Assembly (NCBI RefSeq): GCF_013122565.1 | Contig: NZ_CP053258.1 | DNA length: 64,000 nt | Direction: 5' to 3' (one strand) | Source: Escherichia coli | GTDB lineage: Bacteria > Pseudomonadota > Gammaproteobacteria > Enterobacterales > Enterobacteriaceae | Part shown: positions 1 to 64,000 of the stretch, one piece after another | Position numbering within the stretch: the stretch's first letter is position 1 | Layout of the letters: each line of letters starts with the position of its first letter | Notes under the pieces: model-generated | Database searches by the model: none | Seen by the model: the letters and a program-made list of their open reading frames with translations, nothing else | Told to the model about the DNA's origin: nothing | Program-made: the position numbers and the translations under genes

Positions 1-656
1 GTTTGCAAGGTCTGTACTGCGTTGCTTAAGCCGCCAGCGGCATGTACCACGCCAATAAGCAGCACAACGGTGCCAATCAGCATCACAAGCCCTTGCATGG
101 TGTCGTTCAGCACACTGGCGCGAAAGCCGCCAAAGGCGGTATACAACGCAATGCTGATACCAAAAATCAGCAGCCCGGTTTCATAAGGAATACCCGCCGC
201 GGTTTCCAGCAGGCGCGCACCGCCGATAAACTGCACGGTCATCGCACCAACGAACGCAACCAGCAAACTCAAACTCGCCAGCCACACCAGAAGACGACTC
301 TGGTAGCGGGCAAATAGCATATCGTTCAGCGTTACCGCATTGTAGCGACGCGCGAGAATCGCGAACTTCTTGCCGAGAATACCGAGCGAAAGCCAGACTG
401 CAGGAAGCTGAATCATCGCCAGCAATACCCAACCCAGCCCGTATTTATAAGCAGCTCCAGGCCCGCCGATAAACGAACTGGCACTGATATAGGTCGCGGT
501 GAGCGTCATCGCCAGCACAATACCGCCCATAGAGCGGCTGCCGAGGAAATACTCATTAAGGAAGGTGCCGGTGCTCCGTTTACGCATCGCATAAACAGAG
601 ATACCGAACACCACCACCAGATAGGCGACCAGCGGTAGAATTACTTCAAGCTGCAT
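1..656 (-). CDS. panF: Sodium/pantothenate symporter PanF, N-terminal part (gene continues past window start)
   Basis: Minus-strand translation from ATG at 654..656 gives MQLEVILPLVAYLVVVFGISVYAMRK..., an SSS-family transporter N-terminus; start overlaps yhdT 3' end; alternative in-frame ATG at 660..662. Not in ORF track because it runs off the edge. Confidence 0.9.
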   Translation of the reverse strand, partial: MQLEVILPLVAYLVVVFGISVYAMRKRSTGTFLNEYFLGSRSMGGIVLAMTLTATYISASSFIGGPGAAYKYGLGWVLLAMIQLPAVWLSLGILGKKFAILARRYNAVTLNDMLFARYQSRLLVWLASLSLLVAFVGAMTVQFIGGARLLETAAGIPYETGLLIFGISIALYTAFGGFRASVLNDTMQGLVMLIGTVVLLIGVVHAAGGLSNAVQTLQ

Positions 657-888
657 CGTCATCCTCCAGCGGGATATCGCGATAGATAAATCTCACCATC
701 GCCCAGCACAGGCCAATAAACAGCAGCGGCGTCAGAATGCAGGCCATCTCAAACCAGCGCGGAAAGCCGGTAAAACCGGGAGCAACGCCAGGTAAGTAAG
801 CGGCTACTAACCATACCGCCAGATACAAAAGGGTTAGCCCCAGCGCCCAGCGCGCCTCTTTATGAGCCTGAACAAAACGTGTGTCCAC
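646..888 (-). CDS. yhdT: Small inner-membrane protein YhdT (DUF997)
   Basis: 80-aa ORF with two hydrophobic segments; GTG start with GAGGAGG RBS upstream; overlaps panF start as in the yhdT-panF operon. Confidence 0.85.
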   Translation of the reverse strand: MDTRFVQAHKEARWALGLTLLYLAVWLVAAYLPGVAPGFTGFPRWFEMACILTPLLFIGLCWAMVRFIYRDIPLEDDDAA

Positions 889-980
889 GGAAGGTTTCCT
901 CCTCTCGGGGGGATACGAGAAACGGGCAATTCTACGGCAACTCTTCAGGCAGGGAAAATAATCTGACAGAAAATTGCCGT

Positions 981-1937
981 TCAGTGCTGCTGCAAAAAGT
1001 CTTCAATGTCAGCCAGTGAGGATATCCCTTCCATCGGACCTTGCCGCATTACGGCGAGCGCGCCGCTGGCATTTGCATATTGCAGTGCCTTATGTGCCGG
1101 GAAACCGGATAAGAAAAGAGTGATAAACGTTGCGCCAAAGCAGTCGCCTGCACCCGTTGGATCGATAATTTCGATATCGTGGCCTGTAACATGCTGGGCG
1201 TGTAATGTACCGTTTTTAAGCTTGTAATAGCTGGCCCCACGCTGGGCGCGTTTTATCGCCACATGTTTTACGCCGCCGTGGAGAAGATCGCTAACAATCT
1301 GTTCTTCTGACAGATTTTTGTGACGCGCGAAGAAAGGGAGTTCGCTTTCGCTGGGGATAAAAATATCCGTATATTCAATTAAATAATCGAGGGCCTGCGC
1401 CATTTCAGGAATGCTCAGCATCTCTTTGCGAATATTGGGATCGAAAGAAACGGTGCCGCCAGCCGATTTGATCGTCGTTATTGCTTTACGCATGACATCG
1501 ATCATGCGAAATGAGAACAACGATGAGCCCACAATATGGAGATGGTTACACTGTTTTAGCAGATCCTTATCAATGTGCTCAGCAGTAAACAAACCGCAGG
1601 CGCTGTTAGGGATATTAAAGACGAAATCCCGCTGCTGGGGATTTTGATAACTCACGAACGCCGTACCTGTGACGGCATTGTTCATAACATGGATCCCATC
1701 GGTAATGACACCTTCATGGCGGAGACGCTCTATAATGAGTCGGCCAAAATCATCATTACCAACACATCCAAAGAAGATGGCCCGATGGGACAGTTTTGCC
1801 ACCTGAGCAGCAAAAATTGCTGGCGCACCGCTGGGAAATGGCCCGATAAACTCCCCAGGCTGAGTGAATTTTTGATGTGGGTTGCGGGACAAAAACTCGG
1901 CCAGCAATTCGCCCATAGCGCAGATAGTTATTGTCAC
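981..1937 (-). CDS. PfkB-family carbohydrate kinase (island kinase 1)
   Basis: ORF 981..1991; probable GTG start at 1937 preceded by GAGAGGGG RBS (longest ORF would overlap the upstream regulator). Clear paralog of the kinase at 7472..8434 (shared blocks GPxPSGAPAIF, FDPNIRKEMLxIPEM, DPTGAGDCFG, ALQYANAxGALAVxRxGPMEG). Confidence 0.8.
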   Translation of the reverse strand: MTITICAMGELLAEFLSRNPHQKFTQPGEFIGPFPSGAPAIFAAQVAKLSHRAIFFGCVGNDDFGRLIIERLRHEGVITDGIHVMNNAVTGTAFVSYQNPQQRDFVFNIPNSACGLFTAEHIDKDLLKQCNHLHIVGSSLFSFRMIDVMRKAITTIKSAGGTVSFDPNIRKEMLSIPEMAQALDYLIEYTDIFIPSESELPFFARHKNLSEEQIVSDLLHGGVKHVAIKRAQRGASYYKLKNGTLHAQHVTGHDIEIIDPTGAGDCFGATFITLFLSGFPAHKALQYANASGALAVMRQGPMEGISSLADIEDFLQQH

Positions 1938-1947
1938 AAAACCCCTC

Positions 1948-2778
1948 TCATTCCTGAAGCCTTTCGCGATTGGACCAGGTAAAGCACTCATTACTGGTAT
2001 AAAGGATAACGAAATCAGCCGACTGCAATTGTTGCTGATATTGTTCGTTAATGCTGCGGCTGACGATCACATTTTCTGCCTGATGCAAATGCCCGATAGC
2101 AGCCGTTGATGGCGCAGGGTCGGCGGCAACGATAACTGTCTTATTCTGGGCATGATCGAAACAGAGCTGCCAGGCAGCGGCAAGTCTGGGAACGTTGATA
2201 TTTAAGGTACCATCAGCATCCAGAAGGCTGATTTCCAGAATGCTGTGTGTAATGGTGAAATGCTGAAGTGCCTGTTCGAGCGGTTTTCCGGCCAGTGCGG
2301 TGTCGGGGCGCAGCATTTCACTGCCAGCCAGTATTATTTCGCCATCAATAAACTGATTTGCCAGCAGCGCATGTTCGGGATCGTTGGTGATCAGACGCAG
2401 TTTTTTCACTTCGCTGAGCAAGGGAATGATCTTACGGCAGATTGTTCCATGTCCAAGAAATAGCGTGTCACGGTCGCGAATTAGCCGTGCGCAATGTCGT
2501 GCTATTTCCATTTGTTGTGCCAGAGACAATGGCGCGATCGGTTGTATCGCTTCTGGTTCAGAGGAGAGTGGTGTCGCAATAGCACCGCCAAATGATCGCT
2601 TTAAATATCCCTGTTGCTCCAGATAACTGAGATCGCCGCGGATCGTCACGCCAGAGACACCAAGTTGCGCAGATAAGTCATCAACTTTGATTTCACCCTG
2701 GGCGGCAACAATTTCTGCAATTTTTAATCTGCGTTTCAGTAGGTTAGACGATTTTCTCGGCACGTTAACACTCTTCAT
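1948..2778 (-). CDS. DeoR-family transcriptional regulator (HTH plus sugar-phosphate-binding domain)
   Basis: 276-aa ORF; N-terminal DeoR-type HTH (IAEIVAAQGEIKVDDLSAQLGVSGVTIRGDLSYLEQQGYLKR) followed by a DeoR C-terminal-like domain; directly upstream of kinase 1 on the same strand. Confidence 0.8.
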   Translation of the reverse strand: MKSVNVPRKSSNLLKRRLKIAEIVAAQGEIKVDDLSAQLGVSGVTIRGDLSYLEQQGYLKRSFGGAIATPLSSEPEAIQPIAPLSLAQQMEIARHCARLIRDRDTLFLGHGTICRKIIPLLSEVKKLRLITNDPEHALLANQFIDGEIILAGSEMLRPDTALAGKPLEQALQHFTITHSILEISLLDADGTLNINVPRLAAAWQLCFDHAQNKTVIVAADPAPSTAAIGHLHQAENVIVSRSINEQYQQQLQSADFVILYTSNECFTWSNRERLQE

Positions 2779-3974
<1,196 letters not shown>

Positions 3975-4009
3975 GACGTTGTACCCTACAAAAACAATGA
4001 GGATTGTTT

Positions 4010-4900
4010 ATGAAAAATATTAAATTACTTGGTTCAGCTATGTTGGTGAGCCTGGCATTGTTCTCGCAAAGTTCGTTGGCAAAAGAGTATAAAATTGGTG
4101 CGTCATTATTAACACAGCAACATCCTTTCTATATTGATCTTGCGAATGCCATGAAAGAAGAGGCAAAAAAAGACAATGTCAATTTAAGTGTCTCTATTGC
4201 CAATCAGGATTTAAACAAACAACTTTCTGATGTTGAGGATTTTATTACTAAAAAAGTGGATGCCATTATTATCTCTCCGGTCGATTCGAAAGGCGTCCAG
4301 GCGGCGATAATTAAAGCCGATAAGGCCGGTATTCCCGTTATCACCGTCGACGTCGCTGCGGAAGGCGTTCCGGTCGTATCGCATGTTGCGACCGATAACT
4401 ATGCGGGAGGCGTTGAAGCAGGCAAGTTAATGGGCAAACTTTTGAATGGTAAAGGTACTGTAGCCATTATTTCTTATCCGGCACTACAGTCGGTAGTTGC
4501 GCGCGTTGATGGTTTTAAGAAAGGGTTAAGCGATACTCCGGATATTAAAATTGTTGCTGAACAGCCTGGTATTACGCGGGCTGAAGCGTTAACGACTGCG
4601 CAAAACATTATGCAGGCAAATGCCAACCTGAATGGTCTGTTTGGCTTTGGTGATGATGCGGCGCTGGCAGCGGTTATCGCAGCGAAATCTGCGCATAACG
4701 ACAACATCAAAATCATTGGTTTTGACGGCATGAAAGAAGCGCGTGATGCCGTTGACAGTGAAAAAACGTTTGCGGCCGTGATTCGGCAATATCCCGATAA
4801 AATGGGTGCTAAAGCCATTGATGCCGCTGTTGATCACCTCAATGGTAAACCGGTAGAAAAAATGATCCCGGTACAACCCGGCGTTTATACAGGTAAATAG
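4010..4900 (+). CDS. Periplasmic sugar-binding protein of an ABC transporter (RbsB/PBP type-1 family)
   Basis: ATG at 4010 with GAGGA RBS (track ORF starts at TTG 4004); N-terminal signal peptide (LLGSAMLVSLALFSQSSLA); periplasmic-binding-protein type-1 fold signature by eye. Confidence 0.8.
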   Translation: MKNIKLLGSAMLVSLALFSQSSLAKEYKIGASLLTQQHPFYIDLANAMKEEAKKDNVNLSVSIANQDLNKQLSDVEDFITKKVDAIIISPVDSKGVQAAIIKADKAGIPVITVDVAAEGVPVVSHVATDNYAGGVEAGKLMGKLLNGKGTVAIISYPALQSVVARVDGFKKGLSDTPDIKIVAEQPGITRAEALTTAQNIMQANANLNGLFGFGDDAALAAVIAAKSAHNDNIKIIGFDGMKEARDAVDSEKTFAAVIRQYPDKMGAKAIDAAVDHLNGKPVEKMIPVQPGVYTGK

Positions 4901-4960
4901 TAAACATCTTCACCTCACAACAAAACGTTATTGGCGTTTTGTTGTGACACCGAGGTCATT

Positions 4961-6460
4961 ATGACGGATGTTATTCTTGATGTTTCGCATATTGCGAAGA
5001 CATTTGGTCATGTTCAGGCATTAAAAGATATTACCCTCTCTTTACGTAAAGGGCGGGTGCATACTTTATTAGGCGAGAATGGTGCCGGTAAATCGACATT
5101 AATGAAAATACTGGCCGGTGTTTATCCGCCAACCCAGGGAACGATAACACTACGTGGTGAAACCATCACCATTAATAATCCGCAGCATTCACGCCAGTTA
5201 GGGATTGCGATTATTTTTCAGGAACTGAGCCTGAGTAATAATATGACCGTGGCGGAAAATATTTATGCCAATAATGAACCGCGACGTTTTGGCATTATTA
5301 ACGATAAAAAAATGCTCGCAGATTGTCAGAATCTCCTTGCGGAACTGGGCATCCCACTGGATCCGCTAGAAATGGTCGGCAATATGTCGATGGCACATAG
5401 GCAACTGGTAGAAATTGCCAAAGCCTTAAGCTATGCAGCGGATGTCGTGATTATGGATGAACCGACATCTTCGCTAAGTGATAATGAAGCGGAGATTCTG
5501 TTTAACATTATTGAAAAATTAAAGCAGCGAGGCTGTGCGGTTATTTATATCTCTCATCGCATGGATGAAATTATGCGGATTTCAGATGATATTTCGGTGA
5601 TCCGCGACGGTGAGTATATCTCTACGCATGAAAAGAAAAACAGTGATATCCAGCATTTGATTGCCCAAATGGTTGGTCGGGAAATGAAAAATATTTGGCC
5701 AGCGCGTCTTGGGGAAAAACCGAATGAAAATGTTCCTGCAAAACTGGAAGTAAAAAATCTTTCCCATCCTTCGCTTTTTAAAGAGGTCAGTTTCGCTGTG
5801 CGTCCGGGGGAAGTCCTCGGATTTTTTGGCCTGGTGGGGGCCGGGCGTTCCGATGTGATGAAGGCGCTCTTTGGCCTCGTTTCGTATCACGGGACTGTGT
5901 TGATTGATGGTGAGGAAGTCAGGATCGCTAATCCTAAACAGGCTATTGATCATGACATTGCTTTTGTGACCGAAAACCGCAAGGAAGAAGGGTTAGTACT
6001 GATGCACGACGTCAATATGAACACGCACCATGTAGCGTTTCAATATAACGCTTCGCGGATGGGACTCATCAATCACCGACAAGAAGAGGCGAAGACGCTG
6101 CAATCAATTGCCAGAATGAACACTAAAGTGAGTTCTGTACATCAGGCAGTGGGAGCGCTGAGCGGCGGTAATCAACAGAAAATCGTGTTATCGAAGTGGC
6201 TGGAGAAAACTCCGCGTATTTTATTGCTCGATGAGCCAACGCGCGGAGTGGATGTAGGCGCAAAATTTGAAATCTATAACGTGATTCGTCAACTGGCTGC
6301 GGCAGGGACAGCAATTATTCTGGTGTCCTCTGAACTGCCAGAAGTCATGGCACTTAGCGATCGTCTGGTGGTAATGCGTAATAAAACGATTGCCGATATT
6401 TATTCATGTGAAAATTTAACGCAGACACAGGTAATGACCGCTGCAACAGGAGTACGTTAA
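4961..6460 (+). CDS. ABC transporter ATP-binding protein with duplicated ABC domains (RbsA/MglA-like)
   Basis: Walker A GENGAGKST, ABC signature LSGGNQQK, second Walker-A-like GLVGAGRS; ATG 4961 preceded by GAGG; about 499 aa, typical of sugar-importer ATPases. Confidence 0.85.
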   Translation: MTDVILDVSHIAKTFGHVQALKDITLSLRKGRVHTLLGENGAGKSTLMKILAGVYPPTQGTITLRGETITINNPQHSRQLGIAIIFQELSLSNNMTVAENIYANNEPRRFGIINDKKMLADCQNLLAELGIPLDPLEMVGNMSMAHRQLVEIAKALSYAADVVIMDEPTSSLSDNEAEILFNIIEKLKQRGCAVIYISHRMDEIMRISDDISVIRDGEYISTHEKKNSDIQHLIAQMVGREMKNIWPARLGEKPNENVPAKLEVKNLSHPSLFKEVSFAVRPGEVLGFFGLVGAGRSDVMKALFGLVSYHGTVLIDGEEVRIANPKQAIDHDIAFVTENRKEEGLVLMHDVNMNTHHVAFQYNASRMGLINHRQEEAKTLQSIARMNTKVSSVHQAVGALSGGNQQKIVLSKWLEKTPRILLLDEPTRGVDVGAKFEIYNVIRQLAAAGTAIILVSSELPEVMALSDRLVVMRNKTIADIYSCENLTQTQVMTAATGVR

Positions 6461-7450
6461 ATGACAGAGAAAACTCTTGCCAGTCCGAAACCTTCGGAAA
6501 TTCCCATTGCAAATAATTTTAAAAAAGTCTTCAGGCAATATGGCGGTATCCTCAGTGGAATGGTGGTGTTAATCATTCTGTTCAGTTTTATTAATGACAG
6601 TTTTTTTACCGCCAATAACATTACTAATATTATTCTTCAGGTTTCGATAATTGCAATTACCGCCTATGGAATGACTTATGTACTTTTGCTTGGCGATATT
6701 GATTTATCGGTCGGTTCAACCATTGCATTGATTGGCACATTTGCTGCGCTTGGGGCTTCATGGGGAATTCCATTTATTTTATTGGTCCCATTATCCATTA
6801 TTGCAGCACTGGCTCTGGGGATGATAAATGGTGGCTTGACGGCTATAGCGGGGATCCCCTCGTTTATTGTCACCGTTGCTACTATGGGGATCTTCCGTGG
6901 TATCGCTTATATCGTGACCGATGGTATGCCCATCATGATTAAAGATGATGCCTTTCTGGCGCTGGGGAATGGAGAATTTCTCTATATACCTATTCCTATC
7001 TGGATATTAATCATCTTATTGCTGATTAACCATTTCATTCTTACTAAAACAACCTTTGGACGAAAAATTTATATCACTGGTGGTAATAAAGAAGCGGCAG
7101 TTTATTCAGGGATAAATGTCACCCGCTTGAAAATTAAAGTCTTTATGATCACAGCCGTGCTGGCAGGTATCAGCGGGATGATCCTCGCCTCACGCCTCTA
7201 TTCCGGGCAACCGAATTCCGCGTTGAGCTACGAACTGGATGCTATTGCTGCGGCTGTACTGGGAGGCACCAGCCTGAACGGTGGCTATGGAACCGTGGTG
7301 GGGACGGTGATCGGCGCATTAACCATCGGCGTTATCAATAATGGCATGAACTTAATGAATGTTCCCTATTTTTACCAGATGGTGGTTAAAGGATTAGTCA
7401 TTCTTGTAGCCGTTTATTTTGACGTAAGAAATAAAAGAAAACGCAGCTAA
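6461..7450 (+). CDS. ABC transporter permease (RbsC-like)
   Basis: 329-aa highly hydrophobic multi-TM ORF; ATG immediately follows the ATPase stop (translational coupling). Confidence 0.8.
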   Translation: MTEKTLASPKPSEIPIANNFKKVFRQYGGILSGMVVLIILFSFINDSFFTANNITNIILQVSIIAITAYGMTYVLLLGDIDLSVGSTIALIGTFAALGASWGIPFILLVPLSIIAALALGMINGGLTAIAGIPSFIVTVATMGIFRGIAYIVTDGMPIMIKDDAFLALGNGEFLYIPIPIWILIILLLINHFILTKTTFGRKIYITGGNKEAAVYSGINVTRLKIKVFMITAVLAGISGMILASRLYSGQPNSALSYELDAIAAAVLGGTSLNGGYGTVVGTVIGALTIGVINNGMNLMNVPYFYQMVVKGLVILVAVYFDVRNKRKRS

Positions 7451-7471
7451 TCATTTCAAGGAATTAATCAT

Positions 7472-8434
7472 ATGAGTAAGGTCTTCACAATTGGAGAAAT
7501 TCTGGTTGAAATTATGGCGAGTAAAATCGGCCAGCCATTTGATCAACCAGGTATCTGGAACGGCCCTTATCCCAGTGGTGCGCCCGCTATTTTTATCGAC
7601 CAGGTGACACGTCTTGGCGTTCCGTGCGGCATCATTAGCTGTGTGGGGAATGATGGCTTTGGTGATATTAATATACATCGTCTGGCTGCTGACGGTGTGG
7701 ATATCAGGGGGATTTCAGTCTTACCTCTGGAAGCCACCGGGAGTGCCTTTGTTACTTATCATAACTCTGGCGATCGCGATTTTATTTTTAATATTAAGAA
7801 TGCCGCTTGCGGTAAATTATCGGCACAGCATGTTGATGAAAATATTCTGAAGGACTGTACCCATTTTCATATTATGGGCTCATCCCTGTTTTCGTTTCAT
7901 ATGGTAGACGCAGTAAAAAAAGCGGTAACCATCGTTAAAGCAAATGGTGGCGTTATTTCTTTCGACCCTAATATTCGAAAAGAGATGCTCGATATTCCAG
8001 AAATGCGTGACGCCCTTCACTTTGTTCTTGAGTTAACGGATATCTATATGCCCAGCGAGGGCGAAGTGTTGCTCTTGTCGCCACATTCGACGCCGGAGCG
8101 TGCAATCGCTGGTTTTCTTGAAGAAGGTGTTAAAGAGGTGATTGTGAAGCGCGGCAATCAAGGTGCCAGTTACTACTCCGCGAATGAGCAGTTTCATGTG
8201 AAGAGCTATCCGGTGGAAGAAGTTGACCCGACCGGTGCGGGAGACTGCTTTGGTGGCGCGTGGATTGCCTGCCGCCAGCTAGGGTTTGACGCCCATCGGG
8301 CATTACAATATGCCAACGCCTGCGGTGCACTGGCGGTAACCCGACGTGGCCCAATGGAGGGAACGTCTCGCCTTGCGGAAATCGAAGCGTTCATCCAGCG
8401 CCATGACATGTCCATTCGGGAAGCAGCACAATGA
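7472..8434 (+). CDS. PfkB-family carbohydrate kinase (island kinase 2)
   Basis: 320-aa ORF with PfkB motifs (DPTGAGDCFG, GG..N region); AAGGA RBS; paralog of kinase 1. Confidence 0.85.
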   Translation: MSKVFTIGEILVEIMASKIGQPFDQPGIWNGPYPSGAPAIFIDQVTRLGVPCGIISCVGNDGFGDINIHRLAADGVDIRGISVLPLEATGSAFVTYHNSGDRDFIFNIKNAACGKLSAQHVDENILKDCTHFHIMGSSLFSFHMVDAVKKAVTIVKANGGVISFDPNIRKEMLDIPEMRDALHFVLELTDIYMPSEGEVLLLSPHSTPERAIAGFLEEGVKEVIVKRGNQGASYYSANEQFHVKSYPVEEVDPTGAGDCFGGAWIACRQLGFDAHRALQYANACGALAVTRRGPMEGTSRLAEIEAFIQRHDMSIREAAQ

Positions 8435-9477
8435 AAAACGAAATTTGGTCGTGGATTGGCGATCTCTCGCAGGTTGCCGGAATTAAACACTATGAGTTAC
8501 GTAGTGGCAGAGCAAAGGGTACAGAAGCATTTGATGTCCGTACTGGTGCGGGACTGGCATTTACGGTGGTAAAAGATCGCGCGCTGGATATTGCATGGGC
8601 CAGCTACAAGGACACGGCGCTCTCTTTTATCACCCCCAACGGCATTGTCGCCCCCGCTTTTTTTGAGTCTCAGGGCAACGGATTTTTACGTAGCTTTTAC
8701 GCGGGGTTACTGACTACCTGCGGACTTAGCTACATTGGCACGCCCTGTGAGGATGAAGGAGAAACGCTGGGGTTACACGGGCGTTTGGCTGCGACTCCAG
8801 CAGAAGAGGTGGGGTATCGCACAGAACGGACCGACGACGGCATTGAATTTGTCATCAATGGCAAAGTACGGGAAACGCGATTGTTCGGTGAAAATCTGAC
8901 GCTGGAAAGGACCATTCGCTGCCGTTATGGCGAAAATGTGCTGCGCATTGAAGACAAGGTGACTAATCATGGTTTCACCCGCCAGCCGCTGCAAATTCTT
9001 TATCACTTTAATTACGGCTGGCCTTTATTATCGCCACAGGCAGAAATCTTGCTGTCGGCTAAAAGCGTAACGCCACGAACTCCGCATGCGGCGGAAGGGT
9101 TAACCAGTCATCTGGAGATTTGTACCCCACAGCCCGGTTTTGACGAGCAGGTTTACTATCTCACGTTGAATAGCGACAGTCAGGGGATGAGTAAAGTTGC
9201 GCTGGTGAACGCCGAACTGGGGTGGGGAATTTACGAGAAATTCGACACCATGCAGCTACCCAACTTTATCCAGTGGAAAAATTTAGGCGCGGGTGAATAT
9301 GTTATGGGACTGGAGGTCAGTAATAGTTTTCCTGACGGTCGTGATAAAGAACGAGCGCAGGGGCGTCTGCCCTTTATTGAGCCAGGGGAAACAAAGAAAT
9401 ACTGCTTTGAGCTGGGAATTGTTGATGGTGATGCTGAAATTAGCGCGTTGAAAGCGGAAATTGCAGGCTACCGTTAG
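8431..9477 (+). CDS. Conserved protein of unknown function, possibly aldose-epimerase-like fold (unverified)
   Basis: 348-aa ORF whose ATG overlaps the kinase 2 stop (ATGA), last gene of the + strand island operon; no transmembrane or signal features; family assignment is from memory only. Confidence 0.6.
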   Translation: MKNEIWSWIGDLSQVAGIKHYELRSGRAKGTEAFDVRTGAGLAFTVVKDRALDIAWASYKDTALSFITPNGIVAPAFFESQGNGFLRSFYAGLLTTCGLSYIGTPCEDEGETLGLHGRLAATPAEEVGYRTERTDDGIEFVINGKVRETRLFGENLTLERTIRCRYGENVLRIEDKVTNHGFTRQPLQILYHFNYGWPLLSPQAEILLSAKSVTPRTPHAAEGLTSHLEICTPQPGFDEQVYYLTLNSDSQGMSKVALVNAELGWGIYEKFDTMQLPNFIQWKNLGAGEYVMGLEVSNSFPDGRDKERAQGRLPFIEPGETKKYCFELGIVDGDAEISALKAEIAGYR

Positions 9478-9485
9478 CTAACGGC

Positions 9486-9521
9486 AATAAAAACGCCGGG
9501 CAGCGTTAACAGGCCCGGCGT
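9486..9521 (-). terminator. Rho-independent terminator downstream of accC (minus strand)
   Basis: GC stem CGCCGGGC / GCCCGGCG (9494..9501 and 9513..9520) followed on the minus strand by TTTTTATT; lies between accC and the island. Confidence 0.6.
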
Positions 9522-9567
9522 TGATTACGTTCTTTGCTAAGCGCGATGAACCACCGCGCGTCACAAA

Positions 9568-10917
9568 TTATTTTTCCTGAAGACCGAGTTTTTTCTCCAG
9601 ATAGTGGATGTTAGTGCCACCATGCTGGAAGTTCTCGTCATTCATGATGCGGATCTGCAGATCAACGTTGGTTTTGATACCGTCGATGATCAGCTCCTGC
9701 AGCGCATTCTTCATGCGGGCAATCGCCACGTCACGGTTTTCACCGTAGCAAATCAGCTTACCGATCATTGAGTCATAGTACGGCGGTACGGTGTAGCCCG
9801 CGTAGATATGAGACTCCCAACGTACGCCAAAACCGCCAGGTGCGTGGAAACGGGTGATTTTGCCCGGGCTTGGCAGGAAGGTGTTCGGATCTTCGGCGTT
9901 GATACGACATTCCACCGCATGGCCGCGAACGTGAACTTCTTCTTGCTTGATCGACAGCGGTTGACCGGCAGCGATACGCAGCTGTTCTTTGATCAGGTCA
10001 ACGCCGGTGATCATTTCTGTAACCGGGTGTTCTACCTGAATACGGGTGTTCATTTCGATGAAATAGAACTCGCCGTTTTCGAACAGGAACTCGAAAGTAC
10101 CTGCACCGCGATAGCCGATATCAACACACGCTTTAGCGCAACGTTCGCCGATGTAGCGACGCAGTTCCGGGGTAATGCCCGGTGCTGGTGCTTCTTCGAC
10201 CACTTTCTGGTGGCGGCGCTGCATGGAGCAGTCACGTTCCGCCAGATAGATAGCGTTGCCCTGACCGTCAGCCAGTACCTGAATCTCGACGTGGCGAGGA
10301 TTTTCCAGGTATTTCTCCATGTAAACCATATCGTTGCTGAAAGCAGCTTTCGCTTCCGCACGGGTCATGGAGATGGATTGTGCCAGTTCAGCGTCGCCGC
10401 GCACTACGCGCATACCGCGACCACCGCCGCCGCCGGAGGCTTTGATAATCACCGGATAACCAATGCGTTTAGCAATGGCACGGTTTTTATCCATATCGTC
10501 GCCCAGCGGGCCGTCAGAACCCGGTACGCAAGGGACGCCCGCTTTTTTCATCGCCGCGATTGCGGATACTTTGTCGCCCATCAGGCGAATGGTTTCTGCT
10601 TTCGGGCCAATGAAGATAAAGCCGGAGCGTTCAACCTGCTCTGCAAAGTTGGCGTTCTCGGAGAGGAAGCCGTAACCCGGATGGATTGCTACTGCGCCGG
10701 TGATTTCAGCGGCGCTGATGATTGCCGGGATGTTCAGATAACTTTTTACTGACGGAGCAGGGCCAATACAGACCGTTTCATCTGCCAGTAATACGTGTTT
10801 TAGATCGCGATCCGCGCTGGAGTGCACAGCGACAGTCTTGATGCCCAGTTCTTTACAGGCACGAAGAATACGCAATGCAATCTCGCCGCGGTTGGCAATA
10901 ACAATTTTATCCAGCAT
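9568..10917 (-). CDS. accC: Biotin carboxylase subunit of acetyl-CoA carboxylase
   Basis: 449-aa product [27 protein letters not shown]... recognisable as AccC; track ORF extends 13 codons upstream. Confidence 0.95.
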
Positions 10918-10927
10918 GTTCGCCTCG

Positions 10928-11398
10928 TTACTCGATGACGACCAGCGGCTCGTCAAATTCTACCGGTTGTCCACTTTCGACCAGAATTGCTTTCACGGTA
11001 CCGGATTTGTCCGCTTCGATCTGGTTCATCATTTTCATGGCTTCAACGATGCACAGGGTATCGCCCACGTTGACTTTCTGACCCACTTCGATGAACGCTT
11101 TTGCGTCCGGGCTTGGGGTGCGGTAGAAAGTACCAACCATCGGGGAGCGTACGATGTGACCACTGATTTCCGCTGCTGCTGGCGCTTCCATGGAAGGAAC
11201 GGTCGCCGGAGCGGCTGCGTTAGATTGAGCTGGCTGCTGCATCATTGGTGCAGCGTAAGCTTGTTGCATCACAGGGAAACTTGCGGCAGGAGCTGCACGG
11301 CTAATGCGTACTGACTCTTCGCCTTCAGAAATTTCCAGTTCGGAGATGCCTGATTCTTCAACCAGCTCGATCAGTTTTTTAATCTTACGAATATCCAT
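10928..11398 (-). CDS. accB: Biotin carboxyl carrier protein (BCCP)
   Basis: 156-aa product with Ala/Pro-rich linker and the biotinylation motif EAMKMMN. Confidence 0.95.
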
Positions 11399-12165
11399 GA
11401 GTGGGTTCCGTACTCTTTGTTTAGTGTGATTGTGACAGGCGTTTCACCGCCGTCTGTAAAGCGTATGCCCCGACAGCTGTATGCATAGCGATAAATTCCA
11501 GCAGGCCGGGACGCCGGTCTATTTTGCCCCAGAGTGTCAATGTTAGACTTGACGGACATTGTGCAGCGATCTGCTGCTATCCTCCGGCAAAAAACAAAAT
11601 ATACCTTCGTTGCGCCAATGTCACCTTTTCCGCAGCGCAAAAACTGCGTCAGGGAGGACGAGGTCGCACATTATAACGATTTCGTAGCAATTGGCAGCTA
11701 AATACTGGTCTTATCAGGGAAGATAATCAACAGCTAACATGTAAATAACCTTCAACACCGTGTAATTTGCAACAAGCCGCACAATTCACGAAATTAGCGC
11801 CATCATCGACGGAACTTCTTATAACGTAAGGTGAAAAGCTGTAAAGCCAGCCCTGCGAAGATGAGGGGCTGCAATGAGATAATCTTCACAGACCACAAAT
11901 AATGTAGGGATGCCAGGATCGCGACAAGATAGACGACATTACGCAGCGGTTGCTGGGGATTACCCAATTTTCACTGCATCGTCTGGATAGATGTGAATGC
12001 TAAAGCACGCAAAATTAACCGATTGACAATGCTCAGCATTAAATAGGTTCGAGTGATTAATTTGTAGTCAAACAAAATCAGATTATTCACCCCATTTTGC
12101 AGAAGGTAAACTGTTTTGTCAGGCGGCAGTGCGGCTATCTGATGCTTTCAGAATTTGCCACCTGA
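11399..12165 (-). promoter_or_regulatory. accBC promoter and long 5' leader region
   Basis: About 770 bp non-coding region upstream of accB with no convincing ORF; accB is known to have a long leader. Boundaries not mapped. Confidence 0.35.
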
Positions 12166-12200
12166 CAATAAAAAAGCCGATTTGGTAGCAAAATCGGCTT
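12166..12200 (-). terminator. Rho-independent terminator downstream of the 276-aa hypothetical gene (minus strand)
   Basis: Stem AGCCGATTT / AAATCGGCT (12175..12183 and 12191..12199) with a 7-nt loop, followed on the minus strand by TTTTTTAT. Confidence 0.55.
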
Positions 12201-12263
12201 CGGTGAGTTTGCGGCATTCATCACATACTCCGACAAGCTTTTTCAAGCATGACGGAGGTTGCG

Positions 12264-13094
12264 TTAATGCAAGGTTTCTACCCAGGGATAAAAGTGACCG
12301 TTACGGCGGATGAATATCTGTGTTGTCAGAGGATGGTCATCCTCACGGAAGCATTGTTCTGTTAACTGTCGTAATGCGCTGAGATTTGCTGGCTGATCAT
12401 TGTGGGTGAAAAACAGTTTTCCTCGGGAGGGAACAGTCACTAACAGGTCGCCGCATTCAGGATCGGGTGATTGCACCCAAAGATCGTCAATGAGCATCAG
12501 ACTGGGCTCATAAGTACCCCCTGCGGAGATAACGGCAACTTTTCCATCGTTTGCGCCTGTATCAACGATTTCAGCCGTAACTTCCGGCAATATTTGCTTC
12601 AAATTACTGATGGCTTGTTCGCGGTCAATGGTCACTTCGTAGCGCATCAGATAGCGCATGGTTTCGCTACCATCTTCAGCAAACAAGATAATTAACTCAT
12701 CGTTAAAGTCTTCCCAGGCAAAATCCAGCGAGGCGTTGAGGACCTCTGGATCAGACTCATACTGGCTAAGCTGTTGGCGAACGGTATCCAGCCAGGCTTT
12801 TTCTTTAATCACCGGAACAATACAGCGCCCGGTCGGCAGCATTTCTGCAAGCTGTTTCAGCATATCTGCAGCCACTTCTTGCAGCGGGTCTGGTGCGGCT
12901 TGATAACGTTTGTAGGCATCATCAAGGGTGATTTCCACCGTTTGGTGACCCGTATCAATGCGCATCAATTTATGGTCAGTCGAAATCATGACTTTCCAGT
13001 TTGGATGATGTTGTACAACTTCATGACCAAGATGTTCGACGAAAGCTGTCCGGCTAACCGCTTTTCCCGTTAACCGATTGAATAATGATTTCAA
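12264..13094 (-). CDS. Hypothetical protein, 276 aa, function unknown
   Basis: Long ORF downstream of acuI on the same strand; probable TTG start with GAGGG RBS; own terminator; no family recognised by eye. Confidence 0.6.
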   Translation of the reverse strand: MKSLFNRLTGKAVSRTAFVEHLGHEVVQHHPNWKVMISTDHKLMRIDTGHQTVEITLDDAYKRYQAAPDPLQEVAADMLKQLAEMLPTGRCIVPVIKEKAWLDTVRQQLSQYESDPEVLNASLDFAWEDFNDELIILFAEDGSETMRYLMRYEVTIDREQAISNLKQILPEVTAEIVDTGANDGKVAVISAGGTYEPSLMLIDDLWVQSPDPECGDLLVTVPSRGKLFFTHNDQPANLSALRQLTEQCFREDDHPLTTQIFIRRNGHFYPWVETLH

Positions 13095-13130
13095 AATGAG
13101 TTCCCTCTCTTATTAATCCTTGCTAAATGG

Positions 13131-14105
13131 TTAGTTAACCTTCACCAGCGTGCGACCCTGGATCTGGTTATTAATGATGGCCTCGGCAAACTTCGGTGCC
13201 TCTGCCAGAGATATCTCTTTTGCCGCCTGGGTATAGAATGATTCCGGTAAATCGGCGACCAGTCGCTGCCAGGCTTGTGCGCGGCGTGCTGGTGGCGTCA
13301 TTACTGAATCCACCCCTTGCAAACGGACATTACGCAGAATAAATGGCATGACCGTGGTTGGCAGAGTAAAACCACCCGCCAGACCACAGGCCGCCACGCA
13401 GCCGCCGTAATTCATTTGCGCCAGCACTTTTGCCAGCACTTTGTCGCCAACGGTGTCAATTGCCCCAGCCCAGACTTGTTTTTCCAGAGGACGGGATTCG
13501 GCAAACTCATCACGAGGGAGAATACGGCTGGCACCTAAACTTTTCAGATATTCATGGGTACTTTCGCGACCGGAAACGGCAACGACCTGATAACCCAACT
13601 TATGCAGCAGCGCCACGGCGGTACTGCCGACGCCACCACTGGCACCCGTCACGACAATCTCCCCGTCCTGCGGGCGAACACCGGCATCTTCCAGCGCCAT
13701 CACACACAGCATGGCGGTAAAACCGGCAGTACCGATAATCATTGCTTTACGCGCGTCCAGCCCTTGCGGCATGGCAACCAGCCAGTCACCTTTCACTCGC
13801 GCCTGCTCCGCCAGCCCACCCCAGTGGTTTTCACCAACGCCCCAGCCAGTGAGTAACACCTCCTGACCGGCATGAAAACGCGGATCTTCGCTGGTGCGTA
13901 CAGTTCCGGCAAAATCGATCCCAGGAATCATCGGAAAATTACGGATGATTTTTCCCTTACCGGTAATCGCCAGCGCATCTTTATAGTTCAGGCTCGACCA
14001 GTGAACATCGACCGTGACATCGCCCTCCGGCAGGCGACTTTCGTCCAGAGTCTGTACTGATGCGAGAGTTTTGCCGTCCTGCTGTTCTAAAAGTAACGCC
14101 TGCAT
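13131..14105 (-). CDS. acuI: Acrylyl-CoA reductase AcuI/YhdH (MDR-family NADPH oxidoreductase)
   Basis: 324-aa product MQALLLEQQDGKTLASVQTLDESRLPEGDVTVDV... with the nucleotide-binding motif GASGGVGS. Confidence 0.9.
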   Translation of the reverse strand: MQALLLEQQDGKTLASVQTLDESRLPEGDVTVDVHWSSLNYKDALAITGKGKIIRNFPMIPGIDFAGTVRTSEDPRFHAGQEVLLTGWGVGENHWGGLAEQARVKGDWLVAMPQGLDARKAMIIGTAGFTAMLCVMALEDAGVRPQDGEIVVTGASGGVGSTAVALLHKLGYQVVAVSGRESTHEYLKSLGASRILPRDEFAESRPLEKQVWAGAIDTVGDKVLAKVLAQMNYGGCVAACGLAGGFTLPTTVMPFILRNVRLQGVDSVMTPPARRAQAWQRLVADLPESFYTQAAKEISLAEAPKFAEAIINNQIQGRTLVKVN

Positions 14106-14256
14106 AAGTGGTCCTCATGTGCATGATGGATTGGAAAATAATTTCTGAAGACTATACTCGCTAATGGAAAAGCAAAGCCGATGAAGCGCAATAAATTGCG
14201 AGATAAATCTGATTTGCTAGTATGCCCGCTTCCTCACTATCGGAGTTAACACAAGG

Positions 14257-16197
14257 ATGAGATTAACGACGAAATTTTCGGCCTTTGTTACGCTGCTCAC
14301 CGGGTTAACAATTTTTGTGACTTTGCTGGGCTGTTCGCTAAGTTTCTACAATGCAATTCAGTATAAGTTTAGTCATCGCGTTCAGGCGGTGGCGACGGCG
14401 ATTGATACCCACCTTGTGTCGAATGACTTCAGCGCATTAAGGCCACAAATTACCGAATTAATGATGTCAGCCGATATCGTTCGTGTAGACCTGCTGCATG
14501 GTGATAAACAGGTTTATACCCTGGCCAGAAATGGTAGTTATCGTCCGGTTGGCACCAGCGATCTGTTTCGCGAGCTGAGCGTTCCGTTGATAAAGCATCC
14601 GGGGATGTCGCTGCGTCTGGTTTATCAGGATCCGATGGGCAACTATTTCCATTCGTTGATGACCACCGCGCCGCTCACGGGGGCGATTGGCTTTATCATT
14701 CTTATGCTCTTTCTGGCGGTACGCTGGTTACAACGGCAACTTGCCGGGCAAGAATTGTTGGAAACCCGGGCTACTCGTATCTTAAACGGTGAGCGTGGCT
14801 CTAATGTGTTGGGAACCATCTATGAATGGCCGCCCAGAACCAGCAGTGCGCTGGATACGCTGCTTCGTGAAATTCAGAACGCACGCGAACAACACAGCCG
14901 TCTTGATACGCTGATCCGCTCTTATGCCGCCCAAGACGTGAAAACCGGCCTCAATAACCGACTCTTTTTCGATAATCAGTTAGCAACGTTACTGGAAGAT
15001 CAGGAGAAAGTAGGTACCCACGGGATCGTGATGATGATTCGTCTGCCGGATTTCAATATGTTGAGCGATACCTGGGGGCACAGCCAGGTTGAAGAACAGT
15101 TCTTCACTCTGACGAATCTGCTGTCGACATTTATGATGCGCTACCCTGGCGCACTGCTGGCGCGTTACCACCGTAGTGATTTTGCTGCGCTGTTGCCGCA
15201 CCGGACGTTAAAAGAGGCAGAGAGCATCGCCGGTCAGTTAATCAAAGCCGTCGATACCTTGCCGAACAATAAAATGCTCGATCGCGACGATATGATCCAC
15301 ATCGGTATCTGCGCCTGGCGTAGTGGTCAGGATACCGAGCAGGTAATGGAACATGCAGAGTCTGCCACGCGTAATGCGGGATTGCAGGGCGGCAATAGCT
15401 GGGCTATTTACGATGACTCGTTGCCTGAAAAAGGACGCGGTAATGTTCGCTGGCGTACGCTTATCGAGCAAATGCTCAGTCGCGGCGGCCCGCGCCTTTA
15501 TCAAAAACCGGCGGTTACTCGCGAAGGTCAGGTTCATCATCGCGAACTCATGTGCCGCATCTTCGATGGTAATGAAGAGGTTAGCTCGGCGGAGTATATG
15601 CCGATGGTCTTGCAGTTTGGCTTATCGGAAGAGTATGACCGTCTGCAAATCAGCCGTCTTATTCCACTATTGCGTTACTGGCCGGAGGAAAATCTGGCGA
15701 TTCAGGTTACCGTTGAGTCGCTGATTCGCCCGCGTTTTCAGCGTTGGCTGCGCGATACGTTAATGCAATGTGAAAAATCACAACGAAAACGCATAATTAT
15801 TGAACTTGCAGAGGCCGATGTAGGTCAACATATCAGTCGTTTACAACCTGTTATTCGTTTAGTGAATGCTTTAGGGGTACGGGTAGCCGTCAACCAGGCT
15901 GGTTTGACGCTGGTTAGCACCAGTTGGATCAAAGAACTTAATGTTGAGTTACTCAAGCTCCATCCGGGGCTGGTCAGAAACATTGAGAAGCGAACGGAGA
16001 ACCAGCTGCTGGTTCAAAGCCTGGTGGAAGCCTGCTCCGGGACCAGCACCCAGGTTTACGCCACCGGTGTGCGTTCGCGAAGCGAGTGGCAGACCCTGAT
16101 TCAGCGCGGTGTTACAGGTGGGCAAGGGGATTTTTTCGCGTCCTCACAGCCACTTGATACTAACGTGAAAAAATATTCACAAAGATACTCGGTTTAA
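14257..16197 (+). CDS. csrD: RNase E specificity factor CsrD (degenerate GGDEF-EAL protein)
   Basis: 646-aa ORF with two N-terminal TM segments followed by GGDEF-like and EAL-like regions. Confidence 0.9.
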   Translation: MRLTTKFSAFVTLLTGLTIFVTLLGCSLSFYNAIQYKFSHRVQAVATAIDTHLVSNDFSALRPQITELMMSADIVRVDLLHGDKQVYTLARNGSYRPVGTSDLFRELSVPLIKHPGMSLRLVYQDPMGNYFHSLMTTAPLTGAIGFIILMLFLAVRWLQRQLAGQELLETRATRILNGERGSNVLGTIYEWPPRTSSALDTLLREIQNAREQHSRLDTLIRSYAAQDVKTGLNNRLFFDNQLATLLEDQEKVGTHGIVMMIRLPDFNMLSDTWGHSQVEEQFFTLTNLLSTFMMRYPGALLARYHRSDFAALLPHRTLKEAESIAGQLIKAVDTLPNNKMLDRDDMIHIGICAWRSGQDTEQVMEHAESATRNAGLQGGNSWAIYDDSLPEKGRGNVRWRTLIEQMLSRGGPRLYQKPAVTREGQVHHRELMCRIFDGNEEVSSAEYMPMVLQFGLSEEYDRLQISRLIPLLRYWPEENLAIQVTVESLIRPRFQRWLRDTLMQCEKSQRKRIIIELAEADVGQHISRLQPVIRLVNALGVRVAVNQAGLTLVSTSWIKELNVELLKLHPGLVRNIEKRTENQLLVQSLVEACSGTSTQVYATGVRSRSEWQTLIQRGVTGGQGDFFASSQPLDTNVKKYSQRYSV

Positions 16198-16375
16198 CCT
16201 GCCGTTTAATCCGTTTTCACGTAGAATAACGCGCGCTGCGTCTCATGGGAGTGTGCTTGTCTGCTCGCCAGATTGTTGCAGCACATATGCAGATGAATGA
16301 CCTTATGCGGTTGCAAACAGGCGAGGAATGCTGCTGATGCATTAAGCCTTTCTGGACTCAGGCAGAGATTTGTAA

Positions 16376-17545
<1,170 letters not shown>

Positions 17546-17610
17546 TCGGATGCAGGCAGGGGAAGCGTCTGTTTACCCTGCCTGGTCTGATACGAGAATA
17601 CGCATAACTT

Positions 17611-19202
<1,592 letters not shown>

Positions 19203-19210
19203 AGGTTTCT

Positions 19211-19804
19211 ATGACTTCTCTGTATTTAGCTTCCGGTTCTCCGCGTCGTCAGGAGTTACTTGCGCAACTTGGCGTAACCTTTGAACGTATTGTTACGGGC
19301 ATTGAGGAGCAGCGTCAGCCGCAGGAGAGCGCGCAGCAGTATGTTGTGCGTCTGGCGCGCGAGAAAGCACAGGCGGGTGTCGCGCAAACGGCGCAGGATC
19401 TCCCGGTGCTGGGTGCGGATACTATCGTTATCCTGAACGGAGAAGTACTGGAGAAACCGCGCGACGCAGAGCATGCGGCGCAGATGTTGCGCAAATTATC
19501 GGGTCAGACCCATCAGGTGATGACGGCAGTGGCGTTAGCCGACAGCCAGCACATTCTCGATTGCCTGGTGGTCACCGATGTGACTTTCAGAACGTTAACA
19601 GACGAAGACATCGCGGGCTATGTCGCCAGCGGTGAACCGTTAGATAAAGCAGGTGCATACGGTATTCAGGGGCTGGGTGGCTGTTTTGTCAGGAAGATAA
19701 ATGGCAGCTATCACGCCGTAGTCGGCTTACCGCTGGTTGAAACGTATGAATTATTAAGTAATTTTAACGCACTGCGTGAGAAAAGGGATAAACATGACGG
19801 CTGA
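19211..19804 (+). CDS. yhdE: Maf-like nucleoside-triphosphate pyrophosphatase YhdE
   Basis: 197-aa Maf-family ORF ([12 protein letters not shown] motif) immediately after mreD. Confidence 0.9.
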
Positions 19805-21263
19805 ATTGTTGGTAAACGTAACGCCTTCGGAAACGCGAGTGGCGTATATTGATGGCGGTATTCTGCAGGAAATTCATATTGAACGTGAGGCGCGACGCGG
19901 AATAGTAGGCAATATCTACAAGGGTCGTGTAAGTCGTGTACTTCCGGGTATGCAGGCGGCTTTTGTAGATATTGGGCTGGATAAAGCCGCGTTTCTTCAT
20001 GCATCTGACATCATGCCGCACACCGAATGTGTGGCGGGTGAAGAACAAAAGCAATTCACGGTGCGCGACATCTCGGAACTGGTCCGTCAGGGGCAAGATC
20101 TGATGGTGCAGGTGGTGAAAGATCCGCTTGGCACTAAAGGTGCGCGCCTGACCACCGATATCACGCTGCCTTCTCGCTATCTGGTGTTTATGCCAGGGGC
20201 TTCTCACGTTGGGGTTTCCCAACGTATTGAAAGCGAATCAGAACGTGAACGCCTGAAAAAAGTGGTCGCGGAGTATTGCGACGAGCAGGGCGGGTTTATC
20301 ATCCGTACTGCAGCGGAAGGGGTTGGCGAGGCTGAACTGGCCTCCGATGCCGCTTATCTGAAACGCGTCTGGACCAAAGTTATGGAGCGTAAAAAGCGCC
20401 CGCAGACCCGTTATCAGCTGTACGGCGAACTGGCGCTGGCGCAGCGTGTTCTGCGTGATTTCGCCGACGCTGAACTCGACCGCATTCGCGTTGACTCACG
20501 CCTGACTTACGAAGCATTGCTGGAGTTTACCTCGGAGTACATTCCCGAGATGACCAGCAAGCTGGAGCATTACACCGGACGCCAGCCGATTTTCGATCTC
20601 TTTGATGTCGAAAACGAAATCCAGCGAGCGCTGGAACGCAAAGTAGAACTGAAATCTGGTGGTTATCTGATTATCGACCAGACCGAAGCGATGACCACCG
20701 TGGACATCAATACCGGGGCGTTTGTCGGTCATCGCAATCTGGACGACACCATTTTCAATACCAATATTGAAGCGACGCAGGCTATCGCTCGCCAGTTACG
20801 GTTGCGTAATCTGGGCGGGATTATCATTATTGATTTCATCGATATGAATAATGAAGATCACCGCCGCCGCGTGCTGCACTCGCTGGAGCAGGCGTTGAGC
20901 AAAGACCGGGTGAAAACCAGCGTTAATGGTTTTTCGGCGCTGGGGCTGGTGGAGATGACGCGTAAACGCACCCGCGAAAGCATTGAGCACGTACTGTGTA
21001 ACGAATGCCCAACCTGTCACGGTCGCGGAACGGTGAAAACCGTGGAAACGGTATGCTATGAAATCATGCGCGAGATTGTTCGTGTCCACCATGCTTACGA
21101 CTCCGACCGTTTCCTGGTCTATGCTTCTCCGGCAGTAGCTGAAGCCTTGAAAGGCGAAGAGTCACACTCGCTGGCGGAAGTGGAAATTTTCGTTGGCAAA
21201 CAGGTTAAAGTACAAATTGAACCGCTCTATAACCAGGAGCAGTTTGACGTCGTAATGATGTAA
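19794..21263 (+). CDS. rng: Ribonuclease G
   Basis: 489-aa product [30 protein letters not shown]... with S1 and RNase E/G catalytic domains; overlaps yhdE 3' end. Confidence 0.95.
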
Positions 21264-21330
21264 ACAGATGCTGGGCCGCCATCCGGCAAAGGGTTTTTGA
21301 GTCACATTTTTAGCAGACAAGGAGTGACGG

Positions 21331-24300
21331 GTGAGGCGATTGCCGGGGATTTTACTGCTTACTGGAGCCGCGCTCGTTGTGATCGCTGCCCTGCTGGTTA
21401 GCGGCCTGCGTATTGCTTTACCGCATCTTGACGCCTGGCGTCCGGAAATCCTCAACAAAATAGAATCCGCGACTGGCATGCCGGTAGAAGCCAGTCAGCT
21501 CTCAGCCAGCTGGCAGAATTTTGGCCCGACGCTTGAAGCACACGACATCCGTGTAGAACTAAAAGATGGCGGCGAATTTTCGGTTAAACGCGTTACTCTG
21601 GCGCTGGATGTCTGGCAGAGCCTGTTACATATGCGCTGGCAGTTTCGCGATCTCACTTTCTGGCAGCTGCGCTTTCGCACCAACACTCCTATCACCAGCG
21701 GTGGTAGCGATGACAGTCTGGAAGCCAGTCACATCAGCGATCTGTTTCTTCGTCAATTTGACCATTTCGATCTCCGCGACAGTGAAGTCAGTTTCCTGAC
21801 GCCATCCGGTCAGCGCGCCGAGCTGGCGATCCCACAACTCACCTGGCTGAACGATCCACGTCGACACCGTGCGGAAGGCCAGGTAAGCCTCTCCAGCCTT
21901 ACCGGACAGCACGGCGTAATGCAGGTGCGCATGGATTTGCGCGATGATGAGGGCTTGTTAAGCAATGGTCGCGTCTGGCTCCAGGCGGATGACATCGACC
22001 TTAAGCCGTGGCTCGGTAAATGGATGCAGGACAATATTGCGCTGGAAACGGCGCAGTTCTCCCTTGAAGGCTGGATGACGATCGACAAAGGCGATGTAAC
22101 CGGCGGTGACGTCTGGCTGAAACAGGGCGGTGCCAGCTGGTTGGGCGAGAAGGAAACGCATACGCTGTCGGTGGATAATCTGACCGCGCATATTACGCGT
22201 GAAAATCCGGGATGGCAGTTCTCTATTCCCGATACACGGATCACGATGGACGGCAAACCCTGGCCGAGCGGAGCATTGACGCTGGCCTGGATACCGGAAC
22301 AGGACGTTGGCGGCAAAGACAATAAACGCAGTGACGAACTCCGGATTCGCGCCAGTAATCTGGAGCTGGCAGGCCTGGAGGGCATACGCCCGCTGGCCGC
22401 GAAACTTTCACCTGCACTGGGTGATGTTTGGCGCTCCACACAACCGAGCGGCAAGATTAACACGCTGGCGCTGGATATCCCGCTTCAGGCGGCAGACAAG
22501 ACCCGTTTTCAGGCATCGTGGAGCGATCTGGCCTGGAAGCAATGGAAATTATTACCGGGTGCGGAACACTTCTCCGGGACGCTTTCCGGCAGCGTTGAAA
22601 ATGGTTTGCTTACCGCGTCGATGAAGCAGGCAAAGATGCCTTACGAAACGGTATTCCGTGCGCCACTGGAAATCGCCGACGGCCAGGCAACTATAAGCTG
22701 GCTGAACAATGACAAAGGTTTCCAGCTGGATGGGCGTAATATTGACGTTAAAGCCAAAGCCGTCCATGCGCGCGGCGGTTTTCGTTACCTGCAACCTGCT
22801 AACGATGAACCCTGGCTGGGTATTCTGGCTGGCATCAGTACCGATGATGGTTCACAAGCCTGGCGCTATTTCCCGGAAAACCTGATGGGTAAAGACCTGG
22901 TTGATTACTTAAGTGGCGCGATTCAGGGCGGTGAAGCGGATAACGCGACGCTGGTTTATGGTGGCAATCCGCAACTCTTCCCCTATAAACACAACGAAGG
23001 TCAGTTTGAAGTGCTGGTGCCGCTGCGCAACGCGAAGTTTGCCTTCCAGCCGGACTGGCCTGCATTAACTAACCTTGATATTGAACTGGACTTTATTAAC
23101 GACGGTTTATGGATGAAAACCGATGGCGTTAATCTGGGCGGCGTGCGCGCGAGTAATCTCACCGCAGTGATCCCTGACTACTCAAAAGAAAAACTGCTGA
23201 TTGACGCTGACATTAAAGGTCCGGGTAAAGCCGTTGGCCCTTACTTTGATGAGACACCGCTGAAAGATTCTCTGGGTGCGACCCTGCAAGAACTCCAGCT
23301 CGACGGCGATGTGAATGCTCGCTTACATCTTGATATCCCGCTGAACGGCGAACTGGTAACCGCGAAAGGTGAAGTGACGCTGCGTAATAACAGTCTGTTT
23401 ATCAAACCGCTCGACAGCACCCTGAAAAATTTGAGCGGTAAATTCAGCTTTATCAATGGCGATCTGCAAAGTGAACCACTGACAGCAAGCTGGTTTAATC
23501 AGCCGTTGAACGTGGATTTTTCCACCAAAGAAGGGGCAAAAGCCTACCAGGTAGCGGTAAACCTTAACGGTAACTGGCAACCGGCGAAAACCGGCGTTCT
23601 GCCTGCAGCGGTGAACGAAGCATTGAGTGGCAGCGTGGCGTGGGATGGTAAAGTGGGCATTGATCTGCCTTATCATGCTGGCGCGACCTATAACGTAGAG
23701 CTGAACGGCGATCTGAAGAATGTGAGCAGTCACTTACCTTCACCGTTAGCCAAACCTGCGGGTGAACCACTAGCGGTAAACGTTAAGGTTGATGGCAATC
23801 TCAACAGCTTTGAATTAACCGGACAGGCTGGTGCGGATAATCATTTCAATAGCCGCTGGTTGCTCGGTCAAAAGCTGACGCTCGATCGTGCTATTTGGGC
23901 GGCAGACAGTAAAACGCTCCCGCCGTTGCCGGAACAAAGTGGCGTTGAACTCAATATGCCGCCGATGAATGGTGCCGAGTGGCTGGCCCTGTTTCAGAAA
24001 GGTGCGGCGGAGAGTGTCGGTGGTGCAGCGAGTTTCCCACAACACATAACGTTACGTACGCCTATGTTGTCGCTGGGAAATCAGCAATGGAATAACCTGA
24101 GTATTGTTTCGCAACCGACGGCAAATGGCACCCAGGTTGAGGCGCAAGGGCGTGAAATCAACGCCACGCTGGCGATGCGTAATAACGCGCCGTGGCTGGC
24201 GAATATCAAATATCTTTATTACAACCCGAGCGTGGCGAAAACTCGTGGTGATTCAACGCCGTCATCACCTTTCCCGACAACGGAACGCATTAACTTCCGT

Positions 24301-25131
24301 GGCTGGCCGGACGCCCAAATACGATGCGCAGAGTGCTGGTTCTGGGGGCAAAAATTCGGGCGCATTGACAGTGATATCACCATTTCTGGCAATACATTAA
24401 CGCTTACTAATGGACTGATTGATACTGGTTTTTCGCGGCTTACTGCCGATGGTGAATGGGTTAACAATCCGGGGAATGAACGTACCTCGCTGAAAGGAAA
24501 ACTGCGCGGGCAGAAAATTGATGCCGCCGCAGAATTTTTTGGTGTCACGACGCCCATACGCCAGTCGTCATTTAATGTGGATTACGATTTACACTGGCGC
24601 AAAGCACCCTGGCAGCCAGATGAGGCGACGTTGAATGGCATCATTCATACTCAACTGGGTAAAGGCGAAATTACCGAAATCAATACCGGACATGCCGGGC
24701 AATTGCTGCGCTTATTGAGCGTAGATGCCCTGATGCGTAAGCTGCGTTTTGATTTCAGAGACACTTTTGGCGAAGGGTTCTATTTTGACTCCATCCGCAG
24801 CACCGCGTGGATTAAAGACGGCGTTATGCACACCGACGACACGCTGGTGGATGGCCTGGAAGCGGATATCGCCATGAAAGGGTCGGTAAATCTGGTACGT
24901 CGCGACCTGAATATGGAAGCGGTTGTCGCACCAGAGATTTCTGCGACGGTGGGCGTGGCTGCGGCTTTTGCGGTTAACCCCATTGTTGGCGCGGCAGTGT
25001 TTGCCGCCAGTAAAGTGCTGGGGCCGCTGTGGAGCAAAGTCTCCATTTTGCGCTATCACATTTCGGGTCCGCTGGACGATCCGCAAATCAACGAAGTGTT
25101 GCGCCAACCGCGTAAAGAAAAAGCGCAATGA
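21331..25131 (+). CDS. yhdP: AsmA-family envelope protein YhdP
   Basis: 1266-aa ORF, GTG start, N-terminal TM anchor, long beta-rich body. Confidence 0.9.
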   Translation: MRRLPGILLLTGAALVVIAALLVSGLRIALPHLDAWRPEILNKIESATGMPVEASQLSASWQNFGPTLEAHDIRVELKDGGEFSVKRVTLALDVWQSLLHMRWQFRDLTFWQLRFRTNTPITSGGSDDSLEASHISDLFLRQFDHFDLRDSEVSFLTPSGQRAELAIPQLTWLNDPRRHRAEGQVSLSSLTGQHGVMQVRMDLRDDEGLLSNGRVWLQADDIDLKPWLGKWMQDNIALETAQFSLEGWMTIDKGDVTGGDVWLKQGGASWLGEKETHTLSVDNLTAHITRENPGWQFSIPDTRITMDGKPWPSGALTLAWIPEQDVGGKDNKRSDELRIRASNLELAGLEGIRPLAAKLSPALGDVWRSTQPSGKINTLALDIPLQAADKTRFQASWSDLAWKQWKLLPGAEHFSGTLSGSVENGLLTASMKQAKMPYETVFRAPLEIADGQATISWLNNDKGFQLDGRNIDVKAKAVHARGGFRYLQPANDEPWLGILAGISTDDGSQAWRYFPENLMGKDLVDYLSGAIQGGEADNATLVYGGNPQLFPYKHNEGQFEVLVPLRNAKFAFQPDWPALTNLDIELDFINDGLWMKTDGVNLGGVRASNLTAVIPDYSKEKLLIDADIKGPGKAVGPYFDETPLKDSLGATLQELQLDGDVNARLHLDIPLNGELVTAKGEVTLRNNSLFIKPLDSTLKNLSGKFSFINGDLQSEPLTASWFNQPLNVDFSTKEGAKAYQVAVNLNGNWQPAKTGVLPAAVNEALSGSVAWDGKVGIDLPYHAGATYNVELNGDLKNVSSHLPSPLAKPAGEPLAVNVKVDGNLNSFELTGQAGADNHFNSRWLLGQKLTLDRAIWAADSKTLPPLPEQSGVELNMPPMNGAEWLALFQKGAAESVGGAASFPQHITLRTPMLSLGNQQWNNLSIVSQPTANGTQVEAQGREINATLAMRNNAPWLANIKYLYYNPSVAKTRGDSTPSSPFPTTERINFRGWPDAQIRCAECWFWGQKFGRIDSDITISGNTLTLTNGLIDTGFSRLTADGEWVNNPGNERTSLKGKLRGQKIDAAAEFFGVTTPIRQSSFNVDYDLHWRKAPWQPDEATLNGIIHTQLGKGEITEINTGHAGQLLRLLSVDALMRKLRFDFRDTFGEGFYFDSIRSTAWIKDGVMHTDDTLVDGLEADIAMKGSVNLVRRDLNMEAVVAPEISATVGVAAAFAVNPIVGAAVFAASKVLGPLWSKVSILRYHISGPLDDPQINEVLRQPRKEKAQ

Positions 25132-25205
25132 TTTGACGAGGGCGCGTAATTGCCCCAATCTCATAGGATAATCGTTGCCAAAGGCCAACGAGCCAGAACA
25201 TAACC

Positions 25206-25240
25206 GTAGGCCGGACAGGGCGTTCACGCCGCATCCGGCA
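25206..25240. repeat. REP (repetitive extragenic palindromic) element
   Basis: GTAGGCCGGACAGGGCGTTCACGCCGCATCCGGCA matches the REP consensus (GCCGGATGCGGCGTGAACGCC...GGCCTAC) in inverse orientation; intergenic between yhdP and tldD. Confidence 0.75.
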
Positions 25241-25271
25241 GCCGTAAAAAATCCTCTACTGCAGTAACTAA

Positions 25272-26732
<1,461 letters not shown>

Positions 26733-26782
26733 TAATTTCAGTATTTTCAGAAGGATAATTAATCCTTCCTCATGCACGAACG

Positions 26783-26824
26783 GTCCCCTCGCCCCTTTGG
26801 GGAGAGGGTTAGGGTGAGGGGAAC
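26783..26824. repeat. GC-rich palindromic intergenic element (CCCCTCGCCCC / GGGGAGAGGG / GGGTGAGGGG), probable hairpin or terminator
   Basis: Seen directly; a related copy lies at 44640..44676. Confidence 0.5.
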
Positions 26825-26865
26825 CCGTTGGCACAGGTTTGAACAACGTAACAGTACAATATGAA

Positions 26866-27795
26866 TTACTTCTCTTTCCCGCGCCCATGCATCTCCTGAA
26901 ACAATTTACCGACCTCAACAAAATAATCCGTCAGCGAGTTGATCACGACCTGTACCTTCAGCGGCAGTTTATCTTTTTCGGTATACAACGCATAAACCGG
27001 GCGTGGATCTGACTGGTAACGCGGCAGCAGGATCTCCAGCTCCCCACGATTGATCTCGTTGATCACCCACATCAGCGGCACGTAGGCGATCCCGGCACCC
27101 GCCGTCAGCCAGCGCACCAGCGTCATCGGATCATTAGTCACAAATCTTCCTTGTGGGATCAGGCGAGTCGAGATCCCTTCCGGTGCGATCAGTTCAAATT
27201 CATTGTCGGGCCGCACGCTGTATTCAAGCCATGAATGACTACTCAAATCGGCGGGTTTTTCCGGTATGCCGTATTGTGTGAGATAGCTTTTCGCGGCGCA
27301 CACCACCATCGGCATCGCGCCAAGACGGCGGGAAAACAGGCTGGAATCCTGCAACGCGCCGACGCGGATCACCACATCCAGACCATCGGCAATCAGGTCG
27401 GGGGCAGGAATTCCGGTAACCAGATTGACGCTCAAACCTGGGTATTCTTTCAGCATTTTTGCTGTCAGCCCGGCGAGAACATTTTGTGCCATAGTTGAAG
27501 AACAGCCAATGCGCAGCGTCCCGATGGGGGTGTTATTGAAGGCATACAGTTGCTCATGAACATCCTGCACTTCATGAAGCATACGACGGCAGCCCTGGTA
27601 GTAAATTCTACCGGCTTCGGTCAGGCCAATGCTGCGTGTGCTACGGTTTAACAGCTTTACCTGCAACTCATCTTCCAGTTTTGACACCGTCTGACTGATG
27701 GACGAAACGCTCATCTGTAGCTGTCTGGCGGCGGCGGTAAAAGAGCCAAATTCAACTACTTTGGCAAACACCGACATGCGTTTTAGTCGTTCCAT
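26866..27795 (-). CDS. aaeR: LysR-family regulator AaeR
   Basis: 309-aa LysR-type regulator (N-terminal HTH) divergent from aaeXAB. Confidence 0.9.
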   Translation of the reverse strand: MERLKRMSVFAKVVEFGSFTAAARQLQMSVSSISQTVSKLEDELQVKLLNRSTRSIGLTEAGRIYYQGCRRMLHEVQDVHEQLYAFNNTPIGTLRIGCSSTMAQNVLAGLTAKMLKEYPGLSVNLVTGIPAPDLIADGLDVVIRVGALQDSSLFSRRLGAMPMVVCAAKSYLTQYGIPEKPADLSSHSWLEYSVRPDNEFELIAPEGISTRLIPQGRFVTNDPMTLVRWLTAGAGIAYVPLMWVINEINRGELEILLPRYQSDPRPVYALYTEKDKLPLKVQVVINSLTDYFVEVGKLFQEMHGRGKEK

Positions 27796-27977
27796 TATTC
27801 ACTCTGACTTAAAAGTGATTTAGATCACATAATATAGATAACAGCATAACAGTTACGCTAATATATTAAATATCAATCTACAGCAATGTTGCTCTCGCCC
27901 GGCTTTCCATGCCCTTCTCTGCGGCGACAGATGCTGAAAATAATAACGCCTGCTCTCTCTTTACAACCAAGGTCAAC

Positions 27978-28181
27978 ATGAGTCTGTTTCCCGTTATCGT
28001 GGTGTTTGGGCTGTCCTTCCCACCGATATTTTTTGAATTGCTTTTATCACTGGCGATTTTCTGGCTGGTGCGCCGGGTACTTGTGCCAACAGGTATCTAC
28101 GACTTTGTCTGGCATCCGGCGTTGTTCAACACCGCACTCTATTGCTGCTTGTTTTATTTGATATCGCGACTGTTCGTTTGA
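27978..28181 (+). CDS. aaeX: Small membrane protein AaeX
   Basis: 67-aa product [31 protein letters not shown]...; track ORF begins 23 codons upstream. Confidence 0.8.
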
Positions 28182-28188
28182 GGTTGAA

Positions 28189-29121
28189 GTGAAAACACTA
28201 ATAAGAAAATTCTCCCGTACGGCCATCACGGTCGTATTAGTCATTCTGGCCTTCATCGCAATTTTTAATGCCTGGGTCTATTACACCGAATCCCCCTGGA
28301 CGCGTGACGCGCGCTTTAGCGCTGACGTCGTTGCGATCGCGCCGGACGTTTCTGGACTCATTACCCAGGTGAATGTTCATGATAACCAGCTGGTGAAAAA
28401 AGGACAGGTACTGTTCACCATCGACCAGCCGCGCTATCAAAAGGCGCTTGAGGAAGCGCAAGCCGATGTTGCTTATTATCAGGTACTGGCACAGGAGAAA
28501 CGCCAGGAGGCCGGACGTCGTAACCGTCTCGGTGTGCAGGCGATGTCTCGCGAAGAGATCGACCAGGCCAACAACGTACTACAAACAGTTCTGCATCAGT
28601 TAGCGAAAGCGCAGGCGACCCGCGATCTGGCAAAACTGGATCTTGAACGCACGGTGATCCGCGCGCCAGCAGATGGCTGGGTGACCAACCTCAACGTCTA
28701 TACCGGTGAGTTTATTACTCGAGGATCAACGGCGGTTGCGCTGGTGAAACAGAACTCCTTCTATGTACTGGCCTATATGGAAGAAACTAAGCTGGAAGGG
28801 GTGCGCCCTGGGTATCGTGCAGAGATCACGCCGCTTGGCAGTAACAAAGTGCTGAAAGGGACTGTTGATAGTGTTGCTGCAGGGGTCACCAACGCCAGCA
28901 GCACGCGTGACGACAAAGGGATGGCGACTATAGACTCTAACCTTGAATGGGTGCGTCTTGCGCAACGTGTTCCGGTTCGTATTCGTCTCGACAACCAGCA
29001 AGAGAACATCTGGCCTGCGGGCACCACTGCTACAGTGGTGGTCACTGGCAAACAAGATCGCGACGAAAGCCAGGATTCGTTCTTCCGTAAAATGGCCCAT
29101 CGCCTGCGTGAGTTTGGTTAA
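28189..29121 (+). CDS. aaeA: p-Hydroxybenzoic acid efflux pump subunit AaeA (membrane fusion protein)
   Basis: 310-aa HlyD-family-like ORF with N-terminal TM. Confidence 0.9.
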
Positions 29122-29126
29122 TCACG

Positions 29127-31094
29127 ATGGGTATTTTCTCCATTGCTAATCAACATATTCGCTTTGCGGTAAAACTGGCGACCGCCATTGTACTGGCGCT
29201 GTTTGTTGGCTTTCACTTCCAGCTGGAAACGCCACGCTGGGCGGTACTGACAGCGGCGATTGTTGCCGCCGGTCCGGCCTTTGCTGCGGGAGGTGAACCG
29301 TATTCTGGCGCTATTCGCTATCGTGGCTTTTTGCGCATCATCGGCACATTTATTGGCTGTATTGCCGGACTGGTGATCATCATTGCGATGATCCGCGCAC
29401 CATTATTGATGATTCTGGTGTGCTGTATCTGGGCCGGTTTTTGTACCTGGATATCCTCGCTGGTACGAATAGAAAACTCGTATGCGTGGGGGCTGGCCGG
29501 TTATACCGCGCTGATCATTGTGATCACCATTCAGCCGGAACCATTGCTTACGCCGCAGTTTGCCGTCGAACGTTGTAGCGAGATCGTTATCGGTATTGTG
29601 TGTGCCATTATGGCGGATTTGCTCTTTTCTCCGCGATCGATCAAACAAGAAGTGGATCGAGAGCTGGAAAGTTTGCTGGTCGCGCAATATCAATTAATGC
29701 AACTCTGTATCAAGCATGGCGATGGTGAAGTTGTCGATAAAGCCTGGGGCGACCTGGTGCGACGCACCACGGCACTACAAGGCATGCGCAGCAACCTGAA
29801 TATGGAATCTTCCCGCTGGGCGCGGGCCAATCGACGTTTAAAAGCGATCAATACGCTATCGCTGACGCTGATTACCCAATCCTGCGAAACTTATCTTATT
29901 CAGAATACGCGCCCGGAATTGATCACTGATACTTTCCGCGAATTTTTTGACACGCCGGTAGAAACCGCGCAGGACGTCCACAAGCAGCTCAAACGCCTGC
30001 GGAGAGTTATCGCCTGGACCGGGGAACGGGAAACGCCTGTCACCATTTATAGCTGGGTCGCGGCGGCAACGCGTTATCAGCTTCTCAAGCGCGGCGTTAT
30101 CAGTAACACAAAAATCAACGCCACCGAAGAAGAGATCCTGCAAGGCGAACCGGAAGTCAAAGTAGAGTCAGCCGAACGTCATCATGCAATGGTTAACTTC
30201 TGGCGAACCACACTTTCCTGCATTCTGGGCACGCTTTTCTGGCTGTGGACGGGCTGGACTTCCGGCAGTGGTGCAATGGTGATGATTGCGGTAGTGACGT
30301 CACTGGCAATGCGTTTGCCGAATCCACGCATGGTGGCGATCGACTTTATCTACGGGACGCTGGCAGCGCTGCCGTTAGGGCTGCTTTACTTTTTGGTGAT
30401 TATCCCTAATACCCAACAGAGCATGTTGCTGCTGTGTATTAGCCTGGCAGTGCTGGGATTCTTCCTCGGTATAGAAGTACAGAAACGGCGACTGGGCTCG
30501 ATGGGGGCACTGGCTAGCACCATAAATATTATCGTGCTGGATAACCCGATGACTTTCCATTTCAGTCAGTTTCTCGACAGCGCATTAGGGCAAATCGTCG
30601 GCTGTGTGCTCGCGTTCACCGTTATTTTGCTGGTGCGGGATAAATCGCGCGACAGGACTGGACGTGTACTGCTTAATCAGTTTGTTTCTGCTGCTGTTTC
30701 CGCGATGACTACCAATGTGGCACGTCGTAAAGAGAACCACCTCCCGGCACTTTATCAGCAGCTGTTTTTGCTGATGAATAAGTTCCCAGGGGATTTGCCG
30801 AAATTTCGCCTGGCGCTGACGATGATTATCGCGCACCAGCGCCTGCGTGATGCGCCGATCCCGGTTAACGAGGATTTATCGGCGTTTCACCGACAAATGC
30901 GCCGCACAGCAGACCATGTAATATCTGCCCGTAGCGATGATAAACGTCGTCGGTACTTTGGCCAGTTGCTGGAAGAACTTGAAATCTACCAGGAAAAGCT
31001 ACGCATCTGGCAAGCGCCACCGCAGGTGACGGAACCGGTTCATCGGCTGGCGGGGATGCTCCATAAGTATCAACATGCGTTGACCGATAGTTAA
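29127..31094 (+). CDS. aaeB: p-Hydroxybenzoic acid efflux pump subunit AaeB
   Basis: 655-aa multi-TM ORF immediately downstream of aaeA. Confidence 0.9.
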
Positions 31095-31098
31095 GTCA

Positions 31099-31128
31099 AA
31101 ACCGACGCCAAAAGCGTCGGTTTTTTCA
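31099..31128 (+). terminator. Rho-independent terminator after aaeB
   Basis: Stem AACCGACGC / GCGTCGGTT with CAAAA loop, followed by TTTTTTC. Confidence 0.65.
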
Positions 31129-31185
31129 TGGCTATACTTAGCGATGAACGGCAGAACTCGCCGTGAAACGTGACGGTGGCAACAG

Positions 31186-31458
31186 ATGAATATTTATACC
31201 TTTGATTTTGATGAGATTGAGAGTCAGGAGGATTTTTATCGTGACTTTAGCCAAACCTTTGGTCTGGCGAAAGAAAAGGTACGCGATCTCGACTCACTAT
31301 GGGATGTGTTAATGAACGATGTCCTGCCGCTACCACTTGAGATTGAATTTGTTCATCTGGGAGAGAAAACGCGTCGCCGTTTTGGCGCGTTAATATTGCT
31401 GTTTGATGAGGCAGAGGAAGAGCTGGAAGGGCATTTGCGTTTTAATGTTCGTCATTAG
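31186..31458 (+). CDS. yhcO: Barstar-like protein YhcO
   Basis: 90-aa [30 protein letters not shown]..., barstar-like family. Confidence 0.8.
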
Positions 31459-31461
31459 CGC

Positions 31462-31486
31462 AAAAAAAAGCCCCCGAACCGGGGGC
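31462..31486 (-). terminator. Terminator between convergent yhcO and yhcN (best on the minus strand, for yhcN)
   Basis: Stem GCCCCCG / CGGGGGC flanked by an A8 run, which gives a U-tract on the minus strand. Confidence 0.55.
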
Positions 31487-31513
31487 AATATCGTCGGACA
31501 AGACGATGAGGGT

Positions 31514-31777
31514 TTATTTGTACAGTTCAGCCGTAGCGTGCCAGGTGTCACCGCTACGAGCTTCAGTAATCTGGTAGGCCGTTGCGCCTTTTTCTTCCGC
31601 TTTTTTGTTCAGCATTTCACGCATATCCATTGGCGAAGACGCCACACCACTTACGGATACGGTCCCGATTGCTTCACGATTTTGTGCTTGTGCAGCATCA
31701 ATGGAGTCGGCAGCGAATGCACCGAAAGAGAGAACAGAAAGTACGCTTAATGCAGCAACAGTGGTTTTGATTTTCAT
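31514..31777 (-). CDS. yhcN: Periplasmic stress-response protein YhcN (DUF1471 family)
   Basis: 87-aa product MKIKTTVAALSVLSVLSFGAFA... with signal peptide; GAGGT RBS; track ORF longer. Confidence 0.8.
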   Translation of the reverse strand: MKIKTTVAALSVLSVLSFGAFAADSIDAAQAQNREAIGTVSVSGVASSPMDMREMLNKKAEEKGATAYQITEARSGDTWHATAELYK

Positions 31778-32142
31778 GATTTTTACCTCGACATAATCTT
31801 TTAGCTGGGTCTTTGTTTCGTGACCCATATCACAAAATCAAGTATACACTAATTATTGAACTAATTAATACCACGCTAACTGTTTCAGTTGATACTAAGT
31901 GTTAAAAATGTGAGTTTTAATAACAAAATAGAATTAAAAACACGGTCATTTCTAATTAATCCTAGTTTTTTCAATTAGATAATGAATTTTGCATAATGTG
32001 CTTTTTTTACCGAATGTATTCATTGTGTGAATGATATGTCGCGGTAAAACGCACTATTCGTTAAATGAAACGCAGGGGGAAAGCAGGGGATTGAGAGGGA
32101 TAAGCAACATTTTCCCCGCCGTCAGAAACGACGGGGCAGAGA

Positions 32143-32616
<474 letters not shown>

Positions 32617-32639
32617 TCACCCGATATGGTGGTTGATAC

Positions 32640-32680
32640 AACATTATTGTGCATACAGATGAATTTTTATGCAAACAGTC
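32640..32680 (-). promoter_or_regulatory. Candidate ARG boxes (ArgR autoregulation) upstream of argR
   Basis: TGCATACAGATGAATTTTTATGCAAA approximates the ARG box half-sites TGAAT-wwww-ATTCA; position relative to the promoter not verified. Confidence 0.45.
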
Positions 32681-32972
32681 AGCCCTGAAGAAGGCTGAAA
32701 TAATGTTATGAAAGAGCGGGATTTTATCAAATTTCGTTATTGAGAAACATGCCTGCGTCACGGCCTGCAAATTCTGCTTAAAAGTAAATTAATTGTTATC
32801 AAATTGATGTTGTTTTGGCTGAACGGTAGGGTATATTGTCACCACCTGTTGGAATGTTGCGCTAATGCATAAGCGACTGTTAATTACGTAAGTTAGGTTC
32901 CTGATTACGGCAATTAAATGCATAAACGCTAAACTTGCGTGACTACACATTCTTGAGATGTGGTCATTGTAA

Positions 32973-33986
<1,014 letters not shown>

Positions 33987-34002
33987 TTGATTAGCGGATA
34001 AT

Positions 34003-34033
34003 AAAAAACCGGAGCACAGACTCCGGTTTTTTT
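34003..34033. terminator. Bidirectional rho-independent terminator between mdh and degS
   Basis: Stem CCGGAG / CTCCGG with A6 upstream and T7 downstream. Confidence 0.7.
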
Positions 34034-34049
34034 GTCTTTCACGCTGGCC

Positions 34050-35117
34050 TTAATTGGTTGCCGGATATTCCTGAATGGTGACCTGCAGCGTTAACTGCTT
34101 ATCATCACGCATCACTACAACAGGGATCACCGAACCAGGGCGAATTTCCGCCACCTGATCCATCGTCTCCAGAGCAGAGATGGCCGGTTTGTTATCAACC
34201 GAAATAATCAAATCGTTGACCTGAATACCCGCATTCGCCGCCGGGCCGTCAGGTGACACTTCATTAACCACGATCCCTTGCAGTTGATCTATACCACCGC
34301 CCTGCGCGTGCAGTGGTGCGATCTCTCGTCCACCAATACCAATGTAGCCGCGGATCACGCGACCATCGCGGATCAGCTTATCCATAATTTTGGTTGCTAA
34401 CTGGAAAGGAATCGCAAAGCCGATACCTTCCGGCGTTTCGCCATCGTTACTCTTATCAAACGACAGCGTGTTAATGCCCATCAGTTCACCCAGCGAGTTC
34501 ACCAGCGCGCCGCCAGAGTTACCGTGGTTAATGGAAGCATCGGTTTGCAGGAAGTTTTGCCGCCCGGTCGGGTTCAGACCGATTCGACCCGTGGCACTAA
34601 TAATCCCCTGGGTAATGGTCTGCCCGAGGTTGTACGGGTTACCGATCGCCAGTACTACGTCGCCAATGTGCGGTACGCGACGTGCATTGATTGGAATGGT
34701 AGGTAAACCGCCAGTGGCATTAATTTTAAGTACCGCCAGATCGGTTAGAGAGTCAGATCCCACCAGCAATGCTTCAAATACACGTCCATCCTGTAAGGCG
34801 ACGATGATCTGATCGGCGTCGTTGATGACGTGTTTATTGGTGATGATATAACCGCGTTGATCCATGATTACACCGGATCCCAGGGTGCGGATCTCAAGCT
34901 GGTTGTGAGAGTTGGTGTTCAAACCACGGTTGTAAACGTTAACCACCGCTGGCGCGGCGCGGCGAACCGCCAGATTATAACTGGCAGGCGTCTCATCGGT
35001 ACTGTCAAATTGCGGAGTGGAAAGCGGGTTAAGGCTGCGCAGCGAAGGCATGGCAACCAGCAGAATAGCGCCGACAATTAATCCAATCGCAACGGAACGT
35101 AAGAGCTTCACAAACAT
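34050..35117 (-). CDS. degS: Periplasmic serine endoprotease DegS
   Basis: 355 aa; N-terminal TM, trypsin-like domain (GNSGGAL), one PDZ domain. Confidence 0.95.
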   Translation of the reverse strand: MFVKLLRSVAIGLIVGAILLVAMPSLRSLNPLSTPQFDSTDETPASYNLAVRRAAPAVVNVYNRGLNTNSHNQLEIRTLGSGVIMDQRGYIITNKHVINDADQIIVALQDGRVFEALLVGSDSLTDLAVLKINATGGLPTIPINARRVPHIGDVVLAIGNPYNLGQTITQGIISATGRIGLNPTGRQNFLQTDASINHGNSGGALVNSLGELMGINTLSFDKSNDGETPEGIGFAIPFQLATKIMDKLIRDGRVIRGYIGIGGREIAPLHAQGGGIDQLQGIVVNEVSPDGPAANAGIQVNDLIISVDNKPAISALETMDQVAEIRPGSVIPVVVMRDDKQLTLQVTIQEYPATN

Positions 35118-35206
35118 GATGGAGGCGTCATTAAAAAAGGGAACGGCAGCAGCATACCACGAGTTAACCGGACATCACACGTCAGCCTGATGCCCGGTTT
35201 ACGACA

Positions 35207-36574
35207 TTAACGCATCAGCAGATAGATGCTTTCATTGCCGCGTACAATTTGCAGGGCGATGATGGCCGGTTTTGCCGCCAGCACTTTACGCATTTCAGCA
35301 ATCGAGTTCACCCGATCGCGGTTGACGCCAATGATCACATCGTCTTTTTGCAAGCCAGCCTGAGCAGCTGGGCTTCCTTTGACAACTTCATCGATCTTAA
35401 TACCTTTGCCGCCATCTTTTAGCTGACCATCGCTCAACGTTGCACCTTCCAGCGCTGGTGTGATCATTTCAGCGCTGGCCGACGAAGAGGTGCTGGTATC
35501 AAGCGTCACTTCTACTTCCAGTGGTTTGCCGTTACGCAGCAGGCCAAGTTTCACTTTTGTGCCCGGCTCGGTGGTCGCGATACGAGAGCGCAACTCAGCA
35601 AAGCTATTCAGCGGTTTGCCGTTGAGGCTGGTAATAATATCGCCCGCTTTGACGCCCGCTTTTGCCGAGCCAGAACCAGGCAACACTTCGCTGACAAACG
35701 CGCCACGCTGCACGTCAAGGTTGAAGGCTTTGGCGATATCGGCACTCATCTCGGTGCCTTTGATGCCTAACAAACCGCGTTTGATTTCACCAAAGTCGAT
35801 AAGCTGCTGCGCCAGTGTTCGCGCCATATTACTGGGGATGGCAAATCCAATCCCGACGCTCCCGCCGCCAGGCGCAAGGATTGCAGTGTTGATGCCAATT
35901 AACTCACCGTTAAGGTTTAACAGTGCACCGCCGGAGTTACCGCGGTTAATGGAAGCATCTGTCTGGATAAAGTTTTCCAGACCTTCAAGATTCAACCCAC
36001 TGCGGCCTAATGCGGAAACAATGCCAGAGGTGGCGGTTTGCCCAAGGCCAAATGGGTTACCGACCGCCACGGCAAAATCACCGACGCGCAATTTATCGGA
36101 GTCGGCAATAGCGATTTGCGTTAATTTGCTCGGGTTTTGAATTTGCAACAGGGCGATATCGCTCTGGTCATCGCTACCAATCAGTTTTGCATCAAACTCG
36201 CGCCCATCATTGAGCTGAATACTGATTTTCTGTGCCTGATTAATCACATGGTTGTTGGTAAGCACATAGCCTTTACTTGCGTTGATGATGACACCGGAGC
36301 CTAAACCTTCGAAGGGTTGTGCAGGTTGATCCGGTAAATCATCACCAAAAAACTTTTTGAATTCTTCCGGGATTTTCTGTCCCTGACTGGCCGTTCCTTC
36401 CACCCGTACGCTCACCACTGCCGGAAGCACTTTTTCCAGCATTGGAGCCAGACTGGGGAGGGGGGCCTGATCGGCAACCTGGCCTGGAATCGACGCGACG
36501 GCCTGAAATGACGCCGAGAGAGTTAACCCGACACTTAACGCTAATGCACTCAACAGCTGGGTTTGTTTTTTCAT
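35207..36574 (-). CDS. degQ: Periplasmic serine endoprotease DegQ
   Basis: 455-aa product MKKQTQLLSALALSVGLTLSASFQAVA... with signal peptide, trypsin-like domain and two PDZ domains. Confidence 0.9.
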   Translation of the reverse strand: MKKQTQLLSALALSVGLTLSASFQAVASIPGQVADQAPLPSLAPMLEKVLPAVVSVRVEGTASQGQKIPEEFKKFFGDDLPDQPAQPFEGLGSGVIINASKGYVLTNNHVINQAQKISIQLNDGREFDAKLIGSDDQSDIALLQIQNPSKLTQIAIADSDKLRVGDFAVAVGNPFGLGQTATSGIVSALGRSGLNLEGLENFIQTDASINRGNSGGALLNLNGELIGINTAILAPGGGSVGIGFAIPSNMARTLAQQLIDFGEIKRGLLGIKGTEMSADIAKAFNLDVQRGAFVSEVLPGSGSAKAGVKAGDIITSLNGKPLNSFAELRSRIATTEPGTKVKLGLLRNGKPLEVEVTLDTSTSSSASAEMITPALEGATLSDGQLKDGGKGIKIDEVVKGSPAAQAGLQKDDVIIGVNRDRVNSIAEMRKVLAAKPAIIALQIVRGNESIYLLMR

Positions 36575-36727
36575 TATTCCTGCTCTCGTACCTGAATGAT
36601 AAGAAAAGAGATTCAAAACAGTTTGATGTTATTGAATTTTCAGACGGCTAACAATGAGACACCAGATTAAATGATAGTCGGGGAGGGAGAGAAGAGGAGG
36701 GCGCAATGGCTGCGCCCGAAAAATAAA

Positions 36728-37126
36728 TTAGTCGCGCTTCGCGCCAGTACGCAGCAGGCCGGATGCGCCTTCAGAATAGTCGCGAGGCATCTGCACCGGT
36801 GCCTGATCGTTGCTGGCTTCAGACTCTGCCAGACGATTACGGAACGGGTTTGCTTCAGCAGACAGTTCCGGCAGCAGGCTGCTGGAGCTTTTCGCCATGT
36901 GCTGATACAGCTGGCGATAGTCGTGCGCCATGGTATCCAGTAATTCCGCGCTGCGGGCAAAGTGGCTAACCAGCTCTTCGCGATACTCGTCCAGTTCAGC
37001 TTTATTCTTTTCCAGTTCGTACTGCAACGCCTGTTGCTGGCGTAGTTTACGATTACCAAAACGCATGGCCACAGCACCAATAATGATGCCGACGACTAAC
37101 CCAATTAGCGCATATTCCCAGGTCAT
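36728..37126 (-). CDS. yhcB: Inner-membrane protein YhcB (DUF1043)
   Basis: 132-aa product MTWEYALIGLVVGIIIGAVAMRF...; second ATG chosen for RBS spacing. Confidence 0.85.
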   Translation of the reverse strand: MTWEYALIGLVVGIIIGAVAMRFGNRKLRQQQALQYELEKNKAELDEYREELVSHFARSAELLDTMAHDYRQLYQHMAKSSSSLLPELSAEANPFRNRLAESEASNDQAPVQMPRDYSEGASGLLRTGAKRD

Positions 37127-37319
37127 GAACATCTCCCGTTGTCTTTTGTTTCCGTAGGGTGTTGGCTTCAGGCTCCATGCCTGCGGCTGATTATGCCACT
37201 ATAACCGTTAATTCCACAGAAGTGGAATCCCGACTGCATATCGCGTAGTGTAGAACGGCCTTTTTTTCGTCAACCGTGAACAACGGCGCACCGATTATTC
37301 AAGGAATAACAATAAGATC

Positions 37320-38447
37320 ATGCAAAGCGTTACCCCAACATCGCAATACCTGAAGGCGCTCAATGAAGGCAGCCATCAACCCGACGACGTTCAAAAAGAG
37401 GCCGTCAGCCGCCTGGAAATTATTTATCAGGAACTCATCAATAGCACGCCACCAGCCCCCAGGACGAGTGGGCTAATGGCGCGGGTCGGTAAGCTGTGGG
37501 GTAAACGCGAAGACACAAAGCATACGCCAGTGCGTGGCTTATATATGTGGGGCGGTGTAGGACGCGGGAAAACCTGGCTGATGGACCTTTTCTATCAAAG
37601 CCTGCCGGGAGAGCGGAAACAGCGCCTGCACTTTCACCGTTTTATGCTGCGGGTGCATGAAGAGCTAACTGCCTTACAGGGGCAGACCGATCCGCTGGAA
37701 ATTATTGCTGATCGCTTTAAAGCAGAAACTGACGTGCTCTGTTTTGACGAATTTTTTGTTTCTGATATTACCGACGCCATGCTACTTGGCGGTCTGATGA
37801 AAGCCCTGTTCACCCGCGGAATAACGCTGGTAGCGACGTCAAATATTCCGCCGGACGAACTTTATCGAAATGGCTTGCAACGTGCGCGTTTTCTGCCTGC
37901 AATCGATGCCATTAAACAGCATTGTGATGTAATGAACGTGGACGCTGGTGTTGATTATCGACTGCGTACACTCACTCAGGCGCATCTGTGGCTTTCGCCA
38001 CTCAACGGTGAAACCCGGGCGCAAATGGATAAACTATGGTTGGCGCTGGCGGGGGCGAAACGAGAAAATTCACCGACGTTAGAAATCAACCATCGGCCAT
38101 TGGCGACAATGGGCGTCGAGAACCAGACGCTGGCGGTCTCTTTTACTACGCTGTGCGTCGACGCCCGCAGTCAGCATGACTATATTGCGCTCTCACGTCT
38201 CTTTCATACGGTCATGTTGTTTGATGTACCAGTTATGACGCGGTTGATGGAGAGCGAAGCGCGGCGCTTTATTGCGCTGGTGGATGAGTTTTACGAGCGC
38301 CATGTCAAATTAGTGGTGAGTGCAGAAGTGCCGCTGTATGAAATTTATCAGGGCGAGCGACTTAAATTTGAGTTCCAGCGTTGCCTGTCACGTCTGCAAG
38401 AGATGCAAAGCGAAGAGTATCTGAAGCGCGAGCATTTAGCGGGTTAA
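37320..38447 (+). CDS. zapE: AFG1-like ATPase ZapE (YhcM)
   Basis: 375-aa ORF with Walker A GGVGRGKT. Confidence 0.9.
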   Translation: MQSVTPTSQYLKALNEGSHQPDDVQKEAVSRLEIIYQELINSTPPAPRTSGLMARVGKLWGKREDTKHTPVRGLYMWGGVGRGKTWLMDLFYQSLPGERKQRLHFHRFMLRVHEELTALQGQTDPLEIIADRFKAETDVLCFDEFFVSDITDAMLLGGLMKALFTRGITLVATSNIPPDELYRNGLQRARFLPAIDAIKQHCDVMNVDAGVDYRLRTLTQAHLWLSPLNGETRAQMDKLWLALAGAKRENSPTLEINHRPLATMGVENQTLAVSFTTLCVDARSQHDYIALSRLFHTVMLFDVPVMTRLMESEARRFIALVDEFYERHVKLVVSAEVPLYEIYQGERLKFEFQRCLSRLQEMQSEEYLKREHLAG

Positions 38448-38578
38448 AACCTGCCACAAATCACAAAAAGGGGTCGATCTTTGACCCCGACTTCTCTATA
38501 ATCCTGCGACCCCACGTTACAAGAAAGTTTTTTTCCCAAAACTTTTTGTGTGCTGGCATAGGCTATTCGAAGGGGTAG

Positions 38579-39094
<516 letters not shown>

Positions 39095-39106
39095 TCGGGA
39101 TTATAG

Positions 39107-39502
<396 letters not shown>

Positions 39503-39534
39503 TTGGCTTCTGCTCCGGCAGAAAACAATTTGCG

Positions 39535-39563
39535 AAAAAACCCGCTTCGGCGGGTTTTTTTAT
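39535..39563 (+). terminator. Rho-independent terminator after rpsI
   Basis: AAAAAA CCCGC TTCG GCGGG TTTTTTT. Confidence 0.75.
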
Positions 39564-39896
39564 GGCTAAATTCTGAATCAGCGTAAAAAATGGAAAGTTG
39601 CTTTTTGCTGCCGTCTGACAGACAGGTAAAACAAAAACCACATCGCCAATAAGGGACTAAGTCAACTATTTCAGACTAAAGCGCATCTCTTTTTCCCCAT
39701 TTCCGGCATCGACTCACCACAAAGGTCGCAAAATCTGGTAAACTATCATCCAATTTTCTGCCCAAATGTCGGGTATTGCTCATTTTTTGTTTGATTTTCG
39801 AACAAAGAGAGTCGTTCCTTACTGGGTAACACAACTTCTGACTGGCCACCTGGTGGCTGGTAGCAGTAAAAATTCTGACTATACCTGGAGGTTTTC

Positions 39897-40535
39897 ATGG
39901 CTGTCGCTGCCAACAAACGTTCGGTAATGACGCTGTTTTCCGGTCCTACTGACATCTATAGCCATCAGGTCCGCATTGTGCTGGCTGAGAAAGGTGTAAG
40001 TTTCGAGATCGAACACGTGGAAAAGGACAATCCGCCTCAGGATCTGATTGACCTCAACCCGAATCAGAGCGTTCCGACCCTGGTGGATCGTGAGCTGACC
40101 CTGTGGGAATCTCGCATCATTATGGAATATCTGGATGAGCGTTTCCCGCATCCGCCACTGATGCCTGTTTACCCGGTAGCTCGCGGTGAAAGCCGTCTGT
40201 ACATGCATCGCATCGAAAAAGACTGGTACACGCTGATGAACACCATCATCAACGGTTCAGCTTCTGAAGCAGATGCCGCACGTAAGCAACTGCGCGAAGA
40301 ACTGCTGGCGATTGCGCCGGTCTTCGGTCAGAAGCCGTACTTCCTGAGCGATGAGTTCAGCCTGGTCGATTGCTACCTTGCTCCGCTGCTGTGGCGTTTG
40401 CCGCAACTGGGCATCGAGTTCAGCGGCCCGGGTGCGAAAGAGCTGAAAGGCTATATGACCCGCGTCTTTGAGCGTGACTCTTTCCTTGCTTCTTTAACTG
40501 AAGCAGAACGTGAAATGCGTCTGGGCCGGAGTTAA
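39897..40535 (+). CDS. sspA: Stringent starvation protein A (GST-like)
   Basis: 212-aa GST-fold ORF MAVAANKRSVMTLFSG.... Confidence 0.95.
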   Translation: MAVAANKRSVMTLFSGPTDIYSHQVRIVLAEKGVSFEIEHVEKDNPPQDLIDLNPNQSVPTLVDRELTLWESRIIMEYLDERFPHPPLMPVYPVARGESRLYMHRIEKDWYTLMNTIINGSASEADAARKQLREELLAIAPVFGQKPYFLSDEFSLVDCYLAPLLWRLPQLGIEFSGPGAKELKGYMTRVFERDSFLASLTEAEREMRLGRS

Positions 40536-40540
40536 TCTGT

Positions 40541-54100: not shown

Positions 54101-55660
54101 GTCGTCGCCCATCGAACCGACCGCTTCCTGACCGTTTTCGCCCAGTACGCGAATTACGGAGTCCAGCTCTTCCGCGCTGTAGTTAAACTGTTTCTGGTAG
54201 CTGGCAAGCGTGTCGTCGTCCAGTTCGCGGCTACCCACTTCTTCATCGGGCAGATCTTCAAACGGTACCAGTCGGCGGACGTTTTTCTCCATCCACTCTT
54301 TATAAGGGTGGCGGCTTTTCAGATCGTCATCGGTTTCTGCCGAGTGCAGAATACGCCCACTGCGAGTGTCGATCACCATCAGTTCGCCTGGCCCGACGCG
54401 GCCTTTTTCGACCACTTCGTCAGGCTGGTAATCCCAGATACCGACTTCAGAGGCGCAGGTGATGAGCTTATCTTTGGTGATGACGTAGCGCGCCGGACGC
54501 AGACCGTTACGGTCGAGGTTACAGGCAGCAAAACGACCGTCAGACATCACGATGCCCGCCGGGCCATCCCACGGCTCCATATGCATGGAGTTAAAGTCAA
54601 AGAAGGCACGCAGTTCCGGGTCCATATCCGGGTTGTTCTGCCAGGCGGGTGGCACTAACAGGCGCATGGCGCGGATGATATCCATCCCGCCTGCCAGCAG
54701 GAGTTCCAGCATGTTATCCATCGAACTGGAGTCAGAGCCGGTTTCGTTGACGAACGGTGCGGCGTCGTGCAGGTCAGGGATAAGCGGTGTCTGGAATTTA
54801 TAAGTACGCGCACGCGCCCATTGGCGGTTACCGGTGATGGTGTTGATTTCACCGTTATGCGCCAGATAGCGGAACGGTTGCGCCAGCGGCCAGCGCGGTA
54901 CGGTGTTAGTGGAGAAGCGCTGGTGGAACAGGCAAATGGCCGATTCCAGACGCAGGTCCGCAAGATCCAGATAAAAGCGCGGCAGATCCGCCGGCATACA
55001 CAGACCTTTATAGATGTTCACCAGATTCGACAGGCTACAGACGTAGAAGTCTTTGTCGGCTTCGAGACGCTTTTCAATGCGGCGGCGGGCGATAAACAGA
55101 CGGCGCTCCATATCGCGTGGACGCCAGCCTGCCGGGGCGTTCACAAAAATTTGCTCAATGCGTGGCAGAGAGGAGAGGGCGATTTCACCCAGCACGCCTT
55201 CGTTAGTGGGGACATCACGCCAGCCCACAATCGACAAGGTTTCGCGTTGCAGTTCTTCTTCAACGATGCGGCGTGCGGCAGCGGCGAGTTCAGGATCTTT
55301 ATTCAGGAATAGCATCCCGACGGCGTAGTTTTTCGCTAAACGCCAGCCGCGCTCCTGCGCAACGATGCGAAAAAAGCGATCCGGTTTTTGTAACAGCAAG
55401 CCGCAACCGTCACCGGTTTTACCATCGGCGAGAATCGCGCCACGGTGCTGCATGCGGGCCAGTGCGTGTATTGCAGTACGCACTACCTTGTGGCTAGGTT
55501 CGCCTTCTATGTGGGCGATCAGGCCGAAACCACAGTTATCCCTCTCAAGGGATTTATCGTACAACATATCGTGAACCTCCCCCAGGCTCTGCGGGAACCC
55601 CACTTCCGAACCGCTGCGCACGGGCACAGAAAGAGCGTGGCGACGGGGTTTGCGTGTCAT
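51107..55660 (-). CDS. gltB: Glutamate synthase large subunit (precursor)
   Basis: About 1517-aa product MTRKPRRHALSVPV... with the mature N-terminal Cys in the motif LERDNCGFG; track ORF 5 codons longer. Confidence 0.95.
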   Translation of the reverse strand: MTRKPRRHALSVPVRSGSEVGFPQSLGEVHDMLYDKSLERDNCGFGLIAHIEGEPSHKVVRTAIHALARMQHRGAILADGKTGDGCGLLLQKPDRFFRIVAQERGWRLAKNYAVGMLFLNKDPELAAAARRIVEEELQRETLSIVGWRDVPTNEGVLGEIALSSLPRIEQIFVNAPAGWRPRDMERRLFIARRRIEKRLEADKDFYVCSLSNLVNIYKGLCMPADLPRFYLDLADLRLESAICLFHQRFSTNTVPRWPLAQPFRYLAHNGEINTITGNRQWARARTYKFQTPLIPDLHDAAPFVNETGSDSSSMDNMLELLLAGGMDIIRAMRLLVPPAWQNNPDMDPELRAFFDFNSMHMEPWDGPAGIVMSDGRFAACNLDRNGLRPARYVITKDKLITCASEVGIWDYQPDEVVEKGRVGPGELMVIDTRSGRILHSAETDDDLKSRHPYKEWMEKNVRRLVPFEDLPDEEVGSRELDDDTLASYQKQFNYSAEELDSVIRVLGENGQEAVGSMGDDTPFAVLSSQPRIIYDYFRQQFAQVTNPPIDPLREAHVMSLATSIGREMNVFCEAEGQAHRLSFKSPILLYSDFKQLTTMKEEHYRADTLDITFDVTKTTLEATVKELCDKAEKMVRSGTVLLVLSDRNIAKDRLPVPAPMAVGAIQTRLVDQSLRCDANIIVETASARDPHHFAVLLGFGATAIYPYLAYETLGRLVDTHAIAKDYRTVMLNYRNGINKGLYKIMSKMGISTIASYRCSKLFEAVGLHDDVVGLCFQGAVSRIGGASFEDFQQDLLNLSKRAWLARKPISQGGLLKYVHGGEYHAYNPDVVRTLQQAVQSGEYSDYQEYAKLVNERPATTLRDLLAITPGENAVNIADVEPASELFKRFDTAAMSIGALSPEAHEALAEAMNSIGGNSNSGEGGEDPARYGTNKVSRIKQVASGRFGVTPAYLVNADVIQIKVAQGAKPGEGGQLPGDKVTPYIAKLRYSVPGVTLISPPPHHDIYSIEDLAQLIFDLKQVNPKAMISVKLVSEPGVGTIATGVAKAYADLITIAGYDGGTGASPLSSVKYAGCPWELGLVETQQALVANGLRHKIRLQVDGGLKTGVDIIKAAILGAESFGFGTGPMVALGCKYLRICHLNNCATGVATQDDKLRKNHYHGLPFKVTNYFEFIARETRELMAQLGVTRLVDLIGRTDLLKELDGFTAKQQKLALSKLLETAEPHAGKALYCTENNPPFDNGLLNAQLLQQAKPFVDERQSKTFWFDIRNTDRSVGASLSGYIAQTHGDQGLAADPIKAYFNGTAGQSFGVWNAGGVELYLTGDANDYVGKGMAGGLIAIRPPVGSAFRSHEASIIGNTCLYGATGGRLYAAGRAGERFGVRNSGAITVVEGIGDNGCEYMTGGIVCILGKTGVNFGAGMTGGFAYVLDESGDFRKRVNPELVEVLSVDDLAIHEEHLRGLITEHVQHTGSQRGEEILANWSTFATKFALVKPKSSDVKALLGHRSRSAAELRVQAQ

Positions 55661-56241
55661 ACGCGCGCCTCGCATTCGCCCCCTTGTTGTCCTTTTCGCA
55701 TCGATTAATACGGTGAAGAGGGGATCTCAATTACTGCATAAATATGATGAGCAGGCTGCTCATCCAGAAAGCTTCCAGCGGATTTCCAACTTATCGGGAA
55801 AGCTGATACAGGTCAAATGGCAAGCTTATTGGTACAGAAATGTGCTTTAGCGCAAAATTCTTTATTAATTGACTGAAATTAAAATAGATTTTATCTTTAA
55901 GGCTAAAAGGGAAGTCGTTAGAGAAACAGTCAATTCCTGACTGTCATAAAGGCGTGTTAACCCTTATCCTGCCTTGAACTGACGAGAAAACCAGCATTTT
56001 ATACTGCCTTAATTGGTAATGACGTTTCATGCTACTGTTTTTGCCTAAAATCCATAAGGAGATAAAAAAATCTGACACAAGATAAGCAAAAGTGATTTAT
56101 GTGATTATGCATGAAATTTCGGTAATTTTGATTGATTATGCAGTTGATAAAAGCAGGCCGGGACGATTGATCCAGGTCATCGCCGAAATGAGCTAAAAAT
56201 GGCAGGCTTTGGCCTCTTTTCAAGGCGCGGTCTATCAGATT
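55661..56241. promoter_or_regulatory. Divergent gltB / yhcC promoter region with long AT-rich gltB upstream region
   Basis: 581-bp AT-rich non-coding region between divergent genes; individual binding sites not mapped. Confidence 0.4.
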
Positions 56242-57171
56242 ATGCAGTTACAGAAATTAGTCAATATGTTTGGTGGTGATCTCACCCGTCGTTATGGGCA
56301 AAAGGTGCATAAGCTGACGCTGCACGGCGGTTTTAGCTGCCCTAACCGTGACGGTACCATCGGGCGTGGCGGCTGCACATTCTGTAATGTTGCCTCGTTT
56401 GCTGATGAAGCGCAGCAACATCGTTCCATTGCCGAGCAACTGGCGCACCAGGCGAATTTAGTTAACCGCGCTAAACGCTATCTGGCCTACTTTCAGGCGT
56501 ATACCAGCACCTTTGCGGAAGTTCAGGTGCTGCGTTCTATGTATCAGCAGGCGGTGAGCCAGGCCAATATTGTCGGTTTGTGTGTTGGTACTCGCCCGGA
56601 CTGCGTGCCGGATGCGGTGCTGGATCTGCTTTGCGAATATAAGGACCAGGGCTACGAAGTGTGGCTGGAGCTGGGGCTACAAACCGCCCACGACAAAACC
56701 CTGCATCGCATCAACCGCGGCCATGATTTTGCCTGTTATCAGCGTACAACCCAGCTGGCACGTCAGCGCGGGCTGAAGGTGTGTTCTCACTTAATTGTCG
56801 GCCTGCCTGGCGAAGGGCAGGCTGAATGTTTGCAAACGCTGGAGCGCGTGGTTGAAACCGGCGTGGACGGTATAAAGCTGCATCCGCTGCATATTGTGAA
56901 AGGCAGCATTATGGCGAAAGCCTGGGAAGCGGGGCGTTTGAACGGTATTGAACTGGAGGATTACACGCTCACTGCCGGAGAAATGATTCGCCATACGCCA
57001 CCGGAAGTGATCTACCACCGCATTTCCGCCAGCGCCCGTCGCCCGACGCTGCTTGCTCCGCTGTGGTGCGAAAATCGATGGACGGGAATGGTCGAGCTGG
57101 ATCGCTATCTGAATGAACATGGCGTACAGGGATCGGCGCTGGGACGTCCGTGGCTACCTCCTACGGAGTAG
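56242..57171 (+). CDS. yhcC: Radical SAM family protein YhcC
   Basis: 309-aa product MQLQKLVNMFGGDL...; radical-SAM-like Cys motif CPNRDGTIGRGGCTFC. Confidence 0.85.
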   Translation: MQLQKLVNMFGGDLTRRYGQKVHKLTLHGGFSCPNRDGTIGRGGCTFCNVASFADEAQQHRSIAEQLAHQANLVNRAKRYLAYFQAYTSTFAEVQVLRSMYQQAVSQANIVGLCVGTRPDCVPDAVLDLLCEYKDQGYEVWLELGLQTAHDKTLHRINRGHDFACYQRTTQLARQRGLKVCSHLIVGLPGEGQAECLQTLERVVETGVDGIKLHPLHIVKGSIMAKAWEAGRLNGIELEDYTLTAGEMIRHTPPEVIYHRISASARRPTLLAPLWCENRWTGMVELDRYLNEHGVQGSALGRPWLPPTE

Positions 57172-57266
57172 GTCATTGAGGGGAATTCCGCATTTCTCAC
57201 ACAATTTATAACGTAACTGTCAGAATTGGGTATTATTGGGGCAGGTTGTCGTGAAGGAATTCCCTA

Positions 57267-59603
57267 ATGAAGCAAATTCGTCTGCTGGCGCAGTATTATG
57301 TTGACCTGATGATGAAGTTAGGTCTGGTGCGCTTCTCAATGTTGCTGGCGCTGGCCCTCGTCGTTCTTGCCATTGTGGTACAAATGGCGGTAACCATGGT
57401 GCTGCATGGTCAGGTCGAAAGCATTGATGTTATTCGTTCTATCTTCTTTGGTTTGCTGATTACGCCGTGGGCGGTCTACTTTCTATCGGTGGTCGTCGAG
57501 CAACTGGAGGAGTCACGGCAACGTCTGTCACGGCTGGTGCAAAAACTGGAGGAGATGCGCGAGCGCGATTTGAGCCTCAACGTTCAGTTAAAAGATAATA
57601 TTGCCCAGCTAAATCAGGAAATCGCCGTTCGTGAAAAAGCGGAAGCAGAACTGCAGGAAACCTTCGGCCAACTGAAAATTGAAATCAAAGAGCGCGAAGA
57701 GACACAAATTCAGCTCGAGCAGCAATCCTCATTCTTACGTTCCTTCCTTGATGCTTCACCCGACCTGGTTTTTTATCGTAACGAAGATAAAGAGTTTTCC
57801 GGCTGTAACCGCGCGATGGAGCTGCTGACCGGAAAAAGCGAAAAACAACTGGTTCATCTGAAACCTGCTGATGTTTACTCACCGGAAGCCGCTGCGAAAG
57901 TCATTGAAACCGATGAAAAAGTATTCCGTCATAATGTGTCACTGACCTATGAGCAGTGGCTGGATTATCCCGACGGACGCAAAGCCTGCTTTGAAATTCG
58001 TAAAGTGCCGTACTACGACCGCGTGGGTAAACGTCACGGTTTGATGGGCTTTGGTCGCGACATTACCGAGCGTAAGCGGTATCAGGATGCGCTTGAACGC
58101 GCCAGCCGCGACAAAACGACGTTTATTTCCACCATCAGTCACGAATTGCGTACACCGCTGAACGGTATCGTCGGCCTGAGCCGCATCCTACTGGATACCG
58201 AACTCACCGCCGAGCAGGAAAAATATCTCAAAACTATCCATGTTTCGGCCGTCACGCTGGGGAATATCTTCAACGATATTATCGACATGGATAAGATGGA
58301 ACGGCGCAAGGTCCAGCTTGATAATCAGCCGGTTGATTTCACCAGCTTCCTTGCCGATCTGGAAAATCTCTCCGCCTTGCAGGCGCAACAAAAAGGATTG
58401 CGCTTTAACCTGGAGCCTACGCTGCCATTACCGCATCAGGTCATTACCGACGGGACGCGTTTACGGCAGATCCTGTGGAACCTCATCAGTAACGCCGTCA
58501 AATTCACCCAGCAAGGCCAGGTTACCGTGCGCGTGCGCTACGATGAAGGCGATATGCTGCATTTTGAAGTGGAAGATTCTGGTATCGGCATTCCGCAGGA
58601 TGAGCTGGATAAAATCTTCGCCATGTATTACCAGGTGAAAGACAGCCATGGCGGTAAACCTGCCACCGGCACCGGTATTGGTCTGGCCGTTTCTCGTCGT
58701 CTGGCGAAAAATATGGGCGGCGATATTACGGTTACCAGCGAACAGGGTAAAGGTTCAACCTTTACGTTGACGATCCACGCACCGTCGGTAGCAGAAGAGG
58801 TCGATGATGCGTTTGATGAAGACGATATGCCTTTACCGGCGCTGAATGTGCTGCTGGTGGAAGACATTGAACTGAACGTGATTGTCGCGCGTTCTGTGCT
58901 GGAAAAATTAGGTAACAGCGTTGATGTCGCCATGACCGGCAAGGCGGCGCTGGAGATGTTTAAACCGGGCGAATACGACCTGGTGTTGCTGGATATTCAG
59001 TTGCCAGATATGACCGGGCTGGATATCTCTCGTGAACTGACGAAGCGTTATCCGCGCGAGGATTTACCGCCGCTGGTGGCTTTAACCGCTAACGTGCTGA
59101 AAGACAAGCAAGAGTACCTCAATGCTGGAATGGATGATGTGCTGAGTAAGCCGCTTTCTGTTCCGGCGCTAACCGCGATGATCAAGAAATTCTGGGATAC
59201 CCAGGATGATGAGGAGAGTACGGTGACGACAGAAGAGAACGGTAAATCAGAAGCATTGCTCGATATTCCCATGCTGGAACAGTATCTCGAACTTGTAGGA
59301 CCGAAGCTGATCACCGACGGGTTAGCGGTGTTTGAGAAGATGATGCCGGGCTATGTCAGCGTGCTGGAGTCGAATCTGACGGCGCAGGATAAAAAAGGCA
59401 TTGTTGAGGAAGGACATAAAATTAAAGGTGCGGCGGGGTCAGTGGGGTTACGCCATCTGCAACAGCTAGGTCAGCAAATTCAGTCTCCGGACCTTCCTGC
59501 CTGGGAAGATAACGTCGGTGAATGGATTGAAGAGATGAAAGAAGAGTGGCGTCACGACGTAGAAGTGCTGAAAGCGTGGGTGGCAAAAGCCACTAAAAAA
59601 TGA
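57267..59603 (+). CDS. arcB: Aerobic respiration control sensor kinase ArcB
   Basis: 778-aa hybrid histidine kinase: two TMs, PAS, HisKA (SHELRTPLN), receiver and HPt domains. Confidence 0.95.
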   Translation: MKQIRLLAQYYVDLMMKLGLVRFSMLLALALVVLAIVVQMAVTMVLHGQVESIDVIRSIFFGLLITPWAVYFLSVVVEQLEESRQRLSRLVQKLEEMRERDLSLNVQLKDNIAQLNQEIAVREKAEAELQETFGQLKIEIKEREETQIQLEQQSSFLRSFLDASPDLVFYRNEDKEFSGCNRAMELLTGKSEKQLVHLKPADVYSPEAAAKVIETDEKVFRHNVSLTYEQWLDYPDGRKACFEIRKVPYYDRVGKRHGLMGFGRDITERKRYQDALERASRDKTTFISTISHELRTPLNGIVGLSRILLDTELTAEQEKYLKTIHVSAVTLGNIFNDIIDMDKMERRKVQLDNQPVDFTSFLADLENLSALQAQQKGLRFNLEPTLPLPHQVITDGTRLRQILWNLISNAVKFTQQGQVTVRVRYDEGDMLHFEVEDSGIGIPQDELDKIFAMYYQVKDSHGGKPATGTGIGLAVSRRLAKNMGGDITVTSEQGKGSTFTLTIHAPSVAEEVDDAFDEDDMPLPALNVLLVEDIELNVIVARSVLEKLGNSVDVAMTGKAALEMFKPGEYDLVLLDIQLPDMTGLDISRELTKRYPREDLPPLVALTANVLKDKQEYLNAGMDDVLSKPLSVPALTAMIKKFWDTQDDEESTVTTEENGKSEALLDIPMLEQYLELVGPKLITDGLAVFEKMMPGYVSVLESNLTAQDKKGIVEEGHKIKGAAGSVGLRHLQQLGQQIQSPDLPAWEDNVGEWIEEMKEEWRHDVEVLKAWVAKATKK

Positions 59604-59715
59604 CCCCGGCTAGACCGGGGTGCGCGAATACTGCGCCAACACCAGGGAAATCTTGGCTGCGCCGTAAATTATTATGATGAGTTACAAGGGCACAGCACTG
59701 TTTTTCAGGCCGCAC
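59595..59715 (-). ncRNA. arcZ: Small regulatory RNA ArcZ (SraH/RyhA), convergent with and overlapping the arcB 3' end
   Basis: Minus-strand sequence GTGCGGCCTGAAAAACAGTGCTGTGCCCTTGTAACTCATCATAATAATTTACGGCGCAGCCAAGATTTCCCTGGTGTTGGCGCAGTATTCGCGCACCCCGGTCTAGCCGGGGTCATTTTTT matches ArcZ as I recall it, including the terminator hairpin CCCCGG-TCTAG-CCGGGG and U-tract. Confidence 0.8.
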
Positions 59716-59832
59716 GCAGTTAAGATAGCAAAACTTAAATGATTTGTTACATGAATCAGTTAAATGTGTGATGCGTACCATTTTTATTAAAAAAATTAAT
59801 GTGTTTCAGTCAATTGCGAAAGGATGATCACA

Positions 59833-60486
59833 ATGAAGAAAATTGGCGTAATTCTGAGCGGATGCGGCGTCTATGACGGTTCTGAAATTCATGAAGCGGT
59901 GTTGACGTTGTTAGCTATTTCACGCAGCGGTGCGCAGGCGGTCTGCTTTGCACCGGATAAGCAGCAGGTTGATGTTATCAATCATTTAACTGGCGAAGCG
60001 ATGACGGAAACGCGCAATGTGCTGATTGAAGCGGCACGAATAACGCGCGGTGAAATCCGTCCTCTGGCCCAGGCCGATGCCGCTGAACTGGATGCGTTGA
60101 TTGTGCCGGGGGGTTTTGGCGCGGCGAAGAATTTAAGCAATTTTGCCAGTCTTGGTAGCGAATGCACCGTTGACCGTGAATTAAAGGTGCTGGCACAAGC
60201 GATGCATCAGGCCGGAAAACCGCTTGGTTTTATGTGTATTGCCCCGGCGATGCTGCCGAAAATTTTCGATTTCCCGCTGCGTTTGACCATCGGTACTGAT
60301 ATCGATACCGCAGAAGTGCTGGAAGAGATGGGCGCGGAGCATGTGCCGTGTCCTGTCGATGATATCGTGGTTGATGAAGACAATAAGATTGTCACCACCC
60401 CAGCATATATGCTGGCGCAGAACATTGCAGAAGCGGCGAGCGGCATTGATAAGCTGGTTTCCCGCGTGCTGGTTCTGGCTGAATGA
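59833..60486 (+). CDS. elbB: DJ-1/PfpI-family glyoxalase-like protein ElbB
   Basis: 217-aa product [23 protein letters not shown].... Confidence 0.9.
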
Positions 60487-61211
60487 GTAAAAGCCGCTTA
60501 ACGGTGTTTAGTTTCGTTCGCCGTTTTCTTTTGCGGTTAATGGTTGTCCTCGCCGTTTTCTGGGGCGGGGGCATCGCGTTGTTTAGCGTTGCGCCTGTTC
60601 CCTTCTCAGCGGTAATGGTCGAGCGACAGGTCAGCGCCTGGCTGCATGGCAATTTTCGTTACGTGGCACATTCTGACTGGGTCAGTATGGATCAAATCTC
60701 GCCGTGGATGGGACTGGCGGTGATTGCCGCAGAAGATCAGAAATTTCCTGAGCACTGGGGCTTTGATGTCGCTTCCATTGAGAAAGCCCTGGCGCACAAT
60801 GAGCGCAATGAAAACCGTATTCGCGGTGCTTCAACGATTTCTCAACAGACAGCCAAAAATCTCTTTTTATGGGATGGGCGTAGCTGGGTTCGAAAAGGGC
60901 TGGAAGCCGGATTAACGCTGGGGATAGAAACTGTCTGGAGCAAAAAGCGTATCCTGACGGTTTACCTGAATATCGCCGAATTTGGCGACGGTGTGTTTGG
61001 CGTCGAAGCTGCGGCACAACGTTATTTCCACAAACCCGCGAGCAAACTTACCCGATCGGAAGCTGCCTTACTGGCAGCTGTATTACCTAATCCACTTCGT
61101 TTCAAAGTCTCCGCGCCATCGGGCTACGTGCGCAGCCGTCAGGCGTGGATTTTACGGCAGATGTATCAGTTAGGCGGTGAGCCGTTTATGCAACAACACC
61201 AGCTGGATTAA
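60483..61211 (+). CDS. mtgA: Monofunctional peptidoglycan glycosyltransferase
   Basis: 242-aa ORF with N-terminal TM and transglycosylase motifs ([14 protein letters not shown]); overlaps the elbB stop. Confidence 0.9.
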
Positions 61212-61840
61212 GCTTCGCGCGAAGCGAGGGCCAGCGTTTTGCTCTCACGAGGTTGCAGATCTTTCTGCAGGGCAATAGCCAGCGCCGGTTGGGCGATAAA
61301 TCGTTTCCACAACCGCTCTTGCTTACGCAGACAACACCACTTTGACCAGGTCGCCAGTGGAATCAATGTGCTTTCACCAATGTTGTCGCAGACAACGGGG
61401 ATAACCTCTGACTCACTAATGCGGTGACAGAGGATATTCTGCGGCTTCAGCGACATCGTCACGATACGGTTATCCTGCAAATAACACTTCAGATGTTTCA
61501 GTAACTGGCGCAGTTGTGCAACGTCTTCTTCGTAACGGCATTGTTCAGCAAATTCGGTCAGCGTAATGGAGGGCTTGCCGTCAAAATCGGCAATCACATC
61601 ATAAACATAACCGGTTCCGCAATCCGTCTCGACGGTACCGTGATAGCGCGGTATTCCACTCCAGTCTTTTAACCGGCGACCAAGATGCGCGTAGTACTTT
61701 AACTCACGACGGATCTCTTTATCGCCACCATCGCCACGATGGTAGACAATCTTGATACAGCGTTGGGCATCTTCCGGATGCGCATAACATTTCCGATGTC
61801 TTCCGGTGCCCAGGGGACTTTGTTCAGATAAGCGAATCAT
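61208..61840 (-). CDS. yrbL: PhoP-regulated protein YrbL
   Basis: 210-aa product [24 protein letters not shown]...; AGGAG RBS; track ORF 19 codons longer. Confidence 0.85.
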
Positions 61841-61890
61841 GCCATCTCCTGGAAATATTTTCTGACGATCTCCAGTATGGTCGATTAACT

Positions 61891-61907
61891 TAAACAAAAC
61901 CTAAACA
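61891..61907 (-). promoter_or_regulatory. PhoP box (direct repeat TGTTTA-N5-TGTTTA) upstream of yrbL
   Basis: Minus strand reads TGTTTAGGTTTTGTTTA, a perfect hexamer direct repeat with 5-nt spacer about 50 bp upstream of the yrbL start. Confidence 0.65.
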
Positions 61908-62053
61908 ATGCCTCTTAAGGTTTTCTTAAGGTTCTTCTGAAAGTGAAAAGCGCACAAAATGTACAAATGACGTTGATTGAGAACGATTTCAGTACGTGAT
62001 TTTCTTATTGTCGGGGGGAGTTTGAAGGGAGTTGTATGTCAAAGTGATGAAGA

Positions 62054-62326
62054 TTAATCTTCATCAAAACCAGAATTAAAGAGGGCGATAACGGCGGCCA
62101 GTGCTTCCTCTTCCTGTGGACCGGTCGCTTCAACTTCAATCTGCCGTCCTTTGGCAGAATCCAACATCAGCAGCGCAATAACGCTGTTGGCTTCAGCCTC
62201 GGTGCCTTCGTCATTACGTAACAGCACTTCAGCGTCAAAACCCTGCATTAATTCAAACAGCTTCATTGCAGGCCGGGCATGCATGCCCAGCTTGTTTGTG
62301 ATTTCAACAGTTTGCTTGACGGTCAT
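62054..62326 (-). CDS. npr: Phosphocarrier protein NPr (PTS-Ntr)
   Basis: 90-aa HPr-like ORF with active-site His in GMHARPA. Confidence 0.9.
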
Positions 62327-63177
62327 GGTTTACGTTTTTCCAGCGTACGATGGCGTGACTGGACGTTTTTACCGCGCGAGCGGAAGTAGTCTGCCAGTTG
62401 CTCTGCAATATACACCGAACGGTGCTTCCCGCCGGTACAACCAATGGCGACCGTCAAGTAGCTACGGTTGTTGGTTTCCAGCATAGGTAACCATAGCTCA
62501 AGATAGCTTCGCGTCTGGTAGATAAAATTGTGTACTTCTGTGTGGCGGTCGAGGAACGCGGCGACAGGCTTATCAAGACCTGTCATTGGACGCAGTTTCG
62601 GATCCCAGTGCGGGTTCGGCAAGAAGCGCACGTCAAAGACGTAATCTGCATCGATAGGGATACCGTGTTTGAAGCCGAAAGACTCAAAGACCATTGTCAG
62701 TTCGCGTTCACGTTTACCCAGCAGACGGGTACGCAGCATTTCTGCCAGCTCGTGAACGGACATTTCTGAGGTATCGACAATCAGATCCGCTCGCGAACGC
62801 AGAGGCTCCAGCAGATCGCTTTCTTTGTCGATAGCACTTTCCAGCGACAGGTTTTTGCTGGAAAGCGGATGCAGTCGGCGCGTGTCACTGTAACGACGAA
62901 TTAAGGTATTACGGTCGGCATCCAGGAACAGTAGTTGCGGTGAGAAAGCGTCAGGCAGGTTACTCATCGCCTGTTCGAATATTTCTGGTGACTCCGGCAT
63001 ATTACGAACATCAATGCTGACGGCGGCAGAAATCTCGCGATCGGCCAGGGTTCGAGCCAGATCGGGTAACAACACTACGGGAAGGTTATCCACGCAGTAA
63101 AAACCCATATCTTCCAGCGCACGCAGGGCGACAGATTTACCTGAACCTGAACGTCCGCTGACGATCATCAGTACCAT
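62323..63177 (-). CDS. rapZ: RNase adaptor protein RapZ (YhbJ)
   Basis: 284-aa ORF with N-terminal Walker A GRSGSGKS; overlaps npr start. Confidence 0.95.
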
Positions 63178-63222
63178 GTACTGTTTCTCCTCACAACGTC
63201 TAAAAGAGACATTACCGAATAA

Positions 63223-63714
63223 CTACGCTTCATCCGGAGTACCTTCGGTATCCGTAATGATTTGATACAGCTCTTCATCGCTCTGGGCTGCGCGTAAACG
63301 GCGGCAGATGGTTTTGTCCGCCAGACGTTTCGCCACCAGCGACAGAGTATGCAGGTGCGTTTTAGTTTGGTCTGCCGGCACCAGCAGGGCAAAAAGTAAG
63401 TCCACCGGTTGGTTGTCGATGGCATCGAAAGCAATAGGCGTTTCGAGCTGAACGAAAACGCCAACGGCACGCAGAGTATCTTCTTCCAGTTTGCCATGCG
63501 GAATGGCAATACCATTGCCGATACCGGTACTGCCCATTTTTTCCCGCGTCAGGATAGCTTCAAAAACCACCTGAGGCGGTAGGCTAAGTTGTTTCGCCGC
63601 CAGCTCGCTGATAATTTCCAGGGCGCGTTTTTTGCTCTGACAGTGGACGCGGCTTCGCGTACATTCCCTGTTAAGAACACTGCTAAGCTGTAGAGTTGTA
63701 TCATTATTTGTCAT
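63223..63714 (-). CDS. ptsN: PTS-Ntr enzyme IIA
   Basis: 163-aa product MTNNDTTLQLSSVLNRECTR... with the EIIA-fructose-family motif GNGIAIPHG. Confidence 0.9.
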   Translation of the reverse strand: MTNNDTTLQLSSVLNRECTRSRVHCQSKKRALEIISELAAKQLSLPPQVVFEAILTREKMGSTGIGNGIAIPHGKLEEDTLRAVGVFVQLETPIAFDAIDNQPVDLLFALLVPADQTKTHLHTLSLVAKRLADKTICRRLRAAQSDEELYQIITDTEGTPDEA

Positions 63715-63831
63715 AATTTCACCTAAGAACCTGCCCACTCAAACAGTGGAACAGGCTCGGAGCATTAACCGTACAAATGGCCCGTTGTGCCGCACAACAG
63801 GCCGCCATGCACATGCTAATTGCCCGGACAA

Positions 63832-64000
63832 TTAGTGTTGTTTCAGTTTATCTTTATGTTTGGTCAACTGGCGTGCCAGCTTATCAATTAAGCCATCAAT
63901 GGCAGCGTACATGTCCTGACCTTCCGCGCTGGCATGAATTTCACCACCGTTTACATGCAGTGTTGCATCTGAGGTGTGGGTGACTTTTTCCACTTTCAGA
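63832..64000 (-). CDS. hpf: Ribosome hibernation promoting factor Hpf (C-terminal part; 5' end beyond window)
   Basis: Minus-strand translation ends ...ARQLTKHKDKLKQH with stop at 63832..63834; partial gene at the window edge. Confidence 0.8.
   Translation of the reverse strand, partial: LKVEKVTHTSDATLHVNGGEIHASAEGQDMYAAIDGLIDKLARQLTKHKDKLKQH

Follow-up and report, generated by a model that had tools for sequence, protein, structure and literature searches.

The DNA analysed here, a stretch of 64,000 nucleotides from Escherichia coli to which we refer as the window, opens on two genes that share bases: the small gene yhdT runs into panF, whose predicted product is a pantothenate symporter, and the question is what, if anything, this arrangement does. 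An overlap as such matters little, such overlaps being common in bacterial operons, and the one between yhdT and panF is already known, both annotated and in print, is conserved across enterobacteria and is ordinary. We asked (i) how the junction is built and from where yhdT obtained its start region; (ii) whether panF is translationally coupled to yhdT, as the earlier note on this DNA had proposed; and (iii) whether YhdT may be a partner of PanF. The reading that we prefer as a whole, and to which we give a probability of about three in four, is an ordinary yhdT-panF(-prmA) junction with a coupled read-out, by which YhdT and PanF would be delivered together.

Layout of the yhdT-panF junction

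Both genes lie on the minus strand, where they share the stretch from 656 to 646, that is 11 nt, or 8 nt if the stop codon is not counted (Table 1). Read from this strand, the junction is ...CTG GAG GAT GAC G/ATG CAG CTT GA/A GTA, with slashes marking the ends of the overlap; the yhdT frame closes GAT GCA GCT TGA, the panF frame opens ATG CAG CTT GAA, and the yhdT TGA lies 8 nt past the panF ATG. The earlier note had placed the panF ATG (654..656) inside the last codons of yhdT and the yhdT stop at 646..648, and both placements are borne out when the minus strand is read; all the other coordinates and motifs that it gave are likewise correct. At this junction the ORF list contains no coding sequence on the opposite strand, and an Rfam search of positions 1..3000 returned no credible RNA family.

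The RefSeq annotation of K-12 has the same 11-nt overlap (yhdT 3407375..3407617, panF 3407607..3409058), its panF start being the base homologous to the start at 656..654 of the window. In five E. coli genomes that share the upstream island described below, yhdT and panF are annotated alike, and RefSeq gives yhdT the same frame and the same ends in K-12 and in genomes of this island type. Côté et al. (2016; PMC5120140), where their article turns to this gene pair, also describe panF and yhdT as overlapping, by a stated 10 nt.

Table 1. Features of the yhdT-panF region, with coordinates in the window
Feature	Coordinates	Strand	Remarks
panF, 5' part	1..656	minus	First 218 codons, the gene running past the window start; SSS-family sodium/pantothenate symporter
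Overlap, ATGCAGCTTGA	646..656	minus	Read twice: yhdT ...D-A-A-stop, panF M-Q-L-E...
yhdT CDS	888..646	minus	80 aa plus stop; DUF997 small inner-membrane protein
yhdT stop, TGA	648..646	minus	TGA in 83/83 loci
panF start, ATG	656..654	minus	ATG in 81/83 and GTG in 2/83 loci, at exactly this position
Second in-frame ATG	662..660	minus	Precedes the panF start by two codons; directly against GGAGG, with zero spacing
panF Shine-Dalgarno, GGAGG	667..663	minus	Within yhdT codons 74-76 (Leu74-Glu75-Asp76), 6 nt before the ATG
yhdT start, GTG	888..886	minus	Of 83 loci, 78 have ATG and 4 have GTG here; one is cut off at its start
yhdT Shine-Dalgarno, GAGGAGG	904..898	minus	9 nt upstream of the GTG; anti-SD duplex -12.0 kcal/mol
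Spacer, tagatose-kinase stop to yhdT	889..980	minus	92 nt; from alignments
D-tagatose utilisation island	889..9567		8,679 bp; replaces the whole accC-yhdT spacer

YhdT matches Pfam PF06196 (DUF997) over residues 7-77 of its 80 (E 3.7e-28, 97.7 bits, cut-off 26.3) and NCBIfam NF007918 over its full length (residues 1-80, 167.5 bits, cut-off 107), and it is 97.5% identical to K-12 YhdT. It contains two hydrophobic helices, at about residues 14-32 and 46-66, the Kyte-Doolittle means over 17 residues being 1.6-2.2 across residues 12-39 and 45-69. The DUF997 family comprises 99 clusters at 50% identity and reaches down to 32% identity, with E11, W26, P43, W45, C50 and L74 near-invariant.

The 218-residue fragment of PanF that lies in the window, whose translation from the ATG at 656..654 begins MQLEVILPLVAYL..., passes the equivalog cut-off of the TIGR02119 panF model even as a partial protein (340.9 bits against 328.05), matches PF00474, the SSS family, with an E-value of 6.8e-64, and is 100% identical to the same part of K-12 PanF. 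This identity, together with the panF genetics in PMC5120140, suggests that the PanF of the window is a pantothenate transporter. The PDB holds neither a solved structure nor a relative for YhdT, and no solved structure of PanF itself.

The panF Shine-Dalgarno sequence is strong and well spaced, its duplex with the anti-SD amounting to -9.3 kcal/mol with a spacer of 6 nt. If panF truly started elsewhere, at the ATG at 662..660 or downstream at Met24, the overlap would be 17 nt or none, which we consider highly improbable. The upstream ATG is indeed in frame, certain species have an ATG just before the annotated panF ATG (for example ...GACGATGATGCAG...), and the RefSeq protein record of panF has reached version 4. 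However, the ATG at 662..660 abuts the Shine-Dalgarno sequence without a spacer and is missing from many species (for example ...GGAGGATAACGATG...), and it was rejected as the panF start; only the position 656..654 is a start codon in every one of the 83 loci compared, including the two in which ATG has changed to GTG. A start at Met24 would lose the first helix of PanF, whereas the match to the TIGR02119 profile already begins at residue 4, which falls onto profile position 2.

A D-tagatose island upstream of yhdT

The earlier note had further held that yhdT begins at a GTG behind a GAGGAGG ribosome-binding site. This is so in the window but not for E. coli generally, as K-12 and 4004 of 5426 genomes have an ATG at this position, preceded by a weak Shine-Dalgarno sequence. 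In the window, GAGGAGG occurs four times on the two strands of the 64 kb, and the odds that it stands by chance at the ribosome-binding position of a given start codon are about 3 in 10,000. Ahead of the GTG, the yhdT frame extends without a stop over at least 37 codons, none of which is ATG, GTG or TTG, so that the GTG is the only canonical start; the next in-frame start, a TTG at codon 21, would cost YhdT its first transmembrane helix. In the other island-type E. coli that were sampled, an ATG occurs in frame six codons before the GTG (CCATGAGGAGG); in the window this codon reads GAG, which supports the GTG as the working yhdT start.

How the region came to differ between strains is evident from BLAST comparison with K-12, in which positions 4377..5263 of the K-12 locus sequence (L002) align with 887..1 of the window, and 1740..4267 with 12095..9568. 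Homology to K-12 thus starts with base 2 of the yhdT start codon (L002 4377, window 887), the break being at base 1, and on the other side it runs to the final base of the accC stop codon (L002 4267, window 9568). The K-12 spacer between accC and yhdT, which is 108 nt long and carries the accC terminator, is replaced in the window by the island, which supplies the yhdT leader, the ribosome-binding site and the G of the GTG. The genes themselves (b3257 and b3258 in K-12 MG1655), the 11-nt overlap, the Shine-Dalgarno sequence within yhdT and prmA downstream are the same in both; K-12 differs in that yhdT starts with ATG after CAGGGACAAAAA, in a weak, A-rich leader with an anti-SD duplex of -4.8 kcal/mol, while in the window the GTG follows ...GAGAGGAGGAAACCTTCC at the end of the 8.7-kb island.

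The island encodes a DeoR regulator, a tagatose kinase, a GatY-type aldolase, an ABC transporter and an epimerase. Among NCBIfam models, that of the aldolase scores 528.8 bits and a DeoR/AgaR-like regulator is present; the tagatose-kinase model matches with an E-value of 1e-103, yet stays below its equivalog cut-off (346 vs 420). In the portion of their article that concerns the tag (D-tagatose) cluster of EcN, Ha et al. (2022; PMC9720028) describe it as located between accC and yhdT, and the island fits this cluster both in position, flanked by the accC stop (9568) and the yhdT start, and in gene content.

The junction is of the island type in 1,421 (26%) and of the K-12 type in 4,004 (74%) of 5,426 complete E. 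coli genomes. An ATG start lying 105-115 nt beyond accC is found in E. albertii, E. whittamii, Citrobacter, Salmonella diarizonae, Enterobacter and most others; as most outgroups have the ATG, with a weak ribosome-binding site, this form is ancestral. Hence the GTG of yhdT and its strong GAGGAGG are not ancestral but arrived with the D-tagatose island; in genomes lacking it, yhdT begins with ATG and its leader is A-rich and weak. A related DeoR-kinase cluster adjoins yhdT in Trabulsiella and Superficieibacter, and in Trabulsiella both ATG and GTG occur at the yhdT start position.

Within the 92-nt spacer on the island side of yhdT, the block 940..918 (TTGCCGTAGAATTGCCCGTTTCT) is conserved with Trabulsiella, while the spacer as a whole has no significant similarity to the 108-nt spacer of K-12. 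An apparent remnant of homology between the K-12 and island leaders (GTAcAATcCCCGcTTTCT and GTAgAATTGCCCGTTTCT) was rejected, as p values of about 0.2-0.7 resulted when the local alignment was compared with 2000 dinucleotide shuffles. Simple consensus scans of both types of leader turned up no sigma-70 promoter ahead of yhdT, and no terminator was seen in the island-side spacer. Taken together, we have very little doubt that the anatomy of the junction, the identities of the genes and the history of the yhdT alleles are as described.

Conservation of the overlap in close and distant loci

A genome scan (10-sequence alignment) gave 80 species representatives, mostly Enterobacteriaceae. The loci compared number 83, namely the window, three E. 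coli genomes and 79 representatives of other species, again mostly Enterobacteriaceae. The overlap is 11 nt long in all 83, and the flanking spacers vary, from 93 to 8679 nt between accC and yhdT and from 10 to 92 nt between panF and prmA. The sequence before the panF start, CTGGAGGA (TTGGAGGA in four loci), is effectively invariant, synonymous sites included. The codon of Glu75 is GAG throughout, by which the panF Shine-Dalgarno sequence is kept. Codon 3 of panF takes ten forms, all of them NNT, and this third-base T keeps the yhdT TGA; the codon of PanF Glu4 is GAA, GAG or GAT in every locus, and no 3-nt indel shifts the yhdT stop in any of them.

These comparative data are consistent with a conserved and selected arrangement. 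The fixed geometry could nonetheless be explained in large part by dual-coding constraint, as the GA of the TGA is set by Glu4 of PanF and no indel would leave both frames whole.

Nine distant DUF997 proteins, with 32-46% identity, were followed back to the contigs that encode them. Each of the nine genes lies directly upstream of an SSF (SSS-family) gene on the same strand; the SSF gene is complete in six cases, and in five of these six it scores above the TIGR02119 panF cut-off. In three of the nine loci the pair stays joined although it is away from the accBC/prmA neighbourhood. Together with the close loci, the DUF997 gene is thus upstream of and adjoining the symporter gene in 83/83 close and 9/9 distant cases. 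As called, seven of the nine distant pairs overlap, by 11, 11, 4, 4, 4, 4 and 1 nt. An eighth, L085, was called with an 8-nt gap, but the call is probably wrong and the true junction a 4-nt ATGA overlap, as an upstream ATG yields the usual MNPA... N-terminus; in the ninth, L086, a real gap of 43 nt separates the DUF997 gene from the SSF gene.

Translational coupling and a possible YhdT-PanF partnership

The junction has the layout of a coupled pair: both genes are on the same strand, the stop lies within about 10 nt of the start, and the downstream Shine-Dalgarno sequence is inside the upstream ORF. The pairs trpE-trpD and trpB-trpA, for which coupling has been proven experimentally, overlap by 1 nt (TGATG); they resemble yhdT-panF in that the stop is within a few nucleotides of the start and the downstream Shine-Dalgarno sequence lies in the upstream ORF. 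They differ from yhdT-panF in the length of the overlap, 1 nt as opposed to 11 nt, and in that coupling is experimental for the trp pairs and predicted from sequence for yhdT-panF.

On this layout, translational coupling of panF to yhdT is plausible and, in our estimate, somewhat more likely than not. The two genes would be carried on one mRNA, as annotation and overlap suggest, and ribosomes that end yhdT translation at the TGA would be released 8 nt past the panF ATG, beside a strong Shine-Dalgarno sequence. Either these ribosomes or fresh 30S subunits caught by the exposed GGAGG might then initiate panF, and PanF output would in this way be tied to YhdT output, two membrane proteins being delivered together.

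RNA structure that would mask the panF start was not detected: the fold of the single sequence is not significant (z -0.41), and the RNAalifold consensus over 22 species is weak, at -5.8 kcal/mol. A candidate 9-bp helix, in which 667..658 would pair with panF codons 10-13 (629..620) and mask the Shine-Dalgarno sequence, was rejected, since neither its pairing nor its covariation is above that of shuffled controls (27/500 for the covariation).

The overlap might instead be incidental compaction, with panF initiating independently, the dual-coded bases being hard to change and coupling not selected. We regard this as rather unlikely, though it has to be taken seriously. A Shine-Dalgarno sequence of the strength and spacing given above, with no significant structure masking it, makes independent initiation fully possible; the TGA is held in place by the codon of PanF Glu4 together with a single third-position T; and one distant pair is separated by the 43-nt gap. 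On the other hand, the first two bases of panF codon 3 vary freely while the third is T in all 83 close loci, and the stop has never been moved by a 3-nt indel. Seven of the nine distant pairs, and probably eight, overlap despite unrelated junction sequences, and in the results that Côté et al. (PMC5120140) present on these genes, deletion of yhdT phenocopies deletion of panF.

That yhdT is only a translated leader ORF, with the sole role of regulating panF and no functional protein product, would agree with the fact that YhdT is without a demonstrated function: in the literature searched, the 13 papers that name yhdT describe none for the E. coli protein, and the PDB offers no structure or relative. 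Yet its sequence is kept as a Pfam and NCBIfam family, with matches as strong and a spread of identities as wide as given above, and with near-invariant residues and two clear hydrophobic helices. An ORF that was nothing but a leader would not retain its amino acid sequence over such distances, which counts against a leader-only role; we consider it very improbable.

Returning to a coupled read-out that delivers both proteins, the question is what YhdT would do for PanF. In the synthetic-lethality results of PMC5120140 that bear on these genes, the deletions of yhdT and panF were, besides those of recA/recC, the only ones synthetic-lethal with all of panB, panC, panD and panZ; the recA/recC results were put down to poor conjugation and recombination, and the yhdT-deletion result was ascribed by the authors to disruption of panF. 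The yhdT phenotype therefore does not tell coupling from polarity, or either of them from a genuine requirement for YhdT. The way in which DUF997 always accompanies panF, together with the phenotype common to the two deletions, tentatively suggests that YhdT is a working or required partner of PanF.

Small proteins encoded beside SSS symporters have parallels. The gene yjcH (DUF485) resembles yhdT in being a small two-helix gene directly upstream of, and overlapping, an SSS gene, in this case actP, which encodes an acetate/glycolate symporter; it differs in the overlap, which is 4 nt in K-12 as opposed to 11 nt for yhdT-panF, and in the substrate. Comparison of YhdT/DUF997 with YjcH/DUF485 by hhalign gave a probability of 3.7%, that is, no detectable homology. 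In the results of a preprint on mutant fitness that deal with these families (bioRxiv 10.1101/072470), DUF485 and DUF4212 small proteins are required by the adjoining SSS symporters. The DUF4212 proteins (TIGR03647), which accompany SSS transporters of the VC_2705 type (TIGR03648), are likewise encoded just upstream as small hydrophobic proteins and are curated as a small subunit with cofitness backing. DUF4212 is another family than DUF997, weak DUF4212 matches being found in 3/37 DUF997 members (best E 0.0027); the TIGR03648 large-subunit model appears among the weak matches of PanF.

A further analogy is offered by SGLT2, a detectable relative of PanF. In the human SGLT2-MAP17 complex (PDB 7vsi), an SSS-family transporter works with a small accessory membrane protein (MAP17). 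It differs from PanF/YhdT in being eukaryotic, with unlinked genes and an unrelated accessory protein, and is an analogy only. By comparison with DUF485 and DUF4212, PanF may depend on YhdT (DUF997) as an obligatory small subunit or a partner in assembly, and DUF997 would then represent a third, unrelated two-helix family of SSS partners; we put the chances of this at somewhat below even.

If this is true, the conserved overlap would serve the joint production of YhdT and PanF, and the synthetic lethality of yhdT with pantothenate-biosynthesis mutants would reflect a real need for YhdT and not damage to panF. The pairing of DUF997 with panF over very distant bacteria and the common deletion phenotype make a testable case that YhdT serves PanF, and if it does, this bears on the reconstitution or engineering of pantothenate transport. 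For E. coli itself, start-site or expression data on yhdT from K-12 have to be read with the knowledge that a quarter of the genomes of the species carry another leader, ribosome-binding site and start codon. E. coli with the D-tagatose island, 26% of the genomes, drive yhdT and, via coupling, would drive panF from this different leader, so that their pantothenate uptake may differ.

Two forms of the yhdT leader in E. coli

Two forms of the leader preceding yhdT were found among 5,426 complete E. coli genomes, of which 4,004 start the gene at an ATG behind a weak, A-rich leader, as in E. coli K-12 MG1655 (K-12), while 1,421 have the junction that accompanies the D-tagatose island inserted between accC and yhdT (island-type genomes). 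All six island-type genomes sampled begin yhdT at a GTG preceded by AGGAGG (window 886..906). The consulted passages of the tagatose-island paper make no mention of this start-codon and ribosome-binding-site difference.

Relative to K-12, the island replaces the whole accC–yhdT spacer (see the table), and, as far as the alignment resolves, the homology with K-12 breaks precisely at gene boundaries, at the final base of the accC stop codon on one side and at base 1 of the yhdT start codon on the other. A hairpin followed by a T-run, new with the island, lies 3' of accC at about 9519..9491. Cedecea colo (L058; L-numbers denote the genome records compared) is also among the genomes having other insertions in this spacer.

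Coordinates of features in and around the accC–yhdT–panF region
Feature	Position	Strand	Remark
D-tagatose island, 8.7 kb	889..9567		junctions 888/889 and 9567/9568; whole accC–yhdT spacer replaced
23-nt block TTGCCGTAGAATTGCCCGTTTCT	918..940	minus	identical in island-type E. coli and in three genomes of Trabulsiella; flanks diverged
Candidate 9-bp helix, panF Shine-Dalgarno region with panF codons 10–13	658..667 paired with 620..629	minus	
276-aa ORF	12264..13094	minus	at yrdF/yrdE site

Start signals of yhdT and panF

In other island-type E. coli and in Trabulsiella, an in-frame ATG that overlaps the Shine-Dalgarno sequence (CCATGAGGAGG) is located six codons 5' of the yhdT GTG (L001, 6195..6197; L007; L097–L100), and some gene callers therefore report an 86-aa form of yhdT in these genomes. 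The window has GAG at this site (904..906). Further upstream, the conserved 23-nt block includes a -10-like TAGAAT (934..929) and may serve as the yhdT promoter in strains with the island; a simple promoter scan called no promoter at the block.

The panF start codon is GTG rather than ATG, at an unchanged position, in Pseudenterobacter timonensis (L049) and Entomohabitans teleogrylli (L070), junction near 3233, and both retain the 11-nt overlap with yhdT despite this change. The candidate helix involving the panF Shine-Dalgarno region was not supported: it could be formed in 94% of cells (22 species), which is no better than in shuffled controls.

Divergence of the window and insertions in the accC–yhdT spacer

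For the window stretches tested, the top identity of complete E. coli genomes was at most 98.9%, and the best match to the 121-nt yhdT junction among complete genomes was no higher than 95.9%. Across yhdT and the 5' part of panF (1..888), the window departs from both K-12 and an O8:H8 strain at 22–27 of 888 positions, while these two differ from each other at only nine; accBC, unlike this region, is 99.7% identical to K-12. The source belongs to a lineage that complete E. coli assemblies do not represent, possibly Shigella or an unsampled clade. The window is also about 750 bp longer than K-12 (12096..12951) at the site of the K-12 yrdF/yrdE pseudogene fragments, and the 276-aa ORF found there had no NCBIfam match.

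Insertions in the accC–yhdT spacer were also identified outside E. coli, comprising a 667-aa ORF in S. enterica subsp. arizonae (L009), about 1.8 kb in Citrobacter amalonaticus (L023), and a tag-like cluster in Superficieibacter (L045). The spacer looks like a recurrent integration spot.

Follow-up and report, generated by a model that had tools for sequence, protein, structure and literature searches.

Positions 889-9567 of the window, by which we mean the whole 64,000-nucleotide stretch of Escherichia coli DNA analysed here, are with high confidence the E. coli tag locus, a non-mobile accessory islet that catabolises free D-tagatose. The tag locus itself, D-tagatose as its substrate, the pathway and the regulator are already published (2022 and 2025; PMC9720028, PMC12226905): growth of E. 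coli Nissle 1917 (EcN) on D-tagatose was shown genetically to depend on the locus by Ha et al. (2022, iScience, PMC9720028), and its promoters and the repressor TagR were defined by Park et al. (2025, Microb Cell Fact, PMC12226905). The residual value of the present copy lies in the loose ends, namely the roles of TagK and TagE, a probable mis-annotation of the tagK start codon, and the age of the islet at its site. The locus also has practical relevance: D-tagatose is sold as a sweetener, and the tag locus marks the B2 and F lineages, ExPEC and AIEC strains included.

The tag locus between yhdT and accC

Eight intact genes lie between yhdT and accC, of the types and in the orientations that the initial annotation had assigned to them, with tagK and tagR on the minus strand and tagY, tagA, tagB, tagC, tagD and tagE on the plus strand. 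Their order and orientation are those of the publication, a kinase and a DeoR regulator diverging from the aldolase, substrate-binding protein, ATPase, permease, kinase and DUF4432 genes. The features are as follows.

646..888, minus: yhdT, left flanking core gene
889..980: left island-specific spacer, 92 bp, from yhdT start to tagK stop, without homology to the K-12 yhdT-accC spacer
981..1937, minus: tagK, second PfkB-family sugar kinase (predicted function), 52% identical to TagD
1948..2778, minus: tagR, repressor of the DeoR/GlpR family acting on the tagY operon; shares 273 of 276 residues with EcN TagR
2779..3119: divergent control region, 341 bp; 329 of 341 bases as in EcN
2797-2824, minus: Preg, -35 TTCAAA and -10 TATAGT (element definition from PMC12226905)
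3006-3021, control region: CRP-like site TTCGA-N6-TCACG (element definition from PMC12226905)
3044-3049, control region: Ptag -10 TAGTTT (element definition from PMC12226905)
3051..3069, plus: tagO1, predicted TagR operator that overlaps the start of Ptag transcription; identical to EcN at 18 of 19 bases
3075..3093, minus: tagO2, second predicted TagR operator, inverted; 19 of 19 bases match EcN
3120..3974, plus: tagY, class II tagatose-1,6-bisphosphate aldolase, GatY family; above curated NCBIfam cut-offs
4010..4900, plus: tagA, periplasmic substrate-binding protein, RbsB-like CUT2 family (family models, EcN orthology)
4961..6460, plus: tagB, sugar ABC ATPase with two domains (family models, EcN orthology)
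6461..7450, plus: tagC, ABC permease, RbsC/AraH-like (family models, EcN orthology)
7472..8434, plus: tagD, D-tagatose kinase, PfkB family (family models; EcN genetics, PMC9720028)
8431..9477, plus: tagE, DUF4432 protein with a predicted galactose-mutarotase-like fold
9478..9567: right island-specific spacer, 90 bp, holding a GC-rich hairpin
9568..10917, minus: accC, right flanking core gene; protein identical to that of EcN

Compared gene by gene with HW372_RS02435-02470 of Nissle 1917, the window genes show 97.1-98.8% nucleotide identity in gap-free alignments of equal length, and window positions 1-12095 align to the EcN locus as one gap-poor alignment that includes both junctions. The substrate had at first been called unknown, which implied novelty, yet the cluster corresponds to a pathway that is already characterised and whose substrate is known, that of the Nissle 1917 tag locus: D-tagatose is the demonstrated growth substrate of the matching locus (PMC9720028, PMC12226905), of which the window holds a 97-99% identical copy. 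The alleles themselves are at least 1.2% apart from every one of the 5,426 complete RefSeq E. coli genomes compared (best 98.8%), and the highest identity of the backbone to any of these is 99.0%.

The copy appears to be functional. Suspicion that it is a decaying, non-functional remnant could draw on the frameshift of tagE in ATCC 25922, on the pseudogenes and partial copies found in other strains, including some Shigella boydii (PMC9720028), and on a source strain that is not one of the complete RefSeq E. coli genomes. Against this stand eight full-length frames out of eight without internal stops, products with 98-99.4% amino-acid identity to the functional EcN proteins (2-6 changes each), and the conservation of both promoters, the CRP site and both operators (one mismatch in tagO1, none in tagO2). 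In addition, a dN/dS of about 0.06-0.07 across three lineages indicates purifying selection on all eight tag genes, and we regard decay as very improbable.

Pathway, control and the roles of TagK and TagE

The initial annotation had correctly proposed a tagatose-like logic with ABC import, phosphorylation by a PfkB kinase and cleavage by a class II aldolase in place of a PTS, in agreement with the published locus. Periplasmic D-tagatose would be bound by TagA and imported by TagB and TagC at the cost of ATP; TagD would then phosphorylate it to D-tagatose-6-phosphate, the housekeeping PfkA of the host, encoded outside the island, would carry this on to D-tagatose-1,6-bisphosphate, and TagY would cleave the bisphosphate into DHAP and glyceraldehyde-3-phosphate, which would feed into glycolysis. 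In EcN the six-gene operon is needed for growth on tagatose and deletion of tagD alone abolishes it, while transfer of the Nissle 1917 operon allows K-12, B and W strains to grow on D-tagatose (PMC9720028). PfkA is genetically required, a result obtained solely in a K-12 background without tagK (PMC9720028). By orthology with EcN, the window locus would be expected to confer the same capacity for growth on D-tagatose.

The individual assignments are consistent with this route. TagY scores 476.8 bits on TIGR01858 (cut-off 443.55) and 528.8 bits on NF009374 (cut-off 383), and none of the eight island genes encodes a GatZ/KbaZ-type partner for it. TagA, TagB and TagC are RbsB-, RbsA- and RbsC-like, respectively. 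For the NCBIfam tagatose kinase equivalog NF049991 the best match is TagD, although its score of 414.3 bits falls 6 bits under the cut-off of 420; a protein near-identical to TagD is in the PDB as 3IQ0/3K9E (“putative ribokinase II”). A PTS-type tagatose or galactitol pathway was ruled out: PTS components (EII) are lacking among the genes of the island, and both kinases are KdgK/fructokinase-like and not of the 1-PFK branch.

TagR, which profile models place among AgaR/DeoR-like regulators, would be made from Preg together with TagK at a low, near-constant level and would repress Ptag through the predicted operators tagO1 and tagO2 until tagatose arrives; the CRP site would impose catabolite repression on top of this control. 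The tag operon of Nissle 1917, whose locus has two transcription start sites, is induced 40- to more than 1000-fold by tagatose (PMC9720028, PMC12226905), and overexpressed TagR represses it (PMC12226905).

RefSeq places the start of tagK at ATG 1916 (311 aa). The true start is probably the upstream GTG at 1937 (318 aa), a reading of the sequence in which a Shine-Dalgarno motif, GAGGGG, precedes this codon at 1942-1947. As for what TagK does, the role of a missing tagatose-6-phosphate 1-kinase was ranked low: the protein is 52% identical to TagD, scores best on tagatose-kinase and KdgK/fructokinase-like models and not on those of the LacC/FruK/PfkB 1-PFK branch, and PfkA is required, though in the tagK-less K-12 (PMC9720028). 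Our best guess is a constitutive paralogous kinase, perhaps a priming or inducer-forming enzyme; given its low, constant co-transcription with the repressor, TagK could make a phosphorylated effector that releases TagR, or else act on a second, natural substrate. Our literature search for follow-up on tagK and tagE found nothing functional.

TagE had been described as a 348-aa unknown protein. It can now be placed by family and fold, as a DUF4432 protein resembling aldose-1-epimerases. A confident AlphaFold2 model (pLDDT 89.5) predicts the mutarotase beta-sandwich of the galactose mutarotase-like superfamily, and its Foldseek matches, at probability 1.00, comprise a hexose-6-phosphate mutarotase as well as galactose mutarotases; the TM-score is 0.91 for 3TY1 and around 0.6 for GalM structures. 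Sequence searches of the PDB with phmmer and a 26-sequence profile returned 3TY1 only, so GalM was reached by fold alone. The residues His116, His192 and Glu295, candidate counterparts of the catalytic His/His/Glu set of GalM, do not vary among 26 homologs. Elsewhere, the neighbours of DUF4432 genes encode kinases, isomerases, dehydrogenases and aldolases that act on free sugars. Our best guess is that TagE is a mutarotase or pyranase giving the furanose or open-chain form, in which O6 is free for the kinase; it could thus be a ketohexose mutarotase/pyranase that turns D-tagatopyranose, with O6 locked in the ring, into a form that a 6-kinase can phosphorylate. No functional work on DUF4432 was found in the literature, and if this proposal is true it would be the first function for the family. 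The combined proposal, with TagE as ketohexose mutarotase/pyranase, TagK as effector-maker or second-substrate kinase and the islet as ancient at yhdT/accC, is tentative and, taken as a whole, rather doubtful.

These two proteins also bear on whether D-tagatose is what the locus evolved for. D-tagatose might be a laboratory-accessible side substrate, the natural one being, for example, another ketohexose, a derivative of a ketose or a sugar from mucus or the diet; TagK and TagE would then act on the real substrate. Both genes have no assigned role, yet purifying selection acts on them and they are conserved between genera; TagK scores 343.2 bits on NF049991, well under the cut-off of 420; DUF4432 clusters serve several different sugars; and D-tagatose, being scarce in nature (PMC12226905), is perhaps not what selection acts on. 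However, D-tagatose induces the operon more than 1000-fold, and the operon is necessary in EcN and sufficient in K-12, B and W strains for growth on it (PMC9720028). TagD, moreover, is nearest to the curated tagatose-kinase family, and the homologous transporter-plus-kinase module of rhizobia is likewise assigned to tagatose (PMC9720028). We therefore consider a different natural substrate distinctly unlikely, and D-tagatose remains the preferred reading.

Site and age of the islet

In K-12 MG1655 the spacer between yhdT and accC is just 108 bp long and the tag genes are absent, as the initial annotation had stated; yhdT itself starts with GTG in the window and in EcN and with ATG in K-12. The right boundary, first set at 9521, has to be moved, since strain-specific DNA extends from 889 as far as 9567, where it reaches the accC stop codon. 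Aligned with either island end, the 108-bp K-12 spacer scores 14-18, which is not distinguishable from shuffled controls, whose means lie near 13-14. A classic insertion point between yhdT and accC was accordingly rejected: the K-12 spacer is unlike either end of the island, which implies replacement and not pure insertion. The accC terminator named as the border of the island is present, but it belongs to the island-specific DNA and differs in sequence from that of K-12. It consists of a terminator-like hairpin in the right spacer, with its stem at 9492-9501 / 9513-9522, and of the U-tract UUUUUAUU that comes next on the minus strand (9484-9491); judged from their sequence, the two together look like an intrinsic terminator for accBC, and possibly a bidirectional stop that also serves tagE.

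Nothing in the window marks the locus as a mobile genomic island, and this candidate was rejected. There is neither integrase nor transposase among the island genes, nor space for either; the whole 64 kb window is free of tRNA genes; and direct or inverted repeats flanking the island do not exceed short chance-level matches, and no attachment site is evident. The initial view of a metabolic islet without mobility genes thus holds. No Rfam structured RNAs were found.

Of the 5,426 complete E. coli genomes, 1,422 (26%) carry the segment, and 1,419 have at least 80% of its length, which supplies the survey of presence and absence that had been called for; the genomes without it all retain just the two flanks. 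This patchy occurrence, the strong enrichment of the tag locus in B2 and F (PMC9720028) and the low GC content of the island (46.4%, against 51.9% for the remainder of the window) would fit a recent horizontally transferred element, and horizontal transfer was indeed proposed in the 2022 paper (PMC9720028). Several observations speak for an old resident of the site instead. In three pairs, synonymous divergence is the same in the island as in the adjacent core genes (0.066 and 0.067, 0.042 and 0.043, 0.067 and 0.061). All eight genes are found at the identical yhdT/accC site in Citrobacter farmeri, and again at yhdT/accC in a contig of the TagE cluster named Superficieibacter electus by a source; at 75-82% nucleotide identity, the cross-genus divergence of the island is similar to that seen in the adjacent genes yhdT and yhdH, and the missing integrase, tRNA and repeats also argue against recent arrival, which we judge to be unlikely. 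Because the divergence of the island keeps pace with that of the flanking core genes and Citrobacter farmeri carries it at the same position, the sequences suggest long residence. The islet could thus be an ancient resident of yhdT/accC in the Enterobacteriaceae that was repeatedly lost, as opposed to a cluster that the B2 phylogroup acquired recently. Equal divergence of island and flanks is also expected where both have moved together by homologous recombination.

Comparison with known systems

The closest known system is the B2-phylogroup tag locus of Nissle 1917 (tagKR-tagYABCDE; ECOLIN_RS18670-18705, equal to HW372_RS02435-02470), which shares with the window the yhdT/accC site, the gene order and the 341-bp intergenic region. 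The window differs from it allelically only, with 12 substitutions in the control region and one mismatch in tagO1, and has the host backbone of a different lineage. The ABC-dependent tagatose route of rhizobia (Sinorhizobium meliloti TagABC-TagD-TagE; Agrobacterium tumefaciens C58) likewise combines a CUT2 ABC importer with a PfkB-family D-tagatose 6-kinase, but there a Tag-6-P 4-epimerase converts tagatose-6-phosphate to fructose-6-phosphate (PMC9720028), whereas here the position of the epimerase is held by the DUF4432 mutarotase-like protein and the route would run through PfkA and a class II aldolase.

The enterobacterial PTS pathways (Klebsiella oxytoca tag genes; E. coli gatYZ and kbaYZ/aga) share with the tag locus the final step by a GatY/KbaY-type class II aldolase and a DeoR-family repressor, and aga also has a similar layout of CRP site and operators. 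In contrast to these pathways for tagatose, galactitol and GalNAc, the tag locus has ABC uptake, a soluble kinase and no GatZ/KbaZ-like gene. The rbs operon (rbsDACBK) resembles it in its RbsB/A/C-like transporter and PfkB kinase. The pyranase RbsD of that operon, a small accessory enzyme that acts on the free sugar in its ring form, provides a working analogy for TagE; the two proteins are unrelated, TagE having a predicted mutarotase-like beta-sandwich instead of the RbsD/FucU fold.

Gene content and identity of the island

The island between yhdT and accC is an already known locus with a characterised pathway and a known substrate, D-tagatose (PMC9720028), although the initial annotation had called its substrate unknown. 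The ORF map of the window shows eight substantial open reading frames between two flanking genes:

646-888, minus strand: yhdT, the left flank
9568-10917, minus strand: accC, the right flank

Two of the eight lie on the minus strand and encode a DeoR regulator and a PfkB kinase. Of the six on the plus strand, the first encodes a class II aldolase; then come a periplasmic binding protein, a double ABC ATPase and a permease, and last another PfkB kinase and a protein of 348 aa. Searches against NCBIfam and Pfam models confirmed the family of every island protein, in agreement with the gene types and strands first read from the sequence; the 348-aa protein, correctly sized but then taken as unknown, is a DUF4432 protein that sources call 'aldose 1-epimerase family protein'.

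Ha et al. (2022, iScience, PMC9720028) described a stretch of 8.5 kb with eight genes that separates accC from yhdT in E. coli Nissle 1917 (EcN) and is absent from K-12; it has the gene order of the window and a 341-bp divergent intergenic region. Park et al. in 2025 (PMC12226905) gave the genes the names tagK, tagR, tagY, tagA, tagB, tagC, tagD and tagE. Compared gene by gene with the EcN reference NZ_CP058217, all eight window genes equal their orthologs in length and share 97.1-98.8% nucleotide identity, with 2-6 amino-acid substitutions per Tag protein and no internal stops, and window positions 1-12095 align with EcN in one block with a single gap. The predicted TagR operators are kept, tagO1 at 3051-3069 with one mismatch to the published sequence and tagO2 at 3075-3093 (minus strand) with none, where chance would give about 0.01-0.02 occurrences of each. 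Also present are a CRP-like site, the -10 element of Ptag, the promoter of the tagY operon, and both hexamers of Preg, the promoter of tagRK; across the intergenic region 329 of 341 bases are identical. From gene orthology and the kept control elements together it follows that the window holds an intact allele of the published, named tag locus, with which the island agrees in every respect that a sequence can answer.

Boundaries and neighbouring differences

Similarity to K-12 breaks off precisely at the start codon of yhdT and restarts at the accC stop codon, so the variable segment is 889-9567 (8,679 bp) and not 889-9521; of the first description, absence from K-12 stands, as does the near-direct adjacency of yhdT and accC there (a gap of 108 bp in MG1655), and the right end moves from 9521 to 9567. 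Because neither spacer of the island (92 bp on the left, 90 bp on the right) is significantly similar to the 108-bp spacer of K-12, the K-12 spacer and the island are mutually replacing alleles. The right spacer, with a folding energy of -40.4 kcal/mol over its 90 nt (z = -4.4), contains a strong hairpin (stem 9492-9501 / 9513-9522) that is followed on the minus strand by UUUUUAUU, and this arrangement is therefore a predicted intrinsic terminator for accBC. The hairpin at 9492-9522 is island-specific DNA, distinct from the K-12 terminator, and so the 'accC terminator' first used as a boundary lies inside the island.

Megablast with the island alone found it in 1,422 of 5,426 complete RefSeq E. 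coli genomes, in 1,419 of them at 80% of its length or more, and in all other genomes only the flanks were matched. At 46.4%, its GC content is lower than that of the window outside it (51.9%). There is no tRNA across the 64-kb window, no meaningful flanking repeat around the island, no Rfam family was found, and an integrase or transposase would not fit into the island; as first proposed from the lack of integrase, transposase and tRNA, it is not mobile by any criterion tested. Within the same collection the best identity was 99.0% for the backbone (over 24.9 kb) and 98.8% for the island, the nearest island alleles including that of O8:H8 strain 16F5M1D1, and these identities point to a source lineage outside these genomes.

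Other intervals of the window also vary. Between accB and yhdH, an 856-bp segment (12096-12951) stands where K-12 and Nissle 1917 have about 100 bp instead; it completes an intact 276-aa ORF (12264-13094, minus strand), annotated just as 'hypothetical protein' in O8:H8 strain 16F5M1D1, with weak, sub-threshold matches to DUF1444/PRK13668. The EcN annotation places a remnant of a YedZ (MsrQ-like) pseudogene upstream of accB, corresponding to about 11800-12190 of the window, and Citrobacter farmeri and a relative's contig, L013, carry an intact Ferric_reduct and Oxidored_molyb gene pair at that position (L011 13340-14944); genes between accB and yhdH therefore appear to have been decaying in E. 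coli. Between sspB and nanR (41069-42827), the window and K-12 have a DcuC-family C4-dicarboxylate transporter gene (ORF 41082-42467, minus strand) in place of the roughly 75 bp of Nissle 1917. At 49619-49674 yhcG and gltD are only about 55 bp apart, and about 7 kb of K-12 is missing, namely gltF, yhcA, yhcD, yhcE (IS5-interrupted) and yhcF, a chaperone-usher fimbrial cluster.

The tagatose route and a probable tagK start

In EcN, deletion of the six-gene operon or of tagD alone abolishes growth on D-tagatose, a plasmid-borne operon makes K-12, BL21(DE3) and W strains tagatose-positive, and growth through the operon in K-12 needs pfkA and not pfkB; on tagatose, expression of the operon rises 40- to more than 1000-fold, compared with about 2-fold for tagRK (PMC9720028). 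Differential RNA-seq placed one transcription start site before each operon, TagR overexpression stops both induction and growth on tagatose, and the system is repressed by glucose (PMC12226905). This published work leads to a route TagA/TagB/TagC, TagD, PfkA, TagY, which the tagatose-like sequence of ABC transport, kinase and aldolase in the initial annotation had guessed well. TagA would bind periplasmic D-tagatose for import by TagB/TagC, TagD would phosphorylate it to tagatose-6-P, PfkA would turn this into tagatose-1,6-bisP, and TagY would cleave the bisphosphate to DHAP and G3P. In the literature, too, the TagA ligand and the in vitro enzyme activities are presumed; the same holds for direct contact of TagR with its operators, for which molecule acts as effector and for what TagE and TagK do.

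TagY (3120-3974) is a GatY-like aldolase for which the island encodes no GatZ/KbaZ-type partner. GatY and KbaY themselves are fully active only with such a partner (PMC9720028), and TagY may borrow the one of its host. TagD (7472-8434) has a nearly identical protein in the PDB, 3IQ0/3K9E (E = 1e-217), labelled 'putative ribokinase II'; it has been there since about 2009, and the label is older than the tagatose-kinase assignment.

RefSeq starts tagK at ATG 1916 (minus strand), which has no Shine-Dalgarno sequence or ribosome-binding site. GTG 1937, 21 bases upstream and directly after the tagR stop, is preceded by GAGGGG plus 4 nt, an arrangement identical in EcN, and tagK is called from the GTG both in the locus of Citrobacter farmeri and in that of contig L013 (TagK of 319-321 aa). 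Starting there adds seven conserved residues, in an extension VT(I/L)TIC(A/T)M, which restore an N-terminal strand found in TagD. TagK is probably 318 aa long, and E. coli records seem to carry a mis-annotated start codon for it, ATG 1916.

TagE, the age of the islet and related systems

What interest remains lies in the roles of TagE and TagK and in the age of the islet. An AlphaFold2 model of TagE built from a 26-sequence alignment, in which His116, His192 and Glu295 are invariant, is confident (pLDDT 89.5) and reaches TM 0.91 against 3TY1, an uncharacterised protein from Klebsiella, and about 0.6 against galactose mutarotases and a yeast hexose-6-phosphate mutarotase. In distant bacteria DUF4432 genes adjoin PfkB or FGGY kinases, class II aldolases and CUT2 ABC transporters, as well as fucose-isomerase-like and mannitol-dehydrogenase-like enzymes. 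The modelled fold and this context fit an accessory enzyme that acts on a sugar's ring or anomeric form. Because O6 of a 2-ketohexose sits within the ring in the pyranose form, a pyranose-to-furanose helper before the 6-kinase, by analogy with RbsD, is an attractive role; alternatively, TagE may be a sugar-6-phosphate mutarotase. One assembly of ATCC 25922 (L001 9828-10873) lists tagE as a pseudogene with a frameshift, beside seven intact genes; this may be a natural tagE knockout or an assembly error.

The 2022 paper suggested recent horizontal transfer of the region (PMC9720028). We compared synonymous divergence in the eight island genes and 14 flanking core genes for three genome pairs, and island and flanks gave 0.066 and 0.067 (window vs Nissle), 0.042 and 0.043 (window vs O8:H8 16F5M1D1) and 0.067 and 0.061 (Nissle vs O8:H8), with dN/dS of about 0.06-0.07 in the island genes. 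The yhdT/accC site holds the eight genes in Citrobacter farmeri too, and in a contig with a TagE cluster that one source lists under Superficieibacter electus, at 75-82% nucleotide identity to the window, similar to that of nearby yhdT and yhdH, and there too island GC is below that of the flanks. Over recent horizontal transfer, these sequence comparisons favour either long residence at the site, with losses, or homologous recombination that moved island and flanks as one, a preference that is only suggestive given the few genomes.

The tag locus has its transporter-plus-kinase module in common with the rhizobial ABC tagatose pathway, and the two differ downstream, where the tag locus relies on PfkA and an aldolase and the rhizobial pathway on a Tag-6-P 4-epimerase. 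Its terminal aldolase and DeoR/CRP regulatory logic recur in the gat and aga systems but, unlike these, the tag locus has neither PTS genes nor a GatZ/KbaZ partner.

What the first reader, a model, noticed from the sequence alone, without database searches (positions are those of the whole stretch)
8431..9477. Translationally coupled 348-aa protein of unknown function at the end of the island operon
Its ATG overlaps the stop of kinase 2 (ATGA at 8431), implying stoichiometric co-expression with the kinase. It has no signal peptide or TM segments and I could not assign it a confident family. It could be an isomerase or epimerase that converts the imported sugar into the kinase substrate.
Basis: inference. 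Interest (0 to 1): 0.5.

Follow-up and report, generated by a model that had tools for sequence, protein, structure and literature searches.

The report
tagE: mutarotase-like gene of tagatose operon
The 348-residue protein is the already published but biochemically untested last gene (tagE) of the E. coli D-tagatose utilisation operon, a cytoplasmic protein with a galactose-mutarotase fold that most likely speeds up ring-form interconversion of imported tagatose so that the neighbouring kinase can phosphorylate it.

Summary
ORF 8431-9477 (+) encodes 348 aa, its ATG overlaps the kinase stop (ATGA), and it has no TM segment or evident signal peptide. It is a real gene under strong purifying selection (dN/dS 0.03-0.07).

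It is not family-less. It matches Pfam DUF4432 end to end (E 1.6e-104) and RefSeq calls it 'aldose 1-epimerase family protein'. It is 98% identical to E. coli Nissle 1917 tagE, the last gene of the published tagYABCDE D-tagatose operon inserted between accC and yhdT. Both papers state that the biochemical function of tagE is untested.

Best reading (about 0.55): a free-sugar mutarotase or 'pyranase' that supplies tagatofuranose to the 6-kinase TagD, analogous to GalM with GalK and RbsD with RbsK. The gene is already known, so interest is low to moderate.

The parts
8431..9477 (+). tagE orthologue: 348-aa cytoplasmic DUF4432 protein with a galactose-mutarotase-like fold. Candidate catalytic residues are H116, H192, E239 and E295.
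8431..8434 (+). ATGA start/stop overlap between the tagatose kinase gene and tagE (translational coupling signal).
   Evidence: Sequence. Conserved in four enterobacterial genera.
8418..8423 (+). Shine-Dalgarno-like GGGAAG inside the 3' end of the kinase gene, 7 nt upstream of the tagE ATG.
   Evidence: Sequence. The (G/A)GGAAGC motif is present at the same place in orthologous clusters. Function is inferred.
7472..8434 (+). tagD orthologue: PfkB-family D-tagatose kinase. It is the proposed consumer of the TagE product.
   Evidence: NCBIfam TagKinase NF049991, 414 bits against a cut-off of 420. 317/320 identical to the EcN kinase, whose deletion abolishes growth on tagatose.
3120..3974 (+). 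tagY orthologue: class II tagatose-1,6-bisphosphate aldolase, first gene of the operon.
   Evidence: NCBIfam GatY-type aldolase, 529 bits. Synteny with EcN.
4010..7450 (+). tagA, tagB and tagC orthologues: RbsB-like binding protein (4010-4900), ABC ATPase (4961-6460) and permease (6461-7450). They import free, unphosphorylated tagatose.
   Evidence: ORFs. NCBIfam RbsB-like. RefSeq annotation of identical clusters. Starts taken from RefSeq gene lengths.
981..2778 (-). Divergent tagR (DeoR repressor family, 1948-2778) and tagK (second PfkB kinase, 981-1916/1991).
   Evidence: NCBIfam. Annotation. Naming in PMC12226905.
9492..9522 (.). GC-rich hairpin (10-bp stem) between the convergent tagE and accC genes. 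It is a likely terminator: clear T-run on the accC side, weak U-tract on the tagE side.
   Evidence: Terminator scan, - strand 9507..9492. Fold -20 to -22.5 kcal/mol, z only -1.3.

Best explanation
The gene is the orthologue of tagE, the last gene of the D-tagatose utilisation operon tagYABCDE. Its product is a soluble cytoplasmic enzyme with the galactose-mutarotase fold. It most likely uses general acid/base catalysis (His116/His192 with Glu295, helped by Glu239) to open and re-close the hemiketal ring of free D-tagatose delivered by the ABC importer. This would speed up equilibration of the dominant pyranose forms with the minor furanose forms. The PfkB kinase TagD phosphorylates O6, which is the ring oxygen in the pyranose, so it can only use the furanose (or open-chain) form. 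TagE would therefore keep the kinase supplied, as GalM does for GalK and RbsD (ribose pyranase) does for RbsK. It is expected to be an accessory, rate-enhancing enzyme and not an essential step. Shown here: gene, family, fold, conservation, context and orthology to a tagatose-induced gene. Inferred: substrate (free tagatose), catalytic residues and the pyranose-to-furanose role.
For: Family and fold:
- Full-length DUF4432 match.
- Homology to PDB 3TY1, 'hypothetical aldose 1-epimerase'.
- AF2 model pLDDT 95.1.

Candidate catalytic residues:
- Conservation in TagE-like sequences: H116 109/112, H192 112/112, E239 108/112, E295 112/112. All four are 20/20 in the 3TY1 subfamily.
- They lie on the same secondary-structure elements, in the same order, as H104, H175, D245 and E309 of an E. 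coli GalM model.
- The local motifs also resemble each other: LHG; YHFN vs NHxYFN; GLEP vs LALE/AVEP.

Genomic context:
- The three nearest non-enterobacterial homologues (53-57% identity) all lie next to a PfkB kinase.
- Other relatives follow Rbs-type ABC transporters and precede an SDR aldose-dehydrogenase-like gene plus lactonase (L031).
- Others sit in isomerase/FGGY-kinase/aldolase cassettes or beside lyxose/mannose isomerases. These are the positions that FucU, RhaM and GalM occupy in known operons.
- Contexts without any kinase argue that the family acts on free sugars.

Orthology and expression:
- 98% identical to EcN tagE, with the same synteny.
- EcN tagE is induced more than 40-fold on tagatose as part of an operon with a single TSS (PMC9720028; PMC12226905).
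- K-12 galK and galM overlap in the same way, and yphFEDCB ends with a mutarotase gene.

Kinase requirement: a PfkB fructose 6-kinase binds the beta-furanose, a minority tautomer (PMC6240065).
Against: - No activity has been measured for any DUF4432 protein.
- Sequence and profile methods do not connect DUF4432 to PF01263: hhalign probability is below 1%. The catalytic-residue mapping therefore rests on strand order and motifs, not on a superposition.
- As far as I know, characterised GalM-fold mutarotases act on aldoses, not 2-ketoses.
- Ketohexose tautomerisation may already be fast enough spontaneously.
- The six-gene cluster was tested only as a whole, so tagE may be dispensable.
- My neighbourhood survey used a small home-made reference set, and about a third of the 80 loci had no recognised neighbour.
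Confidence: 0.55

Rival explanations
1. TagE is a sugar-phosphate mutarotase. It equilibrates the alpha and beta anomers of D-tagatofuranose 6-phosphate between TagD and PfkA, as YeaD/Ymr099c do for hexose 6-phosphates.
For: - The pathway needs PfkA to act on Tag-6-P.
- The TagE-like set has several near-invariant arginines (R50, R87, R160, R304), and three of them are absent from the periplasmic 3TY1 subfamily.
- The gene follows the kinase.
Against: - The same arginines are conserved in homologues whose context has no kinase at all: ABC transporter, DUF4432, SDR and lactonase (L031).
- They are also conserved beside free-sugar isomerases.
- The fold scores to phosphate-specific members are no better than those to free-sugar mutarotases.
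Confidence: 0.15
2. TagE is an ordinary aldose mutarotase for a second, still unidentified substrate of the transporter/kinase system, or a broad-specificity one. It plays no role in tagatose use itself.
For: - Known GalM-fold mutarotases act on aldoses.
- Many DUF4432 relatives lie beside aldose isomerases or aldose dehydrogenases.
- tagE was never deleted on its own.
Against: - The cluster has no aldose isomerase or dehydrogenase.
- tagE is induced by tagatose in EcN.
- It is retained in essentially every genome that has the cluster: 1421 genomes with the gene against 1419-1422 with the cluster.
- The closest homologues pair with PfkB ketose-type kinases.
Confidence: 0.1
3. TagE is a true epimerase or isomerase, for example a Tag-6-P 4-epimerase replacing the unrelated TagE of Sinorhizobium/Agrobacterium, or a tagatose-to-fructose/sorbose converter.
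For: - It occupies the position that the Tag-6-P epimerase gene has in alpha-proteobacterial clusters (PMC9720028).
Against: - No match to any epimerase or isomerase family; the only Pfam hit is DUF4432.
- The fold is that of cofactor-free mutarotases.
- The cluster carries its own tagatose-bisphosphate aldolase, and growth requires PfkA. That fits Tag-6-P to Tag-1,6-BP and leaves no need for conversion to fructose-6-P.
Confidence: 0.07
4. TagE is non-catalytic. It would be a cytoplasmic sugar-binding protein that buffers or channels tagatose to the kinase, or that modulates induction through TagR.
For: - Mutarotase-like beta-sandwich domains are often non-catalytic carbohydrate-binding modules in glycoside hydrolases and lyases (ranks 19-60).
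- The gene shows tight translational coupling to the kinase.
Against: - Near-invariance of a His/His/Glu/Glu set across phyla and across both subfamilies is typical of catalysis.
- The gene is stand-alone, with strong purifying selection.
Confidence: 0.05

Closest known systems
E. coli Nissle 1917 tagE (HW372_RS02470 = ECOLIN_RS18670), last gene of the tagYABCDE D-tagatose operon (Ha et al. 2022, PMC9720028; 2025 follow-up, PMC12226905)
   Same: 342/348 identical residues. Same gene order, same ATGA overlap with the kinase, and same insertion site between accC and yhdT.
   Different: Six amino-acid substitutions only. No functional difference is expected. The published gene itself has no tested function.
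PDB 3TY1 (KPN_04629, Klebsiella pneumoniae, 'hypothetical aldose 1-epimerase'), the only solved DUF4432 structure
   Different: Only 27% identical. That subfamily is 402 aa with a signal peptide, and in the one genome context examined it is a stand-alone gene between tpx and tyrR, so it is probably periplasmic. It lacks R87, R160 and R304 of the TagE-like set. Its function is also unknown.
Galactose mutarotase GalM (PF01263, EC 5.1.3.3) and its paralogues YphB, YihR and YeaD
   Different: No detectable sequence or profile similarity. GalM acts on aldopyranose anomers, whereas the proposed TagE substrate is a 2-ketohexose and the useful product is a different ring size.
RbsD (D-ribose pyranase) / FucU / RhaM mutarotases
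   Same: Proposed physiological role: convert the transported pyranose into the form needed by the first cytoplasmic enzyme, the ribokinase in the case of RbsD. This rests on established knowledge; rbsUDK usage is cited in PMC3146418.
   Different: Unrelated folds and families. TagE has no RbsD_FucU or rhamnose-mutarotase domain. This is an analogy of function only.
Tagatose-6-phosphate 4-epimerase (TagE of Sinorhizobium meliloti / Agrobacterium tumefaciens tagatose clusters)
   Same: Same gene name and the same relative position after the ABC transporter and tagatose kinase genes (PMC9720028).
   Different: An unrelated protein, 'highly divergent' according to the authors. The E. coli pathway proceeds via PfkA and a TBP aldolase instead.

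Membership tests
Pfam DUF4432 (PF14486) | Significant full-length match to the family HMM | tested here: met
   E 1.6e-104, residues 29-329 on model positions 2-303 of 304. All 120 listed homologues carry PF14486.
E. coli tagYABCDE D-tagatose operon, gene tagE | Near-identity to EcN tagE and the same position: downstream of and overlapping the tagatose kinase, with the island between accC and yhdT | tested here: met
   342/348 identical. Kinase 317/320 identical. Identical gene order and flanks. The whole 8.7-kb island is 98-98.8% identical in 1419 genomes.
E. coli tagYABCDE D-tagatose operon, gene tagE | Induction by D-tagatose and contribution to growth on tagatose | not testable with these tools
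   Published for EcN only at cluster level: more than 40-fold induction, and a six-gene deletion is Tag-negative. tagE alone is untested.
Galactose mutarotase-like superfamily (aldose 1-epimerase fold) | Mutarotase beta-sandwich fold | tested here: met
Aldose 1-epimerase family PF01263 (GalM/YeaD/YphB/YihR) | Sequence or profile match to the family | tested here: not met
   No PF01263 hit at E<=10. A PDB profile search finds only 3TY1. hhalign against GalM, four K-12 paralogues and a 123-sequence GalM profile gives probability below 1%.
Aldose 1-epimerase family PF01263 (GalM/YeaD/YphB/YihR) | Catalytic residues: two His, a Glu base and an Asp (E. coli GalM H104, H175, E309, D245; L. lactis H96, H170, E304, D243, from the literature as I recall it) | tested here: inconclusive
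   H116, H192, E295 and E239 are near-invariant. They fall on the same strands in the same order as the GalM residues when the two DSSP strings are compared. No 3D superposition could be done.
Aldose 1-epimerase family PF01263 (GalM/YeaD/YphB/YihR) | Mutarotase activity (EC 5.1.3.3-type anomer interconversion) | not testable with these tools
   No assay exists in the literature searched.
RbsD/FucU pyranase-mutarotase family | RbsD_FucU domain | tested here: not met
   The only Pfam hit is DUF4432, and the fold is an all-beta sandwich. This is a functional analogy only.
Tagatose-6-phosphate 4-epimerase / GatZ-KbaZ-type or any sugar isomerase family | Match to an epimerase or isomerase family | tested here: not met
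   No such hit in Pfam or NCBIfam. The authors of PMC9720028 also report no similarity to S. meliloti TagE.

The most novel reading that the evidence does not exclude
TagE would be the first characterised ketohexose-specific ring-form converter (a 'tagatose pyranase') built on the galactose-mutarotase fold. DUF4432 as a whole would then be a widespread, unrecognised family of free-sugar mutarotases that replaces GalM, FucU, RhaM or RbsD in many catabolic clusters across at least ten phyla.
Probability: 0.4. Interest if true: 0.45.

Novelty: already known. Interest (0 to 1): 0.25.

Why it matters
The gene and its operon are published, so the scan finding adds no new biology. What remains open is biochemical. 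The tagatose operon is a tractable place to test it, because it offers a defined substrate, a defined kinase and a known phenotype. If TagE proves to be a ketose mutarotase or pyranase, that result would:
- give the DUF a function;
- improve annotation of many sugar clusters in gut and environmental bacteria;
- possibly help engineering of tagatose-inducible or tagatose-consuming E. coli Nissle strains.

The operon is also common in B2/ExPEC lineages, so its full enzymology bears on how these strains use a food sweetener.

Tried and rejected
1. **Sequence link to PF01263.** I tried hhalign of a 42-sequence DUF4432 alignment against GalM alone, against four K-12 paralogues, and against a 123-sequence GalM-family profile built from 50%-identity representatives, in both local and global modes. 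All gave probability below 1%. Residue mapping therefore had to rest on strand order from two AF2 models.
2. **PDB profile search.** At E<=10 it found only 3TY1.
3. **NCBIfam.** There is no model for the protein.
4. **Literature.** DUF4432 and PF14486 give no functional paper. '3TY1' gives only unrelated hits. 'Tagatose + mutarotase' gives nothing relevant. I found no held paper with tagatose tautomer percentages, so that point rests on my own knowledge.
5. **Context of the 3TY1 subfamily.** I looked for hints about phosphorylated substrates. That subfamily is a signal-peptide-bearing, stand-alone gene between tpx and tyrR and is uninformative.
6. **Rejected readings.**
   - Secreted or membrane protein: no signal peptide and no TM segment.
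   - Chance ORF: excluded by dN/dS.
   - C-epimerase or isomerase: no family match, and the pathway already has its own aldolase and depends on PfkA.
Full report
**1. The observation**

The window has an ATG-initiated ORF at 8431..9477 (+) encoding 348 aa. The preceding ORF, 7472..8434, ends in TGA at 8432-8434, so the two genes share ATGA. A GGGAAG Shine-Dalgarno-like motif lies 7 nt upstream.

Both the overlap and the motif are conserved in the orthologous clusters of E. coli, Superficieibacter electus, Klebsiella spallanzanii and an Enterobacter sp..

The protein has no hydrophobic stretch: the highest 19-residue Kyte-Doolittle mean is 0.96. Its N-terminus does not look like a signal peptide.

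The gene is followed by a GC-rich hairpin at 9492-9522 and by the convergent accC gene, so it is the last gene of its operon.

It is a real, constrained gene:
- dN/dS against four orthologues is 0.03-0.07.
- It occurs, full length, in 1421 of 5426 complete E. coli genomes.

**2. What the gene is**

- It matches Pfam DUF4432 (PF14486) almost end to end, E 1.6e-104.
- It is homologous to PDB 3TY1, 'hypothetical aldose 1-epimerase' (E 1.3e-32).
- RefSeq annotates it as 'aldose 1-epimerase family protein'.

The surrounding 8.5-kb island lies between yhdT and accC. It encodes:
- a GatY-type tagatose-bisphosphate aldolase;
- an RbsB/A/C-type ABC importer;
- a PfkB kinase that scores 414 bits on the NCBIfam tagatose-kinase model (cut-off 420);
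- divergently, a DeoR regulator and a second PfkB kinase.

This is the D-tagatose utilisation cluster described in E. coli Nissle 1917 by Ha et al. 2022 (PMC9720028). A 2025 follow-up (PMC12226905) named the genes tagYABCDE and tagRK.

The window protein is 342/348 identical to EcN tagE, and the kinase is 317/320 identical to EcN tagD.

**3. What is published on the cluster**

- Deleting the six-gene cluster or the kinase alone abolishes growth on tagatose.
- The cluster confers growth on K-12, B and W strains.
- PfkA is required, which fits tagatose to Tag-6-P to Tag-1,6-BP to DHAP + G3P.
- All six genes are induced more than 40-fold on tagatose, and the first three more than 1000-fold.
- There is one TSS, 64 nt upstream of tagY, and none inside the cluster.

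**4. Fold and active site**

- B. subtilis YoxA;
- Slr1438;
- yeast hexose-6-phosphate mutarotase;
- Gal10;
- E. coli YphB;
- L. lactis GalM;
- Salmonella YeaD.

Sequence methods cannot bridge to PF01263. The protein is therefore a member of the mutarotase-like superfamily by fold, not of the PF01263 family by sequence.

Within DUF4432 a small set of residues is near-invariant:

| Residue | TagE-like sequences | 3TY1 subfamily |
|---|---|---|
| H116 | 109/112 | 20/20 |
| H192 | 112/112 | 20/20 |
| E239 | 108/112 | 20/20 |
| E295 | 112/112 | 20/20 |

I compared the DSSP string of the model with that of an equally confident model of E. coli GalM.
- H116 follows a short strand and precedes a 3-10 turn, exactly as GalM H104 does.
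- Four strands later, H192 sits in the strand equivalent to the one carrying H175.
- E239 opens the strand equivalent to that of D245.
- Three strands later, E295 sits in the strand equivalent to that of E309.

The local motifs also correspond: LHG; YHFN against NHxYFN; GLEP against GLALE/LAVEP.

That these GalM residues are the catalytic acid/base set is from my own knowledge of the GalM literature.

**5. Context in other organisms**

The family is very widespread. They span Bacillota, Bacteroidota, Armatimonadota, Chloroflexota, Ignavibacteria, Poribacteria, Atribacterota, Latescibacterota and others.

Pfam-annotated neighbourhoods, by identity to TagE:

| Homologue | Identity | Neighbourhood |
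|---|---|---|
| P0014 | 57% | next to PfkB |
| P0016 | 56% | Mannitol_dh, PfkB, DUF4432 |
| P0018 | 53% | lyxose-type isomerase, PfkB, DUF4432, RbsBAC-type transporter |
| P0112 | 44% | LacI, RbsB/C/A-type transporter, DUF4432, SDR (rhamnose/glucose 1-dehydrogenase-like), SGL lactonase |
| P0053 | 48% | AraC, FGGY kinase, class II aldolase, fucose-isomerase-like, DUF4867, DUF4432, ADH, SSF transporter |
| P0024, P0097 | 49%, 46% | beside lyxose/mannose isomerase-like genes |

I also made a cruder survey of 80 genome loci with a home-made reference set. It found the following within 5 kb:

| Neighbour | Loci |
|---|---|
| Rbs-type ABC components | 11-15 |
| FGGY kinases | 12 |
| Mannitol_dh-family dehydrogenases | 10 |
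| class II aldolases | 9 |
| Zn-ADH | 8 |
| SDR | 7 |
| PfkB | 5 |

About a third of the loci had no recognised neighbour, which reflects the limited reference set.

The common denominator is a free monosaccharide that has just been imported or released, placed next to the first enzyme that acts on it. This is where GalM, FucU, RhaM, YihR and RbsD sit in known operons. Contexts without any kinase (dehydrogenase plus lactonase) indicate that the family works on unphosphorylated sugars.

**6. Mechanism proposed for this gene**

TagD is a PfkB 6-kinase. In tagatopyranose O6 is the ring oxygen, so only the furanose or open-chain form can be phosphorylated at O6.

A PfkB fructose 6-kinase has been shown crystallographically to bind beta-D-fructofuranose, a minority tautomer (PMC6240065). 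From my own knowledge, D-tagatose in water is mainly alpha-pyranose, with only a few per cent furanose. I could not find a held paper giving the figures.

A ring-opening catalyst translationally coupled to the kinase would keep the furanose pool replenished. Known parallels are:
- GalM with GalK, whose genes overlap in K-12;
- RbsD, the ribose pyranase, with RbsK (established knowledge; operon usage cited in PMC3146418);
- yphB at the end of yphFEDCB.

I put this reading at about 0.55.

**7. Rival explanations**

- **Tag-6-P anomerase (0.15).** It would act between TagD and PfkA. It is compatible with the fold and with several conserved arginines. It is weakened because those arginines are also conserved in kinase-free contexts.
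- **Aldose mutarotase for another substrate (0.10).**
- **A true C-epimerase or isomerase (0.07).** This is disfavoured by the absence of any family match, by the cluster's own TBP aldolase and by the PfkA requirement.
- **A non-catalytic binding protein (0.05).**

**8.

'Isomerase or epimerase' in the carbon-skeleton sense is not supported. 'No family' is wrong. 'Stoichiometric' expression is not shown. The verdict is partly supported.

**9. Novelty and verdict**

The gene is already known and named, its family annotation is standard, and the operon has been validated experimentally. The only open point is that no DUF4432 protein has a measured activity. A ketose-directed mutarotase or pyranase on this fold would be a modest but real biochemical novelty.

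Overall interest is 0.25, and the novelty class is 'already known'.

Noticed in passing
window 981-1991 (-) and 1948-2778 (-): A second PfkB kinase (tagK) is co-transcribed with the DeoR regulator tagR. It scores 346 bits on the tagatose-kinase model; the published figure is 51% identity to TagD. Its role is unknown, and it cannot replace TagD in EcN according to PMC9720028. The mechanical ORF (336 aa, ATG at 1991) is 25 codons longer than the RefSeq call (311 aa) and overlaps the end of tagR.
   Followed up: partly
window 12264-13094 (-): A 276-aa ORF lies between accB and acuI/yhdH. RefSeq annotates it as 'hypothetical protein' in strain E2863. It has no confident Pfam or NCBIfam family; the best hit is DUF1444 at E 0.01. 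In E. coli Nissle the same position holds a yedZ-like pseudogene instead, so this is a second strain-variable spot next to the tag island.
   Followed up: partly
window 59608-59715 (-): The ArcZ sRNA gene is present (Rfam RF00081, 120.8 bits, full length).
   Followed up: no
L001 7532-9030 (E. coli E2863) versus window 4961-6460: The ABC ATPase gene of the tag cluster is annotated as frameshifted in strain E2863, while it is intact in the window. The cluster may therefore be decaying in some non-B2 lineages even though tagE stays intact.
   Followed up: no
P0017 (493 aa, NCBI): One database protein fuses a PfkB domain to DUF4432 at 99% identity to the window protein. It is most likely a frameshift or read-through across the ATGA overlap in one assembly, not a natural fusion.
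   Followed up: no
L096 8001-9209; P0332; P0328: The 3TY1 subfamily of DUF4432 (402 aa) carries an obvious signal peptide (MKIKFAFTLLAVLVSGHAAA). In the Enterobacter roggenkampii locus examined (L096) it sits alone between tpx and tyrR, and the subfamily is found across many Enterobacterales. A periplasmic mutarotase-like protein of unknown role.
   Followed up: partly
L015 (E. coli E69, CP089930.1) 10001-11044: One E. coli genome carries a clearly divergent tagE allele: 90% nt and 94.5% aa identity, dS 0.45. Other E. coli are 95-99% identical. This suggests more than one acquisition of the island, or an old allelic split.
   Followed up: no

Follow-up and report, generated by a model that had tools for sequence, protein, structure and literature searches.

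The only relative of the protein described here to have been assayed is YtpQ/CgoN of Priestia megaterium, which anaerobically converts coproporphyrinogen III to coproporphyrin III with FAD and menadione (PMC10965808), in a slow reaction with a kcat of 0.63 per min (PMC10965808). Staphylococcus aureus can make haem anaerobically without its homologue (PMC6620371), and because of this result and the low kcat we regard the CgoN assignment of the family as weak. In Bacillus subtilis, YtpQ is regulated by Spx, and in ytpQ mutants the regulons of Fur and PerR are derepressed and iron homeostasis is disturbed (PMC3176815).

We analysed a stretch of 64,000 nucleotides from Escherichia coli (contig NZ_CP053258.1), here called the window, which carries a 276-aa reading frame, ORF276, between acuI and accB. 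We are confident that ORF276 is an intact accessory gene whose product is soluble, cytoplasmic and a member of the Gram-negative branch of the DUF1444/UPF0354 (YtpQ/CgoN) superfamily, at a locus with a two-deletion history; this confidence covers the identity and history of the gene and not its biochemistry. ORF276 is real, intact and selectively maintained, and K-12 lacks it. In kind the gene is an ordinary one and represents no new system. It offers an E. coli-tractable way into a family for which CgoN, the one function so far proposed, is disputed.

The gene, its signals and its neighbours

The gene and its immediate surroundings in the window are as follows.

12264..13094, minus strand: ORF276, DUF1444-superfamily protein of 276 aa, stop codon included (ORF list and matching PGAP coordinates)
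13103..13107, minus strand: GAGGG ribosome-binding site, 8 nt 5' of the TTG start at 13094..13092 (read from the sequence)
13131..14105, minus strand: acuI (yhdH), the gene upstream of ORF276 (ORF list and annotation)
12164..12201, minus strand: rho-independent terminator, whose 11-bp stem (GAAGCCGATTT / AAATCGGCTTT) encloses a 7-nt loop and precedes a T run (terminator scan and fold)

ORF276 is already catalogued in RefSeq: PGAP gives it identical coordinates in two other strains (WP_032222325.1 and WP_000838295.1) under the label "hypothetical protein", and newer annotation runs have already named it "DUF1444 domain-containing protein". A sequence-only reading of the window had described a well-formed but uncharacterised 276-aa frame just downstream of acuI on the same strand, with a GAGGG ribosome-binding site, a probable TTG start and its own rho-independent terminator. 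That description agrees with what we find, the terminator that it put at 12166..12200 being the hairpin at 12201..12173, which folds at -14.5 kcal/mol (z -2.35). Its statement that no family could be assigned needs correcting, as ORF276 is a divergent member of the DUF1444/UPF0354 (YtpQ) superfamily.

With regard to the start, an in-frame TAA lies six codons 5' of the TTG, which therefore represents the sole start that takes in the conserved N-terminal helix of the protein. The arrangement GAGAGGGAACTCATT-TTG is also kept at the corresponding locus of a cryptic Escherichia (L033), where the orthologue likewise starts at TTG, while paralogues of 62% identity start at an ATG one codon upstream. 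The predicted product is a protein of 31.5 kDa with a pI of 4.9 and no signal peptide.

Only 36 nt separate acuI from ORF276 on the same strand, and in this gap a terminator scan found no terminator and no promoter-like site was seen; for these reasons the two genes are probably co-transcribed. An Rfam scan of 11300..14300 gave no match near a gathering score. The local neighbours of ORF276 are csrD, acuI, remnants of msrP and msrQ, accB and accC.

Membership of the DUF1444 superfamily and comparison with CgoN

Direct comparison of ORF276 with the curated models gives matches below the family cut-offs. Pfam PF07285 (DUF1444) matches residues 29-270 with profile positions 15-254 of 264, at 17.3 bits (E 0.0038) against a gathering threshold of 23.8 bits, and NCBIfam PRK13668 (NF010189) matches over the full length with an E of 8e-5, at 22.4 bits against an equivalog cut-off of 221. 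The relatives of ORF276 make the case more strongly. A phmmer search of 1.84 billion representatives returned 1014 clusters at E<=1e-3, 383 of them at E<=1e-10, the relatives being about 280 aa long and some 30-39% identical over the full length; PF07285 matched 119 of 124 of them (best E 5.8e-20), and their precomputed Pfam labels agree. A profile search of a 5.8-billion-protein set did not reach Bacillus YtpQ. We aligned the profile of the relatives by hhalign to 23 genuine Bacillaceae YtpQ sequences, P. megaterium included, for which a B. subtilis-type YtpQ sequence (432 bits on PRK13668) served as search seed and only the database sequences returned were used. The alignment covered 243 columns at 18% identity with a probability of 99.2% and an E of 1e-19, and on this alignment the homology of ORF276 with the DUF1444/UPF0354 superfamily is secure.

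An AlphaFold model of ORF276 built from the alignment has a pLDDT of 90.6, with low confidence in the first 10 residues, and its blocks of secondary structure appear consistent with the three-domain layout published for CgoN (PMC10965808). Among solved structures we found none with this architecture, and searching the PDB by sequence, with the protein as well as the family profile, produced no match below E 0.2. ORF276 would be predicted to share the family's three-domain alpha/beta fold and, judging from its homologues, most likely binds a small ligand in an inter-domain cleft. The putative lining of this cleft, shared across the superfamily, would comprise P94-V-I-K97, D141, R147, N164, Y195-E196-x-S198 and P222. 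The superfamily core kept in ORF276 consists of P94-V-I-K97, A139, D141, R147, N164, Y195-E196-x-S198, L201, G215, P222, T257 and F261.

Could ORF276 then be a functional CgoN, that is, an oxygen-independent, FAD-dependent coproporphyrinogen III oxidase like P. megaterium YtpQ? The two proteins are homologous over their whole length (276 and 270 aa), appear from the model to have the same order of elements in three domains, and share P-V-I-(K/R), A-x-D, R147, N164, Y-(E/D)-x-S, G215 and P222; moreover, the activity has been shown for one member of the family (PMC10965808). However, only 23 of the 78 columns that are invariant in YtpQ are identical in ORF276, at an overall identity of about 18%, and the 55 changed positions include histidines and arginines: in P. 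megaterium numbering, H114 is replaced by F, T118 by L, R119 by I, D180 by G, R186 by L, H210 by S and D212 by G. The score lies far under the equivalog cut-off, and the genomic context is that of acuI and msrPQ and not that of ytpP-ytpQ-ytpR or of haem genes, with cgoX, cpfC and chdC all absent nearby. Haem synthesis in E. coli runs through protoporphyrin, and the organism lacks the coproporphyrin-dependent pathway, so that coproporphyrin III would be a dead end. Finally, most relatives in the Gram-negative branch are exported. We consider a CgoN activity of ORF276 very unlikely. On sequence grounds, ORF276 is in the DUF1444 superfamily but is not among the CgoN orthologues, and since most of the YtpQ-invariant residues are missing, the name coproporphyrinogen oxidase is not warranted.

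The likeness to B. subtilis YtpQ is similarly partial. Both are cytoplasmic proteins of about 270 aa in the same superfamily, without a known cofactor motif, but E. coli has neither the Spx regulon nor a ytpPQR operon.

The nearer relatives of ORF276 come from Verrucomicrobiota, Planctomycetota, Acidobacteriota, several Proteobacteria, Hymenobacter and Cardiobacterium, and constitute a Gram-negative DUF1444 branch (in IMG, "uncharacterized protein YtpQ (UPF0354 family)") that is 28-39% identical to ORF276 over the full length. Common to both are the motifs R-I-V-P-V-I-K-D, Y-A-E-D, N-L, A-G-G-x-Y-E-A-S-L-L-L and I-P-x-R. ORF276 differs from the branch in a missing 7-residue segment, in a 6-residue insertion (D-T-G-A-N-D), and in G225, which follows the conserved R224 in place of the D of the clade consensus P-x-R-D. 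About 60% of the branch carry a signal peptide or lipobox, whereas ORF276 has none, and this proportion of exported relatives agrees poorly with a shared role as a cytoplasmic FAD enzyme. The loci of the distant relatives were found by one peptide pattern taken from a 15-sequence alignment, which returned no Enterobacteriaceae; across 24 such loci there were no recurrent gene neighbours, synteny being lineage-local only. As a minor observation, relatives free of signal peptides (within P0016-P0159) often begin with a short basic amphipathic motif, for instance MKRFLSSLFGGRR, MKQLLSRLLSRVG, MRWLRKLLGKGRR or MKSLFNRLTGKA.

As to what ORF276 might do, our best guess is a tentative one: a non-essential helper under stress, related to redox or tetrapyrrole chemistry but distinct from the CgoN reaction itself. 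It draws by analogy on the CgoN activity of the P. megaterium protein and the iron phenotype of B. subtilis ytpQ. Alternatively, and with equal reserve, we speculate that the Gram-negative branch, which has different polar residues at family-invariant sites, might be functionally distinct from Bacillus CgoN and mostly exported, with ORF276 as a rare cytoplasmic derivative carrying a novel DUF1444 activity; to the same speculation belongs the idea that a short motif, SLFNRL, is a fossil of the move of msrPQ to hiuH-zinT (see below).

Two independent deletions at the acuI-accB locus

Unclassified (cryptic-clade) Escherichia strains carry an orthologue of ORF276 of 78% identity. In their contigs (L033-L035), csrD is followed, divergently, by acuI-ORF276-msrP-msrQ-accB-accC, with msrP (Oxidored_molyb) encoding 333 aa and msrQ (Ferric_reduct) 199 aa. 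Set against this arrangement, the window contains the following vestiges.

12122..12219, minus strand: msrP 5' vestige, comprising the leader and the start of the Tat signal peptide, with the terminator hairpin inside it (alignment to L033)
11803..12105, minus strand: msrQ (yedZ) 3' remnant, a pseudogene ending ...LRYKKFRR* (alignment, and a PGAP pseudogene at the equivalent position of L003)
12096..12951, no strand: 856-bp segment missing in K-12-type genomes, which carry in its place 101 bp from further upstream in msrQ (genome comparison)

The leftover msrQ piece is flagged as a pseudogene by PGAP in some strains. Window positions 14105..12122 align to L033 6989..8977, reaching about 100 nt into msrP, and positions 12062..10928 align to L033 10209..11343. 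At the junction between them (12063..12121), some 30-59 nt (…TGACAAAACAGTTTACCTTCTGCAAAAT…) cannot be aligned to the ancestral locus on either side. The window and K-12 alleles compare with L033 as follows.

Window allele: retains 6989-8977 and 10209-11343, loses 8978-10208
K-12 allele: retains 6989-8144 and 10080-11343, loses 8145-10079

Since each allele keeps ancestral sequence that is missing from the other, these alignments show two independent deletions of an intact ancestor. Derivation of the K-12 allele from the window allele, or the reverse, was considered and is ruled out for the same reason. The alignments show that the reconstructed ancestral Escherichia locus, acuI-ORF276-msrP-msrQ-accB, included ORF276. 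By the same comparison, a 1.2-kb deletion in the window lineage spared the whole of ORF276 but took msrP together with half of msrQ, and a separate 1.9-kb deletion in the K-12-type majority took ORF276 from codon 49 onwards. The 977-bp "intergenic" region between acuI and accB in K-12 consists, on this history, of what remains of three wrecked genes, namely ORF276, msrP and msrQ. We find this local history tidy and mildly instructive.

The terminator of ORF276 has its own place in this history. Two E. coli alleles, A30 and S1-ESP, keep its hairpin, but it is not formed in L033, where the same stretch is the msrP leader encoding ...ESAFFMQRRQILK. The 11-bp stem arises in the E. coli alleles through substitutions that the intact locus (L033 8898..8930) lacks, the T run (within 12173..12201) is the former ...TTTTTTT-ATG of the msrP Tat signal start, and the ATG of ...FFM-QRRQILK is changed to ATT in the vestige. 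Read against the intact locus, the terminator is built out of the msrP leader after the loss of msrP.

The working msrPQ of E. coli sits between hiuH and zinT and is 86% identical to L033 8901-10462. From this working copy and the wrecks at acuI-accB, we conclude that the operon moved and that the old copy decayed. Because ORF276 ancestrally lay directly upstream of msrP, one might suppose that it is a cytoplasmic partner of MsrPQ, for instance one that donates electrons to, or handles cofactors for, the haem/flavin protein MsrQ. The ancestral order ORF276-msrP-msrQ with a gap of a mere 45 nt would suit such a role, as would the links made in the literature between the family and flavin, haem and oxidative stress. 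However, the 1562-bp block that carries the working msrPQ begins after ORF276 and excludes it, the searches gave homologues of more than 60% identity only in Escherichia and on mobile elements, and neither the paralogues nor the distant relatives have msrPQ as neighbours. We regard a partnership with MsrPQ as highly improbable.

The relocated copy has a peculiarity of its own. E. coli MsrQ ends ...LRYKKLR-SLFNRLRKQVHNKLSV (3' end of K-12 msrQ, L036 3063..3113), compared with ...LRYKKFRQWWR at the ancestral locus, and its extra tail starts exactly where the homology of the relocated block stops. The motif SLFNRL is common to this tail and to residues 3-8 of ORF276 (window 13088..13071); at the nucleotide level the tail agrees with the L033 orthologue at 15 of 18 positions. 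In 104 of 20000 trials a shuffled tail equalled the local score of the match, and the DNA alone was not significant (BLAST E 6). The match may be a fossil of the msrPQ rearrangement, or it may be chance.

Distribution, selection and origin

A segment specific to ORF276 occurs in 669 of 5426 complete E. coli genomes (about 12%), always chromosomal and in single copy. The acuI-accB interval as such has matches in 5425 of the 5426, with full coverage in only 666. There are two allele groups, one of 344 genomes at >=99% identity and another of 324 genomes at 95-99%, and the carriers include ATCC 8739 and strains of O111:H8, O121 and O145. The gene is therefore conserved well beyond the strain in which the sequence-only reading noticed it, across these 669 genomes and a cryptic Escherichia lineage.

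K-12 W3110, NEB5-alpha and O157:H7 lack window positions 12096..12951 and have 101 other bases there. The earlier impression that no named K-12 gene lies at this position was right, W3110 having no annotated feature between yhdH/acuI and accB, and the comparison of synteny with K-12 that had been proposed explains what is there: K-12 holds only the first 144 nt of ORF276, joined to an msrQ remnant. The ribosome-binding site, the TTG and the first 48 codons survive, followed by a short out-of-frame tail, which makes a remnant of 54 codons; O157:H7 likewise retains just the first 48 codons. In W3110 (L002) this ORF276-msrQ fusion (MKSLFNRLTGKAVSRTAFVEHLGQEVIQHHPNWKVMISTDHKLMRIDTPLNSYY*) occupies 3798..3976, equivalent to window 12952..13130, right behind acuI. 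An ORF b3254, beside yhdT, was listed on early K-12 arrays (PMC1174868), and current K-12 annotation is empty between b3253 (acuI) and b3255 (accB); b3254 was probably an ORF call, since withdrawn, in this remnant region. ORF276 thus fills a gap in the K-12-centred view of acuI-accB, ATCC 8739, O111:H8 and O121 strains having kept a selectable DUF1444 gene.

Against the cryptic-clade orthologue, which also has 276 codons, ORF276 shows a dN of 0.128 and a dS of 1.02, and the resulting dN/dS of 0.125 indicates a coding gene under purifying selection and no chance ORF. Among E. coli alleles dN/dS is 0.05-0.06, compared with 0.028 for acuI. With 937 member sequences, the 276-aa protein forms the largest cluster; calling the gene from an internal ATG, at codon 36, gives a 241-aa version, and the databases hold a few truncated variants of 149-198 aa.

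These data bear on whether ORF276 is a functionless relic heading for deletion, intact only because too little time has passed. The truncated variants, the wreckage of msrP and msrQ at the same locus and the absence of ORF276 from 88% of complete E. coli genomes would all fit such a relic, and the last of these also means that any function must be dispensable. But a dN/dS of 0.125 maintained across a dS of about 1 with the length unchanged, the still lower values among E. coli alleles, the dominance of the 276-aa form, and the conserved ribosome-binding site and start together with a newly formed terminator all speak against such a relic, and we think it unlikely that ORF276 is without function. 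A dispensable but selectively maintained accessory gene, probably now in the course of loss from E. coli, remains our preferred description.

The GC content of ORF276 is 47.4%, compared with 52-56% in acuI, accB and accC, and paralogues of 62-63% identity are found on mobile-element (ICE- or plasmid-like) backbones. One (L005 3898..4731) has KfrA, Aca2 and a ResIII fragment as neighbours, the KfrA-type gene resembling those of enterobacterial plasmids, and another (L032 10001..10834) has DUF2857, IS110, DUF2859 and TraG. Our searches found no homologues above 60% identity outside Escherichia and mobile elements. The low GC and the backbones of the paralogues suggest an old horizontal acquisition by an early Escherichia. 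The same two features, with the patchy distribution among strains, might be taken to mean that ORF276 is mobile-element cargo with a function in conflict, such as immunity or defence against phages, now stranded in the chromosome. PADLOC, however, gave no matches and PHROGs none better than E 0.26; tblastn against phages returned nothing, and the matches in a plasmid collection were mislabelled chromosomes only. In addition, ORF276 is a single gene without a partner, and members of its family are common across many phyla as stand-alone genes on the chromosome. There is, in our estimation, very little chance that ORF276 is such cargo.

It was also observed that, relative to the cryptic clade, the dS of 1.02 in ORF276 is twice that of acuI (0.50), with accB at 0.10. 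Weaker codon bias, or recombination that took another course, may account for the higher value.

Follow-up and report, generated by a model that had tools for sequence, protein, structure and literature searches.

In the window analysed here, a 64-kb stretch of Escherichia coli DNA, the GC-rich element located between tldD and aaeR (element 1) is an ordinary copy of the catalogued repeat BoxC and not a member of a new family. The element located between nanA and nanT (element 2) is, in our reading, an uncatalogued BoxC relic reduced to a 16-bp hairpin. The identity and the ancestry of both elements are established by the comparisons reported below. Concerning their role, we favour the reading in which both are RNA hairpins that guard transcript ends and are not terminators, and we give this reading a probability of about 0.55. 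The coordinates of the features are collected in Table 1.

Table 1. Coordinates of the two elements and neighbouring genes in the window, and of RNA 3' ends mapped at BoxC-type hairpins in the K-12 chromosome.
Feature	Coordinates	Strand	Basis or remark
Window
Element 1 arm 1, C-rich block CCCCTCGCCCC	26785-26795	+	window sequence; match to the TMECO regular expression
Element 1 arm 2, purine block GGGGAGAGGG	26799-26808	+	Watson-Crick partner of arm 1 with one G.A mismatch (published 'mm' type)
Element 1 arm 3, purine block GGGTGAGGGG	26812-26821	+	putative third strand of the triplex formed in vitro
Complete BoxC unit (type A) with conserved flanks, tldD-aaeR convergent spacer	26770-26843	+	nhmmer
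tldD CDS; element 1 in its 3' UTR	25287-26732	+	ORF and annotation under BLAST matches
aaeR CDS, convergent with tldD; complement of element 1 in its 3' UTR	26866-27795	-	ORF and annotation
Element 2, two-arm hairpin derived from BoxC, nanA-nanT spacer	44639-44677	+	fold, nhmmer, conservation
nanA CDS	43743-44636	+	stop TGA at 44634-44636; element 2 stem begins 3 nt later
nanT CDS, next nan operon gene, 68 nt past element 2	44745-46235	+	ATG start by K-12 alignment
K-12
3' end at BoxC-type hairpin, lldD	3781065	+	Term-seq, PMC7815308
3' end at BoxC-type hairpin, ppiC read-through	3959467	-	Term-seq, PMC7815308
3' end at BoxC-type hairpin, glnH, in the glnH-glnP intra-operon spacer; very high counts	847200	-	Term-seq, PMC7815308
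3' end at BoxC-type hairpin, cstA	632098	+	Term-seq, PMC7815308
3' end at BoxC-type hairpin, yjbD	4231270	-	Term-seq, PMC7815308

A BoxC copy between tldD and aaeR

The initial annotation of this DNA had reported two copies of a palindromic element with shared arms. Two related elements are indeed present: the 12-mer GGGTGAGGGGAA occurs exactly twice in the 64-kb window, once in each element, with 0.01 occurrences expected; two occurrences were likewise counted for the compound pattern CCCCTCNC-N0-30-GGGTGAGGGG, for which 0.00 are expected. The gene context had been correctly recognised as well (tldD ends at 26732 and nanA at 44636, according to ORFs and BLAST annotation). The position "immediately 3'" of a plus-strand gene is right for element 2 (3 nt) but not for element 1, which lies in the middle of its spacer, 52 nt past the tldD stop and, on the opposite strand, 44 nt past the aaeR stop. 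Nor is element 1 the simple palindrome that had been described; it is a three-block motif with the order CCCCTCGCCCC-TTT-GGGGAGAGGG-TTA-GGGTGAGGGG at 26785-26821. In the RNA fold arm 1 pairs with arm 3, which is thus an alternative partner of arm 1, and this hairpin has a free energy of -23.7 kcal/mol.

BoxC was described in the 1990s, re-described in 2000 as PIT (potential intrastrand triplex) and then as TMECO (PMC4666352). The unit measures about 60 bp, with a 36-nt core composed of one C-rich and two G-rich blocks, and is dispersed in enterobacteria. The published TMECO pattern is CCCTCNCCC-N3-6-GGGNGAGGG-N3-GGGNGAGGG, and 23 MG1655 copies are listed in Table 1 of Holder et al. 2015 (PMC4666352). 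Used as a regular expression, the pattern recovered 23/23 of the published K-12 copies (all 18 K-12 loci were retrieved) and matched the window at exactly one place, 26786-26820. When the K-12 locus was read, the orthologue of element 1 proved to be TMECO no. 14, at 3,390,494-3,390,529 (PMC4666352 Table 1), and comparison with the catalogued E. coli repeats therefore speaks against the distinct family that had been proposed. Arm 2 differs by one base between the window (GGGGAGAGGG) and K-12 (GGGGTGAGGG), so that the copy of the window is identical to the commonest 'type A mm' sequence (PMC4666352 Table 1).

We also searched the window by nhmmer with a model built from the K-12 type A copies alone. 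This model detected element 1 with E=8.7e-21 over 74 nt (26770-26843), and the flanks GCAC..GGTC and GGAAC..GCAC, beyond the 36-nt core, are common to element 1 and the K-12 copies. Element 1 shares with BoxC/PIT/TMECO the three-block pattern, the TTA second loop of type A and one mismatched triplet, together with the conserved flanks, the intergenic location and the many dispersed copies. With a 71-nt query from element 1, blastn gave hits in 5425/5426 complete E. coli genomes, at 1 to 28 places in each (median 15); 75,829 of these places are chromosomal and 30 are on plasmids. The dispersed nature of the element had thus been well anticipated, but the family is the one already catalogued as BoxC/PIT/TMECO, and the repeat after tldD can be filed accordingly. 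Among the 18 catalogued K-12 loci, 16 follow a stop codon, at a median distance of about 25 nt; the flanking genes are convergent at seven of the 18 loci, co-directional at nine and divergent at two.

The RefSeq annotation of K-12 carries no repeat features in the tldD-aaeR or the nanA-nanT spacer, and a literature search for later BoxC work under the names TMECO and PIT returned Holder et al. 2015 alone. An Rfam covariance-model scan of the whole window gave no match at either element at the gathering score. The sole Rfam match in the window is the ArcZ small RNA gene at 59608-59715 on the minus strand, which is full-length and scores 120.8 bits.

The two elements had been described as different from the REP element nearby, and this is correct. 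The window contains a single classical REP hairpin, at 25206-25240 between yhdP and tldD, with the arms GCCGGACAGGGCG and GCCGGATGCGGCG; the REP consensus arms GCCGGATG...CATCCGGC are present at 25210-25239 and occur in neither element. BoxC resembles REP/BIME in that both are dispersed GC-rich extragenic palindromes found after stop codons and within operons, and in both cases RNA 3' ends map just past the hairpin. There is however no sequence similarity between them, REP being made of two arms and BoxC of three blocks. To our knowledge, no dedicated transposase exists for BoxC.

The tldD-aaeR spacer is unusually variable, most E. coli genomes being 90-97% identical over 200-320 nt. In an alignment of representatives, the full motif is found in the window, in O157:H7 and in K-12; 6 nt of arm 2 are deleted in E. 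coli B and in strain 85.0412, and 12 nt are deleted within the motif in AR_0104. Among 40 evenly spaced rows of the ranking, we counted the full form 15 times, the 6-nt deletion 20 times and the 12-nt deletion four times. The deleted alleles fold at -34 to -35 kcal/mol, against -32.3 kcal/mol for the full form; they are thus as stable or more stable, and they have lost the triplex potential. This decay resembles the state that is fixed in element 2. The fact that the hairpin is kept while the triplex potential is lost, in the polymorphic tldD-aaeR spacer and in the fixed nanA-nanT spacer, argues that any selection acts on the hairpin. We did not find such hairpin retention with triplex loss stated in the literature searched.

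Some other features of this spacer were observed. Between the tldD stop and BoxC, at 26751-26769, there is a perfect AT-rich palindrome, GAAGGATAATTAATCCTTC, which has one mismatch in K-12. No genome among 5,426 complete E. coli genomes is identical to window positions 26640-26960, the best being strains of the O157:H7 lineage (99.1%). The G-rich strand at 26799-26821, GGGGAGAGGGTTAGGGTGAGGGG, has four G-runs that fit a G-quadruplex motif, and it contains GGGTTAGGG, as in the vertebrate telomere repeat. A quadruplex was ruled out by NMR for the DNA oligonucleotide (Holder et al. 2015, PMC4666352).

The hairpin between nanA and nanT

Element 2 is composed of TTGTTTCCCCTCGCTCG (44639-44654), the loop CCCCTAC and CGGGTGAGGGGAAATAA (44662-44677), the two arms forming the 16-bp stem; its RNA fold has a free energy of -26.1 kcal/mol (z=-6.2). 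The three-block TMECO regular expression did not match element 2, because the middle purine block is absent, and in the absence of this block the triplex cannot form. With the BoxC profiles, element 2 is the only other match in the 64-kb window besides element 1. Its nhmmer E values are 3.9e-4 with the type B model (44635-44692), 7.2e-4 with the model of all copies and 0.023 with the type A model, and 3.2e-5 against the set of nanA-nanT spacers. By eye, element 2 corresponds to a type B copy minus its middle arm, CCCTCG[CTCG]CCCCT-A-CCGGGTGAGGGG with the flank AAATAAACGC; for comparison, type B copies read CCCTCGCCCCT-TTGGGGAGAGGG-CCGGGGTGAGGGG, with flanks such as TAAATATTCGC.

Element 2 thus resembles BoxC/PIT/TMECO by its arm sequences, by parts of the type B flanks and by its site, which holds full copies in sister genera. 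It differs by the lack of the middle purine block, by a 4-nt CTCG duplication, by being single-copy and by its absence from the published list. Indeed, a 161-nt query found element 2 at one place per genome, with at least 99% identity in 5244/5408 genomes, and the nanA-nanT spacer of the window is 100% identical to that of many strains. What had initially been taken for a second dispersed copy is a single-copy relic devoid of the middle arm. A literature search on a nanA-nanT hairpin returned nothing relevant.

We then surveyed the spacer at nanA loci from 80 species. The two-arm hairpin follows nanA in all Escherichia lineages (E. coli, E. albertii, E. whittamii and the cryptic clades). A full three-arm BoxC is found directly after the nanA stop in Pseudocitrobacter faecalis, in P. 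vendiensis and in Enterobacter sp. kpr-6, as inverted pairs or arrays, and the Kluyvera spacer contains a partial copy. The sequence TTCATACCAAAGCG is common to element 2 and to all three spacers with a full BoxC, and AAACGCATC, downstream of element 2, is also found in P. faecalis. In Citrobacter, Salmonella, Enterobacter and Lelliottia, REP elements fill the spacer that is occupied in Escherichia by element 2, which suggests that this position tolerates or favours a stable hairpin. The presence of REP in some genera and of BoxC or its relic in Escherichia, Pseudocitrobacter, Kluyvera and Enterobacter sp. kpr-6 indicates that extragenic palindromes have repeatedly landed, or been retained, in this spacer. 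In P. vendiensis, one inverted type B copy after nanA is followed by at least three type A copies, arranged head-to-tail with a period of about 75 nt, that is, a local expansion of the repeat.

Two routes to element 2 appear plausible. Holder et al. 2015 described a 'palindrome effect', whereby an inverted pair loses part of each copy and ends up as a stable stem-loop (PMC4666352); by analogy, a deletion spanning an inverted BoxC pair may have generated element 2. Element 2 resembles such a product of paired TMECO sites since sister genera carry inverted pairs at this place, but nanA-nanT is not among the loci described, and the product is fixed across Escherichia and not polymorphic. Alternatively, a single type B copy may have lost its middle arm. 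The left arm of E. coli, CCCCTCGCTCGCCCC, fits this second route, and those of E. albertii and E69 (CCCTCACCCG and CCCCTCACTCG) fit either one.

Across seven Escherichia lineages, 96.4% of the stem cells are paired and the right arm is invariant. The left arm has four variable positions, where the pairs alternate only as C-G/U.G or G.U/A-U, so that pairing is kept. In a covariation test, the stem did not stand out statistically from shuffled controls (330/500 shuffles were as good), the seven sequences being near-identical. The substitution pattern is consistent with selection on an RNA hairpin. In addition, the close spacing between the nanA stop and the stem is kept in all Escherichia sequences.

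RNA 3' ends at BoxC hairpins

The initial annotation had suggested that the elements act as terminators or as mRNA stabilisers. A terminator scan on both strands of the two elements found no terminator and no T-tract. Since no U-tract follows either hairpin (the downstream sequences are AACCCGTTGG and ATAAACGCAT), neither of them is an intrinsic terminator. In K-12, a Rho-termination region at 3390148 on the minus strand is located about 350 nt past BoxC in the direction of tldD (score 6.0, p=5.5e-18; PMC7815308), which implies read-through of element 1. Element 2, for its part, lies inside the nan operon and therefore cannot be an efficient terminator. According to the summary given in PMC4666352, PIT elements showed neither promoter nor terminator activity in reporter assays, and Holder et al. 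2015, like the work of Hoyne and Maher cited there, found no effect on gene expression, promoters or terminators. The proposed terminator role is thus contradicted by the lacking T-tract, by these assays as summarised and by the downstream Rho region.

We therefore turn to the published Term-seq tables, which cover three conditions (Adams et al. 2021, PMC7815308). They contain no 3' end at the BoxC of the tldD-aaeR spacer or between nanA and nanT; the tldD, aaeR and nan genes are weakly expressed or repressed in these conditions, so that the missing ends are an absence of data and not a negative result. At least five other K-12 BoxC-type hairpins do have 3' ends, situated 2-4 nt after the predicted stem, and 0/5 of them have a U-tract. 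The 61-mers of these tables, which we checked against the genome, span -50 to +10 of the 3' end. By coordinate look-up, 3' ends were found at 2/13 catalogued TMECO loci, and besides those two, ten K-12 BoxC loci looked up had none; TMECO loci with 6-digit coordinates, except adk-hemH, were covered by motif search alone, among the matches listed. The lldD end is assigned to a Rho-termination region, its intrinsic-terminator score of 1.3 does not reach the cut-off of 3.0, and the main ilvC 3' end is located beyond BoxC no. 20 (PMC7815308). The suggestion of an mRNA stabiliser thus finds indirect support across the family, but no 3' end is recorded at either of the two sites of the window.

Three degenerate BoxC-like copies, in glnH-glnP (847.2 kb), cstA-ybdD (632.1 kb) and yjbD-rluF (4231.3 kb), are missing from the list of 23 TMECO, and each of them bears a mapped RNA 3' end.

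Dar and Sorek reported in 2018 that stem-loops without U-tracts shield Rho-terminated transcripts from PNPase and RNase II, and the signature of a stem-loop barrier after Rho termination is the one we recognise at the lldD BoxC end (PMC6061677). The likeness to this class consists of a stable stem, no U-tract and Rho downstream, seen at the lldD BoxC and implied for tldD. It is however a class defined by function, for which that study tallied REP without naming BoxC, and neither window site bears a mapped end.

Both elements are transcribed, element 1 in the 3' UTRs of tldD and aaeR and element 2 in the nanA-nanT intercistronic RNA. The GC-rich hairpin would let RNA polymerase pass and would block 3'-to-5' exonucleases, so that transcripts ended further downstream, by Rho or by processing, would be trimmed back to a stable, defined 3' end 2-4 nt after the stem. 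REP elements work as such exonuclease-barrier hairpins. For BoxC, published 3'-end maps show this barrier role at other members of the family and, by analogy, it is most likely also the role of the hairpins at the two sites of the window.

Alternative explanations and significance

Both elements could instead be neutral leftovers of a selfish or passively spreading repeat, persisting after stop codons as harmless sequences, with the 3' ends of the family being incidental. A post-stop location, which we relate to an RNA role, is also expected of neutral insertions that are tolerated only outside promoters. The two dedicated studies, as summarised in PMC4666352, found no function, the number of BoxC places ranges between 1 and 28 in different genomes, roughly 60% of the sampled E. 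coli genomes carry an element 1 eroded by internal deletion, and the covariation of element 2 is not significant with seven sequences. We nevertheless hold this explanation to be unlikely. It accounts poorly for an element 2 that is at least 99% identical in 5244/5408 genomes and keeps 96% pairing across Escherichia, all left-arm changes being compatible with pairing. It also does not predict that the decay products of element 1 keep or raise hairpin stability, that other genera fill the nanA-nanT spacer with a different hairpin family, REP, or that strong Term-seq ends occur at glnH and lldD.

An activity at the DNA level was also considered. When single-stranded, the G-rich strand would form an intrastrand purine-motif triplex, which would stall replication or promote rearrangement and make the locus a hotspot of variation. 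Oligonucleotides of the 'type A mm' sequence, which is that of element 1, adopt a triplex in vitro that melts at about 74 C (CD and NMR), and variability at TMECO loci exceeds that of controls (PMC4666352). The contrast between the tldD-aaeR spacer, 90-97% identical with its 6- and 12-nt deletions, and the nanA-nanT spacer, at least 99% identical, goes in the same direction. However, no triplex was apparent when DMS footprinting was done in vivo, and as a duplex the sequence is ordinary B-DNA (PMC4666352); element 2 and the deleted alleles of element 1 persist though unable to form a triplex, and slippage between GGG runs explains the deletions equally well. Such an activity is improbable as the main role, and we retain it as a partial, non-exclusive alternative for element 1.

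By analogy with REP, element 2 might act on translation, its stable hairpin impeding the terminating ribosome and thereby lowering NanA or triggering mRNA cleavage. Liang, Rudd and Deutscher (Mol Cell, 2015) reportedly described such an effect for REP located within 15 nt of a stop codon. The stem of element 2 starts at 44639 and the nanA stop ends at 44636, an extended fold pairs even the region of the stop codon, and the close spacing is kept in all Escherichia sequences. This explanation is inapplicable to element 1, which is separated from the tldD and aaeR stops by 52 and 44 nt, respectively, and we judge it quite improbable. Finally, the idea of Rho-independent (intrinsic) terminators for tldD and nanA, prompted by two GC-rich hairpins after stop codons, can practically be discarded, given the lack of a T-tract on either strand and the negative scan, nanT and the remaining operon directly downstream of element 2, the Rho region at K-12 3390148(-) about 350 nt past BoxC, a main ilvC 3' end beyond BoxC no. 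20 and the negative PIT reporter assays as summarised in PMC4666352.

A broader proposal can be made tentatively, at less than even odds. BoxC would be a second REP-like class of hairpins that define and stabilise mRNA 3' ends in Enterobacteriaceae, and not a DNA-triplex curiosity. Within this proposal, selection would act on the hairpin, since it is the part that persists in decayed copies. The REP located between malE and malF sets an expression ratio; the nanA-nanT relic would likewise set the ratio of nanA to downstream nan expression, and the interchange of BoxC and REP in this spacer would be convergent. BoxC has so far been regarded as an element without known function, and 3' ends directly after BoxC hairpins give it a testable RNA-level role. 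We did not find such 3' ends, at several loci including glnH-glnP, stated in the literature searched. If this proposal is true, BoxC and its relics deserve the same treatment as REP in E. coli annotation pipelines and in 3'-UTR studies.

The nanA-nanT spacer also contains a second, small hairpin, GTGGGC-ATC-GCCCAC, at 44715-44729, 3 nt ahead of the nanT Shine-Dalgarno. Conservation of this hairpin extends from Escherichia to Buttiauxella, and spacers of the Citrobacter/Salmonella type, with their REP elements, lack it. In four of the six pairs, compensatory changes affect both sides, as in GTGGGC/GCCCAC, ATGGGG/CCCCAT and GTGGGT/ACCCAT.

Follow-up and report, generated by a model that had tools for sequence, protein, structure and literature searches.

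The arcZ gene and its transcript

The stretch of DNA analyzed here (64,000 nucleotides, hereafter the window) comes from an Escherichia coli strain other than K-12 and carries the gene order yhcC-arcB-arcZ-elbB-mtgA-yrbL, of which the part from yhcC to mtgA is the same as in K-12. The window is collinear with K-12 positions 3408262..3346292 (reverse-complemented, 97-99% identity), and the arcZ region could be found in 5416 of 5426 complete E. coli genomes, 4169 of those at 99% identity or more. The copy of arcZ found here is an already known and ordinary gene in its usual place, tail-to-tail with arcB. The features of the two genes are as follows:

57267..59603, plus strand: arcB, sensor histidine kinase of the ArcAB two-component system (778-aa open reading frame)
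59595..59715, minus strand: arcZ gene, 121-nt primary transcript, formerly SraH/RyhA (RF00081 and identity to K-12 b4450)
59715, minus strand: transcription start, +1 G (curated K-12 start)
59648..59652, minus strand: RNase E motif GA|UUU, ArcZ 64-68 (consensus RN|WUU, from PMC11331407)
59595..59650, minus strand: 56-nt RNase E-processed active form, the 3' part (last 56 nt; form and activity from PMC11331407)
59632..59647, minus strand: conserved box CCCUGGUGUUGGCGCA, the seed region (exact match, ArcZ 69-84; role from PMC11331407)
59622..59636, minus strand: internal hairpin GCGC-AGUAUUC-GCGC, ArcZ 80-83/91-94 (Rfam consensus and alifold of 94 orthologs)
59603..59621, minus strand: Rho-independent terminator hairpin (terminator scan; 8 pairs, 6 of them G-C, loop of 3)
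59595..59600, minus strand: U6 tail, presumed Hfq-binding 3' end, complementary to the final two Lys codons of arcB
59595..59603, both genes: arcZ/arcB coding overlap of 9 nt, that is, two Lys codons and the stop (same in K-12, 3350689..3350697)

By scanning the whole 64-kb window on both strands against Rfam 15 at gathering thresholds, a single family, ArcZ, could be identified. The model RF00081 matched 59715..59608 on the minus strand with 120.8 bits (gathering score 66, E 4.1e-27) and over its full length (1-106 of 106, not truncated); a score near twice the gathering score with such an E value is far beyond chance. The model stops within the terminator, and the last 13 nt, GGGGUCAUUUUUU, finish the hairpin and the U-tail to 59595. 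The complete minus-strand sequence of 59595..59715 is GUGCGGCCUGAAAAACAGUGCUGUGCCCUUGUAACUCAUCAUAAUAAUUUACGGCGCAGCCAAGAUUUCCCUGGUGUUGGCGCAGUAUUCGCGCACCCCGGUCUAGCCGGGGUCAUUUUUU (121 nt). In an alignment to E. coli K-12 MG1655, all 271 bases of 59560-59830 were equal, and the curated K-12 ncRNA gene arcZ (b4450; 3350577..3350697, 121 nt), the experimentally characterized type member, mapped to 59715..59595 to the base, with 121 of 121 positions identical. The original prediction, which had assigned this minus-strand stretch to ArcZ and proposed an Rfam/Infernal search and a K-12 alignment as checks, was thus borne out by both.

Each testable sequence-level mark of the ArcZ family was present, namely the score with the model, identity with the type member, synteny with arcB, the core box with its RNase E site and the terminator. 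Taking these together, the best explanation as a whole is almost certainly that 59595..59715 is E. coli arcZ, with a function as described in the literature; no observation spoke against this identification. Natural loss-of-function alleles of arcZ have been described in Dickeya solani IPO2222 and in some Salmonella and Yersinia strains (PMC11331407), and the present copy might likewise be an inactive allele in which, as in those strains, a single-nucleotide change prevents processing by RNase E. However, it matches the functional K-12 allele at all 121 nt as well as in its promoter and terminator, which already refutes such a reading and leaves it with a negligible probability, the lowest that we assign here; inactivity could be conceived only through a trans-acting defect elsewhere in the genome (hfq or rne).

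For the identical K-12 sequence, a minus-strand primary transcript from +1 has been reported by 5'RACE and transcription start site profiling (cited in PMC11331407), and Hfq binding and processing to about 56 nt have been reported in vivo (PMC11331407). ArcZ is Hfq-dependent, and the stable 56-nt 3' fragment released by RNase E is the active species; the CCCUGGUGUUGGCGCA box is the target-pairing region and also directs the unique RNase E cleavage (PMC11331407). In the window, a cut after ArcZ position 65 leaves exactly 56 nt, and the CCCUGGUGUUGGCGCA box (59647..59632) sits within a 34-nt core (ArcZ 66-99), directly after the GA|UUU site (59652..59648). The seed-containing 3' portion expected by the original prediction is therefore present, and so is the terminator, at 59621..59603 and followed by CATTTTTT.

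The terminator also helps to decide whether a separate gene exists here at all. The stretch directly follows the arcB stop codon, and its CCCCGG...CCGGGG palindrome would form in the arcB transcript too, as expected if the stretch were merely the arcB 3' UTR with its terminator. However, the T-run after the hairpin occurs on the minus strand only, and the site at 59621..59603 on this strand was the sole terminator-like site that the scan of 59400-59900 returned on either strand, with no plus-strand terminator. In addition, the ArcZ covariance model is matched over its full length by the minus strand, the curated K-12 record has an ncRNA gene at this place, and a putative conserved extended -10 promoter lies upstream on the minus strand. 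We consider it extremely improbable that this stretch is only the end of the arcB transcript. The proposal of an arcB terminator alone was rejected, as the terminator scan had its hit on the minus strand alone.

ArcZ activates translation of rpoS and regulates many other targets (PMC11331407, PMC10948607); its reported reach extends to as much as 10% of a genome, including RpoS, motility, mutagenesis and virulence. It is expressed under aerobic conditions and in stationary phase, and is repressed by ArcB/ArcA at low oxygen (PMC11331407, PMC4152358, PMC10948607). Given the identity to K-12, the course described in the literature would be predicted here as well: the primary transcript would bind Hfq, and RNase E would cleave it at GA|UUU to give the 56-nt 3' fragment, whose single-stranded CCCUGGUGUUGGCGCA box would base-pair with many mRNAs. 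The inhibitory hairpin of the rpoS leader would be opened and translation activated, whereas mutS, flhDC, tpx, sdaC and the sRNA CyaR would be repressed. At low oxygen, ArcB would phosphorylate ArcA and transcription of arcZ would be repressed.

Two crude computations were made on this mechanism. A predicted duplex between ArcZ 66-99 and rpoS -200..+30 reached -26.9 kcal/mol (mean of shuffled sequences -27.5), and 276 of 500 shuffles were at least as good, so that this computation has no discriminating power. In the minimum free energy (MFE) structure of E. coli ArcZ, 23 of 29 seed nucleotides are paired with the 5' part. Such occlusion of the seed by the 5' part was not enriched among orthologs (mean 9.2 nt in 94 orthologs vs 11.3 nt with shuffled 5' parts), in a comparison made on MFE structures only, of related sequences, with transcription starts assumed in other species. 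Conserved occlusion of the seed before cleavage is thus not supported by this crude ortholog test.

Overlap with arcB and conservation among orthologs

The open reading frame at 57267..59603 is annotated as arcB in matching RefSeq genomes, and its product is identical to K-12 ArcB (YP_026207.1) at 777 of 778 positions, with S659G as the sole substitution. ArcB ends in ...ATKK followed by the stop (codons AAA AAA TGA, with TGA at 59601-59603), and the UCAUUUUUU tail of arcZ covers this stop and the final two Lys codons. It had been claimed that the terminator hairpin overlaps the region of the arcB stop codon. The overlap is correct for the U-tail; the hairpin itself only abuts the coding region, since its G+C stem arms (59604-59609 and 59615-59620) lie just outside the stop and only the closing A-U pair contacts the last base of the stop, 59603. 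The U-tail of arcZ thus doubles as the Lys-Lys-stop of ArcB.

To place this arrangement among orthologs, the 34-nt core could be used, as exact matches to it occur in at least 120 Enterobacterales species genomes, including Escherichia, Citrobacter, Enterobacter, Yersinia, Rahnella, Erwinia and Pantoea as well as Photorhabdus, Xenorhabdus, Proteus, Providencia and Morganella. Among the matches listed, 99 loci had enough flanking sequence, and in all 99 arcB was convergent with arcZ (tblastn with the ArcB C-terminus, 60-99% identity), the ArcB match ended at the ArcZ terminator on the opposite strand, and a U-run of 5-9 was found. An overlap of 9-11 nt was observed at 86 of these 99 listed loci (87 of 100 counting the window), and in the other 13 listed species it was 2 nt or less, with the arcB stop at or beyond the ArcZ end; loci without the overlap include Pantoea, Mixta, Morganella and Pluralibacter. 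These counts agree with the previous description of the overlap as usual but not universal (PMC11331407).

The ArcB ending follows the overlap closely. Lys-Lys-stop occurs at 87 of the 99 loci among the matches listed, 86 of these being the loci that overlap by at least 9 nt, whereas at the 13 listed loci without the overlap the ArcB tails differ and the ArcZ terminator is intact. The conserved Lys-Lys-stop of ArcB therefore seems to be a side effect of the U-tail of ArcZ.

We also measured conservation along the locus as identity to the window over the 99 distinct orthologous sequences among the matches listed. Identity was 55% upstream at -100..-41, 69% at -40..-1, 41% (with indels) in the transcribed 5' part at +1..+65, 80% in the terminator at +100..+121 and 37% past the arcZ 3' end. 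It should be noted that the value of 100% at +66..+99 follows from the exact-match pattern of the search and should not be taken as independent evidence; for the same reason of ascertainment, the internal hairpin is invariant among the 94 folded orthologs and carries no evidence of covariation. The terminator lies outside the search pattern, and its pairs 100-108 and 101-107 vary between G-C, A-U and G-U with 94 of 94 sequences paired, which is real covariation. A variable 5' part together with a conserved terminator is what one would expect for an sRNA that is processed. The alifold consensus of the 94 orthologs contained just the two 3' hairpins and not the 5' stem-loop known from the Rfam consensus, probably owing to poor alignment of the variable 5' part.

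The same comparison bears on whether the locus could be coding or have a dual function. A minus-strand open reading frame at 59781..59593 (62 aa) is present in the mechanically produced list, and its frame is open from the GUG at ArcZ +1 to a UAG after the U-tail, so that a small protein might be encoded. However, transcription has been mapped to start 66 nt downstream of its ATG (59781), which hence is not in the RNA. The equivalent of +1..+65 contains a stop in 74 of 99 orthologs among the matches listed (median open reading frame 5 aa), and an indel-rich 5' part joined to a 3' part in which the nucleotides themselves are conserved points to an RNA and not to a protein. A coding role for this frame appears to have hardly any chance of being correct, and we rejected it as a gene on account of the ATG outside the transcript and the frame broken in those 74 of 99 listed orthologs.

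Upstream region and regulation

The region upstream of the transcription start contains several candidate regulatory elements:

59722..59730, minus strand: putative extended -10 element, TATCTT (59727..59722, -12..-7) preceded by TGC (by eye from the curated +1)
59745..59750, minus strand: putative -35-like element GTAACA with a 17-nt spacer (sequence and conservation)
59742..59773, minus strand: conserved upstream block, about -58 to -27, candidate operator (conservation in 99 orthologs)

On the basis of the curated start and conservation, TGC and TATCTT would form the extended -10 promoter of arcZ; the segment TTTGCTAT.TT is strongly conserved among the 99 orthologs. The GTAACA hexamer lies in a conserved TGTAACA (-36..-30), the complement of which is an ArcA-type TGTTA half-site. 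Scored by eye, the -10 together with this weak -35 element reaches 8/12, which is below the 9/12 cutoff of the sigma-70 promoter scan; the scan of 59400-59900 was therefore silent, and nothing was reported at that cutoff.

The block at -58..-27 is among the best-conserved stretches of the locus. Most of its positions are 80-100% identical to the window across the 99 sequences, as compared with about 40% in the transcribed 5' part, and it includes a conserved ACACATTTAAC at -54..-44. Such conservation suggests that some factor very probably binds this candidate operator. We searched for ArcA boxes with a 15-nt consensus, and the best matches were two sites with 5/15 mismatches, at -34..-20 and -54..-40; about 0.2 matches with 5 mismatches are expected per 115 nt of the window, and more in AT-rich DNA. 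The primary study for direct binding of ArcA at arcZ is said to be that of Mandin & Gottesman 2010 (EMBO J 29:3094). A review states that phosphorylated ArcA binds the arcZ promoter (PMC11331407), and ChIP-seq gave no ArcA site upstream of arcZ (Park et al. 2013, PMC3798270). Considering the negative ChIP-seq result and the weak boxes, direct binding by ArcA rests on the 2010 study, and in view of the former the block may serve a regulator other than, or besides, ArcA.

The arcZ and arcB transcripts affect each other negatively (PMC11331407, PMC4152358, PMC10948607). The original prediction regarded the overlap as the known arrangement for mutual regulation of ArcB and ArcZ. This is right as far as the association is concerned; a demonstrated mechanism is another matter, since antisense action is 'speculated' in a 2024 review and 13 of the 99 listed species lack the overlap. 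The cross-effect would probably involve either antisense pairing or transcriptional interference over the convergent overlap. The absence of a plus-strand terminator from the scan of 59400-59900 would allow transcription to continue past the arcB stop and cover a large part or the whole of arcZ in antisense, beyond the 9 nt of the overlap; such read-through may give transcriptional interference or a duplex of 121 nt. We tentatively suggest, as a somewhat doubtful possibility, that arcB read-through antisense across arcZ and its promoter, and not the 9-nt overlap, is what represses, and that the block at -58..-27 serves a regulator that is not ArcA or acts in addition to it.

Significance and comparison with known systems

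The PGAP annotation of a RefSeq genome that is otherwise identical lacks arcZ, and, as the original prediction had pointed out, the gene escapes a view based on open reading frames only, since such finders cannot see it. Flagging it correctly thus completes the map of the window, although the annotation value is slight. ArcZ is biologically a major regulator, all of which is established, and nothing new follows from its presence here because this copy does not differ from the reference allele. For specialists, the points of interest are the U-tail that serves as the ArcB Lys-Lys-stop, an arcB gene with no obvious terminator of its own and the conserved upstream block.

The closest known system is ArcZ of K-12 MG1655 (b4450), with which the present locus shares all 121 nt, the promoter sequence over at least 115 nt upstream and the terminator, as well as the same neighbors (arcB convergent on one side, elbB-mtgA on the other) and the same 9-nt overlap with arcB. 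No difference could be observed in arcZ itself; elsewhere, the window differs from K-12 by an 8.7-kb sugar island, the lack of gltF-yhcF and the S659G substitution in ArcB. Orthologs in other Enterobacterales (Salmonella, Yersinia, Photorhabdus, Erwinia and Dickeya, among others) have in common with it the 34-nt core, the U-run of 5-9 and the convergence with arcB, whereas their 5' ~65 nt diverge and their terminator stems differ by compensatory changes.

Among other sRNAs, DsrA and RprA are Hfq-dependent activators of rpoS that converge on the same rpoS-leader hub by the same anti-antisense logic (PMC10948607). They are unrelated to ArcZ in sequence and respond to different signals (low temperature and envelope/osmotic stress), and they have neither an obligatory RNase E cut nor an overlap with a regulator gene. 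With respect to the overlap, the relevant comparison is GadY, a cis-encoded sRNA that is convergent with gadX, overlaps its 3' end and influences that mRNA in cis, like ArcZ and arcB. GadY acts mainly through this cis-antisense overlap and stabilizes its partner mRNA, whereas ArcZ works chiefly in trans as an Hfq sRNA, overlaps the coding sequence over a short length and has a negative effect on arcB.

ArcZ U-tail and the ArcB C-terminus

The sRNA gene arcZ (59595..59715, minus strand) and the convergent sensor kinase gene arcB (57267..59603, plus strand) share the 9 nt at 59595..59603. As compared across loci of other species carrying the ArcZ core (L005-L124), the complement of the terminal Lys-Lys-stop of ArcB at these positions is the ArcZ U-tail. 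ArcB ended in Lys-Lys-stop in 87 of the 99 species with enough flanking sequence, and 86 of these 87 were exactly the loci in which arcB and arcZ overlap by at least 9 nt. At the species loci lacking the overlap, the ArcB tail was changed and the ArcZ terminator was retained. Because the Lys-Lys ending tracked the overlap, and because the tail differed and the terminator was kept where the overlap was lost, our results suggested that the C-terminus of the ArcB protein is constrained by the ArcZ RNA. Elsewhere in ArcB, a single residue was changed relative to the K-12 protein (S659G).

The terminator scan found no intrinsic-terminator-like site on the plus strand between the arcB stop codon and elbB (59604..59830). 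Given this absence, the sequence indicates that arcB transcription may proceed onward, antisense through arcZ and into elbB-mtgA.

Upstream block, annotation and occurrence of arcZ

Upstream of arcZ, a block (TCACA.ATTT.A.TGA.TC.TGTAACA; 59742..59773, that is, arcZ -58 to -27) was strongly conserved across Enterobacterales. The consensus search gave it a weak likeness to the ArcA box, and a published ChIP-seq analysis did not find an ArcA site upstream of arcZ (PMC3798270).

The matched RefSeq genome NZ_AP018808.1 (locus 2998..3228) was 100% identical to the window over the arcZ region. Its PGAP annotation leaves the stretch between elbB and arcB without an arcZ feature, whereas the curated K-12 record gives one; thus, the sRNA is missed by routine annotation as well as by ORF views. 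Among 5426 complete E. coli genomes, 10 had no match to the arcZ region and 54 further genomes had less than 80% of it covered by matches. Some genomes carried two copies, and one copy lay on a plasmid record. Such missing, partial, duplicate or plasmid matches may reflect deletions, IS insertions or assembly issues.

Differences from K-12 elsewhere in the window

The window also differs from K-12 at the following features:

12264..13094 (-), intact ORF of 276 aa overlapping region 12096..12951
49620..49673, 54-bp junction linking the gltD end to the region upstream of yhcG
888..9567, insertion of 8.7 kb between yhdT and accC

Region 12096..12951 could not be aligned to K-12, which has yrdE/yrdF pseudogene fragments there, and was present at full length in only 666 of the 5426 E. 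coli genomes. Its ORF, annotated as 'hypothetical protein' (in one record as 'DUF1444 domain-containing protein'), matched no Pfam family at E<=0.001. In most lineages of E. coli, this gene appears to be undergoing decay. The K-12 block gltF-yhcA-yhcD-yhcE(IS5)-yhcF (7.1 kb; K-12 3360619..3367698) was missing from the window. The 8.7-kb insertion encodes two PfkB kinases, a DeoR regulator, a class II aldolase, a periplasmic sugar-binding protein, an ABC ATPase and permease, and a DUF4432/aldose-epimerase-like protein. It was found in 1422 of the 5426 genomes, with a top identity of only 98.8%, and it looks like a sugar-utilisation island.

Follow-up and report, generated by a model that had tools for sequence, protein, structure and literature searches.

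Whether a short direct repeat recognised from sequence marks a working regulatory site is the question raised by the 64,000-nt window of Escherichia coli DNA analysed here (the whole stretch, contig NZ_CP053258.1), which carries two copies of TGTTTA in tandem at 61891-61907, ahead of the gene yrbL. With a high degree of confidence, and with no observation to the contrary, this repeat is the PhoP box of a PhoP-dependent E. coli yrbL promoter. The sequence, geometry and conservation described below come from this analysis, and PhoP binding and dependence, together with repression by PmrA, are taken from published work in Salmonella, Shigella and E. coli. The yrbL PhoP box, its geometry to the -10 hexamer and the co-regulation by PmrA are already published, and yrbL is a textbook example of a gene in the ancestral PhoP regulon. 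What is mildly new is descriptive, namely the frequencies of the box variants in 5,425 genomes, the reading of the PmrA box on the opposite strand and a conserved block further upstream. The locus also serves as a positive control, in which an experimentally validated transcription factor site was recognised, and correctly placed, with nothing but the sequence to go by.

The window belongs to the E. coli chromosome and runs opposite to K-12, with the gene order rpoN-hpf-ptsN-rapZ-npr, then yrbL, then the convergent mtgA-elbB-arcB. The npr-yrbL intergenic sequence is the same as that of K-12 MG1655 (NC_000913.3), where the box is found at 3,348,385-3,348,401 and the yrbL ATG at 3,348,452. The gene and its ribosome-binding site are placed as follows.

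61208 to 61840, minus strand: yrbL coding sequence, 210 aa, protein-kinase-like.
61846 to 61850, minus strand: Shine-Dalgarno sequence AGGAG, 5 nt ahead of the ATG.

The ATG (61840-61838, minus strand) matches the start annotated in RefSeq, which names the product of this gene downstream of the box 'PhoP regulatory network protein YrbL', and the Pfam family PF10707 (YrbL-PhoP_reg) matches residues 2-185 counted from this ATG with E = 1e-66. Within the promoter alignment described below, GGAGAT is kept across the Escherichia and Citrobacter sequences. A 229-aa ORF that would start from a TTG at 61897, inside the box itself, was set aside as a product of mechanical ORF calling, because the ATG at 61840 has the strong AGGAG, residue 2 counted from that ATG is where the Pfam domain begins, and length changes in the upstream sequence (33 vs 34 nt) shift the frame between species. 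Residues 1-129 of YrbL, 97% identical to the protein of E. coli, were also encountered on a contig of 420 bp that bears the label Tannerella forsythia ATCC 43037 (NZ_JUET01000135.1), and the most likely source of YrbL in that assembly is contamination with E. coli.

The repeat lies between npr and yrbL.

61891 to 61907, minus strand: PhoP box TGTTTA-GGTTT-TGTTTA, in direct orientation towards yrbL and overlapping the -35 position.

The plus strand reads TAAACAAAACCTAAACA at these positions and the minus strand TGTTTAGGTTTTGTTTA. The original prediction had described TGTTTA-GGTTT-TGTTTA on the minus strand, about 50 bp from the yrbL start, as a match to the PhoP direct-repeat consensus. The sequence agrees with it letter for letter, the distance between box and ATG is exactly 50 nt, and the match to the consensus is real, with TGTTTA in both half-sites and an N5 spacer. 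The distal half-site occupies 61907-61902, the spacer GGTTT 61901-61897 and the proximal half-site 61896-61891, and the box as a whole fits (T/G)GTTTA-N5-(T/G)GTTTA at 12/12 consensus positions. The half-sites are in direct orientation, since the yrbL coding strand carries 5'-TGTTTA ahead of both the -10 hexamer CATACT and the ATG. A repeat search found the site independently, as two tandem 11-nt units TTGTTTARGTT that are identical at 10/11 positions.

Against a chance expectation obtained from 100 dinucleotide-preserving shuffles of the window, the single match to TGTTTA-N5-TGTTTA on both strands of the 64 kb compares with 0.01 expected. Scaled up from 0.01 per 64 kb, a whole genome of 4.6 Mb would hold about 0.7 perfect matches by chance, so that the match to the box is indecisive when taken alone and it is position, orientation, spacing and conservation that carry the case. 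Relaxing the pattern to KGTTTA-N5-KGTTTA with at most one mismatch gave one extra match in the window, at 26982-26998, where 0.79 were expected; it was rejected as a second PhoP box, being at chance level and inside a 309-aa coding ORF.

The geometry of the promoter is defined by three further elements.

61914 to 61930, plus strand: PmrA/BasR box CTTAAG-GTTTT-CTTAAG, lying 6 nt ahead of the PhoP box.
61874 to 61879, minus strand: -10 hexamer CATACT, 11 nt downstream of the PhoP box and invariant in 15/15 aligned sequences.
61865 to 61871, minus strand: putative transcription start zone, carried over through the alignment from the S1-mapped +1 of Salmonella.

Read along the gene strand, the elements follow one another as CTTAAG-AAAAC-CTTAAG (61930-61914), 6 nt, the PhoP box, 11 nt, CATACT, 33 nt that include the Shine-Dalgarno sequence, and the ATG. 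The 11 nt between box and CATACT, AGTTAATCGAC, are within the 11-12 nt typical of architecture I PhoP promoters. The hexamer 18 nt from CATACT is TAGGTT, which as a -35 element has four mismatches (PMC3335776, Table 2). A consensus scan of 61600-62400 found no sigma-70 consensus promoter, as is expected of an activator-dependent promoter in which the -35 element is replaced, and this result is not evidence against a promoter at this site.

Where transcription begins can be narrowed down by comparison with Salmonella, in which the distance from the -10 hexamer of yrbL to +1 is 2 nt and the leader is 32 nt, and most of the other promoters in the same table have +1 at 5-7 nt after the -10 (PMC3335776, Table 2). 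The Salmonella +1 is thus unusually close to CATACT, which suggests a slight error in one of the two, the mapped +1 or the -10 assignment. The equivalent position in the window is the A at 61871, which would give a leader of 31 nt, and the usual 6-8 nt from the -10 would put the start at 61867-61865; because CATACT is invariant, the true start is expected at 61871-61865. The start site of E. coli yrbL itself was reportedly mapped by S1 by Minagawa in 2003, as cited in later papers. In the S1-mapped layout of Salmonella the repeat precedes +1 and covers the -35 region (PMC3335776), which is where the original prediction would have it.

The element upstream of the PhoP box matches CTTAAK-N5-CTTAAK exactly over 61914-61930, the PmrA box having been defined as 'CTTAAG ... 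XTTAAT' 5 bp apart (PMC3973317) or as 'XTTAAY repeats' (PMC10570014). Its orientation is ambiguous in E. coli since CTTAAG is palindromic. In E. albertii, Citrobacter and Salmonella, the plus strand (opposite yrbL) reads CTTAAG-GTTTT-CTTAAT, and the presence of CTTAAT on that strand in other genera argues that the PmrA box points in the direction opposite to yrbL, as would suit a site for a repressor. The repeat search lengthens the unit of this box to TCTTAAGGTT, present twice on the plus strand. A PmrA footprint on E. coli yrbL is said, in later papers, to have been obtained by Zwir in 2005. From start to start, the PhoP and PmrA boxes are 23 nt apart in the window, and a distance of ~24 bp between the two sites is given for the E. 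coli and Salmonella yrbL promoters (PMC2681069). Repression by PmrA is stated for E. coli yrbL and predicted for Salmonella in one report (PMC3335776, citing Zwir 2005), and PmrA repression of yrbL is stated in two others (PMC2681069; PMC4196223). In iron-adapted E. coli B, yrbL was repeatedly down where basR, eptA and arn were up, an association that is correlative (PMC13405929). The two boxes also form a 19-nt inverted repeat (61887-61905 vs 61915-61933) that is 79% complementary and has a shared GGTTTT spacer; the two are related OmpR-family sites in divergent orientation, and the pairing may be a coincidence.

Conservation of these elements was assessed in 15 aligned promoters, those of the window, of three divergent E. 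coli strains, of six further Escherichia lineages (E. whittamii and E. albertii among them), of four Citrobacter and of S. enterica subsp. arizonae. The genome contig scan for orthologous promoters gave close relatives only (Escherichia, Citrobacter and S. arizonae). From the -10 hexamer outwards, the following was found.

-10 hexamer CATACT: 6/6 columns invariant, length constant.
[quoted passage not shown]
PhoP half-sites: 4/6 columns invariant in each, length constant.
Gap between the PmrA and PhoP boxes: 0/6 columns invariant, 6 nt long in 14/15 promoters and 7 nt in one.
PmrA-type box: 14/17 columns invariant, length constant.

Elements that are kept at fixed distances with drifting sequence in between are the signature of a functional promoter, and after the -10 hexamer the PmrA box, with its 14/17 invariant columns, is the best-conserved multi-base element in it. 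In the PhoP box the invariant cores are GTT.A in the first half-site and TTTA in the second, and the variation is mostly at hexamer position 1 (T or C), with the proximal half-site varying at position 2 as well (TATTTA in S. arizonae and CATTTA in three Citrobacter). The box of Escherichia sp. L009 reads CGTTGA-GGTTT-CGTTTA. Since half-site positions vary in this way between species, a perfect match is not required and is not what selection maintains.

The yrbL promoter is present in 5,425/5,426 complete E. coli genomes, and box haplotypes were counted in them by exact 71-nt searches, in which three mutually exclusive classes make up 98.6% of genomes. The haplotype of the window and of K-12, TGTTTA-GGTTT-TGTTTA, is found in 3,313 genomes (61%), TGTTTA-GATTT-CGTTTA in 1,191 (22%), including strains MS1170 and 729_270514_x_12, which are both of poultry origin, and TGTTTA-GGTTT-CGTTTA in 847 (~16%), which include an O157:H7 genome. 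In window coordinates the polymorphic box positions are 61896 and 61900. The box had been called perfect in the original prediction, which holds for this strain and for K-12, but ~38% of complete E. coli genomes, and all three of the aligned variant strains, have CGTTTA as the proximal half-site (C at 61896). In strain Ecol_AZ161 (NZ_CP019012.1), the element ISEc23 (IS66 family) is inserted within the yrbL -10 hexamer with an 8-bp target duplication, GACCATAC (L005 1471-1510, L019 2670-2700), such that CATACT still adjoins yrbL and the PhoP and PmrA boxes are ~2.7 kb away. Through this insertion yrbL is naturally uncoupled from control by PhoP, in 1/5,426 genomes.

One more conserved element is found further upstream.

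61947 to 61966, minus strand: invariant block TTGTACATTTTGTGCGCTTT, farther upstream than the PmrA box.

This block, in which 18/20 positions are invariant in 10/10 sequences from Escherichia, Citrobacter and Salmonella, contains the palindrome TGTACA and occurs once in the window, and the remainder of the npr-yrbL spacer is unalignable across the same 10 sequences. The block gave no promoter-like match, and an Rfam search of 61700-62200 returned only a sub-threshold match to a snoRNA, attributed to chance. Comparison with the consensus sequences of CRP, FNR, TyrR, sigma-54, marbox and OmpR/RstA justified no assignment. The block does contain a half-site-like resemblance, TACATTTTG, to the RstA and OmpR boxes. 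It is conceivable, and we put it forward as a tentative and rather doubtful combination, that the T/C polymorphism at 61896 tunes PhoP affinity and that the block at 61947-61966 binds a third, as yet undescribed yrbL regulator. If this is true, E. coli lineages with T or C at 61896 could differ in how strongly or how early yrbL is induced, and the main reading of the box stands whether the tuning or the third-regulator idea holds.

The biochemical case for PhoP at this promoter comes from close relatives. In Salmonella, Zwir et al. 2012 (PMC3335776) list yrbL as an architecture I promoter whose one PhoP box, TCGTTTAGGTTTTGTTTAA, is directly oriented and 11 nt from the -10 hexamer CATACT (PMC3335776, Tables 1 and 2), with TAGGTT as the -35 surrogate at an 18-nt spacer and with a single S1 start that is active in the wild type at low Mg2+ and gone in a phoP mutant (PMC3335776). 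Architecture I promoters are assigned there to class II, a point demonstrated with mgtA, and the yrbL box is counted among the experimentally determined boxes in a study that reports PhoP-P footprints on 15 promoters (PMC3335776); Salmonella yrbL would appear to be one of these 15. It is also the first PhoP target transcribed upon induction in Salmonella (PMC4196223). In Shigella flexneri the PhoP site of yrbL is given as tTGTTTAggtttTGTTTAa (Lin et al. 2018, PMC5775216), a 19-mer identical to the window sequence, and within the literature searched this is the only paper in which the exact 17-mer is in print. PhoP-P shifts the Shigella yrbL promoter fragment in EMSA, and deletion of phoPQ leaves yrbL at 0.02 by microarray and at 0.07 by qRT-PCR, with the DNase I footprints of the same paper being those of yoaE, shf and mgtA, not yrbL (PMC5775216). 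An E. coli yrbL reporter answers to optogenetically controlled PhoP, with the lowest sensitivity among four promoters (PMC13215669), and yrbL is unmentioned in Perez et al. 2009 (PMC2650801). The status of yrbL as a PhoPQ-activated gene, which the original prediction had given as known, is therefore supported by published data from both Salmonella and Shigella, the published PhoP site being identical in Shigella (PMC5775216) and an experimentally determined box in Salmonella (PMC3335776).

Other explanations of the locus can be weighed against these results. Transcription of yrbL might come mainly from read-through of the co-directional rpoN-hpf-ptsN-rapZ-npr operon, with the PhoP box playing a minor part, and the spacer offers some grounds for this. 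The npr gene is on the same strand as yrbL and ends 146 nt upstream of the box, a search of the npr-yrbL interval gave no intrinsic terminator or terminator-like site on the gene strand, and the spacer RNA does not fold significantly (z = -1.36), its only hairpin being a 9-bp A+U-rich one over the npr stop codon (62045-62064, minus strand; GAUGAAGAU-UAAU-CUUCAUC) that is without a U tract. It is nevertheless very unlikely, since yrbL depends on phoPQ by ~50-fold in Shigella, where it stands at 0.02-0.07 in the deletion (PMC5775216), the single S1 start in Salmonella is phoP-dependent (PMC3335776), and read-through leaves the conserved box, its spacing and the -10 hexamer unexplained.

That the repeat should match a short A+T-rich consensus by chance, without regulatory function, is less probable still and close to negligible. 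The extrapolated ~0.7 perfect matches per E. coli genome would allow for such an event somewhere, but this one is intergenic, correctly oriented, at the exact distance to an invariant -10 hexamer and at fixed spacing across three genera, and yrbL is experimentally PhoP-bound and PhoP-dependent, so that the published EMSA, footprint and expression data already contradict the idea. Just as slight is the prospect that another regulator of the OmpR/PhoB family chiefly uses the site and that the dependence on PhoP is indirect. Members of this family bind similar tandem repeats, and the adjoining PmrA box is a related repeat of 11-bp period that is paired to the PhoP box within the 79% complementary inverted repeat; TGTTTA, however, is the PhoP consensus and is unlike the PmrA half-site CTTAAG/CTTAAT, purified PhoP-P binds the Shigella fragment (PMC5775216), and the Salmonella yrbL PhoP box is among those that were experimentally determined (PMC3335776).

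As the PhoP box of the yrbL promoter, the repeat would act in the following way. Low Mg2+, acid pH or antimicrobial peptides would be sensed by PhoQ, leading to the phosphorylation of PhoP, and PhoP-P would then bind the two TGTTTA hexamers, one helical turn apart, as a head-to-tail dimer. The box would stand in for the -35 element, and given this placement 11 nt from CATACT, PhoP most likely activates in the class II manner, with direct recruitment of the sigma-70 holoenzyme, by analogy with mgtA. Transcription would begin a few nt after CATACT to give a leader of ~25-31 nt with the strong AGGAG ribosome-binding site, and the PmrA/BasR box 6 nt further upstream would provide a repressing input.

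Compared with known systems, the yrbL site of Shigella flexneri 2a 301 has no difference at the site level, its 19-mer being identical. The orthologous gene of Salmonella enterica likewise has a single direct PhoP box with the spacer GGTTT and the proximal half-site TGTTTA, 11 nt to CATACT, TAGGTT as the -35 surrogate, a PmrA box ~23-24 bp upstream (start to start) and a short leader (32 nt there vs 31 nt here if the +1 is equivalent). It differs in the distal half-site, which is CGTTTA there and TGTTTA here, in the sequences of the 11-nt spacer and the leader, and in the distance from the -10 to the ATG (34 nt there, 33 nt here). The canonical class II PhoP promoters, those of mgtA and phoP in E. 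coli and Salmonella, also have one direct (T/G)GTTTA-N5-(T/G)GTTTA box, which replaces the -35 element one helical turn upstream of the -10, but their box-to-(-10) distance is 12 nt rather than the 11 nt of yrbL and they are without an adjacent PmrA box, and mgtA, unlike yrbL, has a 264-nt regulatory leader. The combination of an activating PhoP box with a nearby repressing PmrA box is shared with the 'bi-fan' promoter of pmrD (PMC2681069), where in Salmonella the two boxes are ~38 bp apart, compared with ~24 bp in Salmonella yrbL (PMC2681069) and 23 nt here.
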